Positions 1 through 64,000 of a stretch of 64,000 nt of DNA are shown one piece after another. This DNA is from Podospora anserina (Eukaryota), in the NCBI GenBank assembly GCA_017654855.1, contig CM030334.1:2108001-2172000 (forward strand). The letters run 5' to 3'. Both the position numbers and the translations under genes were made by a program. A model generated the notes under the pieces. The model saw only the letters and a program-made list of their open reading frames with translations. It searched no databases and had not been told where the DNA came from. Positions within the stretch are counted from its first letter, which is position 1; the number at the start of each line of letters is the position of its first letter.

Positions 1-2268
1 TTTTAGGCGTGAGCTAGTGCAGAAATATGGGAGGAACAGGGCAGGCTCAACAAGAGGTGCAGAGATATACGCGGAAGCTTCTAAAGGGCGAGATGGAGCA
101 GGCACTAATACAAAGGGAAGCTCGATTTCTGGTACAACCTGACGTGGAAAGAGCTGCAAAACTTCATACCAGAGAGACTCCGCAGAGAAAAGTTCGGGCG
201 GCCTGGTGGAGCCGTGTACTGCGTAAGATTGTTCGTGCTCAGCCAAAGGCAAAGGACGAATATAGACAGTATAATTAAGAGAATCAGTCACACGTTATCT
301 TTTAATACTCCTTGAGGCTTTGCTCCTTCAAACTGCAGTGATCGCCTCGATGAATCTATAGAGATCGATCAATATTTTCAATCTGAGTGGTAGAGAAGAA
401 TGCCGACGATGGTCCATTGACAGCGACACAATACAGCAATGGTTCAAGTGCCTCCCTAATATTCTTCAATTGTTATTGCAAGCTATCCAACTTTGTATTT
501 TACTCCCGCTCTCCATTTACACTCAGATGATACGTACCCAGGTGGCGAAAGCCAAGGTCTGACGGTAGCGCTGTGGATGGGACTGGCACTAGGAGCTCCC
601 GTCGAGTTCTCGGTAGCCTGGGCAGAGGTTGTCGGCAGTGGTGGTGGAGGGGGTGGATCCATAGCCGTTGTCGAGGGGCTCAGTGGAAGAAGATCTCGAC
701 GGAAGACTCTCGTGTACGGCTAGGGACCGGTGATATCTTGAAGACAGAACCACCCCCGCCCGCCTCGCCATTTCAGTCTTGCCTAGTTTCCAATGCATTG
801 CCTCAGCGGCGCTCCACGGGACCGGCATTTCCTTTGCCAGTATGGTCCACATCTCGGATTTGAGCCTGAAGTTTGTAAGCTTTTTTTTGCCTTCAATACT
901 CTATTAGACAAAAAAAGGGGTCGGTAGTTACCTCTCGTATTTCCTTGCAAACTCATTCTTACGCTCTTCATCCCGCTTAAGCTGCTCCAAATAGTTTTGG
1001 TAGTGAAGACGGCAACTGACAGAGCTCCGTCCTGGAAGGAGCTTCGAGATATCGTCCCATTTATTCCCTTGGCCCCGGAGGTTGATAATCTTATTATCCT
1101 CCTCAGTAGACCACTTGCATTTTTCTGGTGTCGGCAATTCGGATGGCGGCCTGCTGCGCTTGTTACTCGAACGCAATACCGAAGTCGGAGTTGACGCCGG
1201 AGGGATTTCAGGTACCACAAAGCCAAATCGCGAAGACAAGGAGGGGGCCGAGGCGGAGGGAGCCTGCTGGGTAGGCGACACAGTCGACTTATTCGAGTCG
1301 GTGTCGATTAATGAGGCGATATCCAGGATGATGATGTATGAATGCTGATATATTCTTTGATGCAAGCAAGATGTTGAGATCTAGAGTTGGAATTTTGCTC
1401 TTGTCTGCAGTGGAAAGATTGTCGACTGAAGAAGAACCGGACTAGGGCTTATGACGGAGAAAGGCAGCGCTTCAGGACACAGTTCACGTACCGTAAATGC
1501 GGTTGTTACGTGTTGTTTTTCCTTCTTCTCTTCTGCTGAGTCAAGGGTCGGAACGTTGATGATAGACCGAATCACATAATCCTCGAGAAATGCTTTGCAA
1601 ACATCTCTCGCAACACGACAGTTGCGGCAGAGATCGACCCAGATACTGTCGGCTTGGATATCAGTGTGCTCAACAACTTCACGGTTCCAACTAGTTCCAG
1701 GAGAATTAGACCAAAGCATTAACGAACAAGAATCGCCGTACAGCTTACCTGCACCATAACCGCTAACACCAGAGGCGCTTACTTTCGACTCTGGGATAAA
1801 TGTTGCGTGATGAATTGCTATCATTACCAGCAGTAGTACCGGCGCGGCGCTCTTTAGCGTATACTTTAAGAAGCTGTTTAGCCCGGCGACGTCTCTCTTC
1901 CAAGTTCCACTTAGAATATATATGTACCACCGAAATGCATAGGGCAAAGAGGCAGGGAAAAAAAGAGGAGGAGGGAAACGAGCAGATATAATAAATAGGG
2001 AAGGGCACTTTGTAGTAAAACCGCGCTGCAGTCCAAAAATACCAAAGGTATGCCCCCTGGCCCGCGCAAATACGGGTTGGTGGCCATGATAGAAGACCGC
2101 GGCGTGGGGGGGGAAAAAAATAGTCGGTAGGGGTGAAGCCAACAAGACGGTGCTGTCCGTTGGGACTTCTGAAAATGGTGGTGTTGAGCCCTTTTCTGGA
2201 GGTCAAAACGTCGGCGGGGTGACTCAGCGAAAAGAAACGGGGCGCTGGCTCACCCGACAGACAAGAAC
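1..2268. mobile_element. Putative terminal segment of a large element inserted into a 5S rRNA gene (Starship-like), continuing beyond the left edge
   Basis: A 5S gene starting at 2336 (-) matches 5S closely only to about 2269, then diverges sharply. The DNA beyond the break carries a Myb/SANT gene. The other boundary and any recombinase gene are not in the window. Confidence 0.55.
589..1824 (-). CDS. Myb/SANT-like DNA-binding protein (multi-exon; 5' structure uncertain)
   Basis: The Myb repeat KWSTEEDNKIINLRGQGNKWDDISKLLPGRSSVSCRLHYQNYLE splices through intron 866-931 (GTAACT...TTCAG) to RLKSEMWTILAKEMPVPWSAAEAMHWKLGKTEMARRAGV, the typical tail of this fungal Myb family. The upstream ORF 1381-2145 is in the same frame, separated by one TAG that a GTACGT...TAG intron (1381-1491) would remove. 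The ATG at 1824 is tentative. Confidence 0.75.
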
Positions 2269-2336
2269 CCGGTCAGCTGTTTGACTAGGGGAGAGCGGAC
2301 GGGATCCCGTATTTTCAACTGCCTATGGTCGTATGT
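2269..2336 (-). pseudogene. Truncated 5S rRNA gene (5' ~68 nt only)
   Basis: The minus strand reads ACATACGACCATAGGCAGTTGAAAATACGGGATCCCGTCCGCTCTCCCCTAGTCAAACAGCTGACCGG, highly similar to the 5' part of the intact 5S at 35503. It has the same upstream flank GACCCAAACCGTC. The normal 3' half ending GTTGTATGT is absent. Confidence 0.9.
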
Positions 2337-2535
2337 GACGGTTTGGGTCTGAACCAGACTACATATCTGGAGTCTGAAGTCCGTCTGCCAAGCATTGGTG
2401 AAGGTATCTTATCAGTGCTACTTCGTTTGCTCGCAATACCGTTGTATCGATCCATGATATCGAATTCAAGGCTCAATTGACTCTGTTCTCCTATGTATAC
2501 AGACTGCATCGTGATGTCTATTAACCATGTGCTTG

Positions 2536-4977
2536 TTACTGACCTTGAGCCTGCCCCTGAGCCTGCCCCTGTCCCTGACCCCTATCCACCATCTCGGGGT
2601 CCTCCAACGCCGGCATCTCCTCATCAGTATCCTCTTCACTCTCCTCCTCATCCTCCTCATCCGACATCCAAGCCCCCGGCATCTGAACAGGAGGATACCC
2701 CACCCTCATCCTCATATACTCCATAACCTCCGCAATACTCGGTCCTTCCCCAAACGCCCCCTCCCCATCAAAGTCCTCCGGATCCGTCCACTCCGCCTCC
2801 TCATCATCCTCCTCATCAACGCCAAACGTAAGGTCATGCCTCGTCCGCCCATCCCAGTTACCCCCAAACTCGGTGGTGTCCTCATCATCAGAATCATCAT
2901 CGTCATCGTCGTCGTCGTCCTCCTCCTCCCCATCCTCAACCGTAGCCTGGAACGGTCCTCGCGGCTGTTGTCCCTGTCCAGCGGCACCCCCATCCCCAGC
3001 AGCGCGTGGTCGGACCCTACCCATCAACGCGTTAAAGAAGCCCATTATCCCGCCTCCACCGCCGTCATCAACCTCGAGCATAGCTTCGAGTTCCTCCTGG
3101 GGCATCTCGGCTAGCAACCGCTCGGCTGCCGCCCGCATCCCGGCTTCTCTGCGAGGGTCCATTTGGGTGCTAAACAGGCCTCGCGTAGCAATGGAATCGG
3201 GTTTCCAGGGTAGTTTTTGAATCTCGCTGCTAAAAATGTTGTCTACTGCCGCTGGTGGCAAGGGGTCGAACTCAAAGTTCGGAGAAGCATCGTGTAGCAG
3301 CTTCCTTGGGACGAGGGTCATGAGGGACGGCGTACTGTCGAGGTAAATGAATCTTGCTACTGCGAGCGTTGGCTCTGGGCTCTGGGGACATCTGTAGACG
3401 TCTATCGGGAGGAGCTTCTTAGCCTTGTTTGCTGCTGATTTGAGGAGGGAGATGGCATTGGGGTTGTTCCAGAGGTCCTTGGAGATGTGAAGGTAGAGCT
3501 CTGTATAAAGTTTGTCGTCATCGTTCCGCGGAGTGTGACCCCAGATGGACTGGGGAGTATCTAGGCTGAGAGCGGAAAACAAGGCGCCGTAGAGCCAAGG
3601 CAGAGTCTCGATGTTCTTGACGAGGGTCTCGTGCGCCGTGTCGTAGTCATCGAGCTGGAGGTAGGCTAAGGGCAGAGTATGGAGAGGATACAAGACCGCA
3701 TCCGGCCACCTGGAAGCGAGGGCATCGCAAAACTTGACAAACCACTCCGCCTCGCGGGATCGAAGCGCAAGAACGGGCACCCAGTTGAGCAGGGCGTAAG
3801 GGTCATCATGGTTGAGGCTCAAGTACAACTTAGACCATTCAAGGGCGGTTCGATAGGTGCCCTTGAGAATGAGCTTCTGGATCAAGTTGTAGCCAGCGAG
3901 GTAGAACTGTCTGTTTTCAGGCCTGGCAAAGTTGATCCTGGCTTTGCCCTGTTCAAGTTTGCGGCGGAAATCACTAAGCGTAACGCGGCCAAAGGTGAAG
4001 AGAGCACGCTCAATGAGATCAGCAGCGAGAGCTGAGTTCTGGTCCTGTCGGGCAACCTTACTGCCCTGAATCAGAGACGACACATGGTATGGGTTCCGGT
4101 GCAAGAAGTGGATGATCTGCATGGGGTCTCCCATCTGGACAAGCTGAAAGAACGACCCCTCAAGATCGTCGTAGGCCTTCTCGTGGGCAAACGTGAACTC
4201 GACCACATCAGGTGTGCCTTCGCTGAGGCGCTTCATGATCAGCCCCTGAGCCGCACCCCTAGGCCACGACTTTTTGCCCTCGATGAAAGGGTTGGTGCGG
4301 AGGAGCGTCTCAAACATGCCCGGCTTCGCCGGCCCCGAGCGACGTGGGTCGGTGGCAACAGCACTTAGGTATGTCTCGAGATCAAGATTCTCTGGCAGAA
4401 TTCTCTGTCGGGTTTCCTGGCGTTCCTCCACCTGGGCGAGATCCATAGCCTTGCCGAACAAACGGCGCATCTCGTTCGCGGCCTTGAGATGTCGGCTGTC
4501 GATCTTCAAGAGGTCGTTGAGCTGGTCGTCCGGGTTTTGTTTTGATGAGCTTGCCGCTGATGCAGCGCCGGCCCGTTGCTTTTTGGCCTTGATGTTGAGC
4601 TCTTTGAGTGCCTTCTCCAGCTCATCCTCCCTAGCCTTGGGGCGCTCTGCTGCTGGGGTTTCTGATGGTTGCTTTCCCTTCTTCTTTTTCTTCTTCTTGG
4701 ACTTCTTCTTGGCAGGTTCGGCCTGTGGACTGGCAACTTCCTTCTCTACCGGTTTTGATGGTTCTGGTTCCTCGTCCTCATCGTCGTCGTCGTCGTCGTC
4801 GTCGTTGCCGTCACCCATGTCCCCGAGCGCTGCGAAGGAGAACATGTTGCCGCGGGGCTTCGCCACTACCTCCTCCTCCTCCTCCTCGCTGGTCTCTACT
4901 TTTGTCTCAGGGGCTTCATTCTGTGAGTTCAAGAGTTCTTGCTGCTTTCGCAGCTTGCGTAATTGTCGACTCGCCAT
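2536..4977 (-). CDS. RQC1: Ribosome quality control complex subunit Rqc1 / TCF25 (Nulp1) family
   Basis: Start MASRQLRKL, KKKSKKKKKKK tract, EMRRLFG, NPYHVSSLIQ, DLIERALF, RPENRQFYLA and RTALEWSKLYLSL motifs. Single long ORF with an acidic tail. Confidence 0.9.
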   Translation of the reverse strand: MASRQLRKLRKQQELLNSQNEAPETKVETSEEEEEEVVAKPRGNMFSFAALGDMGDGNDDDDDDDDEDEEPEPSKPVEKEVASPQAEPAKKKSKKKKKKKGKQPSETPAAERPKAREDELEKALKELNIKAKKQRAGAASAASSSKQNPDDQLNDLLKIDSRHLKAANEMRRLFGKAMDLAQVEERQETRQRILPENLDLETYLSAVATDPRRSGPAKPGMFETLLRTNPFIEGKKSWPRGAAQGLIMKRLSEGTPDVVEFTFAHEKAYDDLEGSFFQLVQMGDPMQIIHFLHRNPYHVSSLIQGSKVARQDQNSALAADLIERALFTFGRVTLSDFRRKLEQGKARINFARPENRQFYLAGYNLIQKLILKGTYRTALEWSKLYLSLNHDDPYALLNWVPVLALRSREAEWFVKFCDALASRWPDAVLYPLHTLPLAYLQLDDYDTAHETLVKNIETLPWLYGALFSALSLDTPQSIWGHTPRNDDDKLYTELYLHISKDLWNNPNAISLLKSAANKAKKLLPIDVYRCPQSPEPTLAVARFIYLDSTPSLMTLVPRKLLHDASPNFEFDPLPPAAVDNIFSSEIQKLPWKPDSIATRGLFSTQMDPRREAGMRAAAERLLAEMPQEELEAMLEVDDGGGGGIMGFFNALMGRVRPRAAGDGGAAGQGQQPRGPFQATVEDGEEEDDDDDDDDDSDDEDTTEFGGNWDGRTRHDLTFGVDEEDDEEAEWTDPEDFDGEGAFGEGPSIAEVMEYMRMRVGYPPVQMPGAWMSDEEDEEESEEDTDEEMPALEDPEMVDRGQGQGQAQGQAQGQ

Positions 4978-5950
4978 TTTTTGTGGTTTGATGAGAAGAG
5001 GTTGTTCTGTCGACAGCGAGTGAGTTGCCGACAGTTGGCTAAACTGATGAAAGACATAAAAGTGGAGGGGTAAGCAACAAGTATGGCGGGGCAGCACCCA
5101 ATCTTTGATGGCAGCCACCAAAGCAAAGCAAAGTTGTTCAAGTTGCGATGCTGACGCTTGTAAATTGGCTAGCTCGGAGTGATACTGTCAGATGTATTGG
5201 ATTTCACTCTTCTGGTTTCACCCTTCTGCTTTTGCACGGCGAAGGCGAAATGGAACGAAGGCGGTTTGCCGATGGAGTCATCGCCGTCTTGAAGATGCCA
5301 CTACGCACTGTACGATGCACTGTGTTTGGGAGCTCTTTCATGATCGACAGGAACATGACATAAACCACAACTGTAGCCAACCTCCGATGGGGGTTGACAC
5401 ACTCATACCTCTACATCTTTTACATTTCTGGTCTCGATGTTAATTGATTACAGCAATAGCGGTGTCCAATGCCCAGTACCTATCCTCTTGGCTCCAGACA
5501 AATGTTCGCAACTTCGTTGGCTGGCTCCAGGTCTGGACCTCTCAAGGCTCCTGCCTCCATGGACCAGCGTATCAAGCTCTCCTCTCCGTTGCAGCCGAGT
5601 GGTTGACATTTGCCATTGTTCAGAGACACCATGCATGGCGTCGCTAGTCTGATACCCGTCTGCTTGGGCCTGGGCTCTCTTGTCGCCAGCCTCGAGGGGC
5701 TGAGAATACCCCTGCAGGCTCAACCTTCGGTGTTGATATGCTGAGGGGTTTGGAAATGCGGTGGGCAAGATTTCCTATTTGGTCACTTTCTCTCCGTCTC
5801 TTTCTTGCAGCAACCGATTGCTTCCAAATCCCATCTTTTTGAAGTGGTAATTCTCTCCATTTTGTCCGCCAAACTTTCGAGGTTGGGCTTTCACTTACGT
5901 TTGTCCATCTGAATCACCCGACCGACTAGCGGGCACAGTCGCTCGCTTCC

Positions 5951-7862
5951 ATGTCTGCCCAAAAGTACGATGATAGCAGGTTCACACGCCGGGCGTGTGT
6001 GACTGGTTTGGTCTTGTGTTGGTTTGTTGCTGTAGGCAGTATCATCGGAGGTGGACTATGTCTCTACAAGGAGGTCCGCGATGACGATTCAATCCGGATC
6101 GACTTGTCCAACAGATGGAGAGAGCTTCTCCCTCTCGGACTGAACATATTCAGTAGGTTGTCGCAAAACTCCTTCCCTGGCTGGTACTGCAGGACAGCTA
6201 ACCACAGTCTGACTCCAAGTTACCCTACTCAACGATAGCATGGGATACATCCATGCCGTTGCTCTCCGTTGGTCTCTCATAAGAGAAGGGAGCCTAGACT
6301 TCAACTCGAACCTGCGTCTACTCACATTCTCCAAGAAAAGTCCCCCAAACGGTTATATCCCCAACTTTCTCTACCTTTTCGGAATCATACTCGCCTACGG
6401 TGCTACATCTGTCATATTCTTGAGCCTTAACCCCGAACTCGCCCGTCTGCTAGGCAAGTCCTACGAAATCACCGACACAAGGGGTGTCCATCTAAACGGC
6501 ATTGCTCTCATTATTCTCGGCTGCGGCTTTCTCCTCCAAGCCGCCGTTACCAACTGGGCCTTGGCGGGTACTAAGATTCCCACATGGAGCTCGAACCCGC
6601 TCATCATTGCGAACACGTGCATGAATCATGATACCGAACACTACCAGGTTATGCCTCGCCAAGGCCGCTGTATGATGGGAGTTCACCTGGCAGGGAATGA
6701 CATCAAGGCCATCCGACCTACTCGAAAGCAAAGGCCAATGATTACAGCACATCCCCATGTCCGCCGTGTGTTGTATCTCTTGTGGGCTCTTCCAATCCTG
6801 AGCGGCGTTTGGGGAGGCGGTGTCTACGGTTACCTCTTACGTGGAAGTAAAAATGGAATCTTTGGGCGGTCATGGAGTCTTCTCCCAGAGTTTCCACCTC
6901 ACATAGACGAGAACTGCCACACTAAGCAATGTACTGACGGGACATCAGTACTGAACCTGGGCTGGAGTACCTCCGGTGGTGCGGCTGGTACAACGGGTGG
7001 CGTCTTCCTCATCATTGCGATCCAGTCTGTGGTCACACTCTCTCTTCACTGTGCCGAACTGATCGTGAATCTTTCACGGGACGAAGGCATATACAGGAAG
7101 CTGATCGGACCAAGAGGCACCAACGGGCACTTCAACTCCGTCGTGGAAGCCTTCACCTCATGGCAAACAATTTTTTTGTTTACTCTCAAATCCGGTGTTC
7201 ACTGGATGTTCGGTTTGGCTATTAATCTCCAATTTCAGTTGGGGGTCAACATGTACCCCTCACAAATATTTTACTTTGGTGGCCTAACTTTGGTGGCCGC
7301 CTTGTTTGGTTTGCTCCTGTCTTTGCAGCGCCCATCAGGTTACTTGCCGCCAACATACGGCCACATCCAAACTATCGCCGACATTATTGACGAATGGGCG
7401 GATTCTGGATGCATGTTTTGGGGTGAGAAGGGTCCACATTACACCGGAACAAGCACCAAGCGGCTCAAACAACCCGATCCAAACGTTGAGTACGGGGGAA
7501 TGAAGAAGGGCGACGGCCAAGGGAGTCACAGTGACGATATCACGGAGATACCTCTTGAAACCTTCAGTCCAGCCAGTCTGGTAGCCTCACCACCAATGGA
7601 CCAGAGCTTTGGCTATGTCTCTCCGGTTGTTCAGACACCTCCTTCGGCAAATGCTGCCTGGGGCCAGCCGTGGCAACAACAGCAGGGTCAATTCACGTAT
7701 GCCCAGTGGACTAATCAAGATCCACGGCACCAATACCAGCACAGCCAGCAGCATCAGACGAGCTACGACAGTCTCAACAGCAGGTTCTCGGGACAGACTG
7801 GGTATTCGGGGTATAGCAACCAGAGCACACAACCATTCCTGCACAATTATAGGAGCTATTAG
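5951..7862 (+). CDS. Fungal multi-pass membrane protein of unknown function
   Basis: Exon 1 (5951-6152) joins through intron 6153-6219 (GTAGGT...CTAAC...AAG) to give NIFITLLNDSMGYIH. Several hydrophobic segments, plus FNSNLRL, PTWSSNP, LHCAEL and PPTYGHIQT motifs. Q/S/Y-rich tail. Confidence 0.85.
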
Positions 7863-8814
7863 AATCCTCAAGGCGGAGTCGGTTATTGTATGAGTACCAC
7901 ATGGTTTTCTTTGGCTTGGGAGCACTCGTGGGGGTTTTTGGCTTGGGGTTGGATATCAGATTTATGGTTAAGCATTGCGGCTGGAAATGGCGGAAAAGGC
8001 TCCTTGGGTAATGTTCAGATTGGCGTGGATTGACTTTGAAAAGTTTTACGAAAAATAAAGCATATCTATCATGAATTAAAGTGTATATATCATGAATCTT
8101 CTGAGCAAATTTTCGACCTTTTGCTCAGTTCTGCACCTCTGTTGTAGAGTATGCGATATGGCGGACTGGAACAAGGCTGGACCCCAACGCCGGCGGGTAT
8201 ACGAGCGCACCTTATCGTTACATATAATCACTAGATCTGTCGGTATTGGTGTTGACGGGTAAGTGTTTTTTTCTCCTTTTCCTCACACCTGTTTCTGCTT
8301 GTCGGTTCATCATCGTGATGTTTGATGTTTGGTGTTGTGCAGTGCATTCAAGCTTTCCCACTGTCTGGCAACCGTCAACCTGCTGGCAAGCACTGCTGGC
8401 CAGAACCCACCTCCAAGTGGCGGTGCTCTGGGGTAGCTGCACCCAAAAAGTGGTGGGGGGAGGGGCGGAGGTCGCACGGGCCTTGGCGCTAGAGCTCAAA
8501 AGCGGGAGGCTGAAGCTGCCGAGTTTTCATAGGCTGGTTTTTCTCTCTCGCATCGGTGCTCTTCTCCCTCTTTCTCTCAAACCTAACCAACGGCGAAAAC
8601 AATGCTGCACAACGCCTCCAGCCGGACACCATCATAACACCAGGAAAATCGTCTCTGCGGAGCGATTCTGTTTTCATTCTCATCTTTCTCTTTTACATGG
8701 TTTAATACCCCAACAAGTCGCTTCACTACCAGCACTTTCAAAGTCACCATTTATCGCGTGCCCTCATTCTAGCAGGCGGTTGTATTTGGTTTTTTCGCGC
8801 CCTAATAAGCCACC

Positions 8815-10856
8815 ATGTCCGATTATATCGGGTTCGTTGTTGCCGACTCTTGCTGTTTCTTCGACTGATTGCTAACTCTTTCGAATACAGATCCAGAATA
8901 TCCCTCATATCCAAGAGCGACATCCGCTATGTCGGCACACTTGCGAGCATCAACTCGGATGACTCGACTGTCTCGCTCGAAAATGTGAGGACGTTTGGCA
9001 CTGAGGGCCGCAAGGGCAAGATCGAGGAAGAGGTTCCCCCTTCCGACCAGGTCTACGAGTACATTGTCTTCCGCGGAACGGATGTCAAGGATCTCAGGAT
9101 CGAGGAGGGCCCCGCCGCCAAGGAGAACAAGCCGCCGGCTGTCCCCAACGATCCTGCCATTGTTGGTGTGAGTCTACCCTTTCTCTTTCACTGTTCTGCC
9201 CATGGCCATTGTTATGATGAAATATTTTCGGATGTAAAAACATATTTGTCTGAAAAGCGCAAAAACCCCATGTTGATAATTTCCGTTGCCTTCCTTCTGA
9301 TCATCTGGCCACGCACACTCTTTGCAAAGCTCAAGCCCTATGTGGAGTAACTGCTGACCAAAATCACTCAGGCTCGCCCTCGGCCTGGCAACGTCGCTCC
9401 TGGCCCACCTGGTGGTCCTCAAGGCCCTCCACAAGGTCCCGGTCCCATCGGGCACCCAGGCCCGCACGGCGCTCCGAACCAGCCGCAGCCTCCTCCAGGC
9501 GCACCTGGTTATGGCTACTTCCCTCCTCACATGGGAGGATGGGGTGGACGTCCAGCTCCTGGTGGCCCCGGTGGTCCCAGTCCAGGCCCCGTAGGTCCAG
9601 GTGGTCCCGGTCCTTTTGGCATGCCCTACCCGCAGCCGGGGTGGTTCCCGCCGGGACAAGAGTTTCCGCCAATGGGTCCCGGGCAATGGAACCCGTATCC
9701 TCAGTTTCCTCCTGGTCCTGGTGGTCCTGGTGGCCCTGGTGCTCCTGGTGGTCCTCCCGGTTTCCCTGCCGCTCCTGGTGCACCTGGACAAGGTCGTCAG
9801 TCGGCTGACCAGACGCCCAGCAACCAGGGTCCAGGCCAAAAGCCCGCACCCATCGGTCCTTCTGGAGAAAAGAAGGCCCCGACTCCAGGACACAATGCTC
9901 AGCCTTCGGAGTCCAAGCCCATGATCCCACCTCAGCAATCTGCGGGTGGTCCGGCACCTCCTCCGCCCGTCGCTTCCAAGCCCACTGCCGAGGAAGTCAA
10001 GGCCACGGCAGCTAATCTCGCCCAGCCTACTGCTCCGGCTTCCTCTCAGGGCATTCCCACAGGTCCCAAGAGCGATCGCCCTGTGCAGATTCTGCCCGCT
10101 ATCCCCCTTCCAGTTGGCTTGACCTCTAGAGTTGCTCAGCCATCGCCCTCCGCCACCAGATCCGAGCAGAACAATGCCGGCGCTACACCCGCTGCATTGC
10201 GCGATGCCACTCAGGCTGCCAAGGAAGCCGTTGCCAATGCGATGGCTCAGATGGAGAACAATGCATACGCTCAAATTGCCAGCCAGGGCGCTGCTGTTGA
10301 CAACTTGACCAAGAAGGTCAACGAGATGAGGGTCAATGCGGCTCGTGGTGGTCATGCCCCTCGCGGTGGAGGCGGACGTGGACGTGGAGGTGCTCGCCCT
10401 GCTGCCAAGGTGGAGGTCCCCGATTCCGACTACGATTTTGCGACTGCGAATGCCAAGTTCAACAAGCAGGACCTTGTCCGTGAGGCTATCGCTGGTGGCT
10501 CGCCAATTGTGGAAGCTCCCGCCCCAGAGGCTGTTGCGCCCGAAGCCCCTGTTGAGAGCACCGAAGCGGTTGAACCCGCTTACAACAAGCAGCGGTCGTT
10601 CTTTGACAACATCTCTAGCGACCTGAAGGACAGGGAGAATGCTTCTCAGAAGCCGGGCGGCCGTGAGTGGCGTGGAGAGGAACAGAGGAAGAACATTGAG
10701 ACCTTTGGCCAAGGCAGCGTCGACGGTGGTTACCGTGGTTATCGCGGCGGTCGGGGCCGTGGCCGTGGAGGTCGTGGACGTGGATTCCGCGGAGGACGGG
10801 GCGGTAATAATGGTGGATATCGCCCCCAACAACAGCAAACACAGGCACCCCAGTAG
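8815..10856 (+). CDS. SCD6: Scd6/Lsm14 (Sum2/RAP55) mRNA decapping activator, P-body protein
   Basis: MSDYIG, intron 8832-8890, then the Lsm domain SRISLISKSDIRYVGTL...VFRGTDVKDL. Second intron about 9168-9372. P/G-rich region, FDF-like DYDFATANAKFNK, FFD box (SFFDNIS), TFG box (NIETFG) and RGG tail. Confidence 0.95.
9209..9304 (+). ncRNA. snR52: Intronic box C/D snoRNA, snR52-like (predicted guide for 18S Am420, yeast numbering)
   Basis: Box C ATGATGA at 9214-9220, D' CTGA at 9250-9253, box D CTGA at 9297-9300, flanking stem GGCCA/TGGCC. The guide GTTGCCTTCCTT before box D is complementary to the conserved 18S AAGGAAGGCAGC (one G-U pair) and matches the yeast snR52 3' end as I recall it. 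Confidence 0.85.
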
Positions 10857-11779
10857 AGGGTGTAACCTTTTCTTACCCGTCCAACACTAATTTGACATGA
10901 CTCGATGTTCTGTACGACTAGTCAATACCTGGATCTGGGATTTCACTTTTTCTTTCTCATTGGCGGCATGGGAATCTCAAGCCTGGTGTTTGTTTCTGGA
11001 CGGGAGTTGGAAGGACGAAGCTACGACGGGAAAACGTTTTGTTTTTATGATGACTTAGCGAAGGTTGCTTTTTTACGATACTTCGCAACAGGCAGGGCGA
11101 AAGGGCGCCTCAGACTTTGGCTCCTACATCGAGGCTAGGGCTGCATCTATCGGGACTGGATTACTGGGTAGATGCAATTAGCGTCTGAGGTTTGAAGGGG
11201 TGTGTCTTTTTAGGTTGATGTGCTCAGTTACGAGCGTGCTGAAATCAGACAGCATGGGCGCAGGGAGGTCTCGGTTTAAATGGCCTCCCTGGTTTGCGGC
11301 GATATGCGTGGGGATTCCCAAAAAATAAAGAAGATATTCAGCCGTCGAGGCTGGTATTCTGGGCTTTTACTGTTTTTTCTGCTCTGCGTGATTGTGATTT
11401 CTCCCCTCATGAGTCTCTCAACTCTCGGAGTGTATGGTAGGGTCGATGCTTCAATAAGCGCGCCTCTCATATGGTGTTTCTCCCATTTTCTTATCACCAG
11501 TGTGGTCTACGAGCAGGGAAATTCTCTCAAATGACGTCTTCTACTCATGCCGCAGCACAACTAGAACTAACAGGAAGCATGACATTTGAGTCGACCGTGA
11601 TCGTTCTTACTTGGGCACCTGGGGGTATGCTCTCAAATTACGTATCTCAACTGCGGGAAGATCACCATATTCACACATGCTACTTCAAGCCAGAACCCAT
11701 AAACAGATATGTACACGCTTCAAACAAAGACTATCTACACCTGCTTAACACCCCCTCTCCTCCAGTCATTCTTCCCCCA

Positions 11780-12961
11780 CTAATGAACCATACTCTTCCC
11801 AATCTCACTCCTCCACCCCTTTGCCCTCTCGAACCCGTTGGTGTGGCTCTGGTAGTCGACAAACGCCTGGTAGACCTCCTCCTGGCTGTTGAGCACAAAA
11901 GGACCATACTGCACAACAGGCTGATCCATCATCTGCCCGGCAACCAGGACGAACCTCCCCGGTTTTGTCTCGGTCTCCTCCACCCGTGCAACAACCCCAT
12001 CCTCTTCTTTTCCGTTGCCAAAAACGACGTTGTGCCACTGTGAGACTTTCTTCTCTTCTTGCTGCCCGTCACTGAAAGTGACGTCTGCCCCCTCGAGAAT
12101 ATAAGCGAACCCTTGCCACCCCTGGGGAACCTCCTGCTCGATCTTCCCCCCCGGTTGGACCTCCACGTCATAGAACACCACGGGTGTGTACGCTAGATCT
12201 TTGAGGGACTCGACACCGTACGACTTGCCGGAAATAACCTTGATCTTGACTTTGCCGTCTTCGGTGATGACGGTGGGTATCTCCTCCGCTTTGAGATCCC
12301 GATACCGTGGCTCACAGTATTTTAGTTCCTTGGGGAGGTCAACCCAGAGCTGCAAGCCGATGTTGGGGGAACCGTCGGGGTTTTGGCGGGGCATCTCGGC
12401 GTGCATGATGCCTTTGCCGGCGGTCATGAACTGGAGGTCGCCCGGGTTGAGGGTGCCGCGGTTGCCGGCGAAGTCTTCGTGGTCCATGCCGCCGGTGAGG
12501 AGGTAGGTTATTGTTTCTTGGCCGCGGTGGGGGTGGTCTGGGAAGCCGGCGCCGGGGGAGACGGAGAAGTGGTCGAGCATGAGGAAGGGGTTGAGGGAGC
12601 GGAGGGAGGGGGTGCCGATGGAGCGGCGGACTGTGGCGCCTGCGCCTTCGGACTGCTGCTTTGCGAGGAGGGTTTTGAGGATGCGGCGGGGGAGGGTGAT
12701 GCGGGACATTGTTGCTAGCTGGGCTGGTGTGATGACGGTGGTGGTGGCGGTGGGTGGTGGTGAGGATATGTCTGATGAGGGGGTGGCAGAGGTGAGGTTC
12801 AAGTAGTTCTTGATGTTTTCTCTGAGGATGTCCAACGAGGCAGGGATGTCAATGTTTTTGATGTGCTCAAGCTCAAAGGCTGGGTTGGTGGTATAAAAGT
12901 AAGCAAAAAGCACACTGACGAGCACAACCGTGAGTGAAGATATCCAAGAAAAAGTCTTCAT
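11780..12961 (-). CDS. Pirin-family cupin (quercetinase-like) with N-terminal hydrophobic extension
   Basis: EGAGATVRRSIG, PFLMLDHF, GFPDHPHRGQETITY, MTAGKGIMHAEMP, GLQLWVDLP and QPVVQYGPFV motifs. A second in-frame ATG lies at 12709. Confidence 0.95.
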   Translation of the reverse strand: MKTFSWISSLTVVLVSVLFAYFYTTNPAFELEHIKNIDIPASLDILRENIKNYLNLTSATPSSDISSPPPTATTTVITPAQLATMSRITLPRRILKTLLAKQQSEGAGATVRRSIGTPSLRSLNPFLMLDHFSVSPGAGFPDHPHRGQETITYLLTGGMDHEDFAGNRGTLNPGDLQFMTAGKGIMHAEMPRQNPDGSPNIGLQLWVDLPKELKYCEPRYRDLKAEEIPTVITEDGKVKIKVISGKSYGVESLKDLAYTPVVFYDVEVQPGGKIEQEVPQGWQGFAYILEGADVTFSDGQQEEKKVSQWHNVVFGNGKEEDGVVARVEETETKPGRFVLVAGQMMDQPVVQYGPFVLNSQEEVYQAFVDYQSHTNGFERAKGWRSEIGKSMVH

Positions 12962-13838
12962 CTGAAATTATCTCAAGGTCACAGCTTCTTATAGATCTGT
13001 GAGCGGATGGTGAAAATCACTGGGATCACAAGAAAAAAGACAAAGTGGACTAATGATTTATAAATGATGAACAACCCGCTATCTCAAGAACTCTCTTGAA
13101 TCTTCCCCCCCCCCCGGCTCCCCCCATCCCCCTTCCCTCATCATCGTTGCTGTCAGATCGATGAAGCTGCCGGAAAAGAGCTGGTGGCGGGGTCAGTTTA
13201 GCCCAAAGGGGCTTAGCGCACCGCTGACAGCACGTTAGTAATCAGTTGAAAAGCGACGGAGGGCGAAAAGAGTGGTGACGAGCTCACGATGAGCTAAGCT
13301 CTGAATAAGACATAAAACTCATGAGCCTATCACCGCCCGAGATAATTAGAACTTTGCTGAGGAAGAATACATTATTGTTTGTAGTTGACGGTCCAGCCAG
13401 CCGTGTTCTTAGTCGACCAATATGTAAGCAGACTGACATTGAGGACTTCACCAACAAGCGAGTGTCCCTAGGCTGCGCTTATGTCCTTCCCAGTGAGCAT
13501 TCGTCACAATAGAGGCAAGCTCATTTGTTTTAAATTTACTTGATTGTTGTTGTCTCTCTAAACTTTCCAAGTCTATGGCCATATATATACTATTATTACA
13601 CAAAAGAAACATTCTCTTCTTTTAATCGGGGCCTACCCCCAAACCCCAAAAACGCATACCCGAGCAAGGCAAAAAATAACAAACGCTCCTACCCCAATTT
13701 TACCCTCCATATCTGTCCCATCCCGTCGACACGTTTGTTGTTCCTTGTCCTTCGGTCCTGTTCTTGTTGTTGTTGTTGTCCCTTGTGTTCATATATGTGC
13801 CCTCGACTCCTCATCAACACCCTTCCTTCGGTGATGCC

Positions 13839-14996
13839 TTATTTCAGAATCGTATCCGTGCTCCCGGCTTCCAGACCACCCTTCTGCACGCTGTGTAATT
13901 GGTAATCCCCCTTCAAACCGTTTGCCTCGTCAAAAGTCTTGTTTCCACCCTTTGACCCCGTAGCAGTGGTGCCACCCCATGAGCTGCCGTACGGCGTCGA
14001 CTTCTTTTGCGAGCTGTTCCAGCCCATTCTGGGCAGGTAGGCCGTGACGAGCTTCTTGAGTCTCATGGCGCAGCCGCAGACAATGCCGATGTTGACCTCC
14101 ACGATGGACCAGATGCCGAGAATGCCTTCTTCCCAGGAGAGATCATCTGATGACCCGAGGGAGATGGAATAGGGCAGGCGCGCAATGGAGCAGATGACGA
14201 CACTGTGGGGAACAACGATCAGTTTGATGCGGAGGTAATGAGGCAGTGAGAGGAGCAAAAACATACGCAGAGCCCAGAGCCAAAATACCTCCTACAGATA
14301 ACTTCTGCTTGAAGCTCAGCTGCAAGCTGATAATAGTGGGAATGGGAAGCAAGATGACGGCAATGTCAGACGCAATGTTCAACACTGACTGCGAAATGGC
14401 AACGTTCATCAAGCACTTGATCGTCTCGTCACCCTTGAGCGGCGTGCAGGGCCCTCCGGTCAGGTAGGTCAGCACTAAAGTGTAGGCAAAAATGCATACT
14501 CCAATAACCACAACGCAGATACGGTATGTGGCCGAAGGATTGATCTTGAACAAGACAGTCAACATGGCTATCTTGGTCACAGCCGGTGTGATGAGATAGA
14601 TAAGCGTGTTGGGGAGCAGCTTGTTGTTGAACTCGAGTAGGTTCATCCAGTTGGACGCAAAGATCTCCGTCATGTGTCGCGCCCACCCATAGTCCATCAG
14701 CTTAACCATGGTGATGAAGTAGGCTAGTGCAAGGCCATAACATAGTGTCAAGATGACTGTGCAGAAAAAAAACCAGGTCAGTGATGAACGCAAGACGACA
14801 ACCAGAGCAACCTACTCAAATCGATCTCGACGTTCTTTACTATCTTGATGGCCTGGAAATATCGGCAAGCCAGGAAGAATGTCGCCATGAAGTATGTTAT
14901 CCCAAAGGCGACCATTGTGCCGATTTGAAGGTCATTGTACGGGGCGCCCAACTGCCCAATATCCTGGGTCGGTTCTGGGAGGAGACTGGGATCCAT
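13839..14996 (-). CDS. Pth11-like (fungal rhodopsin-domain) integral membrane protein, no CFEM
   Basis: Three exons from ORFs 14778-14996, 14143-14793 and 13839-14264, with introns near 14760-14815 and 14203-14266. Motifs GWARHM, TKIAML, NIASDIAVILLPIP, KQKL and WSIVEVNIGIVCGC. Confidence 0.9.
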
Positions 14997-16186
14997 CTTT
15001 TCTGTGTCGTCTGCCTTTTCCTCTCTGTCACTATCTCGATATCAAATCGTGTCGTCAAGACTCGGTGCCGTCAGAATTCGATGGTGTTTTGGCCGTATAA
15101 TAACCGTCATAAACATAGTCCACAAGGATCAACTCCAGATTCCAGTCCCAAGATGGGCATGAGCCCAGTTTTGTTGCCAATCTAGCTCGGACAAGGCCAT
15201 CGTCACCTGGGTGGCACGAGGGCGACAAGGACCCTTGCTGAGAAGAGTTTTAGAAAAAGCAAATTCGGTTGTGCCTTCCGTCGCTTCTTGATTCCTCGGT
15301 AGTGTAGCTCCAGGATCATGGTCTTGAAGTGCTATTGCTGGTTGAACAAAAGGTGATTTGGCATGCAGGAAGTGGGTTGATAGTTCCGCGCTACTGGAAA
15401 GAAGCAGAGGTTTGAAACGAATCGCAATTGGCGATTTCCCTGAGTTTCCCTCATATCCCACTCCCAATCCCACGGTTTGGCACCGAGGAACGTCTGAGAG
15501 TGGGACCCAAGTACGGGACCCATAATCCGTGCGACGGGCGACGGCGCCGTCACGTTAGTTTCGGCTCGGCAGGCATGCGGTAGGGACCGGGGCCAGGCGG
15601 CCGGGTTCCCCGTGTTGCCATTTTGCTGGCAGTGGTTGGCAGGAAACGATGAATTGCCAGAGATCATCAGCCGGGGAAAAGGGGCAACCGTGCCAGGAAT
15701 CCAGGAAAGCAACGAAAACACCCCTTTTCCCACGCCGTAGCGTGATGTTGGCTGCAGCAAATCCGTAGCGGCTACCGAAAACGGTTAACGGCATCAGCAG
15801 AAGCAAAATCACATCTGCAGAGCCCTTGTCTGGGGGACGAGATGCCAGGCACCCCCAAACTCCAAGGGGGCTATCGTTCCCATAAGCGAGGCCACACGAT
15901 GGACCGCAGGGCAATGATTCCGTGGACCGAGGGCCCCGAGAGGCCGAAATTGTGGTTTCGTCGTGGCCAAACACGATGATTTACTCGCACGATTCCCCCG
16001 TGTCGTTGCGTTGCAAGAGAAGCTGATAAAAAGAAACAAAGACGTTGACGAGATTGAAGGCTGCGACTCTGTGTTTTCTTTCTGTGGCGATATCCTCTGC
16101 CTATTCCCCCTATTTCTCTGACGATTTCGATTCTGGCCCGCTCTCAGCAACGGCAGTCGCTCATTTCTTTCGATCCGCTGACAAAG

Positions 16187-17677
16187 ATGAACAAACTATT
16201 CGGTAGCGGGAAGCCACCCGTCCCAACGGTCGATACCGACCGGGTGGTGCCGCTCCATTTCTTCGAGAGCGGCCCGCTGGTGCAGGGCAACAACATGGCC
16301 GTATCTATTGTGTTCGACGATGTGTTGGAGCCAGAAAAGTTGAAGCAAGCCCTCGAGGGTCTTGTGAAGAGGGAAGGCTGGCAGAGACTTGGAGGACGTC
16401 TCCGGAAGAACCCAACAACCGGAGCGATCGAGTGGCATATCCCTACTGTCTTCTCAGCTGACCGTCCCATCATCAACTACGCCCATGTCGATCACGGAGT
16501 CCCCGCCGCCCAGCACCCAGCTGCCTCGCGAATCCCGCAACCGTCCACTAGGCCGGCGGTTGTCGCGGACCCTGACGACCTCGCTGATTTGGCTTTCGAG
16601 CCTGGTCACAGGCCCGGCGGCATCAGCGATTATCTCACTTCTGACATGCCCGTCCTAGGTCTGCGTGTCAACTCTTTCACCGACAAAACCATTGCCGTTC
16701 TCCAATGGCAGCATGTTGCCTTCGATGCGTTGGGTATGCAATATGTCGTCGAGGGCTGGAGCAACATGCTCTGGGGCAAGGAGCACGAGATTCCCACGCC
16801 CTGCGGTTTGGACAGCGACCCGTTCGAGGCTTTGGCTAAAGGAACCCGAAAGCCAACAGAGCCCCATCTGTTGATGGACAAGAAGGTTGGAATTGGCGGT
16901 ATGCTCAAATGGGGTCTCGGATATGGCTTCGATATGTTGGCACGGGCCAAGGAAAACCGCATGGTGTGCATTCCGCAATCGTACTGGAAGACGCAGATGG
17001 AGAAAGCAATCGAGGAGCTCCGGGCTGAAGCAACCGAAAAGGGCGAGGACCCATCCAAGGTCTTCCTGACTGAAGGCGACATCCTCACTGCCTGGACGAT
17101 GAAGTCAGTTGTCGGGCCCCAGGACATGGACCCCAACAGGACAGTGGCTGGATCCATTGCCATGTCGCTCCGTAAGGCATTCGAAGGTGACCTGATCCCT
17201 GAGGCATCCAAGAGTCCCTATGTCGGCAATGCTTTCGGTTGGGGCAACGTTCTCGTCACTGCTGGTGATGTCAACACCAAGCCCCTCAGTTGGCTCGCAA
17301 GACAAGTACGGCGGGCCATCAACGAACAAGGCACCCGGGCTCAGCACGAGGCCTACTACGCCATGGTGCGTGAAGGGCCTGGTCTCCCAATTGTCATCTT
17401 TGGCGACGGCGGCATGGCCCAGATTGGCTTCTCCAACTGGTCCAAGGCGGGCTTGTTCAACCTCGACTTTGCTCCTGCTCGCAAGGTGCAGAAGCCAGGT
17501 GTACCATGCCGGCCTTCATACGTTCAGGAGAACCACGGTCCCATCAAGCCTGTCGATGGTTTCTTTGTGTTTGGGAAGGATGAGAAGGGTAACTACTGGA
17601 CGTCAGCGTACAAGGTTAAGGGCCAGTGGGACAAGCTGGATGAGTACCTTGTCAAGGAGCATGAGAAGGGCGCCTGA
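16187..17677 (+). CDS. CoA-dependent acyltransferase (BAHD/CAT-like fold)
   Basis: Intronless 496 aa ORF with WQRLGGRLR, catalytic-type HxxxD (QHVAFDALG), YVGNA and FSNWSKAGLFNLDF (DFGWG-equivalent region). Confidence 0.85.
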   Translation: MNKLFGSGKPPVPTVDTDRVVPLHFFESGPLVQGNNMAVSIVFDDVLEPEKLKQALEGLVKREGWQRLGGRLRKNPTTGAIEWHIPTVFSADRPIINYAHVDHGVPAAQHPAASRIPQPSTRPAVVADPDDLADLAFEPGHRPGGISDYLTSDMPVLGLRVNSFTDKTIAVLQWQHVAFDALGMQYVVEGWSNMLWGKEHEIPTPCGLDSDPFEALAKGTRKPTEPHLLMDKKVGIGGMLKWGLGYGFDMLARAKENRMVCIPQSYWKTQMEKAIEELRAEATEKGEDPSKVFLTEGDILTAWTMKSVVGPQDMDPNRTVAGSIAMSLRKAFEGDLIPEASKSPYVGNAFGWGNVLVTAGDVNTKPLSWLARQVRRAINEQGTRAQHEAYYAMVREGPGLPIVIFGDGGMAQIGFSNWSKAGLFNLDFAPARKVQKPGVPCRPSYVQENHGPIKPVDGFFVFGKDEKGNYWTSAYKVKGQWDKLDEYLVKEHEKGA

Positions 17678-19423
17678 GCGCAGGAGAGGACGGCTGCATG
17701 ATGATGGAATGGAATGGAATGGAATGGAGGGAGGCTCTTTGTCGTTCTGTTTGGAAGCAAAGATAATAATACCCGGGTGTTTTTGTTGGTGTACGGAGCA
17801 AGCCTATTAGTAAAGTCGTGACTGCCTCATGTGTAAAACTCCACCCATGTGTGGGTGCAAAGCGCATCGTGATAATTACACACAGACAGCTACAATGCGC
17901 CAAGGCCGACTGATCTCACAACACGACTCGTTACCATCACTTGGTCGTGATTTGATATGGATCTGTAAAGTCCACATGTCGGCGCTAGGTGATGTGCTTG
18001 ATGTCTCCAACGTAGTCTGCTGTGTTTTGGCAGCAGAGTAAGCTGTGAATTTGACCACGGTGCCTCCCATCTCAAAAGTAATGAAACGTAAAGGTTGTAT
18101 CGATTTAGCCATAAGACCGTAGCCTCATTCAACGGGGCTGGAAACGGTACTGCCTTTGACTTTCACCTGGTATACCTGGCGTACAGTTCCTCGCATTGAT
18201 GTCAACACTCAATACATCGGCTGGAGGGCATTCCCAACTGGTACTTCATACTCTAACAAACCATAAACTTCATCCAAAATACCTCAAGAGTCCCCCTGGA
18301 TACCCAAACCTACTTTCCGACCCCTTCCTATCCATATCAGACAACCACATTATAACCCCCAACCTCACAAACCTAAGACCCACCCCCAACCATCTCCAAA
18401 AAACCGAGCTCATTAAGCTAGATTCTGAATTCGAACCCATCGACTCACAAGAATGTATCCCAACCCCCAGAGAATTTTCAACCCAAGAACGCCAGGCACA
18501 GTAGGCAATCCTGACCGTCGCAACAGCCAATTGCACCGCCGGGATGAAAACCTGCCAATCATCAGGATGTCAGTCGGCACAGAAGGGGGGGTATATATAC
18601 CCTTCGTACCATCACTAGGAAAGCCATCAAGCAAGGAGCAAGTCCTGACTGTTGGTCAGCACGGCTAAATGCTGACTGCATCGTACACAGCGGAATTTGC
18701 CTGAAGCAACTATGTCTTACTGTCGTCGGTTTTCAGCAACTGTCGAGGCACCGCAATGGGTTGTCCACCTCGTTGAAATATTGGTCATAAGTAGTTACTA
18801 CCCCTTCGTCAAAGATAGTAGTGCCCATCATGAACAGATCATCACCGCACAACCTCAGCCACCGACTCCTATCAATGCAGAGCCTTTATTTGTCATCTGC
18901 TTCCATCCTGGAAGTACCTTGGTTCACCAACTAGACACCCATCATACTCTCTCACGAAATAACACCTACGGACAACTTCGCACTTTAGACACTCAACATC
19001 ACCTACGACCTTTTGCTAAGTGTAGAAACTCCATTCTAGAGCATGGTGTGAGAGGCCGTAATCCAATAATTTACATCAAACCACGCCGTGTTCTTGCCAC
19101 CCTCTTCAAAATCTAGATGTAAGCCTGTCTTTTGTTATATCATCATGTCCATCAAACACCAACCAATAATCAAGAATATTCTCTTCTCGACCTGCAGTCT
19201 CAAGCGTAGAGTCCCCTGTCGGTTTCCATTGTCTTGCCGTCAAGTAGTTTGTAGGGCACCTAACAAGTGGAAGACGAGAATGCCCTTTATGGATTCCACG
19301 CCAGCACTCTCTTGAACAACAAAGCACACAATCAATGCAGCCAGCCACTGTCACATATGTGCCTGTTAACGTCTTTCTAAATGTCATCTTCTCACCCAAC
19401 ATCACAGCAATTCCACATCCCGA

Positions 19424-20899
19424 TCAATCCTCATCACTCCCGTAATCAACCAAACACCCCCCACCCGGCAACTTCACCGTCTTCCTCTCCTTCTCCTTCT
19501 CCTCCTCCCACCTCTCCTGATCCATCGCCATCGCCCTCGCCACATCATCCATATTCACCATCCCCCCCGTCCCCAAATCTACCTTCAAAACCCCATTCTC
19601 ATCCTTATCAATCCTGATCCCTTGCCCCCTATCCTCCATCTCCACACCCTCATCCTCATCAATCTGCCCCTCCTCGTCCGAGCTACTTTCTTCCTTCTCA
19701 ACACCCCTCGTATCCTGCCCCTTCTCAAACTTAACCCTCTTCCCACCCCTCCCGCCGCCTCGACCACCCCTCCCTCTAGGACCCTTCTCAAGCGTTCTTT
19801 TCTTTTCGTTCACAGGCTTGGGTGCCGGCGGTGGCGGTGGGGGACGGGGCGTCCAGTCCCCTATTTCGTGTAACGGTGGGAGGGGGCAGCCGGGTTGAAT
19901 GGCGACAATGGTAGGGAATTCAACTACTGTTCTTCCGGACAGCGCATCTTTCAAATTGCTGTCCGGGGAGAGCGGGATCAAAGTCCTGCTGTTGGGCGCC
20001 TCTTTCGTGGCTTTCTTTAGGTAAAAGCTGTATTTATGGTATTGTTCTTCTGGTGTCGACTCAACAGAGGGTGCCGACGAGAACGAAAACCAGGTTGAGT
20101 CCAGCGGGTTCTGGAAGCAGTATGGTGCTGATGACCACGCTGGTGTAGACTGGCCTTGAATCGTAACGGGGATGTATTCCGCCTTCGGCTTCTTCAACGG
20201 GTTCCTCTCATCATATTCCGGATCTGCCTCGCGCACAAGACGATCCAGCTGCCCGTTATGCCAAATGACGGTATTGGTCAACGCCGAATAAAGCGGTATA
20301 TTCTCCAGCGCCTTATACAGCACCTTCAATGGCTTCTGCTGCGACGAAGAATCATAAATCAACCACTCGACCTGGAAGTTTATCGCATTGGTCCTCTTAT
20401 TCCACGACGTTTTATTCTCCCGCTGCCGGCTCATCCCCTTGGGCATGTACACCACCTCAATGTCGAGGTTTCTCAGCCGACGGCGCAGCTGGGCCACGAT
20501 GGCATTGTGCTGGGTATTGTTCTCTACAGGCTCAAAGCTTAACCTGTCACCGTCCCATACTTTGCGAAAAAGCTTTTGTTCTTCTGCTGGGGTTGGTGGG
20601 TGTAGTTCTTTGGCGTCCATCAGCCGGCGGACCTCGACGATGTCTTGCTCGGCACGCAGACGTTCGCGCTCGATGGATGAGAGGAAGTTGAAGTCGTGAT
20701 CAATACCCCTAGGGGTGCGCAGTTCGTGAATTGGCATGTATTCTCGTGGATTGCGGACGCCATCGCAGCTGGCGCGAGTCTTGTGTTTCTTGCTGCAGGC
20801 GAGAGAGCAGGTCTGGGCTTTGCATCGCGGGCAGGTATATTTCGGGGGTTCGGCGTGGCAGATGGTGCACAGGTCGGTGAGCAATGAGGAGTCGGCCAT
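19424..20899 (-). CDS. BCD1: Box C/D snoRNP assembly factor Bcd1 (zf-HIT)
   Basis: N-terminal HIT zinc finger CTIC...KYTCPRC...CSLACSKKHK, plus DFNFLSSIER, MPKGMSRQRENKT and LSGRTVVEFPTI. Confidence 0.92.
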   Translation of the reverse strand: MADSSLLTDLCTICHAEPPKYTCPRCKAQTCSLACSKKHKTRASCDGVRNPREYMPIHELRTPRGIDHDFNFLSSIERERLRAEQDIVEVRRLMDAKELHPPTPAEEQKLFRKVWDGDRLSFEPVENNTQHNAIVAQLRRRLRNLDIEVVYMPKGMSRQRENKTSWNKRTNAINFQVEWLIYDSSSQQKPLKVLYKALENIPLYSALTNTVIWHNGQLDRLVREADPEYDERNPLKKPKAEYIPVTIQGQSTPAWSSAPYCFQNPLDSTWFSFSSAPSVESTPEEQYHKYSFYLKKATKEAPNSRTLIPLSPDSNLKDALSGRTVVEFPTIVAIQPGCPLPPLHEIGDWTPRPPPPPPAPKPVNEKKRTLEKGPRGRGGRGGGRGGKRVKFEKGQDTRGVEKEESSSDEEGQIDEDEGVEMEDRGQGIRIDKDENGVLKVDLGTGGMVNMDDVARAMAMDQERWEEEKEKERKTVKLPGGGCLVDYGSDED

Positions 20900-23800
20900 T
20901 GTAACGGCCTATAGCATGTGGTACGCGATATGGTGTATACAGAATGTTTGGAGCTGGAAAGCTTGATGATGAAAGAGTTGAATCGGTGCTTGACGTTTCT
21001 GGGATCGCGTTGCGCCGATAAGCCTTATCGCAATTTTCAGTGGGGACCACTAGCCGGCAGGCAACGATAAGATAGGAGCATGGAACAACCCAGCCAGCCA
21101 ATCTCTTATTACACTAGCTCCCGCCTCCATTCCACAGCAATTGATTGATTGACTTTGGATCTTGAATTGACGTTGGGCTTCGATTGGCGAAACTCCGATA
21201 GAGATAGTCTGTATGTGTGAGTCTCACTTCTCATCACCAACTGCCACTTGTCAAACTTCAGAAAACGGCCGCTCTTTTTATTTTCTTTCACAAAGCTCTC
21301 AACCTTGACCCCACGTGGACGCGGTGGATCGCAACGGTGCTTGGACCTTTCACCAGCCAAGCCTCTTCACGGCGCCGGCATAAGTGGCCGTTTCACACCA
21401 AATTTGACGCTATCAATAGCTGGCACTTTTATAGAGAAGATCAACTGAAGTTGAATGACAGAAAATCATCACCGTCACTCCAACTCCCGGATTCTTCGGC
21501 ATACCAAAAAGGTCAACTCGCGATGGCCTCATGCTGCTGCTGACCAAGCAGGTTCATCGCGTAAACCAATGCAACGTCTCAAACAGGCTTAGCCAGGGGT
21601 ATCCTTCCCAATTCGGACCCTCACATCTGCAGTCCCCCGCACTGCGGACAGGGACACGAAAACACCACCAGCCAGGCAGGCCTGGAAGTCCTGGCCTGTC
21701 ATCGGAATGGGGTCATGTTGCTTTTTCTCGCCTTTTCTTCTCTGATGAAAATTCTTTGATTCTTCACCGCTCAATACTCCAAAAAAGGGAGAGATGCTGA
21801 CGACGTGATCAGGGACCGACAAACGAGGGACGTTGCGACTGTTTGTGATACCGTTGCGGCCCATATCAAATTCCCCGCCCCTCCTCCTCAAACAAGGGCA
21901 GCCAAGCACTTGTTCATGCGTGGGGTTTTGCGGTAGCACAGCTTGTCGGCACCGTTTGTCTCGTTTTCTCCCTTCCCGCGGGGCGCGGAGGTGGCGGGAG
22001 GGAGGGCATGGCACTTCCCGACGTCGAGTTTCCTCGCTCTGTACTCGAAACCGGGTCCTGTGTTCCAATAGCAGAGGTGTATTATGACATGGGATATGGG
22101 CGATGGATATGAAAATGTGACGACTGCTGCTTTTGGGTCTGCCGTGTCTGCCCCTCACCTAGGCTTGTCCTAGGTAAGATATATATCATGGCCTACTAAG
22201 AGGCCACCAAGACAATAAAAGCTGCGAGCTGCCGTGGGGTTGCTGTATTTTTTTCTTCTAAAAAAGTAGCCATGGTGATTGCTTCTTCGTGTTGGCTTGA
22301 TTGCGACGGTGATTGACTCGAGGAAACATTGCACCAATCCGGCGCATTTCCATGTTGATGTGCCTCCGCATGATTCCTGTGGCTTGTTATCCATCAGCGA
22401 TGCAACTGTGGCATCTGCACTGCAGACTGCGTTATGTTTCGTGGATCAAAGGGCAGTTCTCCTGTGCGTCTGCCGTCTTGCATAGGGTGGCTTGTCTCAC
22501 GATTTGGCGGGCTTTTCGACCTATCATCCAAGTCAGTGATCAGATAGGATTCAGAGGAGGAGGAATCCCTTTCCAAAAGAAAGGACTGTATTTTCTCGCC
22601 CTCTGCCGGCAGCGGGATCCGTCTGGCCGTTGAAAACGCCTGGACCAGTTGTTTCCCCGCTTGCTGCAAACGCTCGGAGCATCGTGCGTCTTGCGTCTTT
22701 TCGATCAGGGGTCAAAGCGTGCCCCCAGAACACAAACACATAGTCCAAAAGGTTGCATCCGCTGCCAGGTTCAGAAGCACTTTTCGTGAACTTGCAGCAG
22801 GATGCGGCGCTGTTTGTTGCTGCTTTTTGACACCGCGGGGGGAGGTCGACTCGAAACGGAAACACAACGAAGCAATACGGGCACTTTCCAGGCTACACCG
22901 AAGCACACCACCCGGCTCACCGCACCAAACAGCAGCCTGTTCTGTTCGATGCTGCTGCCGGTCCACGGGGAGCGCTGATCTCTTCGGCTTCCATCACCTC
23001 AAACACGCGGCGTCCCCGGTATCAGTGCGCCGTGTGTGTCCGTTTGCCCGTTTGCTCAGACCGCTCATGTCAGTCATTGACAGCCTGGGCCATTACGGAC
23101 GTACCCATGATGATGAATTCTGATCTCCAGCTAAACTGGACTCGTCGCCAGCTTGCCATCAGTGCCATCTCTTTCGTCACCACGGCCAACCCATGGGACC
23201 CAGCTGGCTGGCTCTCACTTGGCCAAAAGCCCGAGGTTTCTCTTTCCTTCCTAGAAAGCGTGGCGTTGTGTAATGGTAAGACCACCCGTGGGTTAATTAC
23301 AACTGGGGAGAGCGACGATCGAATCCACTCATTTCACGAAAAAGGACTCATTGTCTTTTGCCTGTCGTGCTCGCGAATGAATGAATGGATGAATGAATGG
23401 ATGACTTTGATTCAAGATAACGAGGTAGAGAACGGATACTGCCGTAATGAAGCATTGAGCAATCGATTCGATTTGCGGCAGAATTCAGGAATCAAGGAGA
23501 GGGATGATTCTTCTTCTGCAGCAGTCAAGAAACTGTCACTGTCACGATGGAGCAGGGGCCACTCGGGATGGCAACGGAAGTCTTGGGAACTTATGCTATC
23601 CCATGCTTTTGCGGACCTTTTGGTAGCAATTGGCGGATCACGGCAAGTATTGGGTACAGACTTTCGAAATGAGCGCCTATCTTGATGGGCCCTGGACCCA
23701 GGCCCCTGCTGAAAAAACCCCTGGCCGCTTTGCCCCTAGCTGCACCTGCATCGTCCACCTTATTTCCCAATTCCCCGTGGACGGTGACCACGCCTGCAGC

Positions 23801-24452
23801 CAGCTTCTCAGGACAGTTGAGCCCGACCTGCCTCAAGCCCTCTGATTGCTCCGTTGCATCCCTGCGAGGGGCCAGGGCCTCTCTTCAACGAGCTTGGTCG
23901 CACTTTCACTCTCATACTCTCTCCATCACGGTCCTTTCTTATCTCGTCTCCTGCCTTTGCCTACGCCTTTGCCTCTGCCTCTGGTTCTCCTCGAGTCTCT
24001 GGCTCTTGTTGCTTCCTCTCTTCTCTGAGAAGCAAGCTGTAAGTGGCAGCAGGGAGAGCAGCAGCAGCAGCAGCAGCATCAGCAGCCAGTCTGTCGGGTC
24101 CAAGGTGTTTCGTTTCGCCAGCCGACAAGCTCCACGCTGAAATCTTAGCGTCCCGCGTGCCCACTCGGCCTTTTTCCCACTGCAATTGCTTCAGCTTCAG
24201 TACCTCTTCGCCGCTTCACTGCATTGGCAGTGATTGATTCTCTTCTGTCAACAACGACAACAACGGCAGGCGCCTGTTTTATTTTTATTTTTTTACACGT
24301 TCCGGGCGATCACCGCTCCGGCTGTGGCTGCCCCTTAATTGAGACAAGCTCCAACCTACGCCAAAAAAAACCCCCGGAGAAGCTCCAACGCTGGCGCTCC
24401 CGCGGTCGACCACTGAAGACGGATTGGCCGTTGAGTGCCATACAAACTCAAA

Positions 24453-27330
24453 ATGGCGCCCTCTTTAACAGCCCACACTTCCTTCACCCGTCCGAGAACC
24501 AGCGACCGTGATCACCGCGACGGACGTCCTGTCACCCGTGATCAGCAAGACGCCAACCTCGTCATCCCGAGCCGCACCTCGTCCCTCCATTCCCGCATTA
24601 CCCAGCCGATTCCTGGCCAGTTGAGCGCCAAACCTCAGCAGCGCACTCCCAAGACCCTTACTCATGCGTACATGGTCTGTGGTGTCGGCCGGGAGCCTTC
24701 GCAATGGGTGAAGGCTCCAACGCCCCAGCAGGGCAAGATTGGCCACATGAAGGGTGCCGTTCCTCAGTTCTGGCTTCCCGAGATTCTTGGGAGCAGTCCC
24801 AGGCTCGAGCAGGACAATGAGATTGCTCGTGCTTTGCACTCTGCTATGAGGGTATGTCATGGAAACTTTCCCAAATTTGCTGCTGGATGTGCTTATTAAC
24901 CCGTCGATGTAGGCATGCTTCCCCCACGATGTCGAGATTTGCACCGGCAGAAGCCAGCCTCACTGCGTCCACCACGCCTTTGTGCTCCAGCAGGATTCCT
25001 CCCACACGCTCTACGGTATCTGCCTGCGGGTGTGGTCCCGCGCCGATGACAGGCGAGCCGAGACGATCCGCGATCTCAGGAAACGCACCGAGCCCGACTT
25101 CTACGACAACCCGGACGAGCAGTACTGGATCCCCTACTGCCTTTCGTTCCTCTCCCGCTACCCGCTGTACAACTTGCTCGGCGACTATCTGCGTGGTATG
25201 TGGATTCACTGGAACAAGGCTACTAACCTTTTTCACGCCGAGGAGGTTTCCCGAATTCTGAGTTTTCCCGCCCCTCGTCTCAACGATTTGGTTCGCATCG
25301 ACATGAAGGACTATGCGCTCTGCTACCAGTTTCCTTCTTCGCCCACTGGTTTCCAAAACTTTGCCATGTGGCCCTTGTTCTGCTGTCTCTCGGTTCCCAA
25401 CATTGTTGGTGTGATCGAGGCTGCCATTTCGCCCACCCGCCGCATCATTTTTGTCAGTCATTACCCAGCCATGCTCACCATGGCCGCCGAGACTGTCAGA
25501 TTCTGTGTGCGCGTATATGAGTGGAGTGGTCTCTATGTCCCTGTTGTGCATGCTCGCCATGCCAAGGACCTTGTCGAGGAGCCTGGCCCGTACATCCTCG
25601 GTATCACTGCTGAGTGCAGAACGCTCTTCACTGCGCCGACAGATGCTCTGGTGGTGGATCTCGACCGCAACTTTGTGCTCACTTCCAACCCCCCCTCTGC
25701 GCTCCAGCCTAACCAGCGCACCAAGTTCATCACCCGCCTTACCCAGGCTCTAAATGGTGATGTAACACCATCGGGTGTTCCCCAGCACTTGCGTTCTGCG
25801 TACGGCGGCGGCAAGCTTGTCCCCGCGGGTCAGATTATTGTCATGCGTGGACAAGTTGAGTCTATTCAGGACCCTGAATGGTGGAATCAAGATGCCGTCA
25901 TGTCGGTGATGGACCATGTGTGCGAGAAGATGGGCCGCAACACCGGCCTGAAGGCTGTTTTTGGAGGGTCGGTCAAGAAGCCACTGATGACCAAGGTTTC
26001 CATGCGGCACTTGAACGAGATTGTCCGTGAACGTAACCAGTACTCACGCGACGCGTTGGAGGCCTGGCAGGATTTTATCAACCTTAAGGGGCGGATGGAC
26101 ACCGAACTCGGCAAGGTCAACAAGCGGAACAACTACCTTATGGAGGAGTGCGACAATTGGAAGCAGCAGTTCCAGCGTTTCCAGGCCTTTGCTGACACCC
26201 TCACCAAGGAGACCCAAGATCTCAAGGTCAAGATTGAGACGCACAAGCGCGAGAACCGTCGCCTGGGCAGTCTTATTGATCAGCAAAAGGACGACGCCGC
26301 TCGTCTTGCCAATCGTCTGGCTGGCACCGAGAAGCAGCGTGACGATGCTCTTGAGGCTCTTGTCCTCCAGCAGGAGATTGCCGAGGAGCTTGAGCGCGAG
26401 CGTAAGAGGAATCGCAAGGAGCTGTCAACGCTCCAGACCACCAACACAGCCATCTCAAGACAGCGTGACGAAGCCCGCCGTGTTGTGCTTCACCTGCGTA
26501 GCTTGATTTCTGGCCAACATCACCACATGGAGCACCTCGTGAAGACTCTGACGTCTCCCGAGGAGCTCGCTGCTGAGATTGAGGCTGGCTTTGCTGCGCA
26601 AGACGCCGTTGATGCGGTTGAAGGCATGTTGTTTATTCCCCGCTGTAAAAGAATCTTTCAGACTAACAAACATGTAGCCCAAGCTGCTGGCGAGTCTAGC
26701 AATGACGAGCGGTTCCTCAAGAACCTGAATGCTGCTAGCAGACGAATCTCTACGCAAGCATTCATCGACGTGGCGGATCGGCACCTCAAGGACAAGACCG
26801 ATGCCATCGCCCATATCATCCGGAACATTTCGGAACAGTGTCAGGCCGCTGTTGAAGGCCTCCAACTTGCACATGACGCGGAGCACGGGAGGTCGGATTC
26901 TTCGGCCTCCCGTTCTTCGCGGTTGTCGAAAAGTCGCCGAGGGAGTAATATCTCCATCGCCCGGTCCGACGACGATCGCAGCTCGGCGGCAACGTCCGAT
27001 GTCAGTGATGACCATACCCTCCTCCGACCGAACAGCGGGCGGCTCTCTAGCATCCCACCCACACCGGATCTCGTTCCCAACCGCAGCAGCACTAGCATGT
27101 CTTTCGCTAGCACGGCCACGACCCCTGAGCGAGGCTCTCAGCACTACCTCCACGGACACCATGACATCCCCACCAAGATCGTCGAGGACGACGAGGACGA
27201 TATCGACGGATCTCAGTCTGATGTCCACTCCGTCCCCCAGGAAGCGGGAGTCGTGGGCAAGCACTCGGAGAGCCTGATCCACAGGCCTTCTGGTGCCCGC
27301 ATCAGCGCCCTTGGCGGCCTCGGTCGCTAA
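24453..27330 (+). CDS. DENN-domain protein (putative Rab GEF) with C-terminal coiled coil
   Basis: Exon 1 from ATG 24453, intron about 24852-24912 (GTATGT...TAG). uDENN/cDENN-like segments (HAFVLQ, YWIPYCLSFLSRYP, YVPVVH, PGPYILG, VVDLD) and a long heptad region. Probable GC-AG intron 26624-26677. Confidence 0.9.
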
Positions 27331-28984
27331 AGGGTAGCCGGTGATGGTGGATGTAAACAGCATGATTTTTTCAACGGCGGTCATTTGGTTCATTTGTACA
27401 TTGTCTCTATACCACTTTTGCGACGAGTAGGAAGGGTTCTATTATTTCTCTGGACGACGACGATTCATTTGCTTGCGGAGAAGGGGCGAGGCCTACTTGC
27501 AGCCTGGCGTTTTTATTTCTACCATATTTTGTATTTCCCTTTATACCAACCAAGCTCCTCTTTTCTTCTCGCGATCTTTCCTAGCAACACACAGCCTAGC
27601 TTTATTCCCCATGTCAGCTGTCTTTTTTTTTCTCCTCACAAATGCTTACGACACTCACACTCACACACAAACTTGTTATTCTCTTTTCGAATGAATAAGG
27701 GGAGGATTGTGGAGGAAAAAAAAGAAGGTGGGGGTGGAGAAAGGCGGAGGTGGTGAGGAGTGGGAATGGAAATGAGGGAGAAAGAAAGGGGGGAAAGGGT
27801 TTAATTTTCTATCTTGATATCCATTCTGTATGTTTTTTTAGCAGCAGCTCATGAATGACCCTTTTTTTTTTGGTAGTCTTGTTGTTGTTGTAGTAGTAGT
27901 TAGTAGGTGAGGAATGATAAGCCGGTGGTTTTTTGGTAGATTCAGTGAACTTGTGCTTTATAATGTGATCTCCAGGAACACTTTGGCCGTATTGTGTTCA
28001 AGTCACCTAGACATGTTGATAGAATTATCATTTGATACCCGTCCCCTTCCTTGACAGACATGTATTTTTCTTTTCTGGAAACCTGCTGCTTTATTTGATA
28101 AACAGAACACTTGAAACTCCCCTCTCCTTCTCACCAGAATAACAACAAGTCCTTAATTGCCAAAACAAACATCTCCTTTTCATAACAGAATTGGCGTACA
28201 ACTTTTCGTTCAGCATCGTCCTTTTTCAGCATAAAGGTCCCCTGCGTATATACGTCGAGTTCAAAGCACGAAAATAACAAGCTTGTCTAGAAAGACTTGA
28301 CAAAAGACTAGGTTAGACAGAGTAGCGCGCGGGGGGGTGATATTGGAGAAAAGATCCCTACACTTCAAGGCCATTGTTTTTCATGCGTGAAGAATGTGTG
28401 TTCTCTATTCTAGCTAGATTTCCTGGTTTTCTTCTCGCAAGTCTACAAGTCTACAAGTACGGGCTTTTCTGCAAGTGTTGCCCTCTCTGCAAGGCTTGTA
28501 GCCAATGCAAGGCTTAGAAGCCCTGCAAGGTCTGCAAAGATGTAGGAGACTGACAAGAGGAGGTATAGATCATGCCTTTTCTGTCTGGGTAGGCATTTGA
28601 CCTAAGGTAGGTAGGTATGAGACGCCTTTAAAGATCTTCTATTAAAACCTCTACCCTCACAACCTATCCACACTCATCTCAGCAGCCATTCTCATCTCAC
28701 AACTTACATATACATTCGCTCATCTCATCTATGACCTTTTTAAAGACCGCTATGGAAGAGTGTAGTAATGTATGCCTCACCCACCACATCATTTGGTGGG
28801 GGAAGGAAAATGTATCAAAGAAGACAAAAGAAACCAATAAAAGGACAGTGTAATCACAACTCATAAAAACGCCATCAATGCCAATCCATCCACCCACCAA
28901 CCACCCCGCCTGATTGTTTCCCTATCGTTCCAATCTACGCTATCGAAAAACACACCCAACCAACCCATTATCGTTTCATCTTCT

Positions 28985-31642
28985 TCATTTCTCCTCCGAT
29001 GACGTCCTCGCTGGCGCTGGTGGTGGTGGGGCAGGCGGTGGTGGACCGCCACTCCCACCATCACCATCATCACCCAGCCCTGGCAGAGGCAGACCTGGCT
29101 CCAAGGGATCGGTTGGTGCTTGCACCGTCATGGGGCCAACGGGCACAGCAATACGGTCCGTGAGCTTCTCGCCACGGAGGACCTTGACTACCTCGTCGTG
29201 GTCAAGAGTCTCGTACTCGACAAGAGCCTTAGCCAACAGGTCGAGTTCCGTCCTCTTCGACAGGAGCAGCGCACGGGCGCGGGCATAAGAGTCATCCAGG
29301 ACCTTCTTGACCTCGGACTCGACCATGGCGCGGGTTTCCGAGCTGAGTTCATTATACTTGCGGAGGTATTCAACGGGGCCAAGCTTGGGTGACATGCCGA
29401 GCTGGGCAACCATGTGCCAGGCGGTGCGAGTGGCACTGTCAAGATCCTAGGTAAATGTGTTAGCACTTCATATCGGGTCCAACATGGACGCGGCGGGTAC
29501 ACTTACAGCACTAACACCGCTAGTGACAAACTCGCTGCCGTACACGATCTCCTCTGCAACCTTGCCACCAAGGGCACGGTCGATCATGGCAAGATAATCT
29601 CTTACAGTGTAAGAGTACTTATCCATTTCCGGGAGGAAGGCGGTGTGACCCAAGCTTTGACCGCGAGGCAAGACTGTGACCTTGTAGAGATGGCTACCGC
29701 CCTCTTGCTTGTTGAAGAAAGCAACAAGGGCGTGGCCGGCCTCGTGGTAGGCAGTCATCTCCTTTTCCTTGGGAGTGATAACCATGCTCCGCTTTTCAGC
29801 GCCCATGATGACCTTGTCCTTGGCCCATTCCATATCCTTCTGTGTGACGACCTTGTTCTTGAGCTTGCTGGCGTGGATGGCGGCTTGGTTGACGATGTTT
29901 TCAAGTTCAGCACCAGAAAGACCAGAGGTACGGCCGGCAATGTCCTCCATACGCACATCGGCAGCCATCTTGATCTTCTTGGCGTGGTGCTTGAGGATGG
30001 CAATGCGGCCTCGGACATCGGGGAGAGAGACGACGACATGACGATCGAAACGGCCAGGACGAGTCAAAGCCTTGTCGAGAGATTCGGGGAAGTTGGTGGC
30101 CGCAATGACGATAACGCCGCTGTTCTGAGAGAAACCGTCCATTTCGGTGAGAAGCTGGTTCAGCGTCTGCCGGACATAGGTAGCATCGCGAGAGTTACGC
30201 TTGCCGCCAATAGCGTCCAGCTCATCAATGAAGACAATGGAAGGAGACTTGGCCTTGGCCGCATTGAAGAGCTCGCGGACACGCTTGGCGCCCACGCCGA
30301 CATAAATCTCGTCGAACTCACTGCCAGACATGAAGAAGAAGGGCACACCAGCCTCACCGGCAACAGCCCGAGCCAAGAGAGTTTTACCAGTACCGGGAGG
30401 TCCGACAAGCAACACACCCTTGGGGAGCTTACCACCAAGTGTGTTGAACTTGTCGGGGTTGCGCAGGAAATCGACCAGCTCCTGAAGTTCCTCCTTGGCC
30501 TCATCGCAGCCGTGAACGTCTGAGAATCGAGCCTTTTGGTTTTCGGCCTTGGCCTCCATAGTGTCAACCTTGGCACCAGGTCTCTTCAGCGAACTAACTG
30601 TTTCAACGACCATGGTCATAACCACGAGACTGACGTAGGCGCACAAACTGAACCAGAGCATAAACTTAAACCACCGGAAAGCAGCGCTACCGAACGATTC
30701 GTCGACGATAACATGAAGCGCACCGCCCTTTCCAGTAACGCCAGCAGAGACAGCGACATTGCCGCCGTTGCGCTGAGCGGCAATTGCTTGTCCAGCAGCT
30801 GCAGCCTGCTCACTGATTCCCGCAGAGGCCTGACCGGCACTGCCAAGTGTTCCAGCAATCATGGCAAGCGCCTGGTTATATGCTTGCGTGGCACTTTCGT
30901 TGGCAGCAAAGCGTCCTGTGGTAAAGTTAGCGTAGTCAACAGAACCTTGAGAGGGAAAGACATACCAGACTGATACCGTTCCACTACTATGGCAGGCATG
31001 TTGGCCTTGAGCAGGAGCTGGTAAAAGCTGGCCTGGGTAGGTGCGCTTTGGGGATTCCGGTTGGCGGCAGCCTCGGTGCGAGAAAGGAGGTGGTGAGGAA
31101 CCAAGTTGGAGTTACCAAAAGACCGATACTGAACATTTCGAGGCGGGAGAGCATCGAGCGTCTTGAGCGCAGGCCAGGAGACAGACTGCATACGGATCGG
31201 GGGGCGAGTGGTGCTCATGAAGCGAAGACCGGGGACGGTGCCGAGGGGTCGACGGGCCATCAGGGCAGCGTGAGAGCTGCGGATGAGGGGGTTCGCCATA
31301 GCGATGGAGCCGGGAGACATTGTAGATAATACCGAGAGAATGTTGGTAGACGATACATTTGCCTGAGAAGATGTTTCGAGAGCGAGCTTTGCCAGTGGAG
31401 CGTTGCGCATGAAGCTAGGAAGCTTGGTCGTCGAGGATGTCGGGTTTGGTACAGGAGCAGCCGAGACACGGGCGTGCTGCGTCGTCGAGGAAAGGACGGC
31501 CAGGGACTTTGTGATGGACGGCCACAGTTCCGACGTCGCCGCTGCGATGCTCTGAAGATTACGGCATCACGTCAGTGGAAGGTCAAGATGGAAGGTGGGA
31601 GGCGGGGCATCATACCGGCAGCCCACTTGCGTGGAGAGCCAT
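28985..31642 (-). CDS. YME1: Mitochondrial i-AAA metalloprotease Yme1
   Basis: Walker A GPPGTGKT, Walker [21 protein letters not shown] and M41 HEAGH. The inferred first exon MALHASGLP (ATG 31642) joins through a GTATGA...CTGAC...CAG intron. Further introns near 30917-30965 and 29448-29505. Confidence 0.96.
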
Positions 31643-32170
31643 TGCTGTTGTTGTTGCGACCACTCTCACTCTAACAGCAACTGTTCACGTCCCCTAGAAA
31701 AAGGAATGCGGGATGAGATTGGAAGACAAACTCGAAGATGATGCAAGGCCAGACGTTGGGAAACATCTGCTCAGCGCCGGCTGGCCACTCAACACTCGGT
31801 CCCTCAACGGCAGGCCTTGGCAGTGGCCAGAGCACCCTGAGCCACCCGGCTCCACCACCCCGGTATTTCCCCGTTGGAGGGCCCACTCTTTTCGGCAAGC
31901 TACACGTGACCTGGCGTTGCGCCTTCTCGTCCCTTACTCGCGTTTCGCGTCTGAGTCCAGCTCACACACGAAATCATGTCTATGAACTGATGGCCATTAA
32001 TGACGGTGTTTTTGTCACAGAACTTTGGAATTGAATGAGCTCACTTACTTTCTTACATTCTTCCCTTACTTATTTAACTTGGTTAATATCTCAGCTTTCA
32101 TCACAACTCTCACCTCACTTGCACTCAACATCTTCACTTAACCCCGACTCATAGGGGCAGCATCGCCACA

Positions 32171-33334
32171 ATGAACCGCTCCATCGAGCAAGCCCTCCTT
32201 TCCCTCATCCCAACCCACAACGCCGCCCTCCCCCCACAACTCACCGAGCTCGCCAGCTCCCTCCTCGCCCAATCCCGTCACAAAGCCAGCACCCTCAAAG
32301 CCGAAGAGGAAATCGCCCGCCCCTACGCCTGTGCCCACATCGCCTGCGAAAGACTCAAAACCACCCTCAACTTGCCCCCTATTGAGCCCCGGCCACCCAT
32401 CCCGCCACGCATCTACAAACGCCTCTACAGCCATCTCGACAAAATCCTCCCATCTTGCACTGGAACCCCAGGGCGAGGAACATCAGCTCGCGGTGGTCTT
32501 GAAGGTCGTGTCCGCACACCGAGCACAAAACTAAGAGAACAACTTGCGCCGCTTGGTACCTCACCACAAGCAAGCAAAAGCAGGCCTCTACCAGGGAGAA
32601 CAACGCCAAGCAAGGAGAAGTCGCTAGCGGACTTTCGGGACAGTAACGCAGATGGCACGCCTTCAAAGAAGAAGTTAGGGACCACCCCCCAGTCAAAAAG
32701 AAAGCCACCACCTTTACCGTTATGGATCCGGCCAACGCTGCGGTTTTTATGCAAGGAACTCGGCCCAGCCAGTATCGGCCCTATCGTGGCCTCCGGGATT
32801 GAGTCTATCGTTTGTCCCAATGGCAAACCGACAGAGGACGAGTGGGTGAAAATCAACCTGGTCTCGTTACTCGGTGCTCTGTATCTGTTTGTCTGGCGAG
32901 GCGTTACGTTTCCCGGCCAAGATCTGGATCAGTCGACGTACATCAAGTTCCGGAAGCAACTCGTGGCTACGTTGAATAGAGCCAGGAAGGAGGTCGAGGT
33001 CAATGTTAAGGACGGTGATGCTGAGAAGGCGTGGGAGTGGTGGTATGATGTCAAGCTCAAGGATCTGGATATGTCTGCCTTGGTGATCAACCGTCATGGT
33101 TGGTTGGAGTTGGACTGGGCAAAGGGCGTGCAGGATTTGGTGCATATGAATGAAGAACGAGCACGGGATGATGAGGAGGATGCAGAGAGAGAGGAGAGGA
33201 ACGCGGAACCCGTCCAGCTCAGGCGGGCGGATACGATGTTCCAGGAGAGATACGACTTTCTCACTGACAGGAAAAGGAAGGCGTATGCTGAGTGGAAGGA
33301 GGGGATCATGAAGAGGATCAAGGCGCAGGGCTGA
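32171..33334 (+). CDS. ORC6: Origin recognition complex subunit 6
   Basis: MNRSIEQAL...LASSLLAQSR...LKAEEEIARPYACAHIACERLK...PPIPPRIYKRLY and the C-terminal DTMFQERYDFL...YAEWK. Confidence 0.92.
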   Translation: MNRSIEQALLSLIPTHNAALPPQLTELASSLLAQSRHKASTLKAEEEIARPYACAHIACERLKTTLNLPPIEPRPPIPPRIYKRLYSHLDKILPSCTGTPGRGTSARGGLEGRVRTPSTKLREQLAPLGTSPQASKSRPLPGRTTPSKEKSLADFRDSNADGTPSKKKLGTTPQSKRKPPPLPLWIRPTLRFLCKELGPASIGPIVASGIESIVCPNGKPTEDEWVKINLVSLLGALYLFVWRGVTFPGQDLDQSTYIKFRKQLVATLNRARKEVEVNVKDGDAEKAWEWWYDVKLKDLDMSALVINRHGWLELDWAKGVQDLVHMNEERARDDEEDAEREERNAEPVQLRRADTMFQERYDFLTDRKRKAYAEWKEGIMKRIKAQG

Positions 33335-33410
33335 GCCCCGCCATCCATCACGATCCAGAATTTACAACAATATCATATACTGTATTCCAACGCTATCAAC
33401 GGTGTTATAT

Positions 33411-34684
33411 CTAAGCAGAAACCTCGACCCTCTTCAAACTCCTCACCGTATCAACAATGCTCCTCTCTAAGCCAATCCACTCAATCCCCAACAACCTCGT
33501 CGTCTCACTATTATCATACCCAAACCTCTTATCCTCCTCCGGCAATTCTCCCCCCTTGACCCCCTCCTCAGGCAATTTCTCCTTATCCTCTGGAAAGTTC
33601 TTCCTCAACACCTCCGCGATTTGAGCGTTGGAAAACCACCCCGAAACAACAAACAGCCTCTTCCCAGCTACCCCCTCCACAAGTCCTAACCCAGCCCTTA
33701 CGTGAGCAGTCGCCACATCCCGTACATCAACCCAGATGTAAGCCTGGCCCGTCGGGGGTATCTCCCCCTTCCACTTCCCCTTGATGGCATCCACGATCCT
33801 CTCATTAGAAGTGTTGATCGCCTCGAGGGTAGCAAGATGGTGGACCACCGGCCCGAAGACCATCGGCGGGTTGATGGTGACCAAGTCAAACTTTGCGTCA
33901 TTCTCCTTGTTCTGCACAAACTCCCAGGCGGCCTTTTCCGCCAGGGTCTTGGAGGCGCGGTAGGCGGTTGCTGGGTTGCGGTGGATGTCATCTATCGTGA
34001 CCGGGTTCCATGATTTTTCGGAAAAGACGGTGGAAGGGTCGGAGACGTGAGCCTCGTTGATTATAGCTGCAAAGGAGGAGGTCACGACGACGCGGCGGAC
34101 GGAGGGGGCGAATTTGGTAATGGCGGAGAGGATGGAGGTTGTGCCGATGAGGGCGGGGTCGATGAGCTCTTTCTTTGGGTCGTTGAATTTGAAGTGGAAG
34201 GGGGAGGCGGTGTGGAGGACTACTTCGAGGCCGGAGCCGTGGGTTTGGAGGACCGAGTCGAAGGCGTTGGGTTGGGCGATGTCGGGGACTATGGCGACGG
34301 TGAGGTGGCCGGAGGTGGTTTGGGAGGGGTAGGCGGAGGTGATGGCGTCGGCTTTGGATTGGGAGCGGACGGTTGTGATGACGGTGTGAGAGGCGGAGAG
34401 GAGTTGGTCGAGGATGTGGGCTGTGGTGTTGTTGTTGTTGTTGTTAGTAAACTGAGCGCCGGGATGGTTGATCGGAGCTGGTCCGGTCCGGGGAAGACTC
34501 CACCGCCGGCAACGGATCCGACCGTGTGTGTGTGTGTGCACGATGAATCTTTAAACGTGGTGATGATGAGATCACATACCCGCAATGAAGCCGGAGCCGC
34601 CTGCAGTCTACGTCAGTATATGATGCATGCCATCAAAAGATCAAAATCAGTGAGCCGCTCACCAGTCAACAGAACCTTGGTCAT
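33411..34684 (-). CDS. NAD(P)H-dependent extended SDR (Gre2/aldehyde reductase-like)
   Basis: The Rossmann motif MTKVLLTG|GSGFIA|AHIL is split by two introns. Also VLHTASPF, VVVTSSFAA, the catalytic YRASK, and WVDVRDVA. Confidence 0.92.
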
Positions 34685-35317
34685 TTTGATCGATTTCTTT
34701 CTCCTCACGTTTCCCTCTTCTCTTTGTGTGCGTATCGTGATGCTCAAGTGACGCTGTTGATGAGAACTCAAGCAAGAGATGAGGCAATGACGATGTGTTT
34801 ATATTTATACCCATGTACATCACCACTCCCTCCTCAACCCCGCGTTGCCTTTTTCCCCCCACCAAATGCTGCAGTGGGGTTGATTTAGCCCGAGATGTTT
34901 GTTCGGCACAATTCGCAATCGCACACCATCATCGCATTGTTCTTCCTTACGTGATCAGCGTTGGGAAGCAATGTCCGGTTGTTATCTCCGGTCGGCATCT
35001 CTTCTTTTGGACACTATGACGAGGAAAAGTTGACCCGGTGAGCAGCATTTGCAAGATCTGTGAGCTGGGGTATATCGAACTACCAGGATAACCTGCTGTC
35101 ATTTCATCATTCATCACCCATCGCCTATCCTTCTCCAAAATGAATAAAGAAGCGACCGGACATATCGCTCTTCTTATTTCACAACATATCGTGGAAATAA
35201 GCCTTCACGACACCAAAGAAATCCGACCAACACATCCAGTCATATAACCCTAACACTGCTTCTCCCCTTTTACCCCTGATCACCACCATACAGCCAGAAA
35301 TACCATCCCAAACCATT

Positions 35318-35436
35318 ACATACGACCATACCCACCAGAATACTCGGCATCCCGTCCGCTCTGCCCTAGATAAACTGGTGAGGGCCGAACCAGTACTCAG
35401 GTGGGTGACCACTGGGGAATCCTCGGTGTTGTATGT
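35318..35436 (+). rRNA. 5S rRNA gene (copy A)
   Basis: 119 nt ACATACGACCATACCCACCAG...GGTGTTGTATGT with paired termini, followed by a T-run (Pol III terminator). Confidence 0.96.
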
Positions 35437-35502
35437 CTTTTTCCTGTTTTTTTCCTCAGTCTCATTGTCCACACATGAACCCATCTCCTGACCCAAACCG
35501 TC

Positions 35503-35621
35503 ACATACGACCACACCCAGCTGAAAATACGGCATCCCGTCCGCTCTGCCCGAGTCAAACAGCTGAGGGCCAGATCAGTACTCAGGTCGGTGACGACTGG
35601 GGAATCCCTGGTGTTGTATGT
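35503..35621 (+). rRNA. 5S rRNA gene (copy B, different sequence type)
   Basis: 119 nt ACATACGACCACACCCAGCTG...GGTGTTGTATGT followed by AATCTTTT. Confidence 0.96.
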
Positions 35622-35821
35622 AATCTTTTGCCGGAATCTTCTATTTTTTTGGGTGATTCTGGTTGTTTGTTGTCTTCATTTCCTGTTGCGTTGGAAGACA
35701 AGAGTCTCTTGACCTCAAACTCGCTGCGTTTCTACTACCGTCATCATCAAGCGGTAAAGCGCGAGATGAAGTATCCTAGTCTCGTGTCCACTGACGTGCA
35801 GGGTCCTTGGTGGTGGAATGG

Positions 35822-38155
35822 CTAGTCGTGTTTTTGTTGGAATTTATGTAGCTTTGTGGTGTCCTTGACGATGTTTCGAGTTGGTTGAATGGAAAAACCA
35901 ATTTCTTTTGATTTGACAGTGGTGTTCCTGCTGAGTTCGACCACTTCTACTGTTGTTGTTGTGGTTGTTGTTGTTGTTGTTGTTGTCAGAGGTGGCTTAG
36001 TATCTGTGCTTTCGTCTTTTGACATCGGAGTTTGTGTCGAGGTCTCATTTGCAGCCTCATTCTTTGGAGGTGCAAATGTGAGTGATTTGAGGAGTTCATC
36101 GGGCTTCGTCAAGGGAATACGCTTGTGGAAATCGGACCATGATCCATTGCCGGAGTTCTTGAAGGCGAGGCAATGGAGGTGCAGTGTCTCATTGGTTATC
36201 CACTCCAGATCTTTGCGGTGTGATGCATTCTTCTTGACTCTCTGGTCGAAGCAGCTCTGCAGAGGTTCGAGAATTAATGACAGAATAATGATGATAGCGC
36301 CTAGAGCCAATGCGAGGGATAGTCCGAATGTACTAAAAAAGGTATGTTGCCGGCTTTGTATCTTTTGCAGTCGACTAGTCAGCGCATCAAATGCCACCAG
36401 CAAGAGAGAATGGTGAACCTTGCCCGGCTATAGCACATGTCCCGCTGATAAGAGCTGTTCGGCAAGACACGATACGAATGAAGAACAAAGTCTTTCGGCC
36501 CAGTGACTGCTTCCACCACCGCAAGCTGCAGCTCAAAATGACCATATATTTGTGACGTCTGTTTTCCATTGATGGTCGTGTATCAAGGGTATCAATCCGG
36601 AACGCAGAGTCCGGTAAGAGAGCAGACGATCCACGCCTGCAAAAACGACCGTTTCGAACGGGGGTAGGCAATCAAAGTGCTCTCGATGATATCAAGACGC
36701 CACTCGAAAAGGCTCATTATATCGGCAGAAGATTCAACCTCATCTTCGAGTTGAAACGCGCCGGCTCTCACATCGAGCCAGCTACCAAGCTGCCCACAAC
36801 GGCCGTTTGGAGGGGGGGAGCCTCAGCAAATCTGATACTGCTGGGCACAAGCCAAGGGCGACGCGGCTTCCCGGAGTTTGTAGAGCTGTATTGTGGTACT
36901 GGTGCCCCTGTGGTCAGTGCCACGTACGACCGACTCAGGGAGATCCGCCTGGTACCATTTATCTTGATAAAGCCCGAGACTGTCGGCGCCGTTACCGACA
37001 AGCAAAATGATGGAAACATCGGCATCAGCGCGTTGTAAAGCTGGGATGGGATAAAAGTCGGAGATCTTTGACACAGTGATTCCGTTCCTATTGATAGCGC
37101 CCATCACACTGTGTTTAACATGTATCAGTTATGTCCATGGTTTCCACAGAGGTTGCAGCTCACATAAGACTTGGAGGAGACCCAATCCCGTGCTCCCAGT
37201 CGCCTAGCTGAAGATTCTAGAATGTCACGCTCGGAACCTTCAAAGTATAATTCATCTCGCTGTTTGGATCTACGGGCGAATCACGTGGAAGATATGTCAA
37301 ACCGTAGTAATACGCTGGGAAGTTCTCTTGAATATTGGTTTTGTATCCTTCGGTCCGAAGTGGCGCACAATGGGCAACAGTCCGGGACAGCAGTCGGTTC
37401 TTTTCTGGCGAGTTAATGCCGAGATGATCGTGACTGTCGATATAACCGGTATCGAGAATTATGTTTGATGACTCATTTCGACATATCCCATCACTGAAAG
37501 GACACGGCGCAATTGGTGTCTTGCGATAGGGCTAGCCGTGGAACGACAAACGGGTTGCAGGGTGAGCCAGCACTGCATCCTCCATAGTTACTGAAATTAT
37601 AGCAATCTTGAGCATAATTCGTGGCGGTGTTGGCCTTTCTTACACTCGCATCCACTGCTGCACTGAAACTGCCGGGAGTGGATTCTCTCAACCTGAAAAG
37701 GGAACAATTTGAACCATCAAGTAAAACCTCGTGGCTGCTCGATGTTGCAAGGTTAGAAGAGAAGCCACTTGCGAGGGCGCGTCCGAAAGCACAGATAAAA
37801 GCAGAGAAGAAAGCCGGAAGCACCCTTATGATGGAATGTTTTGCTCTGTCGCACCGGACGAAAGCCAGCTGACCGAGTGTCCAAAGACCACTCGCTGGGG
37901 AGGCCGAGTTTCGCAAGGTGACTTGGCATTGGTGGTGAAGAGCATCGTGAGGTGAAACATCAGAGTAGTATCGATGGAACAAGATGCGCCAGAAGCGAGA
38001 AGATATAATGGTGACAAAAAAGGCTGTGAATGCTATTACGAGATTGCCGTGCTCTCTGGTCAGCGTGAGTGTTGCTCCCGATACCGGGCCATGAGACTAT
38101 TAATCCAAGATCCTAGGCCAACGCAGTAATTGTCGGCTACCCCGAGACTTTGCAT
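35822..38155 (-). pseudogene. Disrupted gene of a fungal membrane-protein family of unknown function
   Basis: Family-like N-terminus MQSLG...GSWIN/SHGPVSGATLTLTREHGNLVIAFTAFF with a frameshift after WIN. Then HDALHHQCQVTLRNS...ATNYAQDCY and the C-terminal FSTFGL...LEWITNETLHL, spread over several broken ORFs. Confidence 0.75.
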
Positions 38156-39121
38156 GGCTGTTCTAGTGGTTTGCTAGAACGATAAGGACCGTACTGGGTA
38201 TGGGACTGGTGTAGGAAACAGTTACTCGGTAGTTGGCCCTAGTTGTAAGCTTTGTTGCGAGCATTATAAAGCATATTCTGACTGACAGGTTGTTGGATGA
38301 GGGGACGAACGTCAACAGAGGTAAGGATCAACCCGCACCTCGTGTCGAATAGCGTTGATGGGGGCAGGCCGGGGTATATGTAGCCCTATGGAATGTAGGA
38401 AGTCAAGGCACGATGTCTTAACGCGGGATGGTTCGGATTTGACTCCGAGGCTGAGGGCAGAGGAAAATGTGTTAATTGCCTGGAGAGTTCCGCGTCTTGT
38501 CCATTTATCTCTCAGTGTCAGACACCTGATATGTGCCGGATGCCAATCCTTAACTGTCACCCCGTCATCATCACGTGTCTCCCGGGTAATCAGCCCCGGT
38601 TTCTTCGATGACTGGCCGTCGAACTTCTGGGAGTACGCTTACCATTGCACATTGGTCAAGTGGTTGTGCAATGATCATCGGGGTTCTGGACATCACAGAT
38701 TCGAAACCTGCCCGAAGTAAACCCTTTGCACCCCCGATTTCCGTAGCTGGTCACTCTCCTTCTTCCAAAAGTATAAGGCTGGCCAGTGAGCTTTTTAGTC
38801 AATCAGACTGGCCAATCCTCTCTTTTTATCTCTCTGTGAAGAAGAGTACAAAACAGAAGAATCACCAATTACCGGCATCAATTATGCTGCCAAGTCAACA
38901 CCTGTAAACCCAGCCACGTTGTGAACAAATCAATGAAGACTGCAACGTCGAATTCCAGACCTTGGAAGATAGTTGAGAGGCGTATTAAATATCCTTTAAA
39001 CCCTAAGGGTTTGGTCACAGTCTCTACATAGCGTGCCAGTTCCCGCGCCTATCTCACACCATCACCACCCCATTAAAATCCAGTCCTCTCACCTTCGCAC
39101 CGTCTATCTCCATACCCCTCC

Positions 39122-39835
39122 TTAATGCTTCTTGTCCTCCTTCTCCTCCGCCCTCCTCACCAAGATATCAAATCTCTTAAATGCCATCCCACCCTCAATG
39201 AAGCAACTCCCCATCCACAACCACCAAACCCCACTACCCCTTTCCACACCAAATTTGCTCAGTCTACTCCTCTCCAACCAAGCCGCCTCGGAGATATGAA
39301 TCGCAATCACCGGCCAAAAAATCGTCTTTGTCAACCACATCCATCCTTGATGGCCCCCAAACGGCCAAAACGCATCCAGAATCCACTCCCGCCCGTCCAG
39401 CACCCCCAACTTCACAGTTGCCACAAAGTTAAAATAATAAAACAGCACCGCCAGGAAGATGACCCAGTCGAATGGTCGGGGAGGCATATACTCCCTCACC
39501 ACAACCCCCTTCTCGTCCTTGCCGTCCTCTTCCGCGGGGGCCTCGAGACCAAGACCGACCCTGGCTTGGTGGGTCATGTCGACAAGCTTGACGCGGCGTT
39601 CAGCCCAGTTGGCGAGTTCAGGCTCGAACTTGATGTAGTGCGTCCTTCCAGTGTGAGGTGTCTTCACAGTCATGAACTGGAGGTTGATGTCCACCATTTC
39701 CGGGTCGCGGGCCTCATAGTCGTTGAGATTGTTGAAGTGCTGGAGGATGTGCTGGAGGTCGAGGCGGTGGTCGTTGTTCATGTGGGAGATGGTGCGGACT
39801 TTTTGGGAGACGGGAATAAGCTCTTCGTCGGCCAT
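39122..39835 (-). CDS. DUF2470-like domain plus TMEM254-like membrane region
   Basis: RTISHMNNDH...IKFEPEL...RVKLVDMTHQAR, followed by TM segments and IHISEA...WLWMGSCFIEG. ATG context AAAATGG. Confidence 0.85.
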   Translation of the reverse strand: MADEELIPVSQKVRTISHMNNDHRLDLQHILQHFNNLNDYEARDPEMVDINLQFMTVKTPHTGRTHYIKFEPELANWAERRVKLVDMTHQARVGLGLEAPAEEDGKDEKGVVVREYMPPRPFDWVIFLAVLFYYFNFVATVKLGVLDGREWILDAFWPFGGHQGWMWLTKTIFWPVIAIHISEAAWLERSRLSKFGVERGSGVWWLWMGSCFIEGGMAFKRFDILVRRAEEKEDKKH

Positions 39836-40669
39836 TTTGGCGTTTTGCTTCTTGCCCAACTCAAATCTAAAATTGGTAGAGGTGGGTGTGAATCTCAGGG
39901 AGACAGAGGGCGGAAATGACAGACCGACGTTGAGTTTGAGATGGGCTGCCAAGGCGGGTTGAGCCGAGTGGTGGGGCATTGGGGACGCAGGGAAGTTCGT
40001 CTGATAAGATAACCCCGCCATCACCACCCCATCGTCGTTCCTTCCCCCAGTTGATATGTGCACCTTCCCACACTCAATCCTTGCTCCTTCCCAACAAGCA
40101 GAATCACGGTATATATATTAGGTCGACCATGTACCTTCCAACAGCAGCTCCGAAATCTTGATCAGGGCGCCACTTGTTGGTCAGGACAAATGGTCAAGGT
40201 GGAGGAGCTGCTGTTGGCCCCCGCCGGGGGCTTGCAACCGATAGCCCCCGAGTTCGATCCGAAGCAAAACCATCCGGTTTTCGCAGCCAGCCACCTCCCT
40301 CAGACAGCTGAGGGGGTTGGCCGGTGAGCTTTTTGACCTTTTTCTCTCTCCCGCCATTCGACAGCCTCTATGTAATCTTGGACTACTCGACCAGCTCAGT
40401 TATTTTGATGTTGCCCTTCGACTTTTGAAGTAGTGGGATGCTCTTCATAATTTGTTATTATTACAATTAGATCGCCTTTCCCAAAATACACACCCGGCAA
40501 TTAGCACATACAAACGAAATCGTACGTGTTCAACGCAGCGTGGTATCTTCCTCATTCTATTCAAGCCAAGCCAGACAAGCCATATATTCCCAACCAAAAC
40601 GAATCTTTATACATCGCGACTCAACTCGAAAACCATCTTAAAACCTCATATAATACACACCACTCAATC

Positions 40670-42820
40670 CTAGCCCCTCTCCGACCCTGACCGTTTCTTG
40701 CTCTGCCCACCCAACATACTATCCTCCTCCTCCTCATAGCCCCCACTCCCACTCCCATTCCTACTACCATTCCCACTTTCATTCATACTCCCCCTCCACC
40801 AAACGCCACCAACACTCCCACTCCCACTCCCACTCCCACTCCCGCTCCCACTCCCTTGCCAGTCCCAACTCTCCCATCCTCCACTCGTACTCTCCTCCCA
40901 ACTATAAGTCAACATACTATTCCCCGCCCCCTCTGAATCATAACTCCAGTTATTCGACAACCTACTCCCCTGACTCTCCTGCGACCTCGGTCCAATCCCC
41001 TGCCAATTACTACCACTATACGTCAAAACCTCATCAATACTCGGCATATGACTCAATCTCTGCCCCCCTACTCCCCCAGCCCCCGCCAAAACAGCCTTAT
41101 TCATAAACGGCCACCCTAGGTCACTAATATCCACCCCCTGCTCAAAGTCACTTTCGCTTCCAACAACAGTACTATTCCCAACACTAACATCACTCCACGG
41201 CCTCCTCAACCCCTCCTCTTGCAACCCCCCGTTGCCCTTCGCCATCACATCCTCCAGTTCAGCTTTACCCCCATCCAAAACCTCCAATCCCCTGCCCCTT
41301 TCCACATCATCCCCTCTCCCTTTCTCAGTATCCTCCTCCCCAACCCTAATAGAACTAATCCTACTCACGCTACTAATCCTCTTCAGATGAGGCGGCATAG
41401 TATGCCGGCTCGCCACAACAGTAGTCGTGTTCCCAAAACTAGACGTGGTCCCTCTCGACGCCATGTCCCTCGACCAACCACCACCACCACCACCACCCAA
41501 CAACCCGCCGCCGCCCCCCCTGCCCCTCCTACCCAGCAGCACCCTAATCGCAGGAAGAGAAGTAACAATAATGCTAACCCCCACCTCCAACCCAGTCCAG
41601 ATCAACGCATTCGTATAATCCCACGTCGGATTAACACTATCCCCAAAATCATACAAAGCCCACAACCTCACACAGCTCGTAATAAGCGCAAAAATCCCAA
41701 GCGAGAACATGACGATGATGCAGATTTTGGACCGGACATTCACATTTAGTTTGATCAACAGCGGAAGCGGCATGACAAGGATGACAATGTCCTGCGCGAT
41801 GCTGAACGCGGCGGTGGTGTACCCCAGCGCGTTGATGTCGAGGCAGGAAAAGGGGCCGAATTCACCTTTTCGCCAGCCTTCCCAGATGAAGGAGATGGGG
41901 GCGCACTGGAAGATTTGACAGAAAACAAAGATCAGGCCCGAGAGGCCAACCCAGGTCATGACGACGAGGGTGATGGTGCGGAAGTGGGGTTGGGGGAAGA
42001 TGCGGAGGTAGAAGCAGAGGATGGAGATTTTGGTGAGGGCTAGGATGACGAGGTAGAAGGTTTCGGCCATGTAGAAGAGCTGTTTTCCCTCACGGTGTCA
42101 GCTTGATGTGGGGTCGTGGGATTGAAAGGAGATAACATACCTTGAGGGCGGTGCCGAGGGCGTTGGCGTCGACGGTCCAGATGTCCACTCCGAAGGCGGC
42201 GCCGGCGGCGGTGCAGCCTACGGCTTCGAAGCCGATGTAGAGTCCCTTTTTGTTTTGTCAGTCATGAGGGAATGGACAACGAAACGGAGGGGGGGATGTT
42301 TACCACAACAATCATCATAACCCAATCGTCCACCTCGAATTTCCCGCCCATCCACCACCGTGAGTACAACCGGAGCAAAACACACACCAAAGCCAGTATC
42401 TCAACCGACAGCGGCACCAGCAGGTGTATCTTTCGGGATCGTTGAGGCTTCCCGCAGGCTTCCCAGGCGCCGCGGGCAGTCTCTTGTTGTTGTTGTCGTT
42501 GTCAGTGCGAGCACGAGCGAGCAGCGAGGTATCAGCCGAGCCAAGTAGACCATCAGCCGAGCCAAACAAAAGAAGCCAAAGTGAACAAAACACTAGAAAG
42601 GGGAAGAAAACTAACCAATACCCTCCTCCATCGTACACCGCCTCCTTACACACCCCAACACCCTCGTATAATGACCCTCATCATCCGAGCACAAGCACAC
42701 CTGATCCTCCTCCCCCATCCCTCTCTTCCCATCCAGACACTCTTTCGTCACATTGGTAAGCTCCACCACACAACCCAGCGCGCACAAGGGTATGTTCTCG
42801 CTCAGCTGAGCGATCAGGTC

Positions 42821-42877
<57 letters not shown>

Positions 42878-43156
42878 GTTGGGTGGTGATAAGTCTTGGG
42901 GTTGTTGTCCAGAGACAACAATATCTGTCTGTGAGAGGAAGCTCGATGGTGGAAGGGGCCGGGGTGGTGCTGATATTGGGAGGAGTTGATGGAGTAATGC
43001 TCGTGGTAGGGACTGCGGCCGGGGTTGGTGTTGAGGGAAAAAAGAATGTGGGAGAAACTGGGGGGTTGCTTCGCTGGGGGCCGGGAGGATAAGAAACGTT
43101 AGTAATAGAAAAGAGGAGGGTATTGAAAGCAAGGGAGAGGTTGGTAGTGGTTTCAT
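40670..43156 (-). CDS. CFEM-domain Pth11-like G-protein-coupled receptor
   Basis: Signal peptide, poly-Thr tract, CFEM cysteines (IPLCALGC...C...CLC...GCVRRRC). Seven-TM region with FGVDIW, LTKISILCFYLRIF, FQCAPI, QDIVILVMPLP and WTGLEVGVSII, and a long G/S-rich tail. At least three introns. Confidence 0.9.
42821..42877. repeat. (TGT/ACA)n microsatellite encoding poly-Thr in the CFEM receptor
   Basis: About 19 perfect trinucleotide units, read directly. Confidence 0.95.
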
Positions 43157-43236
43157 CTTGGATACCTAGGTAGGTATGTCCAGTCATTAGCCTTTACATG
43201 AAAAGGTTGAAGAACTTGGCCAAGAGAAAAAGACAG

Positions 43237-43289
43237 ACAGCACGACGGCGAAAAAAAGACATGACAGCATGACGGCGAAACAAAGACAT

Positions 43290-43369
<80 letters not shown>
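43237..43369. repeat. Two imperfect 27-bp direct repeats followed by an (AG)n microsatellite of about 77 bp
   Basis: ACAGCACGACGGCGAAAAAAAGACATG and ACAGCATGACGGCGAAACAAAGACATG, then AG repeats 43293-43369, just upstream of the CFEM gene start. Confidence 0.92.
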
Positions 43370-43374
<5 letters not shown>

Positions 43375-44220
43375 CTAGATTTGCCCAGCTGGGCACACAC
43401 ACCTCCAAAGTCATTCCCCATTACTAAGACACATCTATCGATGACTTAAGGGGCGGTCGAGTTACCCCTTAGTGTGACCTGTCCGGTCGTTTTCAAGGCC
43501 AAATTGCAGTCTGACAAGTGTTAGTTGAGCACATTGGTGTTTTTGTTGACGTTGGGCTCTTCCGCGGAGGGTGAGCTGATATCAACACACTGGTGCAAGC
43601 TTGATCCATGATAAGATGATGGGTGAGAGAGGTCATCATCATCTTTGCCGTCCGACGATGCAAAGCATCCACAAGAAGAATTTGGGGGATGAAGACACGA
43701 GGTCAGTGTGTAAGTCTAAGTCAACCTCCCCCGTTGTCAGTGGAGTCCCCTAAACATCACCGCTCAAAAACGACATTCCTCAGCGAGTCATGCATCCCGT
43801 CCACACAGCCCCTTCCTTCCCTTTTCGGCAAGACGGTCCCTTCACCAAGCCCTCTGAATGGACAGACGCCCTCTCCACGCCAAGAAACCACCTCAATGCA
43901 ACCACAAGAAACCGTCAGCGACTTAGATGCAGCCAAAGCATGGTGATGGTGTCATGTTAGCATCTTCTGTAGATTACCACTCCATAACAACTTTGTTTCC
44001 ATACTATATCTCCGTCAATGTACAACAAACACCATGCATATAAAACCCTCACCTACATGCTACTTTTCGAATGAAACAAAACAACGCTTTTAGTCCATCA
44101 ACTCGCACGCATATGCCGCCAAAAGATCCCACAATACAAAAGACAAGACATTCCCAATCCATTTTTTTTGTGGTATACCATTCCCAATCTCCCCAGTCCT
44201 CATCCCTCCCACATTAGACA

Positions 44221-46941
44221 TTACGACCCCATCATCGCATCCCAATCCCAGGTCACCGTCCCACCGCCCCAAAGTTCATTGACACTATACCCGAGCTGTT
44301 CAAAGTTGACCGGGATCTCCCCCAGCGTGTCCGTGTTGGGGACCCACCAAGGATTTACTGGCATCTCCATACCGTTGTTGTTGCTTCCTGTCGCAATTCC
44401 ATGCGGGTTCGGTTGCGGCTGTGGTTGTTGTTGAAAAGGAGTCATCCCCTGCGGAAACGAGCCATTCGTCAGCCCCCGATCTCGCACGTTCCGGACATCC
44501 CGACCGAATCCCTGAATATGAGAAGTGGTATCCGACGGTGATGAAAATGAGGCACAGACCTTGTCTCTGGAAAAAGGGTCAAATGGTGCTGATGGGCCGC
44601 CTCCGGGAGGTGCAGAGAACGGTCCATTATTGACCCTTCTGTGGCCTTGCGATGGCCCGTGTGTAACCGGTCCGCCACGTCCTGGCGTTGCCCCTACTAA
44701 CGACGGACCAGGTTGAGAGCCCGTCGGCTGGCTCGAAACAGGCGGATCCTGTCCGGCCATCACTTTGTAGTGTAACGTCACGAACCTGTCCGCACTGGCT
44801 GCCTTTGCTTCCTGTGAGGTTTTGATCCCTAGGTGAGCCTCCAAAAGCCCAAAGGCAGCACACATAATGCTGTATCCCCAGGGCTCATTGTTCCCGCACC
44901 TCAAGATCCGGTCCTCCTTCATGGCCAGGCACTTCTCCAGGGCCTCCACCGTGTGCTTGCTGTTGATCATGATCATATTAGTTGACCCGCGTGGTTGAAG
45001 CATGGTGACACTGCAGAGATTGATCGCCAGTGTTAGACTGTCCTCACGGAGAAAGTTGAGTGTGCGAATGCCCTGCTGGAAAAGTTGGTCGTTGAGGAGA
45101 ACCATATCCCTGGCGGCATTGTAGTAGATAATCTCCGAGTATTGGTACTTGGAGTTTTGTTTGCGAAGACGAAGGAAGGGCTGGTGCAGAGGTATGATGT
45201 ATTGGCGAAGCTGGATGTGCAAAAGTGTATAGGCAAGCAAAGGCTTCTTCTGAGTTTGCTGTTCGTCCGTATCCTCATTGTCTGCATCGCTTACATCCCA
45301 TGACGGGAGGGCATCAATCTCGCGGTTGATCTCATCGGTGTAGCGAACGACACGCGCATAGTCGAGATCTTCGGGAGGGCCGGTGAGCACCCGGCTCAGC
45401 TCCAGGCGAAGCGGCAAGCTCTGGCGACTGAGATGCTGATAGGAAGAGTACGTGTATGTAGTTGGAGGCTTTGAGGGAGGGAGCTCTTTCGTGTCCTCGT
45501 CAAACTCGTCGTCGTCGATGTTATGCGGCGGATTGACATCGTAGTGTAGAGTGCTCAAGATTGACGGCAGGCCGTGGTCAAAGGATGCTTGAAGATCGTA
45601 GCTCTGAATAGTCGCCCAGATTCTCCTCCGCATCTCCTGCTGGAAAGGGGTGATCTTGTCACTCCTCATGTGGCTGGGTTCCCGGTGCAAGCCGACAGAG
45701 ATGGCGTCCTGTGTCATTGCGCCCGCATTTTTCCAATATCTCTTCTTCTTCATTGTGTTGACTCTCTTGGCAAGATAGATGAGGCAGGCGATCTGATAGT
45801 GAATCAGGCGGCGATGCTTTTGGCTCTGAACTTCCTGCCAACGTTCAACAGCTTCGATCCATTTGATGGCATTGGCGTAAGAGATCGACACCATCTTTTC
45901 GAACTTGTGCGGTAGCTTAGCAGCCAAACAGCTGGCAATGCCCATGATGGACAAGATCAAAGCCGTGAAGGCTGCATTACGAGTCTCGTTAGGGTCCCAG
46001 AACTTGGCATAGTCCCTGCGGAAGCTGGGGATGTGGAGGATTCGGTGAATCTGCTCGAACTGGTCCAAGTAAATAGATACCATGTGATCAGCTTCCTCCT
46101 TGGAGGGAAGGAGAGCTTCCAGCGCAAGATCTGGTTCACGGAACTTCCTGTCTCGGTCCTCGGCCCTCTTGTGGCGGTCCTTGTTCCGGCTGATCCGGTG
46201 TGGTCGAAGCCACTCCTCGGAGGTTTCTTTCATGAAAGGACACAGTCCAGTCAACTTCTCGTCGTTAGCCAACGCATTCCGAGCCAATGGAGAGGAAGAA
46301 AGTAAAAGACCGTCACATACTTCTTGGAAGGCCAGGAACGCGCTGTGGGGGCCAAAGTATCGCGTTTTGAACTCCTTGCCCCTGAAGAAGCGTAGCTCTT
46401 CTTTGTCGGCCGTTGTTGTCTGGACCCGCAGGAACTGTGGCAGCTCAGGTTCTTCCTTGTCTCTTTCGTCATCTTCGTGATGCTTCGGCTCAGGGGGTGA
46501 GTGGTCCTGAAGCGTACTGCCGTCGACAAAAGCGCCGCCCTGTTTATTGGTGAGGAGGTTCCTCAGCTGGGCAACCTCCATCTCCAACCGACGGATCCTG
46601 TCAAGATCTCGGCCATCCTTGCGAAAGTAGGGCGACTCTCCTCCGGTACTTGGCAACGACAGTCGAGAGTCCAGACCCGTCAAGGCACCCTGGGAGAGGC
46701 CGAGCTTGTTCGGAGGTGCCAGGCCGGGCCGGGTCTCATACTCGCACTTGTCTGATGTACCGGACTGAAGACAGCGGGAGCATGGAAACTCCCGGTCACA
46801 GGACAACTTTCTTCGACGGCACTCGAGGCAGGAGAGCCGGACTCTCTGGCGTTTACGGGGCGGAGCGCGATCATCACCATCCTCGTGGGCCTCGGTTCCG
46901 CCGGGGCTAACGCTTTGTTCACTCGGATCCGACCGGGGCAT
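44221..46941 (-). CDS. Zn(II)2Cys6 transcription factor with fungal-specific TF domain
   Basis: SCLECRRRKLSCDREFPCSRC...C, and the middle homology region GLHREP...EMRRRIWATI...D. Probable in-frame introns 46255-46320 and 44449-44559. Confidence 0.95.
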   Translation of the reverse strand: MPRSDPSEQSVSPGGTEAHEDGDDRAPPRKRQRVRLSCLECRRRKLSCDREFPCSRCLQSGTSDKCEYETRPGLAPPNKLGLSQGALTGLDSRLSLPSTGGESPYFRKDGRDLDRIRRLEMEVAQLRNLLTNKQGGAFVDGSTLQDHSPPEPKHHEDDERDKEEPELPQFLRVQTTTADKEELRFFRGKEFKTRYFGPHSAFLAFQEVCDGLLLSSSPLARNALANDEKLTGLCPFMKETSEEWLRPHRISRNKDRHKRAEDRDRKFREPDLALEALLPSKEEADHMVSIYLDQFEQIHRILHIPSFRRDYAKFWDPNETRNAAFTALILSIMGIASCLAAKLPHKFEKMVSISYANAIKWIEAVERWQEVQSQKHRRLIHYQIACLIYLAKRVNTMKKKRYWKNAGAMTQDAISVGLHREPSHMRSDKITPFQQEMRRRIWATIQSYDLQASFDHGLPSILSTLHYDVNPPHNIDDDEFDEDTKELPPSKPPTTYTYSSYQHLSRQSLPLRLELSRVLTGPPEDLDYARVVRYTDEINREIDALPSWDVSDADNEDTDEQQTQKKPLLAYTLLHIQLRQYIIPLHQPFLRLRKQNSKYQYSEIIYYNAARDMVLLNDQLFQQGIRTLNFLREDSLTLAINLCSVTMLQPRGSTNMIMINSKHTVEALEKCLAMKEDRILRCGNNEPWGYSIMCAAFGLLEAHLGIKTSQEAKAASADRFVTLHYKVMAGQDPPVSSQPTGSQPGPSLVGATPGRGGPVTHGPSQGHRRVNNGPFSAPPGGGPSAPFDPFSRDKVCASFSSPSDTTSHIQGFGRDVRNVRDRGLTNGSFPQGMTPFQQQPQPQPNPHGIATGSNNNGMEMPVNPWWVPNTDTLGEIPVNFEQLGYSVNELWGGGTVTWDWDAMMGS

Positions 46942-48167
46942 GGTGTTTCTCCCGGAGACGGAGGGGGCTATCGGCCGAAGGGAAGGTTCCAAACAAACAA
47001 ACAAAACAGACCCAGCCGCCACTGACGCTCGGCGCCGTTTTCCCTATCTAAGTTGCAGGCGATAAACAAGGAAGTGGGCTCGAGCATGCGAAACAGAGAC
47101 AGCAACAAAACGGGCCAGTCGGCGATAAACGCTTTATCAATCAAATCTGATAAGAGAAACCTGTACTGTATGTAAGGTGAGAAAAGCAGCAAGCGAACAC
47201 GACTGCCAAAACGAAACCTGCAGCAGTATAAATTTTCCCTCTCTCTCTCTCTCGCAAAACCAATGACTAATAACAAGGGCTTTGCTGGTTCAGTCGAAAC
47301 GACAGGCGATGCTCAGAGAACAAGCAAAACAAATATCAAGTTAAAGATCTCGACGTCCACAGCCATTGAACGGGGGACTCGTCAGCTCCTTCCTCTTCTG
47401 ACTGTAGAGTTGGTGTGATGTGGTCGTGGTCGTTGGTGATGCGTGTTGAGGAATAAGATTCTCGGAGATCCGACACTTTTCGCCGAGGCTGCCCCTCTTT
47501 CTGCCAGCTTCACCTGTTCATCCGATGATTGGCCGACTGAAGCAGAGAGGACTGTGCTTACATAAGGTCAGGATATTCTGTCAATGAGCAGGGAAGTCAT
47601 CCTCCTGGACCTTGGGTATGAAGAAAGATGGGATGATGACCTCGGAGGAAACATTGCAGCTTTGCAGTGAGTTTCTCTGACCATGTGGAAAGGTCGAAGT
47701 CTATGGATTTAAACCAGACTTTTCCAATTGCCTAACGAACCTTCATGTGACAACGGAACAAGACATTGTTCCGAAACTCTGAGGGTTAGGGGTGGATATG
47801 GACACTCAACAAAGCAACCACGACGATGAAGACGGAACTATTCATTGTGAGCAAGCCGCACACAAAGAACATTCGTTCTATTGGAGAACCAGACTTTGAA
47901 TCAGACCCCGATCAATCCGTCCCCATTGTCCCAGAACCACGGGACGGGGCTGGCCGACCAGCGACATATTCGCAGCTTAGTAGAGGCTTGGCAATGGTGT
48001 GGTGGGACAAAGACAGAGCTTAGGTCTGAAAGGCCACCGACGCCACCAAACGGTCTGGCCTGGCTCGGCGCACTAGACACGGTGCAACATCGACATTCGG
48101 GTTTTTGGGATCGCAAATTCCAGTCGGGTTTGGGCACCTTCGAGAGACGCGATGGCGGTATGATAAC

Positions 48168-49523
48168 ATGCGCGCATTATTTTGGATATTTTTGCTTGGA
48201 TGCGCCTGCTGGGAGGCTGCACGCGCTGCCAGCTTAGTGCCAGGGAAGGCCTTTGATCGTTTGATCACGATATGGCTGGAGAATCAGGTTGGTCCAACAG
48301 TCCACACACAACCATTCCACATGTGCTCCATAACATGTTTACTGACCAGTATAATGGTACGTGTAGGACTATGCCAAGGTTGTCTTGGAGCCTAGCATCG
48401 CCGACCTGAAGAGGAAGGGCATCTTGCTCACGAGGTTCTATGCGCACACCCATCCATCCCAGCCAAACTACCTGGCCGCCATCGGTGGGGATTATTGGGG
48501 CCTCGATCACGATGACATGGTTCATATCCCTGAGAACGTCTCGACAGTGGTGGACTTGCTGGATTACAGGAACATAAGCTGGGCAGGTTACTTTGAGGAC
48601 ATGCCCGGCCCGGGGTACATGGGGAACTATAGTGATGGACAGACTGGGAACGGCACATGGGACTATGTGAGGAAACACAAGTACGAACACGTGGAATCGG
48701 GCTTCCTGATGGAGAATGCTAACCTCGTACCAGTCCATTTGTGTCGTATGAAAGCGTCATTATGGAGGGAGAGCGGCTGCTGGCCCTAGACTCCTTCCGT
48801 GCCTTCCAAAGGGCCTTCAAGGCAAAGGAGGTTCCCCAATTTGTGTTCATGACCCCCAACATGAGTACGTATTCTTCCATCTCTTCATCACCCGCCGCAG
48901 TACAGATCAAAGACTGACATGGCGCAGTGAACGATGGCCACAACACGAGCAACAAGTTTGCTGCTGACTGGGCCCACAAGTTCCTTCAACCTCTTCTGGA
49001 TCCTAAAGCTTTCGACGAAAATACGTTGATAATGCTTACGTATGACGAATCGGAAGATTACAGCCAGCCTAACCACATCGTCACTTTGCTTCTGGGAAGC
49101 GCAATTCCTCCAGCGCTCAAGGGAACAGAAGACAGCACCTTCTACACCCACTTCAGCTTGCTCTCGACCATCCAAAACAACTGGATACTGCCCAATCTCG
49201 GCAGGTATGACGTTGGAGCAAATGTGTTTCAGTTTGTTGCAGATGCGTCTGGTTACACCAAGAACAAGGAGCCTGCCAATGCAGCGTCAGTCAACAATTC
49301 AATATCATACCCGGGGTTTCTGCACACCGAGCCCACAAACAGACTGGACATCCCAATACCAAACGACAAATTGATTGGCGCCGGTGGGCTTCCGATCCTT
49401 GACAAGATCAAGCAGAAATGGGCCGGTAACATCAAGAAGGTGGGGAAGACGCCGTACGACGGCAGCGGGAATGTGCACGATGGCGACAACCCGCCAGTCT
49501 ACAACCCTCCCAAGGCCAATTGA
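48168..49523 (+). CDS. Secreted acid phosphatase (phosphoesterase family)
   Basis: Signal peptide MRALFWIFLLG, then VPGKAFDR...WLENQ|DY, THPSQPNY, YVRKH|NPF, FMTPNM|MNDGH, TYDESE and YTHFSLLSTIQNNW. Three introns. Confidence 0.93.
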
Positions 49524-50054
49524 TTAGATAATTGGATACCCAGCATAAGTCTTCCCTTGCAGGTTGTGCTTCTCGTGTGTGCTCCGTGGCTCCTTCCATT
49601 TCTACAGTTTCTCCGGCCCTTCACTCGGTCGCTGTCATCGTTCCTTCCCTATGGCAGCACTGCTATCCATGCCCCTTACAATTTTGGGAAGCTGCGGGTG
49701 CCAATGAAGGGCCCTGCCGTGCGTCCATGTCATTCATCTTCGGACCTGAACTTCCATCAATCTCGCACACACTTCGGAAGGAAAGCTGCAAGTCGTCCGC
49801 AAGAGGGAGGCCCTGGTAATGGCCCCAAGGAACTCTGTTTGCTTCTGCCTCGGCGGGAACATCCCCTCCTGTGTTTCTCAGCAGCCCTCTCGTATCTCTT
49901 GACATCTTCAGACCTGCCATTCCATGCATGGCAACCTCTGGGAGACCAGCCCACACCACCACCACCGTTTCTTGGAATACTTTGTAGATCCTACATCTTT
50001 GCATGCCCCCCGAGTTGGTGATGCCTGCTGGCCTGTCCGAATCACGTCGCAATC

Positions 50055-53000
50055 ATGGCCGTCTTCTGCTGCTGCACTTCGGCACGGTCGTCCAAAACAC
50101 GGACAATCGCACCAAGAAGTCCTGAGCCTGTGTTACCTTCACCACCACCCCCTGCTCGCCTCCCCGGACCCCTTACCCTGAATCCAGTCAATCCACTCTC
50201 GACTGAGACATCGCCCAGATCGCTCTCATCACTTCAGCCTTCGGTACCTGCCACCATCAGCCCCATCGAACCCATAGAGCTCGGCCAGTTGGTAGTCGAA
50301 GACTCGGACAGTGAAGATGAGCCTGACCATCCAGCACCCCACAATAAGAGCACCAGCACCCTCCACCTGGTCCGCACCCGTATCCGCCGTCACCTCTCCC
50401 AGGATTCGCTCTCAAAGAAGAAGGCTCGGTCTGCAGTGGGCTTCACCGAGGAGGAGATTCAGCGACGAGCCGAGCTGAAACGTCTTATGCACAAAAGAAT
50501 CCAGGAGGAGCTCCGGAGTGAAGAAGGGCAAAAATCCACACGGAGTGAAGTCTCCTCTGATCGACACCCTGGCAGTCCCAAGATAGACCTTCTTCCTGGC
50601 GGCGGACCGCGGGACAATATCGAGTTTGTTGTTGCCGATGACAGCAGGCCCAACTCACCCGGAATGAACAGTGAAGCACCGGATGCTGGTCAGACTGATC
50701 CCGAAGCTCTTGCACCGGTTGCCGCAAACTCCAAAACAGTTCGAGAACAAGGCTCCTTCCCAGAGATGCCAGCATCACCAGATCTTGTGCCTCGGCGGTA
50801 TCCAAGCACTAGCGAGACCTCCTCAATTGCTTCCTGGCGGCTTTCTTACAGTGCAGGCCAGCTCGACGAACTGGCCAGCTACATTGACCGAGGAGAGCCA
50901 TCGAGTCATGTAGATGCTGTGCACAGCTCCTCTGCGTTACACCCGGAATCCATCATTCGTCTTCCAACCTCGGGATTGCATCCACCACGCCCTGCCCATT
51001 CGTTGTCACGCTCACATTCGTCACCCGCCCGACCGGGCACGCAAGTTACTGAGACCGCATCCGTTGCAGAGCAGTCTCCATTGAGCGTCTGGCTGCGAAG
51101 TCAGGGCCTTCGATCTCGTTCTTCCTCGCCTGCAAGATCATCCGAACAAGACTTTGAGCAAGGTGCAAGTGTTCAGCAAGCCGAGGTGGTTTATCTCAGG
51201 AGATGGAGCTCTGTTCAAAATTCTGCCGTCCCAGAGGCTGAGAGTCAGAAGCCGGAAATAGTCCACCTCTACGACATGGATATTCATCGCCAGTTGGGAA
51301 CTCAAACTTTCAACACACCAATGGATTCTCCAACACGATCCCGATCGATGAGAAACAGTGGTGCAAGCGGTTCCTGCGGTGCTCAAACTTCGGGAAGTAC
51401 AATCCGTCCCTCTTCCGACCCTCCAAGCAAACCTCCAAGCAACAAGTCGACTTTCAACCACTCTGAAGTTATCTTGGCTCCACACGACCCGAATAACCTG
51501 GGGACAAAATCATCGTCGGTGTACCCATCAGCTGGACAAAGTGTACAGTTGAGCGCAGGCGCGTCTTCTCTTGATCTTCCGGCGACACTTGGCCCCCACG
51601 AGTTACCGCCAGCTTTTACTTTGCCAGGTTTCAAATGTGTGTGAGTCCCATGCTTGTGATTGGCAGTTGCTAACTCTGGACTGACAGGGCTCGATGCTGT
51701 GAATAATCCACACCTTGTAGGAGAATCGGTGGAAAGTTCCCACCGAACAACAGGAGAAAACTCGGTCAACAACAGTTTGCCACTTCTGGAAGGACGCTCA
51801 GAGCTCCACAGGTCTTCGACAGTTACAAAAGCCGATGCCTCGAGCAGGGTCCGCAAGGAGTCTCAACTGGATACGGTTGAAAAGAGTATCGGATATTTTC
51901 ATCTTGGCCACGGTGCACCTGCACTTATCGTCAAGAGGTTCCGGAAGGAGGCAGACACACCTCCCCCGGAGCCGGTGAAACACTCTTTTCTGGCACGCCT
52001 TCATTTGACCATCCCTAGAAGAACCAAAATAAGCCCACGAAACTTTGACGGTGCTGTCACAGAACAAGAACAGGAGCAGGGGCAGGGACCGAACTGGGAG
52101 CCAGAGCCGTCACCACCACCGTTGAGACATTGTCCAGGCGTCAAACGTGGGCGTCCTGACTCTTGGGGAACAGCCATCACCTCACTGTACCACCCTCTAA
52201 CCCCGATTCTTTCCGAGTATGAAGGCAGTGCAGATGATCTGTGGAGGTTAGGCATACGCGACGAGTCTCCGAAACAACAGACGGAGTCTCGCGGTATCAA
52301 AGCCCATCGCCGTGGTTCGAGTTTCCCCGAAAGTCTGAACAAGAGGCTCCAAGCTGTTGCCGATTCGGAGCACAGTGGCGGCTCCTCTGGGTATATGGGT
52401 GTTCCGAGTACCGACCCGTCTTGTCGTTTCTCGTCTGCACCGGGCTCGCCGGTCTCTCATACAACTGATTGCGGCTTGTCGTCCATCGCAGAGACGACCG
52501 AGACCCCCAAGCGCAGTTCGTCCACAGGCCTCCAAAGCCCAATTTACGATGCATTCAGAACACACTACCCAGCAAGAAGCAGCGATTTCACCCGAGACTG
52601 TCCCAGATCCCCACTGGCACAGACAGGCTCCCGACTTCGTGACTCTTCTACTCCTGGCGACCAATCTACCTGCGTCACCCCTGAGCTCGTTGCGGACCAC
52701 CCGGAAATCGTGATTGAAGCCGCACGCCAACCCCACAAAAACGACTCCCGCCTTACTCTCAAGTCGAGCACCCAGTCCTTCTCTGGGAAGTTTGGGAAAG
52801 CCATCAAGTCAAGTTTTGGAAAGCTCGTCCCCCACCGCGGGCCCTCCAACAGCACTGGTTCGAAGTCGCTGGAAAGCCTCAAAAGGCGAGGAAGCGGAGC
52901 CAGAGCAGAGGTTGTGAAACTTCAAAAGTCACAAGACGTAGGAGTTTCATGCCGGGGCCCGAAGTATTGGCAGACAAATACGCCAAAAAGGGGTCGCACG

Positions 53001-53483
53001 ATTTCTCTCAGCACACGGATGGCGACCTTGTTGCATTCTGACTCGAATCCCGAAGAGGAGAAGCGACAGCATCCTAGCCATCACCAGCTCCGGCATCGTG
53101 CACCTCTTTGTGCACTGCCTATAAATACACCTATTCGAGATCAACAAGCCAGCAGTAGCGCAGACAACAGCAAAGACTCGGCGACGACAGCCGAAAAGTT
53201 TATTACGCCATTCAGCTCATTTTATCACAGCAACAATGATACGGCATCGTTTCACTCTTGTCATGATAAAGGGGATACTACGGATATCAATTCCATCAAA
53301 AGCGATAGCACACTGGCTCATCGACTGCATATTGCCTCGGCGCCTCACTTGAGTGCGCTGCCGGCGGGAGCGGCCAAGTTCCAGACTTGGAGTGGGAGGG
53401 AGAGGAGCAGGCCGCTGATTACGGTGCAGAGCATGGAGCAGATGCGGTTGAGGAGGGTGAATACGGTGGTGAGAGTTGTGTGA
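50055..53483 (+). CDS. Large Ser/Pro-rich hypothetical protein (two exons)
   Basis: Two long ORFs (529 and 607 aa) separated by an intron of about 51639-51688 (GTGAGT...CTAAC...CAG). Mostly low complexity, with one helical island RRAELKRLMHKRIQEEL. Confidence 0.75.
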
Positions 53484-54090
53484 TGTGTGTGTTGAGGGAA
53501 CTGGTGAAGGGTGACAGTGTGTGGTCAAGAATGGTCAGCGGGTGCTTGAGTGAGCAACAAGGCAGATTTTGTTTTTGGTTGTTTATGATGGGGGTTTATG
53601 AAGGACAGCTTTTTTTTTTTTTTCGCATGGTGGGCTGTTTTGGTAGGTGCATGTCTATACTATTTCAGCTCTTATAACGCCGACCTCAAGGACGCAGCAA
53701 AAAGGGGAGGAAGAAGGCCGGACATGTATGGTTAGAGTTGTGGTATATTAGGGGATATGAAGGGGGGTGGTTATGGTTATTTATTGGGCAGTTGTAAAAG
53801 ACGGGAGTGTAGGTATAGTTTATGTAGCTGTGACAAGGGGTGGAGGAGTGTTGTTAATAGAGTACATATTGGTTGACGATGGGTTGTATTGTCTGGGTGA
53901 CTGTTCGGTGGTGATCGATATGGCACGATCAATGTTGACAAGGCATGATCTAAAGCTGGAGACTGGGTCTTGCGAGCGTGTCGTTCAGTTGGGACATGCA
54001 ATCAGACACATTTATGGAGACAAAAGTAAGCCGAAAGAAGCCCATCATAATTCATTACTATTACAACCAAAACTATCTCTCACTCACTCT

Positions 54091-56361
54091 CTACTTGACC
54101 TTACTCATAATCGTCTCCGGCCCCCTAACCACATCCATCTGCGCGGCCCTCGCCTTGACGGCATTCAGCATACTCCTCTCAAAGTCATCCCTGCTCCTCA
54201 ACACGGCCTCGACCCAGCTGATCTGCAAGTCCCAATACGACGTCTTGAAGCCCGCAAACGTGTCCGGGATCTGTTCCTTTTCCGCAGTCAGCAGGCCCAG
54301 AAACGCCTCCGTGACCCTCCACGTCTCCTTGATGGCGTTGCCCACTTCCGGGTTGGGAAGGGAATTAAAAAACTCGAACGCGGTAGACAAGTCGTCAAAG
54401 ATCTTGTCCTGAAAGTTATCCACCCTCCTAAACTTGGCGCCCTTGTTCCTGACCGAGCCGAGGTACCGGACGAGGAGCTCGTCGGCAAAGATTTCGATAA
54501 AAATGTCAACGAGCGAGTGGTGCAGCACCATCCTGTAGTCCGAGACGTACTCCTCAAACGTGGCGATCATGCGCGCCATGTGGGTGGTGGTGTACCACTT
54601 TGGCGTGAAAAAGTCAGGCATGACAGTCCTAAAGTCAACGGAAAAGACCAGGCTGGCAAACTTGGCCATGCACCACGTGGACAAGTCAACGTAGCCGTCC
54701 CGTAGGGTGGTGACTTCTGCTTCGGCGCGGTCCATGTACTGGGGCGTGACGAGGGGAGAAAACTTTTTCCTAAAGTCCGAGAGGTAGGCCAGCCGGCCTT
54801 CTTCCTCGTTGTCGTCTATGCAGGCTATCTGGTCGTTCGCCGTGGCCACAAGCCAGTCCTGCAGCGGTTGGAACCCCTCCAGGTCGCCCGTGGTGGAGTT
54901 TTCGTACCGTGCAGACTCGTCCTCGAGCATCTTCTGCCAGGCCTGCTGGCGTTGGCGTAGGCGTTGGAACATGGCGTCGACTACACCCTCGACCACATCC
55001 GCTCGCTTGGAGTTGGCTGCTGCTTCGAGTTGTTCCCTCAGCATGCGCCAGAGATCGATGAGGTTCTTGTTGCGAAAATACCCGTACTCGTCTGTTTCCA
55101 GGTTCCCGCCGTCGACACCTCGTTCAGCAAAATCCTTCCTCTCCGCCGCCCAAATCCGATCAATCCACTCGTCTAAAAACTTGATGATGAGCTGTCTGAA
55201 ATCCCTCACCAGCTCCGTCTCCCTGTTGTCGATGACCTGCACCCCCAACTCCTCCTGCTTGAACCCCAACTTCAGCATCTTCCTATAATACTTCTCCGGC
55301 CACCCCACAATCTCCAACGTGTGGCTACTGCTCGTCTCCGGGTCCTCCACGATCCCAATCAAGAAATCATGCATCATCTGGTGAAAGATCACCGCCCACG
55401 TCTTGAAAATCTTCCACTTCCTCGGCATCAGCTGCTTCTGCTCCATCCCCAACCTCACCGTGTTCAAATCATTAAAATACCACCTCAAACTCTTCTCCAA
55501 CCCCCCCGGATCCCCCATAAACTCCTGCCTGCTCTTCTCAAACTGCGGCGCCGCCGCGTCCTTGATGCACTCCAAAAACCTCTCCTTGTACCCCCTCACA
55601 GTCTTGGCCCCGTCAGTAATGCTCTGAAACCTCGTCGCAATCTCCCTATGGTCCTTCAGCGCCTCCTGCAGCGCCATAACCCTCTGATCACTCTTCTCCT
55701 CCGCCTCCACAATCAACGCAAACCTCACCACCAAACTCTCATTCTCCGCCTGCACCAACGTGATCAAACTCATAGCAATCAGCTCAATCCTCTCATCAAA
55801 CACCCTCACCACCCCATCCAACCTCTCAAAATAATCCTCCAACGTCACCCTCAACCCCGGATCATCCCCCCTACTAATCTGCTCCATCGCATCATCCCTT
55901 ATATTCCTCAACCTCGTCAGCTCATAATGCACCCTCAACAAATTCGGCATTGCCTCGTAATCAGCCTCGTCCTCCCTCAGCATCTCCTCCACCTCCGCCA
56001 CCCTCTCCGCGAACCCCTCCAGGTTCCTCCTCATCGTCTCGACAGCGTTGAAGTTACGATGTGCTTGACTGACGAGGTTGATCGTCGCAAAGTCTGTGCC
56101 CGTGATCTGATTTTGGGATTCCGAGGCGATCTTGTCAATCTTGATCATTTCTTCCTTAATCGACTGTAGTGTTTTTTGCGAGTCGGATAGGTGCGTCATG
56201 CCGGATTGGGTTGTTTCGAGCTGATCGCGCAGGCCGGCGCGGAGCTGGGAGTCGATCAGGGACTTTTTACGGGCGAATTCGGTTTTGAGGGCCGAGAGCT
56301 TGTCGAAGAGGTCGTCTGGGTGGCGGAGGAGGGTGGGGAGGTGGACGGGGGGGATGTCCAT
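54091..56361 (-). CDS. SEC6: Exocyst complex component Sec6
   Basis: 756 aa helical protein with LLRHPDDL..KL, IDSQLR, WLVATANDQIAC, DFFTPKWY and WVEAVLRSRDD, ending ETIMSKVK. Confidence 0.95.
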   Translation of the reverse strand: MDIPPVHLPTLLRHPDDLFDKLSALKTEFARKKSLIDSQLRAGLRDQLETTQSGMTHLSDSQKTLQSIKEEMIKIDKIASESQNQITGTDFATINLVSQAHRNFNAVETMRRNLEGFAERVAEVEEMLREDEADYEAMPNLLRVHYELTRLRNIRDDAMEQISRGDDPGLRVTLEDYFERLDGVVRVFDERIELIAMSLITLVQAENESLVVRFALIVEAEEKSDQRVMALQEALKDHREIATRFQSITDGAKTVRGYKERFLECIKDAAAPQFEKSRQEFMGDPGGLEKSLRWYFNDLNTVRLGMEQKQLMPRKWKIFKTWAVIFHQMMHDFLIGIVEDPETSSSHTLEIVGWPEKYYRKMLKLGFKQEELGVQVIDNRETELVRDFRQLIIKFLDEWIDRIWAAERKDFAERGVDGGNLETDEYGYFRNKNLIDLWRMLREQLEAAANSKRADVVEGVVDAMFQRLRQRQQAWQKMLEDESARYENSTTGDLEGFQPLQDWLVATANDQIACIDDNEEEGRLAYLSDFRKKFSPLVTPQYMDRAEAEVTTLRDGYVDLSTWCMAKFASLVFSVDFRTVMPDFFTPKWYTTTHMARMIATFEEYVSDYRMVLHHSLVDIFIEIFADELLVRYLGSVRNKGAKFRRVDNFQDKIFDDLSTAFEFFNSLPNPEVGNAIKETWRVTEAFLGLLTAEKEQIPDTFAGFKTSYWDLQISWVEAVLRSRDDFERSMLNAVKARAAQMDVVRGPETIMSKVK

Positions 56362-57413
56362 TTTGGAGGTGTTATATGGGGGTCGATGGGAGGCGTGGTT
56401 GTTCGTCGGAGGTTATGAGAGGGGTTCGGTGTGGTGGTGGTGATGGTTCGGGGGTGGCCTGGAGGGGCTGCGCATCAATAGGGGTGGTTCGGAGGCGTCG
56501 CGGGATAATTGAATATCGTTTTGTTTGGGGTATCAGAGGCTGGCTTTCATCAGTCGTAAACGTCTTCTCACATATGCCGAGAGATGTCGTTGGTGTTGTT
56601 GTGGGGTTGTGTTGAGTTCAAGGACAAGGTATCGTTGATGTTTGGGGATCGTTCGTAGCCTTGCAGCAACTGGGACGGGGGACGAGCTTCTGGAATGCGG
56701 CTGTGGCCCGTGCGTCAAGCTCGGAATCTCGTTGAGGAGAGGCACAAGCCGAGCTTCTCAAGCTCCCAGAAACTGGCAATGTGATGTTAATTAGAGATTG
56801 AGACTAACTGTGAGATTGGGTTTGGAAATTAGCTACCCTACACTGAATAGGGCTTCAGATCAGGCTGTCGAGGAGGAACTGGTGAAGCAAGGCTGCTATA
56901 TCTGGATATCCCTTCATCAACAGTAACGTCATAGCAAGCTGGCGAGCCAGAATGTGCCCTCATCGGCCTTACATCTCCGATCCCAACGGATATCAATCAT
57001 AGGTCCGTCTCCAAGGGCACGCTATCCGGCTATGCCGAAGAGGCCCAAACAAGCTCCCATCTGTCATCCTCGAAGCTTGTCACAAGAAAGAGCTGTTTGT
57101 TAGACTGGATGTCAGTCGACTCTCGCCACAAGCTTCTGGTGTCAGACCAGGTCCCAAGCACATCAGTAGGTAGTTCGTTATCAGTTCGTCTCCGGTATCC
57201 CATCTCCCCCACCCTTCCATCGCCCAAATAAAACATCACCAGATCGTAGTTCAAGCCCTGATAAAAGACCAGCAGCATCGTGTAACTCTATTCGGTCTAT
57301 CCACCTTCTCATCAAGGCACGTATCGTATCATATACAATTCTCTCCCCTCTTACTTCCCCTCCGATATCATCTCCCTGCCATCGTCCTTGCTTCCTAGTG
57401 GCACAAAGACCGT

Positions 57414-57726
57414 TTACTTCGCAGGGTGGTAAGTTTGCCAGACTGTCCTCCTTTGTCAGCGTCCATCCCCACTCCCTCAACCTCATCATCACCATCCCCA
57501 AAAATAACTCACCGGCAATACCAAAAGGCAAAGTAAACCCAACAGTGCAGTAAGTCCAGTACTTGATCGCGAATCCCTTCTTGCGGGGGTTGAAGGGAAT
57601 GTTGGAAAGGGGACCCTCAGGGTAGTGGTAAGGCGACGACAGCTGGGCGCGGGTGGTCGAGAAGCCGCGGCGGGCGACCGCCTGGCGGAGGACAGGAGAA
57701 GCAAGAGTGCGGGAGGCGGCGATCAT
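57414..57726 (-). CDS. COX8: Cytochrome c oxidase subunit VIIc (yeast Cox8 family)
   Basis: Presequence ...ARRGFSTTRAQL, then YHYPEGPLSNIPF and a TM segment GFTLPFGIA|VWQTY split by an intron near 57444-57511. An additional 5'UTR intron at 57727-57840 ends just before the ATG. Confidence 0.92.
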
Positions 57727-58123
57727 CTTCAAGAGGGGGGGGGCAAGTAAACAGCTCAGTTAGCTTCTCTGATCAACTTTGTTTCAATTGGGGTGTCGCT
57801 GTCGTGGTTGTCGTCGGGCATGTAAGAGAGAGGGACTCACTTTGACAGAGTGGAGAGAGTTTGCTGAACTATCGTCGTCAGAGGGTCGGAGAGAGATTGA
57901 AGTTCGATTGTGTTGCTCGCCTGTGACGTTCCACACTTTCTCCGGGATTGCAGTTGCGGGAGCTCGGGCCAACCGCGGAAGAACGAAAAGTGGTGTGACT
58001 TTGACGCTCACATGTGGGGATTTCTCACCCAGAGGAAACTTATGTAAGCGAACACCATCAAGGACATCAACTTCATGATACAAATTACTTGCACCAATTG
58101 GCTATTAATTCATGGTATCACAT

Positions 58124-59800
<1,677 letters not shown>

Positions 59801-60353
59801 TTATACAAGCGAGTTCTGGCGCAAGCAGCGGGTTGCTGACTGATGGCACGATGGAATTCCAAATCCAACGTCCGAAATCCCACTCTCACAACGGCGCAAC
59901 GGTAAGATCTAAGATGCCGATACGCAGAAGTCCAAAGAAAACAAAGAAACGGCGCTCAGGTAAGCAATTGTCGATTATACATAGATACTAATTCTTTGCG
60001 ACTCGGCTGCCCCCGCTCCTCCGGTTCGGCTGCGTCATTGCAGGGGTCAGTGACAAATTCCGGGCTGGGCTTCAAAAGAGATCCCTCGCCCCACTGTTTC
60101 TGACAGGGGCTGTCAACTTCACCATGCACTAACAATTATTGCCCTGAACGATGATCAAGACTCGAGGTACGTACCGATGATGAGAGCATCTCAACTCACA
60201 ACTCAATCAAATCTGATGGTTTGACGACAATTGTAAGATGGGCTTACAAGGGAGACACGGGTAATGCATGGTCAATGTCCAATTTTTAATTTTCTTCCTC
60301 TTTCTTGACTTCTATTTTTTACCTTCTCGTGAGCATCTCATAAGACTCCCACC

Positions 60354-61805
60354 ATGACAACCACCAAACTCACCCTCCCCGGCAAGCTCACCGTCGCCCA
60401 GCTCCAATCCCTCTGCTCCTCCACCGGCCTCCCCCAGGCCGGTTCCAAACCCACCATCCAACAAACCCTCCGCCAAGCAGCCCAATCCGCCCAACACATC
60501 CCCGACACCGCTCGCATACTGAGCATCGACCTCGGCCTCAAAAACTTCGCCTTCAGCCTCCTCACACCCGCCTCAAGCCCTTCAGAGAAGACACCCTTAC
60601 CAACACCCCCCGATTCATCATCAGTTCCCCAGGCATTACTCCCACCCGTCACCCTCCACCACTGGAACCACCTCAACCTAACCACCCCCCTCCTCCCACA
60701 AGATGACCCAATCCAATTCACCCCCTCCTCCTTATCCTCACTAACCTACTCCCTCATCTCAACACACCTCCTCCCCTTGAAACCAACGCACATCCTCATC
60801 GAGCGCCAGCGCTTCCGCACCGGCAACGCCTCAAACATATTCGAATGGACGATCAGGGTGAACACGCTGGAATCAATGCTCCACGCCTGTTTTGCAACCC
60901 TCAAAGGGGTCGACTTATTCCATGGCAATGTCATTTCCATCTCACCAAAGACAGTAGCCGGTTACCTCTTTCCCAAAAGTGAGGCCAAGGCCGAGGGAGG
61001 GGGGAAGAGCCAAAATGCGTACCATTTGTTGAAGGCGAATAAAGTCGGTATGTTGGGGGAGTGGTTACAGCAGGGGAAACTGATAAAGCCACAGGACCAA
61101 GGGGCGGGGATGGCAAAGGGTTTTCTGGAGGCGTGGAGGGCGAAGGGGGTGAGGGGGAAGAAGAAGAGGGAGATGGAGGAGGGGGTGCTGGGAAGGGGGG
61201 TGAAGTTGGATGATTTGAGTGATTCGGTGTTGCAGGGGATGGTTTGGTTGCAGTGGCAGAGGAACTTGGAGGGGTTGAGGGGGGTGGATTTTGGGGAGGA
61301 GGAGAAGGGGGTTGCGAAGGCGATTAGCAAGGTGAAGAAAGGGACCGGGAGGATCAAGCATGTTGATGTGCATGATGAGGGGTATGGAGGGGTTGGGGTG
61401 GATGCTGTGTTGAAGGGGGGTGGTGGGAAGAAGAAATCGGGGAGGAGGAAAAAGACCGCCGTGGCTCAGGAAGTTATTGATGAAGTGGCGTTGTTGGAGA
61501 CTCCAAAGAAGAGTCGTGGGCGGTCCAAGAAGGTAGAGGGGATCAAGGAGGCGGAAGATATTGGAACAGCCGGAACAGAACCGGTCAAAAAGCGGCCTGG
61601 TCGACGGAAAAAGGCGTCAGTCGAAGAAGAGAATGCTGAAGAGGTTGTGCTGGAGGCAGGTACTAAGAAAAAAAGCCGTGGTAGGCCAAGGAAAGCAGCT
61701 GTTGGTGGGAGTGACAAAGTTGAGGTGGCAGCGGCTGAGATGAAACCTTCCAGAAGAAGGTCAGCTCGAATTGAATCGAACGAGGATGATATCGTCTTGA
61801 TATAA
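60354..61805 (+). CDS. CCE1: Mitochondrial Holliday junction resolvase Cce1/Ydc2
   Basis: SAP-like N-terminus (LTVAQLQSLC..TGL...GSKP), plus ILSIDLGLKNFAF, ILIERQRFR, EWTIRVNTLESML and KLDDLSD. Confidence 0.92.
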   Translation: MTTTKLTLPGKLTVAQLQSLCSSTGLPQAGSKPTIQQTLRQAAQSAQHIPDTARILSIDLGLKNFAFSLLTPASSPSEKTPLPTPPDSSSVPQALLPPVTLHHWNHLNLTTPLLPQDDPIQFTPSSLSSLTYSLISTHLLPLKPTHILIERQRFRTGNASNIFEWTIRVNTLESMLHACFATLKGVDLFHGNVISISPKTVAGYLFPKSEAKAEGGGKSQNAYHLLKANKVGMLGEWLQQGKLIKPQDQGAGMAKGFLEAWRAKGVRGKKKREMEEGVLGRGVKLDDLSDSVLQGMVWLQWQRNLEGLRGVDFGEEEKGVAKAISKVKKGTGRIKHVDVHDEGYGGVGVDAVLKGGGGKKKSGRRKKTAVAQEVIDEVALLETPKKSRGRSKKVEGIKEAEDIGTAGTEPVKKRPGRRKKASVEEENAEEVVLEAGTKKKSRGRPRKAAVGGSDKVEVAAAEMKPSRRRSARIESNEDDIVLI

Positions 61806-63684
61806 AACATAACTAGAAGACCTAATTACCATACCAAAGGATGCTGAGATGGCTCTACATGATACCGTCCCACCGTCTACCAGTCCCTTATTCCTGATCT
61901 ATTTCAGGGCAATTTTCAGCCTATCTGCTAACAGTTTCTCTGGGGTGTCCGTGTGCCACTCCGTCGTTGTACGCTATACGTCTGGCCCATCATCGGCTTC
62001 TCAACCCTCATAGCCAGATTGCGCGTCCTTTGCTCTCGACCCAGACCTCGAGCCTCCATAGGACAGAAGCAAAGTTGGGCAGCGACGTGGGAGTGTTCGT
62101 GTCCGAGCTCCATGACCCCATACAAGCACTGAGGTTCGTCTTCTTCGGCAGTGAGTCTAAAATGATGGAATCGGCCCCATTGTGTGCGACGCGATGCAGC
62201 ACGAAGATCTCATGTTCTGTATCAGCCTCTTTTATACATAGCCTCCCTCCGCGAGCAAACCGCTAGAACTTACTCTGTCCAGTCCACGCTTGACGTGCGC
62301 ACGCGGCTCTTTGTCAGAGCTCGGATGAAGATTCATTGTCTGGCCGCGGCTCTACTCTGTTCAATCTCACTGGTAGGTTTTTGACGCCGCACACATAGGC
62401 CGCAGCTACAAAGCGAAAGTAATTACTCTTCGGCCCTTGCCATAAAAGCCATAACAGGCAAGGAGCGTCCGCAGGCACAACAAACAATAGGCGAGGCGTC
62501 TGACACGCGAATATCAGCTCACAAGATTCCCGCCCCTGCGCACGCCTCTCTGGAAAACTGCAACAGATGGACCACCATGGACACAGGGTCTTGATGTTTC
62601 TACTGTCCACAGCCTAGCGTTGCAGATTGCTCAAGCGTCATGGTGCGAGTTGCAGCACACCGAATCAAGACCATTCTTGCCCTCGCGTCCGCACGTTAGC
62701 TTTGCCCGCTCGCGCGTGTACGCGGTAGTATTTCTATCGGCCGACTGAGTTGCGTCATTCGCTTGCGGGAGTCCAAGTTTTTTTATCAAAGCTGGGATGA
62801 ACTTTTAACTTTGGTTTTGCATAGCTACGACTTTTAGAATTATTTCTAACACGTTCATTTACTGGTAGTTAAACAGAGTGAAGCAAAGGAGGAAAAGGCC
62901 TTTAAAAATTCCTTCTTCAACAGAGTTCAGGGGTCAAACAATGCACACACACAACGTGACTCCTATTTCCTGAACAACATCTATTTTTTATTTCCGCACC
63001 CAGAAAGACGTAAAAGATATTGGTCATCCATACTATCAATCCACCCAGTCTCCTCCTTCCTTGCTGCTATCTCAGATATAAGAAGTGCCCCCCTCAATCA
63101 GGTCAAATGCCGCGATACCGCAGCCGACCTCCCGGAACACAGCCCTCCACAGCAATATTGTCACAGTACGGGCAGAAATGAGGTTCGCCGGGGGCTCGAT
63201 GAAGGTACAGGGCTGGGCAGAATAAGGCTACTGGTTTGTAAAGTTCCGGATTGCTTCCTGGCGTCTCTGATTATGGAAGTGGTCACCTGGCGGCCGCATT
63301 GTTTGACGTGGGTATCGCGGAGCCTATTGTCGGTGCGTGGTTAAGGTGCTTTGGCTGAGGGTGGGTGCTTGTGGGCAAGAGACAGTTTGGTTCAATGCCA
63401 AGTTTTCTGATGGACTCGATCGACAGTGGAGGATGGAAAAGCAAATGTTTGGTAGGTTAAATACCTAGGCATGTGTCACATAGGTAACTGTCAAGGTAAG
63501 GTTCATCACTAGTCCCAGCTGGTTCTTCTGACATGTCCAACACCCATTACTCACAACAACAAACACAGAAAACTGGCTTATATCCACTGCCACACATCTC
63601 TGCTCCCTTTTCAGCCTTTTCTCACCTACGCAGACTCCAGCACATCAAAAACAGCCGCCACCACCATCACAAAACCCACCAACA

Positions 63685-64000
63685 ATGTCCTTACTCGCCC
63701 AAGCCGAAATCAACTTCTACCGTCACCAAGTACAGCACAACTTCCTCTCCCAATGCAGCATCTGCCCCTTTCTGGCCACCCTCAACCTGAACCCCCCCGT
63801 TCCCTGCCCTCTATGCTGCAACATGGTCGGCTTCCTGAACCTAAACCACACAGTCGACACTCTCAAAAGACTGGTCAGAATCTCCGAGGTGTTTCACTGG
63901 CCAGAGTTTGTCGCCCACATCCACGACGCACTCGTGGCGAGAGTGACTCATTTTTTCAGGTTTGAGCCAGATGATGATGATGTTGAAGGACTTCCTCCCC
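63685..64000 (+). CDS. Hypothetical protein, 5' part (runs off the right edge)
   Basis: ATG in CAACAATG context after a CA-rich leader. The frame is open to the window end: MSLLAQAEINFYRHQVQHNFLSQCSICPFLATLNLNPPVPCPLCCNMVG..., with two CxxC motifs. Confidence 0.55.
   Translation, partial: MSLLAQAEINFYRHQVQHNFLSQCSICPFLATLNLNPPVPCPLCCNMVGFLNLNHTVDTLKRLVRISEVFHWPEFVAHIHDALVARVTHFFRFEPDDDDVEGLPP

What the first reader, a model, noticed from the sequence alone, without database searches (positions are those of the whole stretch)
1..2350. 5S rRNA gene broken at about nt 68 next to a Myb gene: probable end of a 5S-targeting giant transposon (Starship-like)
Seen in the sequence: a minus-strand 5S gene starts at 2336 and keeps the native upstream flank GACCCAAACCGTC, identical to that of the intact copy at 35503. 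It is well conserved for about 68 nt, through the box A region, then diverges abruptly. The DNA beyond the junction carries an inward-pointing Myb/SANT gene, while conserved housekeeping genes (RQC1 onward) lie on the other side. Established knowledge, from memory: some Starship elements (DUF3435 tyrosine-recombinase captains) insert into dispersed 5S rDNA, and Myb/SANT genes are recurrent Starship auxiliary genes. Inference: 1-2268 is the captain-distal end of such an element, whose cargo lies left of this window.
Basis: partly seen in the sequence, partly recalled or inferred. Interest (0 to 1): 0.9.

Follow-up and report, generated by a model that had tools for sequence, protein, structure and literature searches.

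The report
Dead Starship captain end beside broken 5S
A 5S rRNA gene next to RQC1 in Podospora is cut short, and the DNA beyond the cut begins with the leftover front part of a Starship-type recombinase gene fused to a decaying copy of a host Myb gene: an old, immobile relic of a known kind of fungal giant transposon.

Summary
A minus-strand 5S fragment (nt 1-64 against the window's own copies, nt 1-67 against a variant copy and the Rfam model) lies at 2336..2270. It keeps its native 13-nt upstream flank. A Myb gene lies to its left and RQC1 to its right.

- **New evidence:** the first exon region of the "Myb" gene (ORF 1824..1381) is homologous to the N-terminus of a DUF3435 protein (library-wide phmmer E 5e-5; hhalign 98%). 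It starts 445 nt inside the break and reads inward, which is the layout of the captain (5') end, not the distal end.
- **Captain:** the catalytic part is absent from the window.
- **Myb part:** it is a degenerate, intron-retaining duplicate of the host gene Pa_3_6670, not shown to be a Starship edge Myb.
- **Age:** the Myb-RQC1 adjacency is shared by at least three other species of the P. anserina complex. All 20 holder runs listed carry both sides. The chimera diverges several times faster than RQC1.

It is therefore an old, decaying relic with no empty-site allele seen. Its size, far end and direct repeats could not be examined, because no DNA left of the window was available. The kind is known, so interest is modest.

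The parts
2337..2349 (-). Native upstream flank of the 5S gene (GACCCAAACCGTC), identical to the flank of the intact copy at 35503
   Evidence: In one search most other 5S contigs diverge at 2337-2338 and only 3-4 per run share more of the flank.
2270..2336 (-). 5S rRNA gene fragment, nt 1-67 (through box A; the 3' part of the internal control region is missing)
   Evidence: Rfam 37.1 bits as a 3'-cut match to model 1-67; 40.6 bits with the next 14 nt; 91% identity to the 35503 copy; variant 5S contigs share letters to 2270.
2256..2269 (-). First 14 nt beyond the break. They resemble the last 12-14 nt of 5S. Status open: element terminus, or 5S 3' end after a 41-nt internal deletion
   Evidence: Rfam aligns it to model 109-120, adding 3.5 bits over. 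It matches 8 of 9 letters of the terminal 9-mer; 469 of 200000 shuffles do as well (post hoc).
1825..2255 (-). Non-coding terminal stretch between the break and the relic's start codon, with homopolymer and CT-rich runs
   Evidence: No Pfam hit on its ORFs. RIP-type composite index +0.47 for 1830-2272, the only positive value measured. A 62-nt piece (2129-2190) recurs at 92% in another short contig beside a 5S piece.
1381..1824 (-). ORF of 147 codons: N-terminal relic of a DUF3435-family tyrosine recombinase (captain). Homology spans 1692..1468
   Evidence: phmmer against 1.84 billion representatives gives P0152 E 4.8e-5, P0153 4.9e-5, P0154 1.2e-4, P0155 9.7e-4. P0152 carries DUF3435, E 1.8e-16. 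hhalign probability 98.2%, E 4.4e-14, 68 columns. tblastn of the four proteins hits only this place in the window, E 1e-9 to 3e-9.
525..1332 (-). Degenerate DNA-level duplicate of the host Myb transcription-factor gene Pa_3_6670. The Myb domain is kept, the intron at 866-931 is retained, there are five internal deletions and a frameshift near 650-690, and the last ~65 codons are missing
   Evidence: tblastn of P0167 (P. anserina parent) residues 160-440 onto 1332..649 (E 1.4e-55) and 414-515 onto 707..525 in another frame; alignment A2; Pfam Myb_DNA-binding; parent cluster names PODANS_3_6670 and QC76x_306670.
589..1824 (-). Chimeric gene (equivalent of QC762_305940 and QC763_305940): captain N-terminus plus Myb duplicate. 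Exons 1719..1492, 1380..932 and 865..589 give an open 317-codon frame
   Evidence: Splice model computed. It agrees with the NCBI models P0001 and P0002.
1..524 (.). Unassigned DNA left of the chimera, presumably element interior
   Evidence: No homologue for ORF 18-278 among proteins of 152-2000 aa. No Pfam hit on 7 ORFs. The same contig runs 3317 nt further left in 4 of 4 runs.
2536..4977 (-). RQC1/Tcf25 gene, the conserved flank (equivalent of QC76x_305950)
   Evidence: Pfam PF04910. It is 100% identical to P0142 and 97-98% to four sister species.

Best explanation
Window 1-2269 is the captain-proximal (5') end of an old, immobile, decaying Starship-type element (DUF3435 tyrosine recombinase). 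The element integrated into a dispersed 5S rRNA gene just downstream of RQC1 before the Podospora anserina species complex radiated. Shown: the 5S gene keeps nt 1-67 and its own upstream flank. An ORF starts 445 nt inside the break, on the same strand and reading inward, and its codons about 45-116 are homologous to the N-terminal region of a DUF3435 protein. The rest of the recombinase is not in the window. The ORF runs into a degenerate duplicate of the host Myb gene Pa_3_6670. The adjacency to RQC1 is shared by sister species. Inferred: a site-specific integration split the 5S gene. Later a deletion removed the catalytic part of the captain and joined its N-terminus to a co-oriented Myb copy, which was either cargo or DNA captured during repair. 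With no recombinase the relic cannot move by itself. The 5S stump lacks the 3' part of its internal control region, so it is probably silent. The chimera drifts under relaxed constraint.
For: The captain relic is supported by library-wide phmmer E 4.8e-5 to 9.7e-4 for 4 proteins. One of them, P0152, carries Pfam DUF3435 (60.5 bits, cutoff 25.8). hhalign gives 98.2%, and tblastn finds a single hit in the window at 1692..1468. The layout matches the published definition, 'DUF3435 gene at the 5' end in the 5'-3' direction' (PMC9156397). 5S rDNA is a documented Starship target: 23% of 222 curated sites, at internal positions (PMC11162782). The break is sharp at nt 67|68. Age and decay: Myb (305940) and RQC1 (305950) are neighbours in two sister species, and one fused gene model spans both in a third. 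The chimera is 85-88% identical between species against 97-98% for RQC1. Species differ in their C-terminal frameshifts. Nearly invariant Myb residues are changed in sister copies. The clade sits on a stem of 0.94 changes per site. A 62-nt piece of the terminal stretch recurs at 92% beside another 5S piece elsewhere in the genome.
Against: Only about 70-125 codons of the recombinase remain, and no DUF3435 Pfam hit exists in the window. Only one of the four homologues is long enough to show the DUF3435 domain. The far end, the 5S 3' part, direct repeats, inverted repeats and cargo were not seen. No empty site was found: 20 of 20 listed holder runs have at least 0.96 of the words of 1-6000, although that list is chosen for holding the stretch. 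Left-hand contigs reach past the break in 4 of 4 runs, but only 2 of 4 have 31 or more letters beyond it. The 14 nt after the break look like the 5S 3' end, which fits an internal deletion of the 5S rather than an insertion at nt 67. None of 80 metagenomic loci with Myb homologues (703,411 nt) holds a 5S or a captain-like match, so this Myb family is not generally linked to Starships.
Confidence: 0.6

Rival explanations
1. 1-2268 is the captain-distal end of a giant Starship, its Myb/SANT gene marks that edge, and the cargo and an intact DUF3435 captain lie far to the left.
For: MYB/SANT genes do sit at the edge opposite the captain and in the opposite sense in part of the Starships (PMC12256816, passages). 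The Myb reads inward from the break. 5S is a known target.
Against: The recombinase relic is at this end, upstream of and co-oriented with the Myb part. The Myb part is a decaying duplicate of host gene Pa_3_6670. The locus is shared across species with no empty site seen.
Confidence: 0.08
2. A patchwork without site-specific integration. A 5S pseudogene with a 41-nt internal deletion (nt 68-108), a fragment of a recombinase gene and a fragment of Pa_3_6670 were brought together by segmental duplication, ectopic recombination or filler DNA during break repair. The closeness of captain relic and 5S is secondary.
For: Rfam aligns 2256-2336 as a full-length model match with an internal gap. The post-break letters match the 5S terminal 9-mer in 8 of 9 positions, which 0.23% of shuffles reach. 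The Myb piece comes from the same chromosome-3 scaffold of 3,035,657 nt as the RQC1 protein identical to the window's. P. anserina has 15 partial 5S copies among 87 (PMC2441463). In one run the 5.6-kb contig has double depth, which fits a segmental duplication.
Against: The 3'-like stretch adds only 3.5 bits, and the test was post hoc. By my rough estimate, not a computed figure, a captain start at the canonical distance and direction from a 5S break is unlikely by chance. The parent Myb locus shares only three short pieces at 80% or more.
Confidence: 0.22
3. The integration was at or just after the 3' end of the 5S gene (window about 2256), and the 5S later lost nt 68-108 by an unrelated deletion. 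Alternatively, the element carries a 5S 3'-end-like terminus as part of its attachment site, as tRNA-targeting integrases do.
For: It reconciles the captain relic with the 3'-end-like 14 nt.
Against: It needs two events or an undocumented feature. The published 5S target sites are described as internal. There is no direct support.
Confidence: 0.1

Closest known systems
5S-rDNA-targeting Starships (Voyager in Macrophomina; Osiris navis, Enterprise family, in Aspergillus fumigatus)
   Same: A DUF3435-type recombinase gene starts a few hundred nt inside a junction with a split, dispersed 5S gene and reads inward (for the literature; here).
   Different: Only the N-terminal relic of the captain is left. 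No direct repeats, far end, cargo or presence/absence polymorphism were seen. The break is at nt 67|68, whereas Voyager sits 20 bp from the 5' start. The family could not be assigned.
Degraded Starships ('Derelicts', regions whose captain has decayed; Gluck-Thaler et al. 2022, PMC9156397)
   Same: An immobile remnant whose captain is degraded and which persists in the genome.
   Different: Those were recognised by conserved cargo (DUF3723, FRE, PLP, NLR). None of these was found in the 2.3 kb available here.
Starship MYB/SANT edge genes and DUF3435/MYB hybrid genes (O'Donnell et al. 2025, PMC12256816)
   Same: A Myb domain and captain-derived sequence lie in one gene at a Starship-type edge (here).
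   Different: The published edge Myb lies opposite the captain and in the opposite sense. Here it is fused behind the captain N-terminus. The hybrid class is defined by a DUF3435 InterPro hit, which this gene lacks. The Myb part is traceable to host gene Pa_3_6670. Supplementary sequences of that paper could not be seen.
Host Myb transcription factor Pa_3_6670 family (PODANS_3_6670, QC76x_306670; orthologues across Sordariomycetes and Dothideomycetes)
   Same: Collinear homology over parent residues 160-515, including the N-terminal DIASLI..DSNES..PTQQA motif, the Myb domain, the shared intron position and the GAPSASPIHSAT motif.
   Different: 47-69% identity only, five deletions, a frameshift, a lost C-terminus, and a stem branch of 0.94 against 0.0-0.1 for orthologues.

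Membership tests
Starship (captain-mobilised giant transposon) | Gene with a DUF3435 tyrosine-recombinase domain at the 5' end, reading 5'-3' into the element | tested here: not met
   No DUF3435 Pfam hit in the window. Only an N-terminal relic homologous to the region upstream of DUF3435 in P0152 remains, in the right place and direction. It is therefore filed as a relic, not as a Starship.
Starship (captain-mobilised giant transposon) | Flanking direct repeats or target-site duplication at both boundaries | not testable with these tools
   The far boundary lies outside the window and no genome is held. Contig sequence left of the window is not returned.
Starship (captain-mobilised giant transposon) | Presence/absence polymorphism with an empty site (evidence of mobility) | tested here: not met
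   20 of 20 listed holder runs carry at least 0.96 of the words of 1-6000 (the list favours holders). The same junction contig appears in 4 of 4 laid runs. The adjacency is shared by three sister species.
Starship (captain-mobilised giant transposon) | Large size with cargo genes (about 20-700 kb) | not testable with these tools
   Only 2.27 kb is in the window. The contigs stop 3317 nt further left.
Starship, 5S-targeting subset | Boundary inside a 5S rRNA gene | tested here: inconclusive
   A sharp loss of 5S identity at nt 67|68. The next 14 nt resemble the 5S 3' end, so an internal deletion is not excluded.
Starship distal-edge MYB/SANT gene | Myb-only gene at the edge opposite the captain, in the opposite sense | tested here: not met
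   The Myb part is co-oriented with and downstream of the captain relic at the same edge.
5S rRNA gene (Rfam RF00001) | Full-length match above the gathering score with all helices and the internal control region | tested here: not met
   40.6 bits against a gathering score of 38, but with 41 model positions missing. Alone, nt 1-67 scores 37.1. It is a pseudogene.
Myb_DNA-binding (PF00249) | Pfam match above the curated cut-off | tested here: met
   54.3 bits against a cut-off of 24.4, E 1.4e-14.

The most novel reading that the evidence does not exclude
The captain-N-terminus::Myb chimera is not mere debris. Two possibilities follow. It may record how Starships acquire their Myb/SANT partner, by capturing a host Myb factor of the Pa_3_6670 family directly behind the captain. 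Or it may be a domesticated regulator, kept as an open 317-codon frame in P. anserina, that pairs a recombinase DNA-binding module with a Myb domain. A related lead: the unit is a contig of constant 5.6 kb that ends at a repeat on each side and has double depth in one of four strains. That would fit a small non-autonomous derivative still copied or moved in trans.
Probability: 0.1. Interest if true: 0.6.

Novelty: new member of a known kind. Interest (0 to 1): 0.4.

Why it matters
Starships that split 5S genes, and degraded Starships, are both already described, so the kind is known. The local value has three parts.
- It gives a concrete origin for one of the 15 partial 5S copies of P. anserina.
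- It re-annotates the 'hypothetical/Myb-like' gene Pa_3_5940 and its QC76x_305940 equivalents as a captain-relic/Myb-duplicate chimera.
- It offers a dated example, older than the species complex, of how a captain end decays.

If the chimera proved functional or typical, it would bear on the unexplained link between Starship captains and Myb/SANT genes.

Tried and rejected
- **Genome and earlier notes:** no whole genome is held. Earlier notes of the scan gave nothing by place, sequence or words.
- **Left end of the window:** ORF 18-278 (+) has no homologue among proteins of 152-2000 aa. Nine further ORFs in 1-723 and 1763-2272 have no Pfam family; the single weak row is E 0.16. GC by codon position did not tell which frame codes.
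- **Orphan 5S 3' half:** none in the 64 kb apart from the two intact copies.
- **Copies of 1-2400 in the window:** none apart from the 5S matches.
- **Metagenomic Myb loci:** 80 kept of 224 relatives, 703,411 nt. 0 of 80 hold a 5S match (blastn, word 7, E up to 1e-3) and 0 of 80 a captain-like match (tblastn with P0152-P0155). These loci look like the housekeeping gene. They show that this Myb family is not generally tied to 5S or captains, and they do not test Starship Myb genes.
- **Apparent second captain piece upstream** (DSTVLLA at 2157-2137 and HGHQPVF at 2088-2068; E 7.8): rejected, hhalign probability 0.1%.
- **ESM Atlas:** on the relic exon it was uninformative, best score 0.79. On P0152 residues 40-185 it gave only leads: QRICH1, ALOG and Phage_int_SAM_1 clusters, and an integrase model at TM 0.48.
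- **RIP indices:** 1-2272 is the least negative stretch of the window (-0.25) and only 1830-2272 is positive (+0.47). The stretch is too short to call RIP.
- **Myb tree:** the placement of the Podospora clade is unresolved. It is a polytomy on a long branch, built with the quick method.
- **Local alignment of the post-break 30 nt to the 5S 3' half:** not significant (2215 of 5000 shuffles). The narrower terminal 9-mer test is significant but post hoc.
- **Literature:** no paper holds Pa_3_5920, Pa_3_5930, Pa_3_5940 or Pa_3_5950. Searches for Podospora with Starship and 5S found no account of this locus. The search for truncated Aspergillus 5S pseudogenes gave nothing I could use. My memory of such pseudogenes in A. 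nidulans is recall only.
Full report
**Observation**

Rfam finds three 5S matches in the window:
- an intact copy at 35318-35437 (88.2 bits);
- an intact copy at 35503-35622 (85.4 bits);
- a weak minus-strand match at 2336..2256 (40.6 bits, gathering score 38), aligned with 41 model positions missing.

The alignment and self-blastn show that 2273-2349 matches 35566-35490 at 91% over 77 nt. This covers 5S nt 1-64 plus the 13-nt upstream flank GACCCAAACCGTC. There is no similarity beyond that point.

Searched alone, 2270-2336 aligns to model positions 1-67 as a 3'-cut match (37.1 bits). In that alignment G14G15 of the fragment pairs with C65C66.

I laid Logan contigs of four runs from four studies. 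In each run, 1-2 contigs of a full-length 5S variant share the window's letters down to 2270 and then continue as ordinary 5S. The commoner variant leaves at 2273.

The Myb domain (PF00249, E 1.4e-14) and RQC1/Tcf25 (PF04910, E 7e-63) are both real.

**Organism and synteny**

The RQC1 product is 100% identical to a protein of a 3,035,657-nt scaffold (P0142). It is 97.0-97.9% identical to the RQC1 of four Podospora species: P. pseudopauciseta, P. pseudocomata, P. pseudoanserina and P. bellae-mahoneyi. Identity to Cercophora samala is 85-89%. The window therefore lies in the Podospora anserina species complex.

The best matches of the Myb exon are QC762_305940 and QC763_305940, at 93% over 150 aa. 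The RQC1 genes of the same two species are QC762_305950 and QC763_305950, so the two genes are neighbours there as well.

In P. pseudoanserina a single 1140-aa gene model (P0145) runs from RQC1 straight into the same Myb gene.

A Logan contig length of 17,111 nt is listed both for an 809-aa RQC1 variant and for the ORF next to the break. This hints at the same arrangement in a fifth lineage, which is an inference.

All 20 runs that hold window 1-6000 hold at least 0.96 of its sampled words, across six studies. That list favours holders, so it does not prove fixation.

In 4 of 4 laid runs one contig covers 1 to 2299-2317. By the tool's 31-letter rule, 2 of 4 formally bridge the break; the other two have 30 letters beyond it. 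The same contig runs exactly 3317 nt further left and then stops.

**What the 'Myb gene' is**

Splicing 1719..1492, 1380..932 and 865..589 gives an open 317-codon frame that agrees with the NCBI models.

The part from about 1332 to 525 is collinear with residues 160-515 of the host Myb factor. The evidence:
- The host factor's cluster is named PODANS_3_6670 and QC76x_306670, and it lies on the same 3,035,657-nt scaffold.
- The intron position is shared.
- There are five internal deletions.
- The frame changes near 650-690.
- The last ~65 codons are lost.

The sister species carry different frameshifts in that C-terminal part. They also change residues that are nearly invariant in the family, H126 and Q128 of alignment A2.

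Between species the chimera is 85-88% identical, against 97-98% for RQC1.

In a quick maximum-likelihood tree (100 rows, 169 columns), the four Podospora copies form one clade (SH-aLRT 100). It sits on a stem of 0.94 changes per site, while orthologues of the host gene sit on branches of 0.0-0.1. The placement of the clade is unresolved.

The parent gene matches the window at 80% or more only in three short pieces.

None of 80 metagenomic loci with homologues of this Myb (703,411 nt) has a 5S match or a captain-like match.

I conclude that the Myb part is a decaying DNA-level duplicate of a host gene. It is not a demonstrated member of a Starship-borne Myb lineage.

**The new evidence: a captain relic**

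The 147-codon ORF 1824..1381 covers the first exon region of the gene. I searched it against 1.84 billion representative proteins. Apart from its own cluster and P0002, four proteins scored below E 0.001:

| Protein | E-value | Length (aa) |
|---|---|---|
| P0152 | 4.8e-5 | 405 |
| P0153 | 4.9e-5 | 162 |
| P0154 | 1.2e-4 | 146 |
| P0155 | 9.7e-4 | 154 |

- P0152 comes from Lindgomyces ingoldianus. It carries Pfam DUF3435 at residues 197-354 (E 1.8e-16, 60.5 bits against a cut-off of 25.8).
- The other three are short proteins from contigs of about 1 kb. They align with P0152 residues 30-175.
- The window ORF against their alignment gives hhalign probability 98.2%, E 4.4e-14, over 68 columns.
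- Pairwise BLASTP gives 42% identity over 62 residues.
- tblastn of the four proteins against all 64 kb hits only 1692..1468, at E 1e-9 to 3e-9.
- Atlas look-alikes of P0152 residues 40-185 point to the N-terminal DNA-binding module of tyrosine recombinases. They include QRICH1, ALOG and Phage_int_SAM_1 clusters and an integrase model at TM 0.48. These are leads only.

The gene next to the break therefore begins with the N-terminal part of a DUF3435-family recombinase. Its start codon is 445 nt inside the break, on the same strand as the 5S stump and reading inward.

[quoted passage not shown] It also documents 5S rDNA as a frequent, internal target: 23% of 222 curated sites (PMC11162782, passages). 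Examples are Voyager and Osiris.

**Reading**

The most economical account is an old integration of a Starship-type element into the 5S gene downstream of RQC1, seen here from its captain end. A later deletion removed the catalytic part of the captain and joined its N-terminus to a co-oriented copy of Pa_3_6670. That copy was either cargo or DNA captured during repair.

The integration and the deletion are inferred. The homologies, order, strands and distances are shown.

Without a recombinase the relic cannot move on its own. The 5S stump ends after box A, so it is probably not transcribed; this rests on general knowledge of the 5S internal control region.

- Polarity: this is the captain-proximal end, not the captain-distal end.
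- The nature of the Myb gene.
- Activity: the element is shared across species, and no empty site was seen.

Published MYB/SANT edge genes lie opposite the captain and in the opposite sense. DUF3435/MYB hybrids are also reported (PMC12256816, passages; 10.1101/2025.02.28.640899, one passage). The present chimera resembles the hybrids in composition but lacks the DUF3435 domain.

**What remains open**

- The 14 nt after the break match the 5S terminal 9-mer in 8 of 9 positions. This was reached by 469 of 200000 shuffles and by 286 of 63272 window 30-mers taken on either strand (a post hoc test). The stretch raises the Rfam score by 3.5 bits. An internally deleted 5S, or an element terminus that mimics the 5S 3' end, therefore cannot be excluded.
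- The far end, direct repeats, inverted repeats, cargo and size are unknown, because no DNA left of the window could be read.
- A contig of 361-369 nt elsewhere in the genome joins a 92% copy of 2129-2190 to a 5S piece. The joint runs 2190 to 2285 and was seen in 2 of 4 runs. This could be a second copy of the same junction.
- In run X14 the 5.6-kb contig has depth 28.4 against 14-16 for its neighbours, while the other three runs show no such excess.
- P. anserina is reported to have 87 5S genes, of which 72 are full length (PMC2441463, passages). This stump is therefore one of about 15 partial copies.

**Verdict**

The feature is real, and a Starship-type origin is supported by a captain relic. 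It is an ancient, degraded and apparently immobile remnant of an already described kind, so interest is modest.

Noticed in passing
window 9205-9308 (+): C/D-box snoRNA Z13/snR52, Rfam 86.4 bits against a gathering score of 47.
   Followed up: no
window 35318-35437 and 35503-35622 (+): Two intact 5S genes in tandem, 65 nt apart. They are different sequence variants (about 79% and 91% identical to the stump). Only the second shares the 13-nt upstream flank with the stump.
   Followed up: partly
window 2270-2272 and 2322-2323: The stump belongs to a 5S variant with G14G15 and C65C66, a compensatory double change in helix II. Full-length copies sharing CCG at nt 65-67 exist as 1-2 contigs per run in 4 of 4 runs.
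   Followed up: partly
window 1-2317 plus 3317 nt to the left (contig of 5616-5634 nt): The contig has the same left end in four strains, which suggests a repeat boundary 3317 nt left of the window. In run X14 its depth is 28.4 against 14-16 for neighbouring contigs, which suggests two copies of the unit in that strain.
   Followed up: no
window 2129-2190 and 2285-2309: A contig of 361-369 nt from elsewhere in the genome holds a 92% copy of 2129-2190 joined to a 5S piece (joint 2190 to 2285, seen in X9 and X15; record 17 in X17). It may be a second, further deleted copy of the junction.
   Followed up: no
window 986-1080, 567-607 and 1260-1302: The parent Myb gene Pa_3_6670 aligns at 85% (14 differences in 95 nt) in the Myb domain and in two short flanking pieces. 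It lies on the same chromosome-3 scaffold as this locus.
   Followed up: yes
window 1830-2272: This is the only stretch measured with RIP-type indices over the usual thresholds (TpA/ApT 1.39, substrate index 0.92, composite +0.47). It is short and low in complexity, so this is weak.
   Followed up: partly
window 600, 1546, 1982 against 5785: Differences between strains that are not paralogue-derived: three in 1-2272 and one in 2350-6000 among four runs. The numbers are small but fit relaxed constraint on the relic.
   Followed up: no
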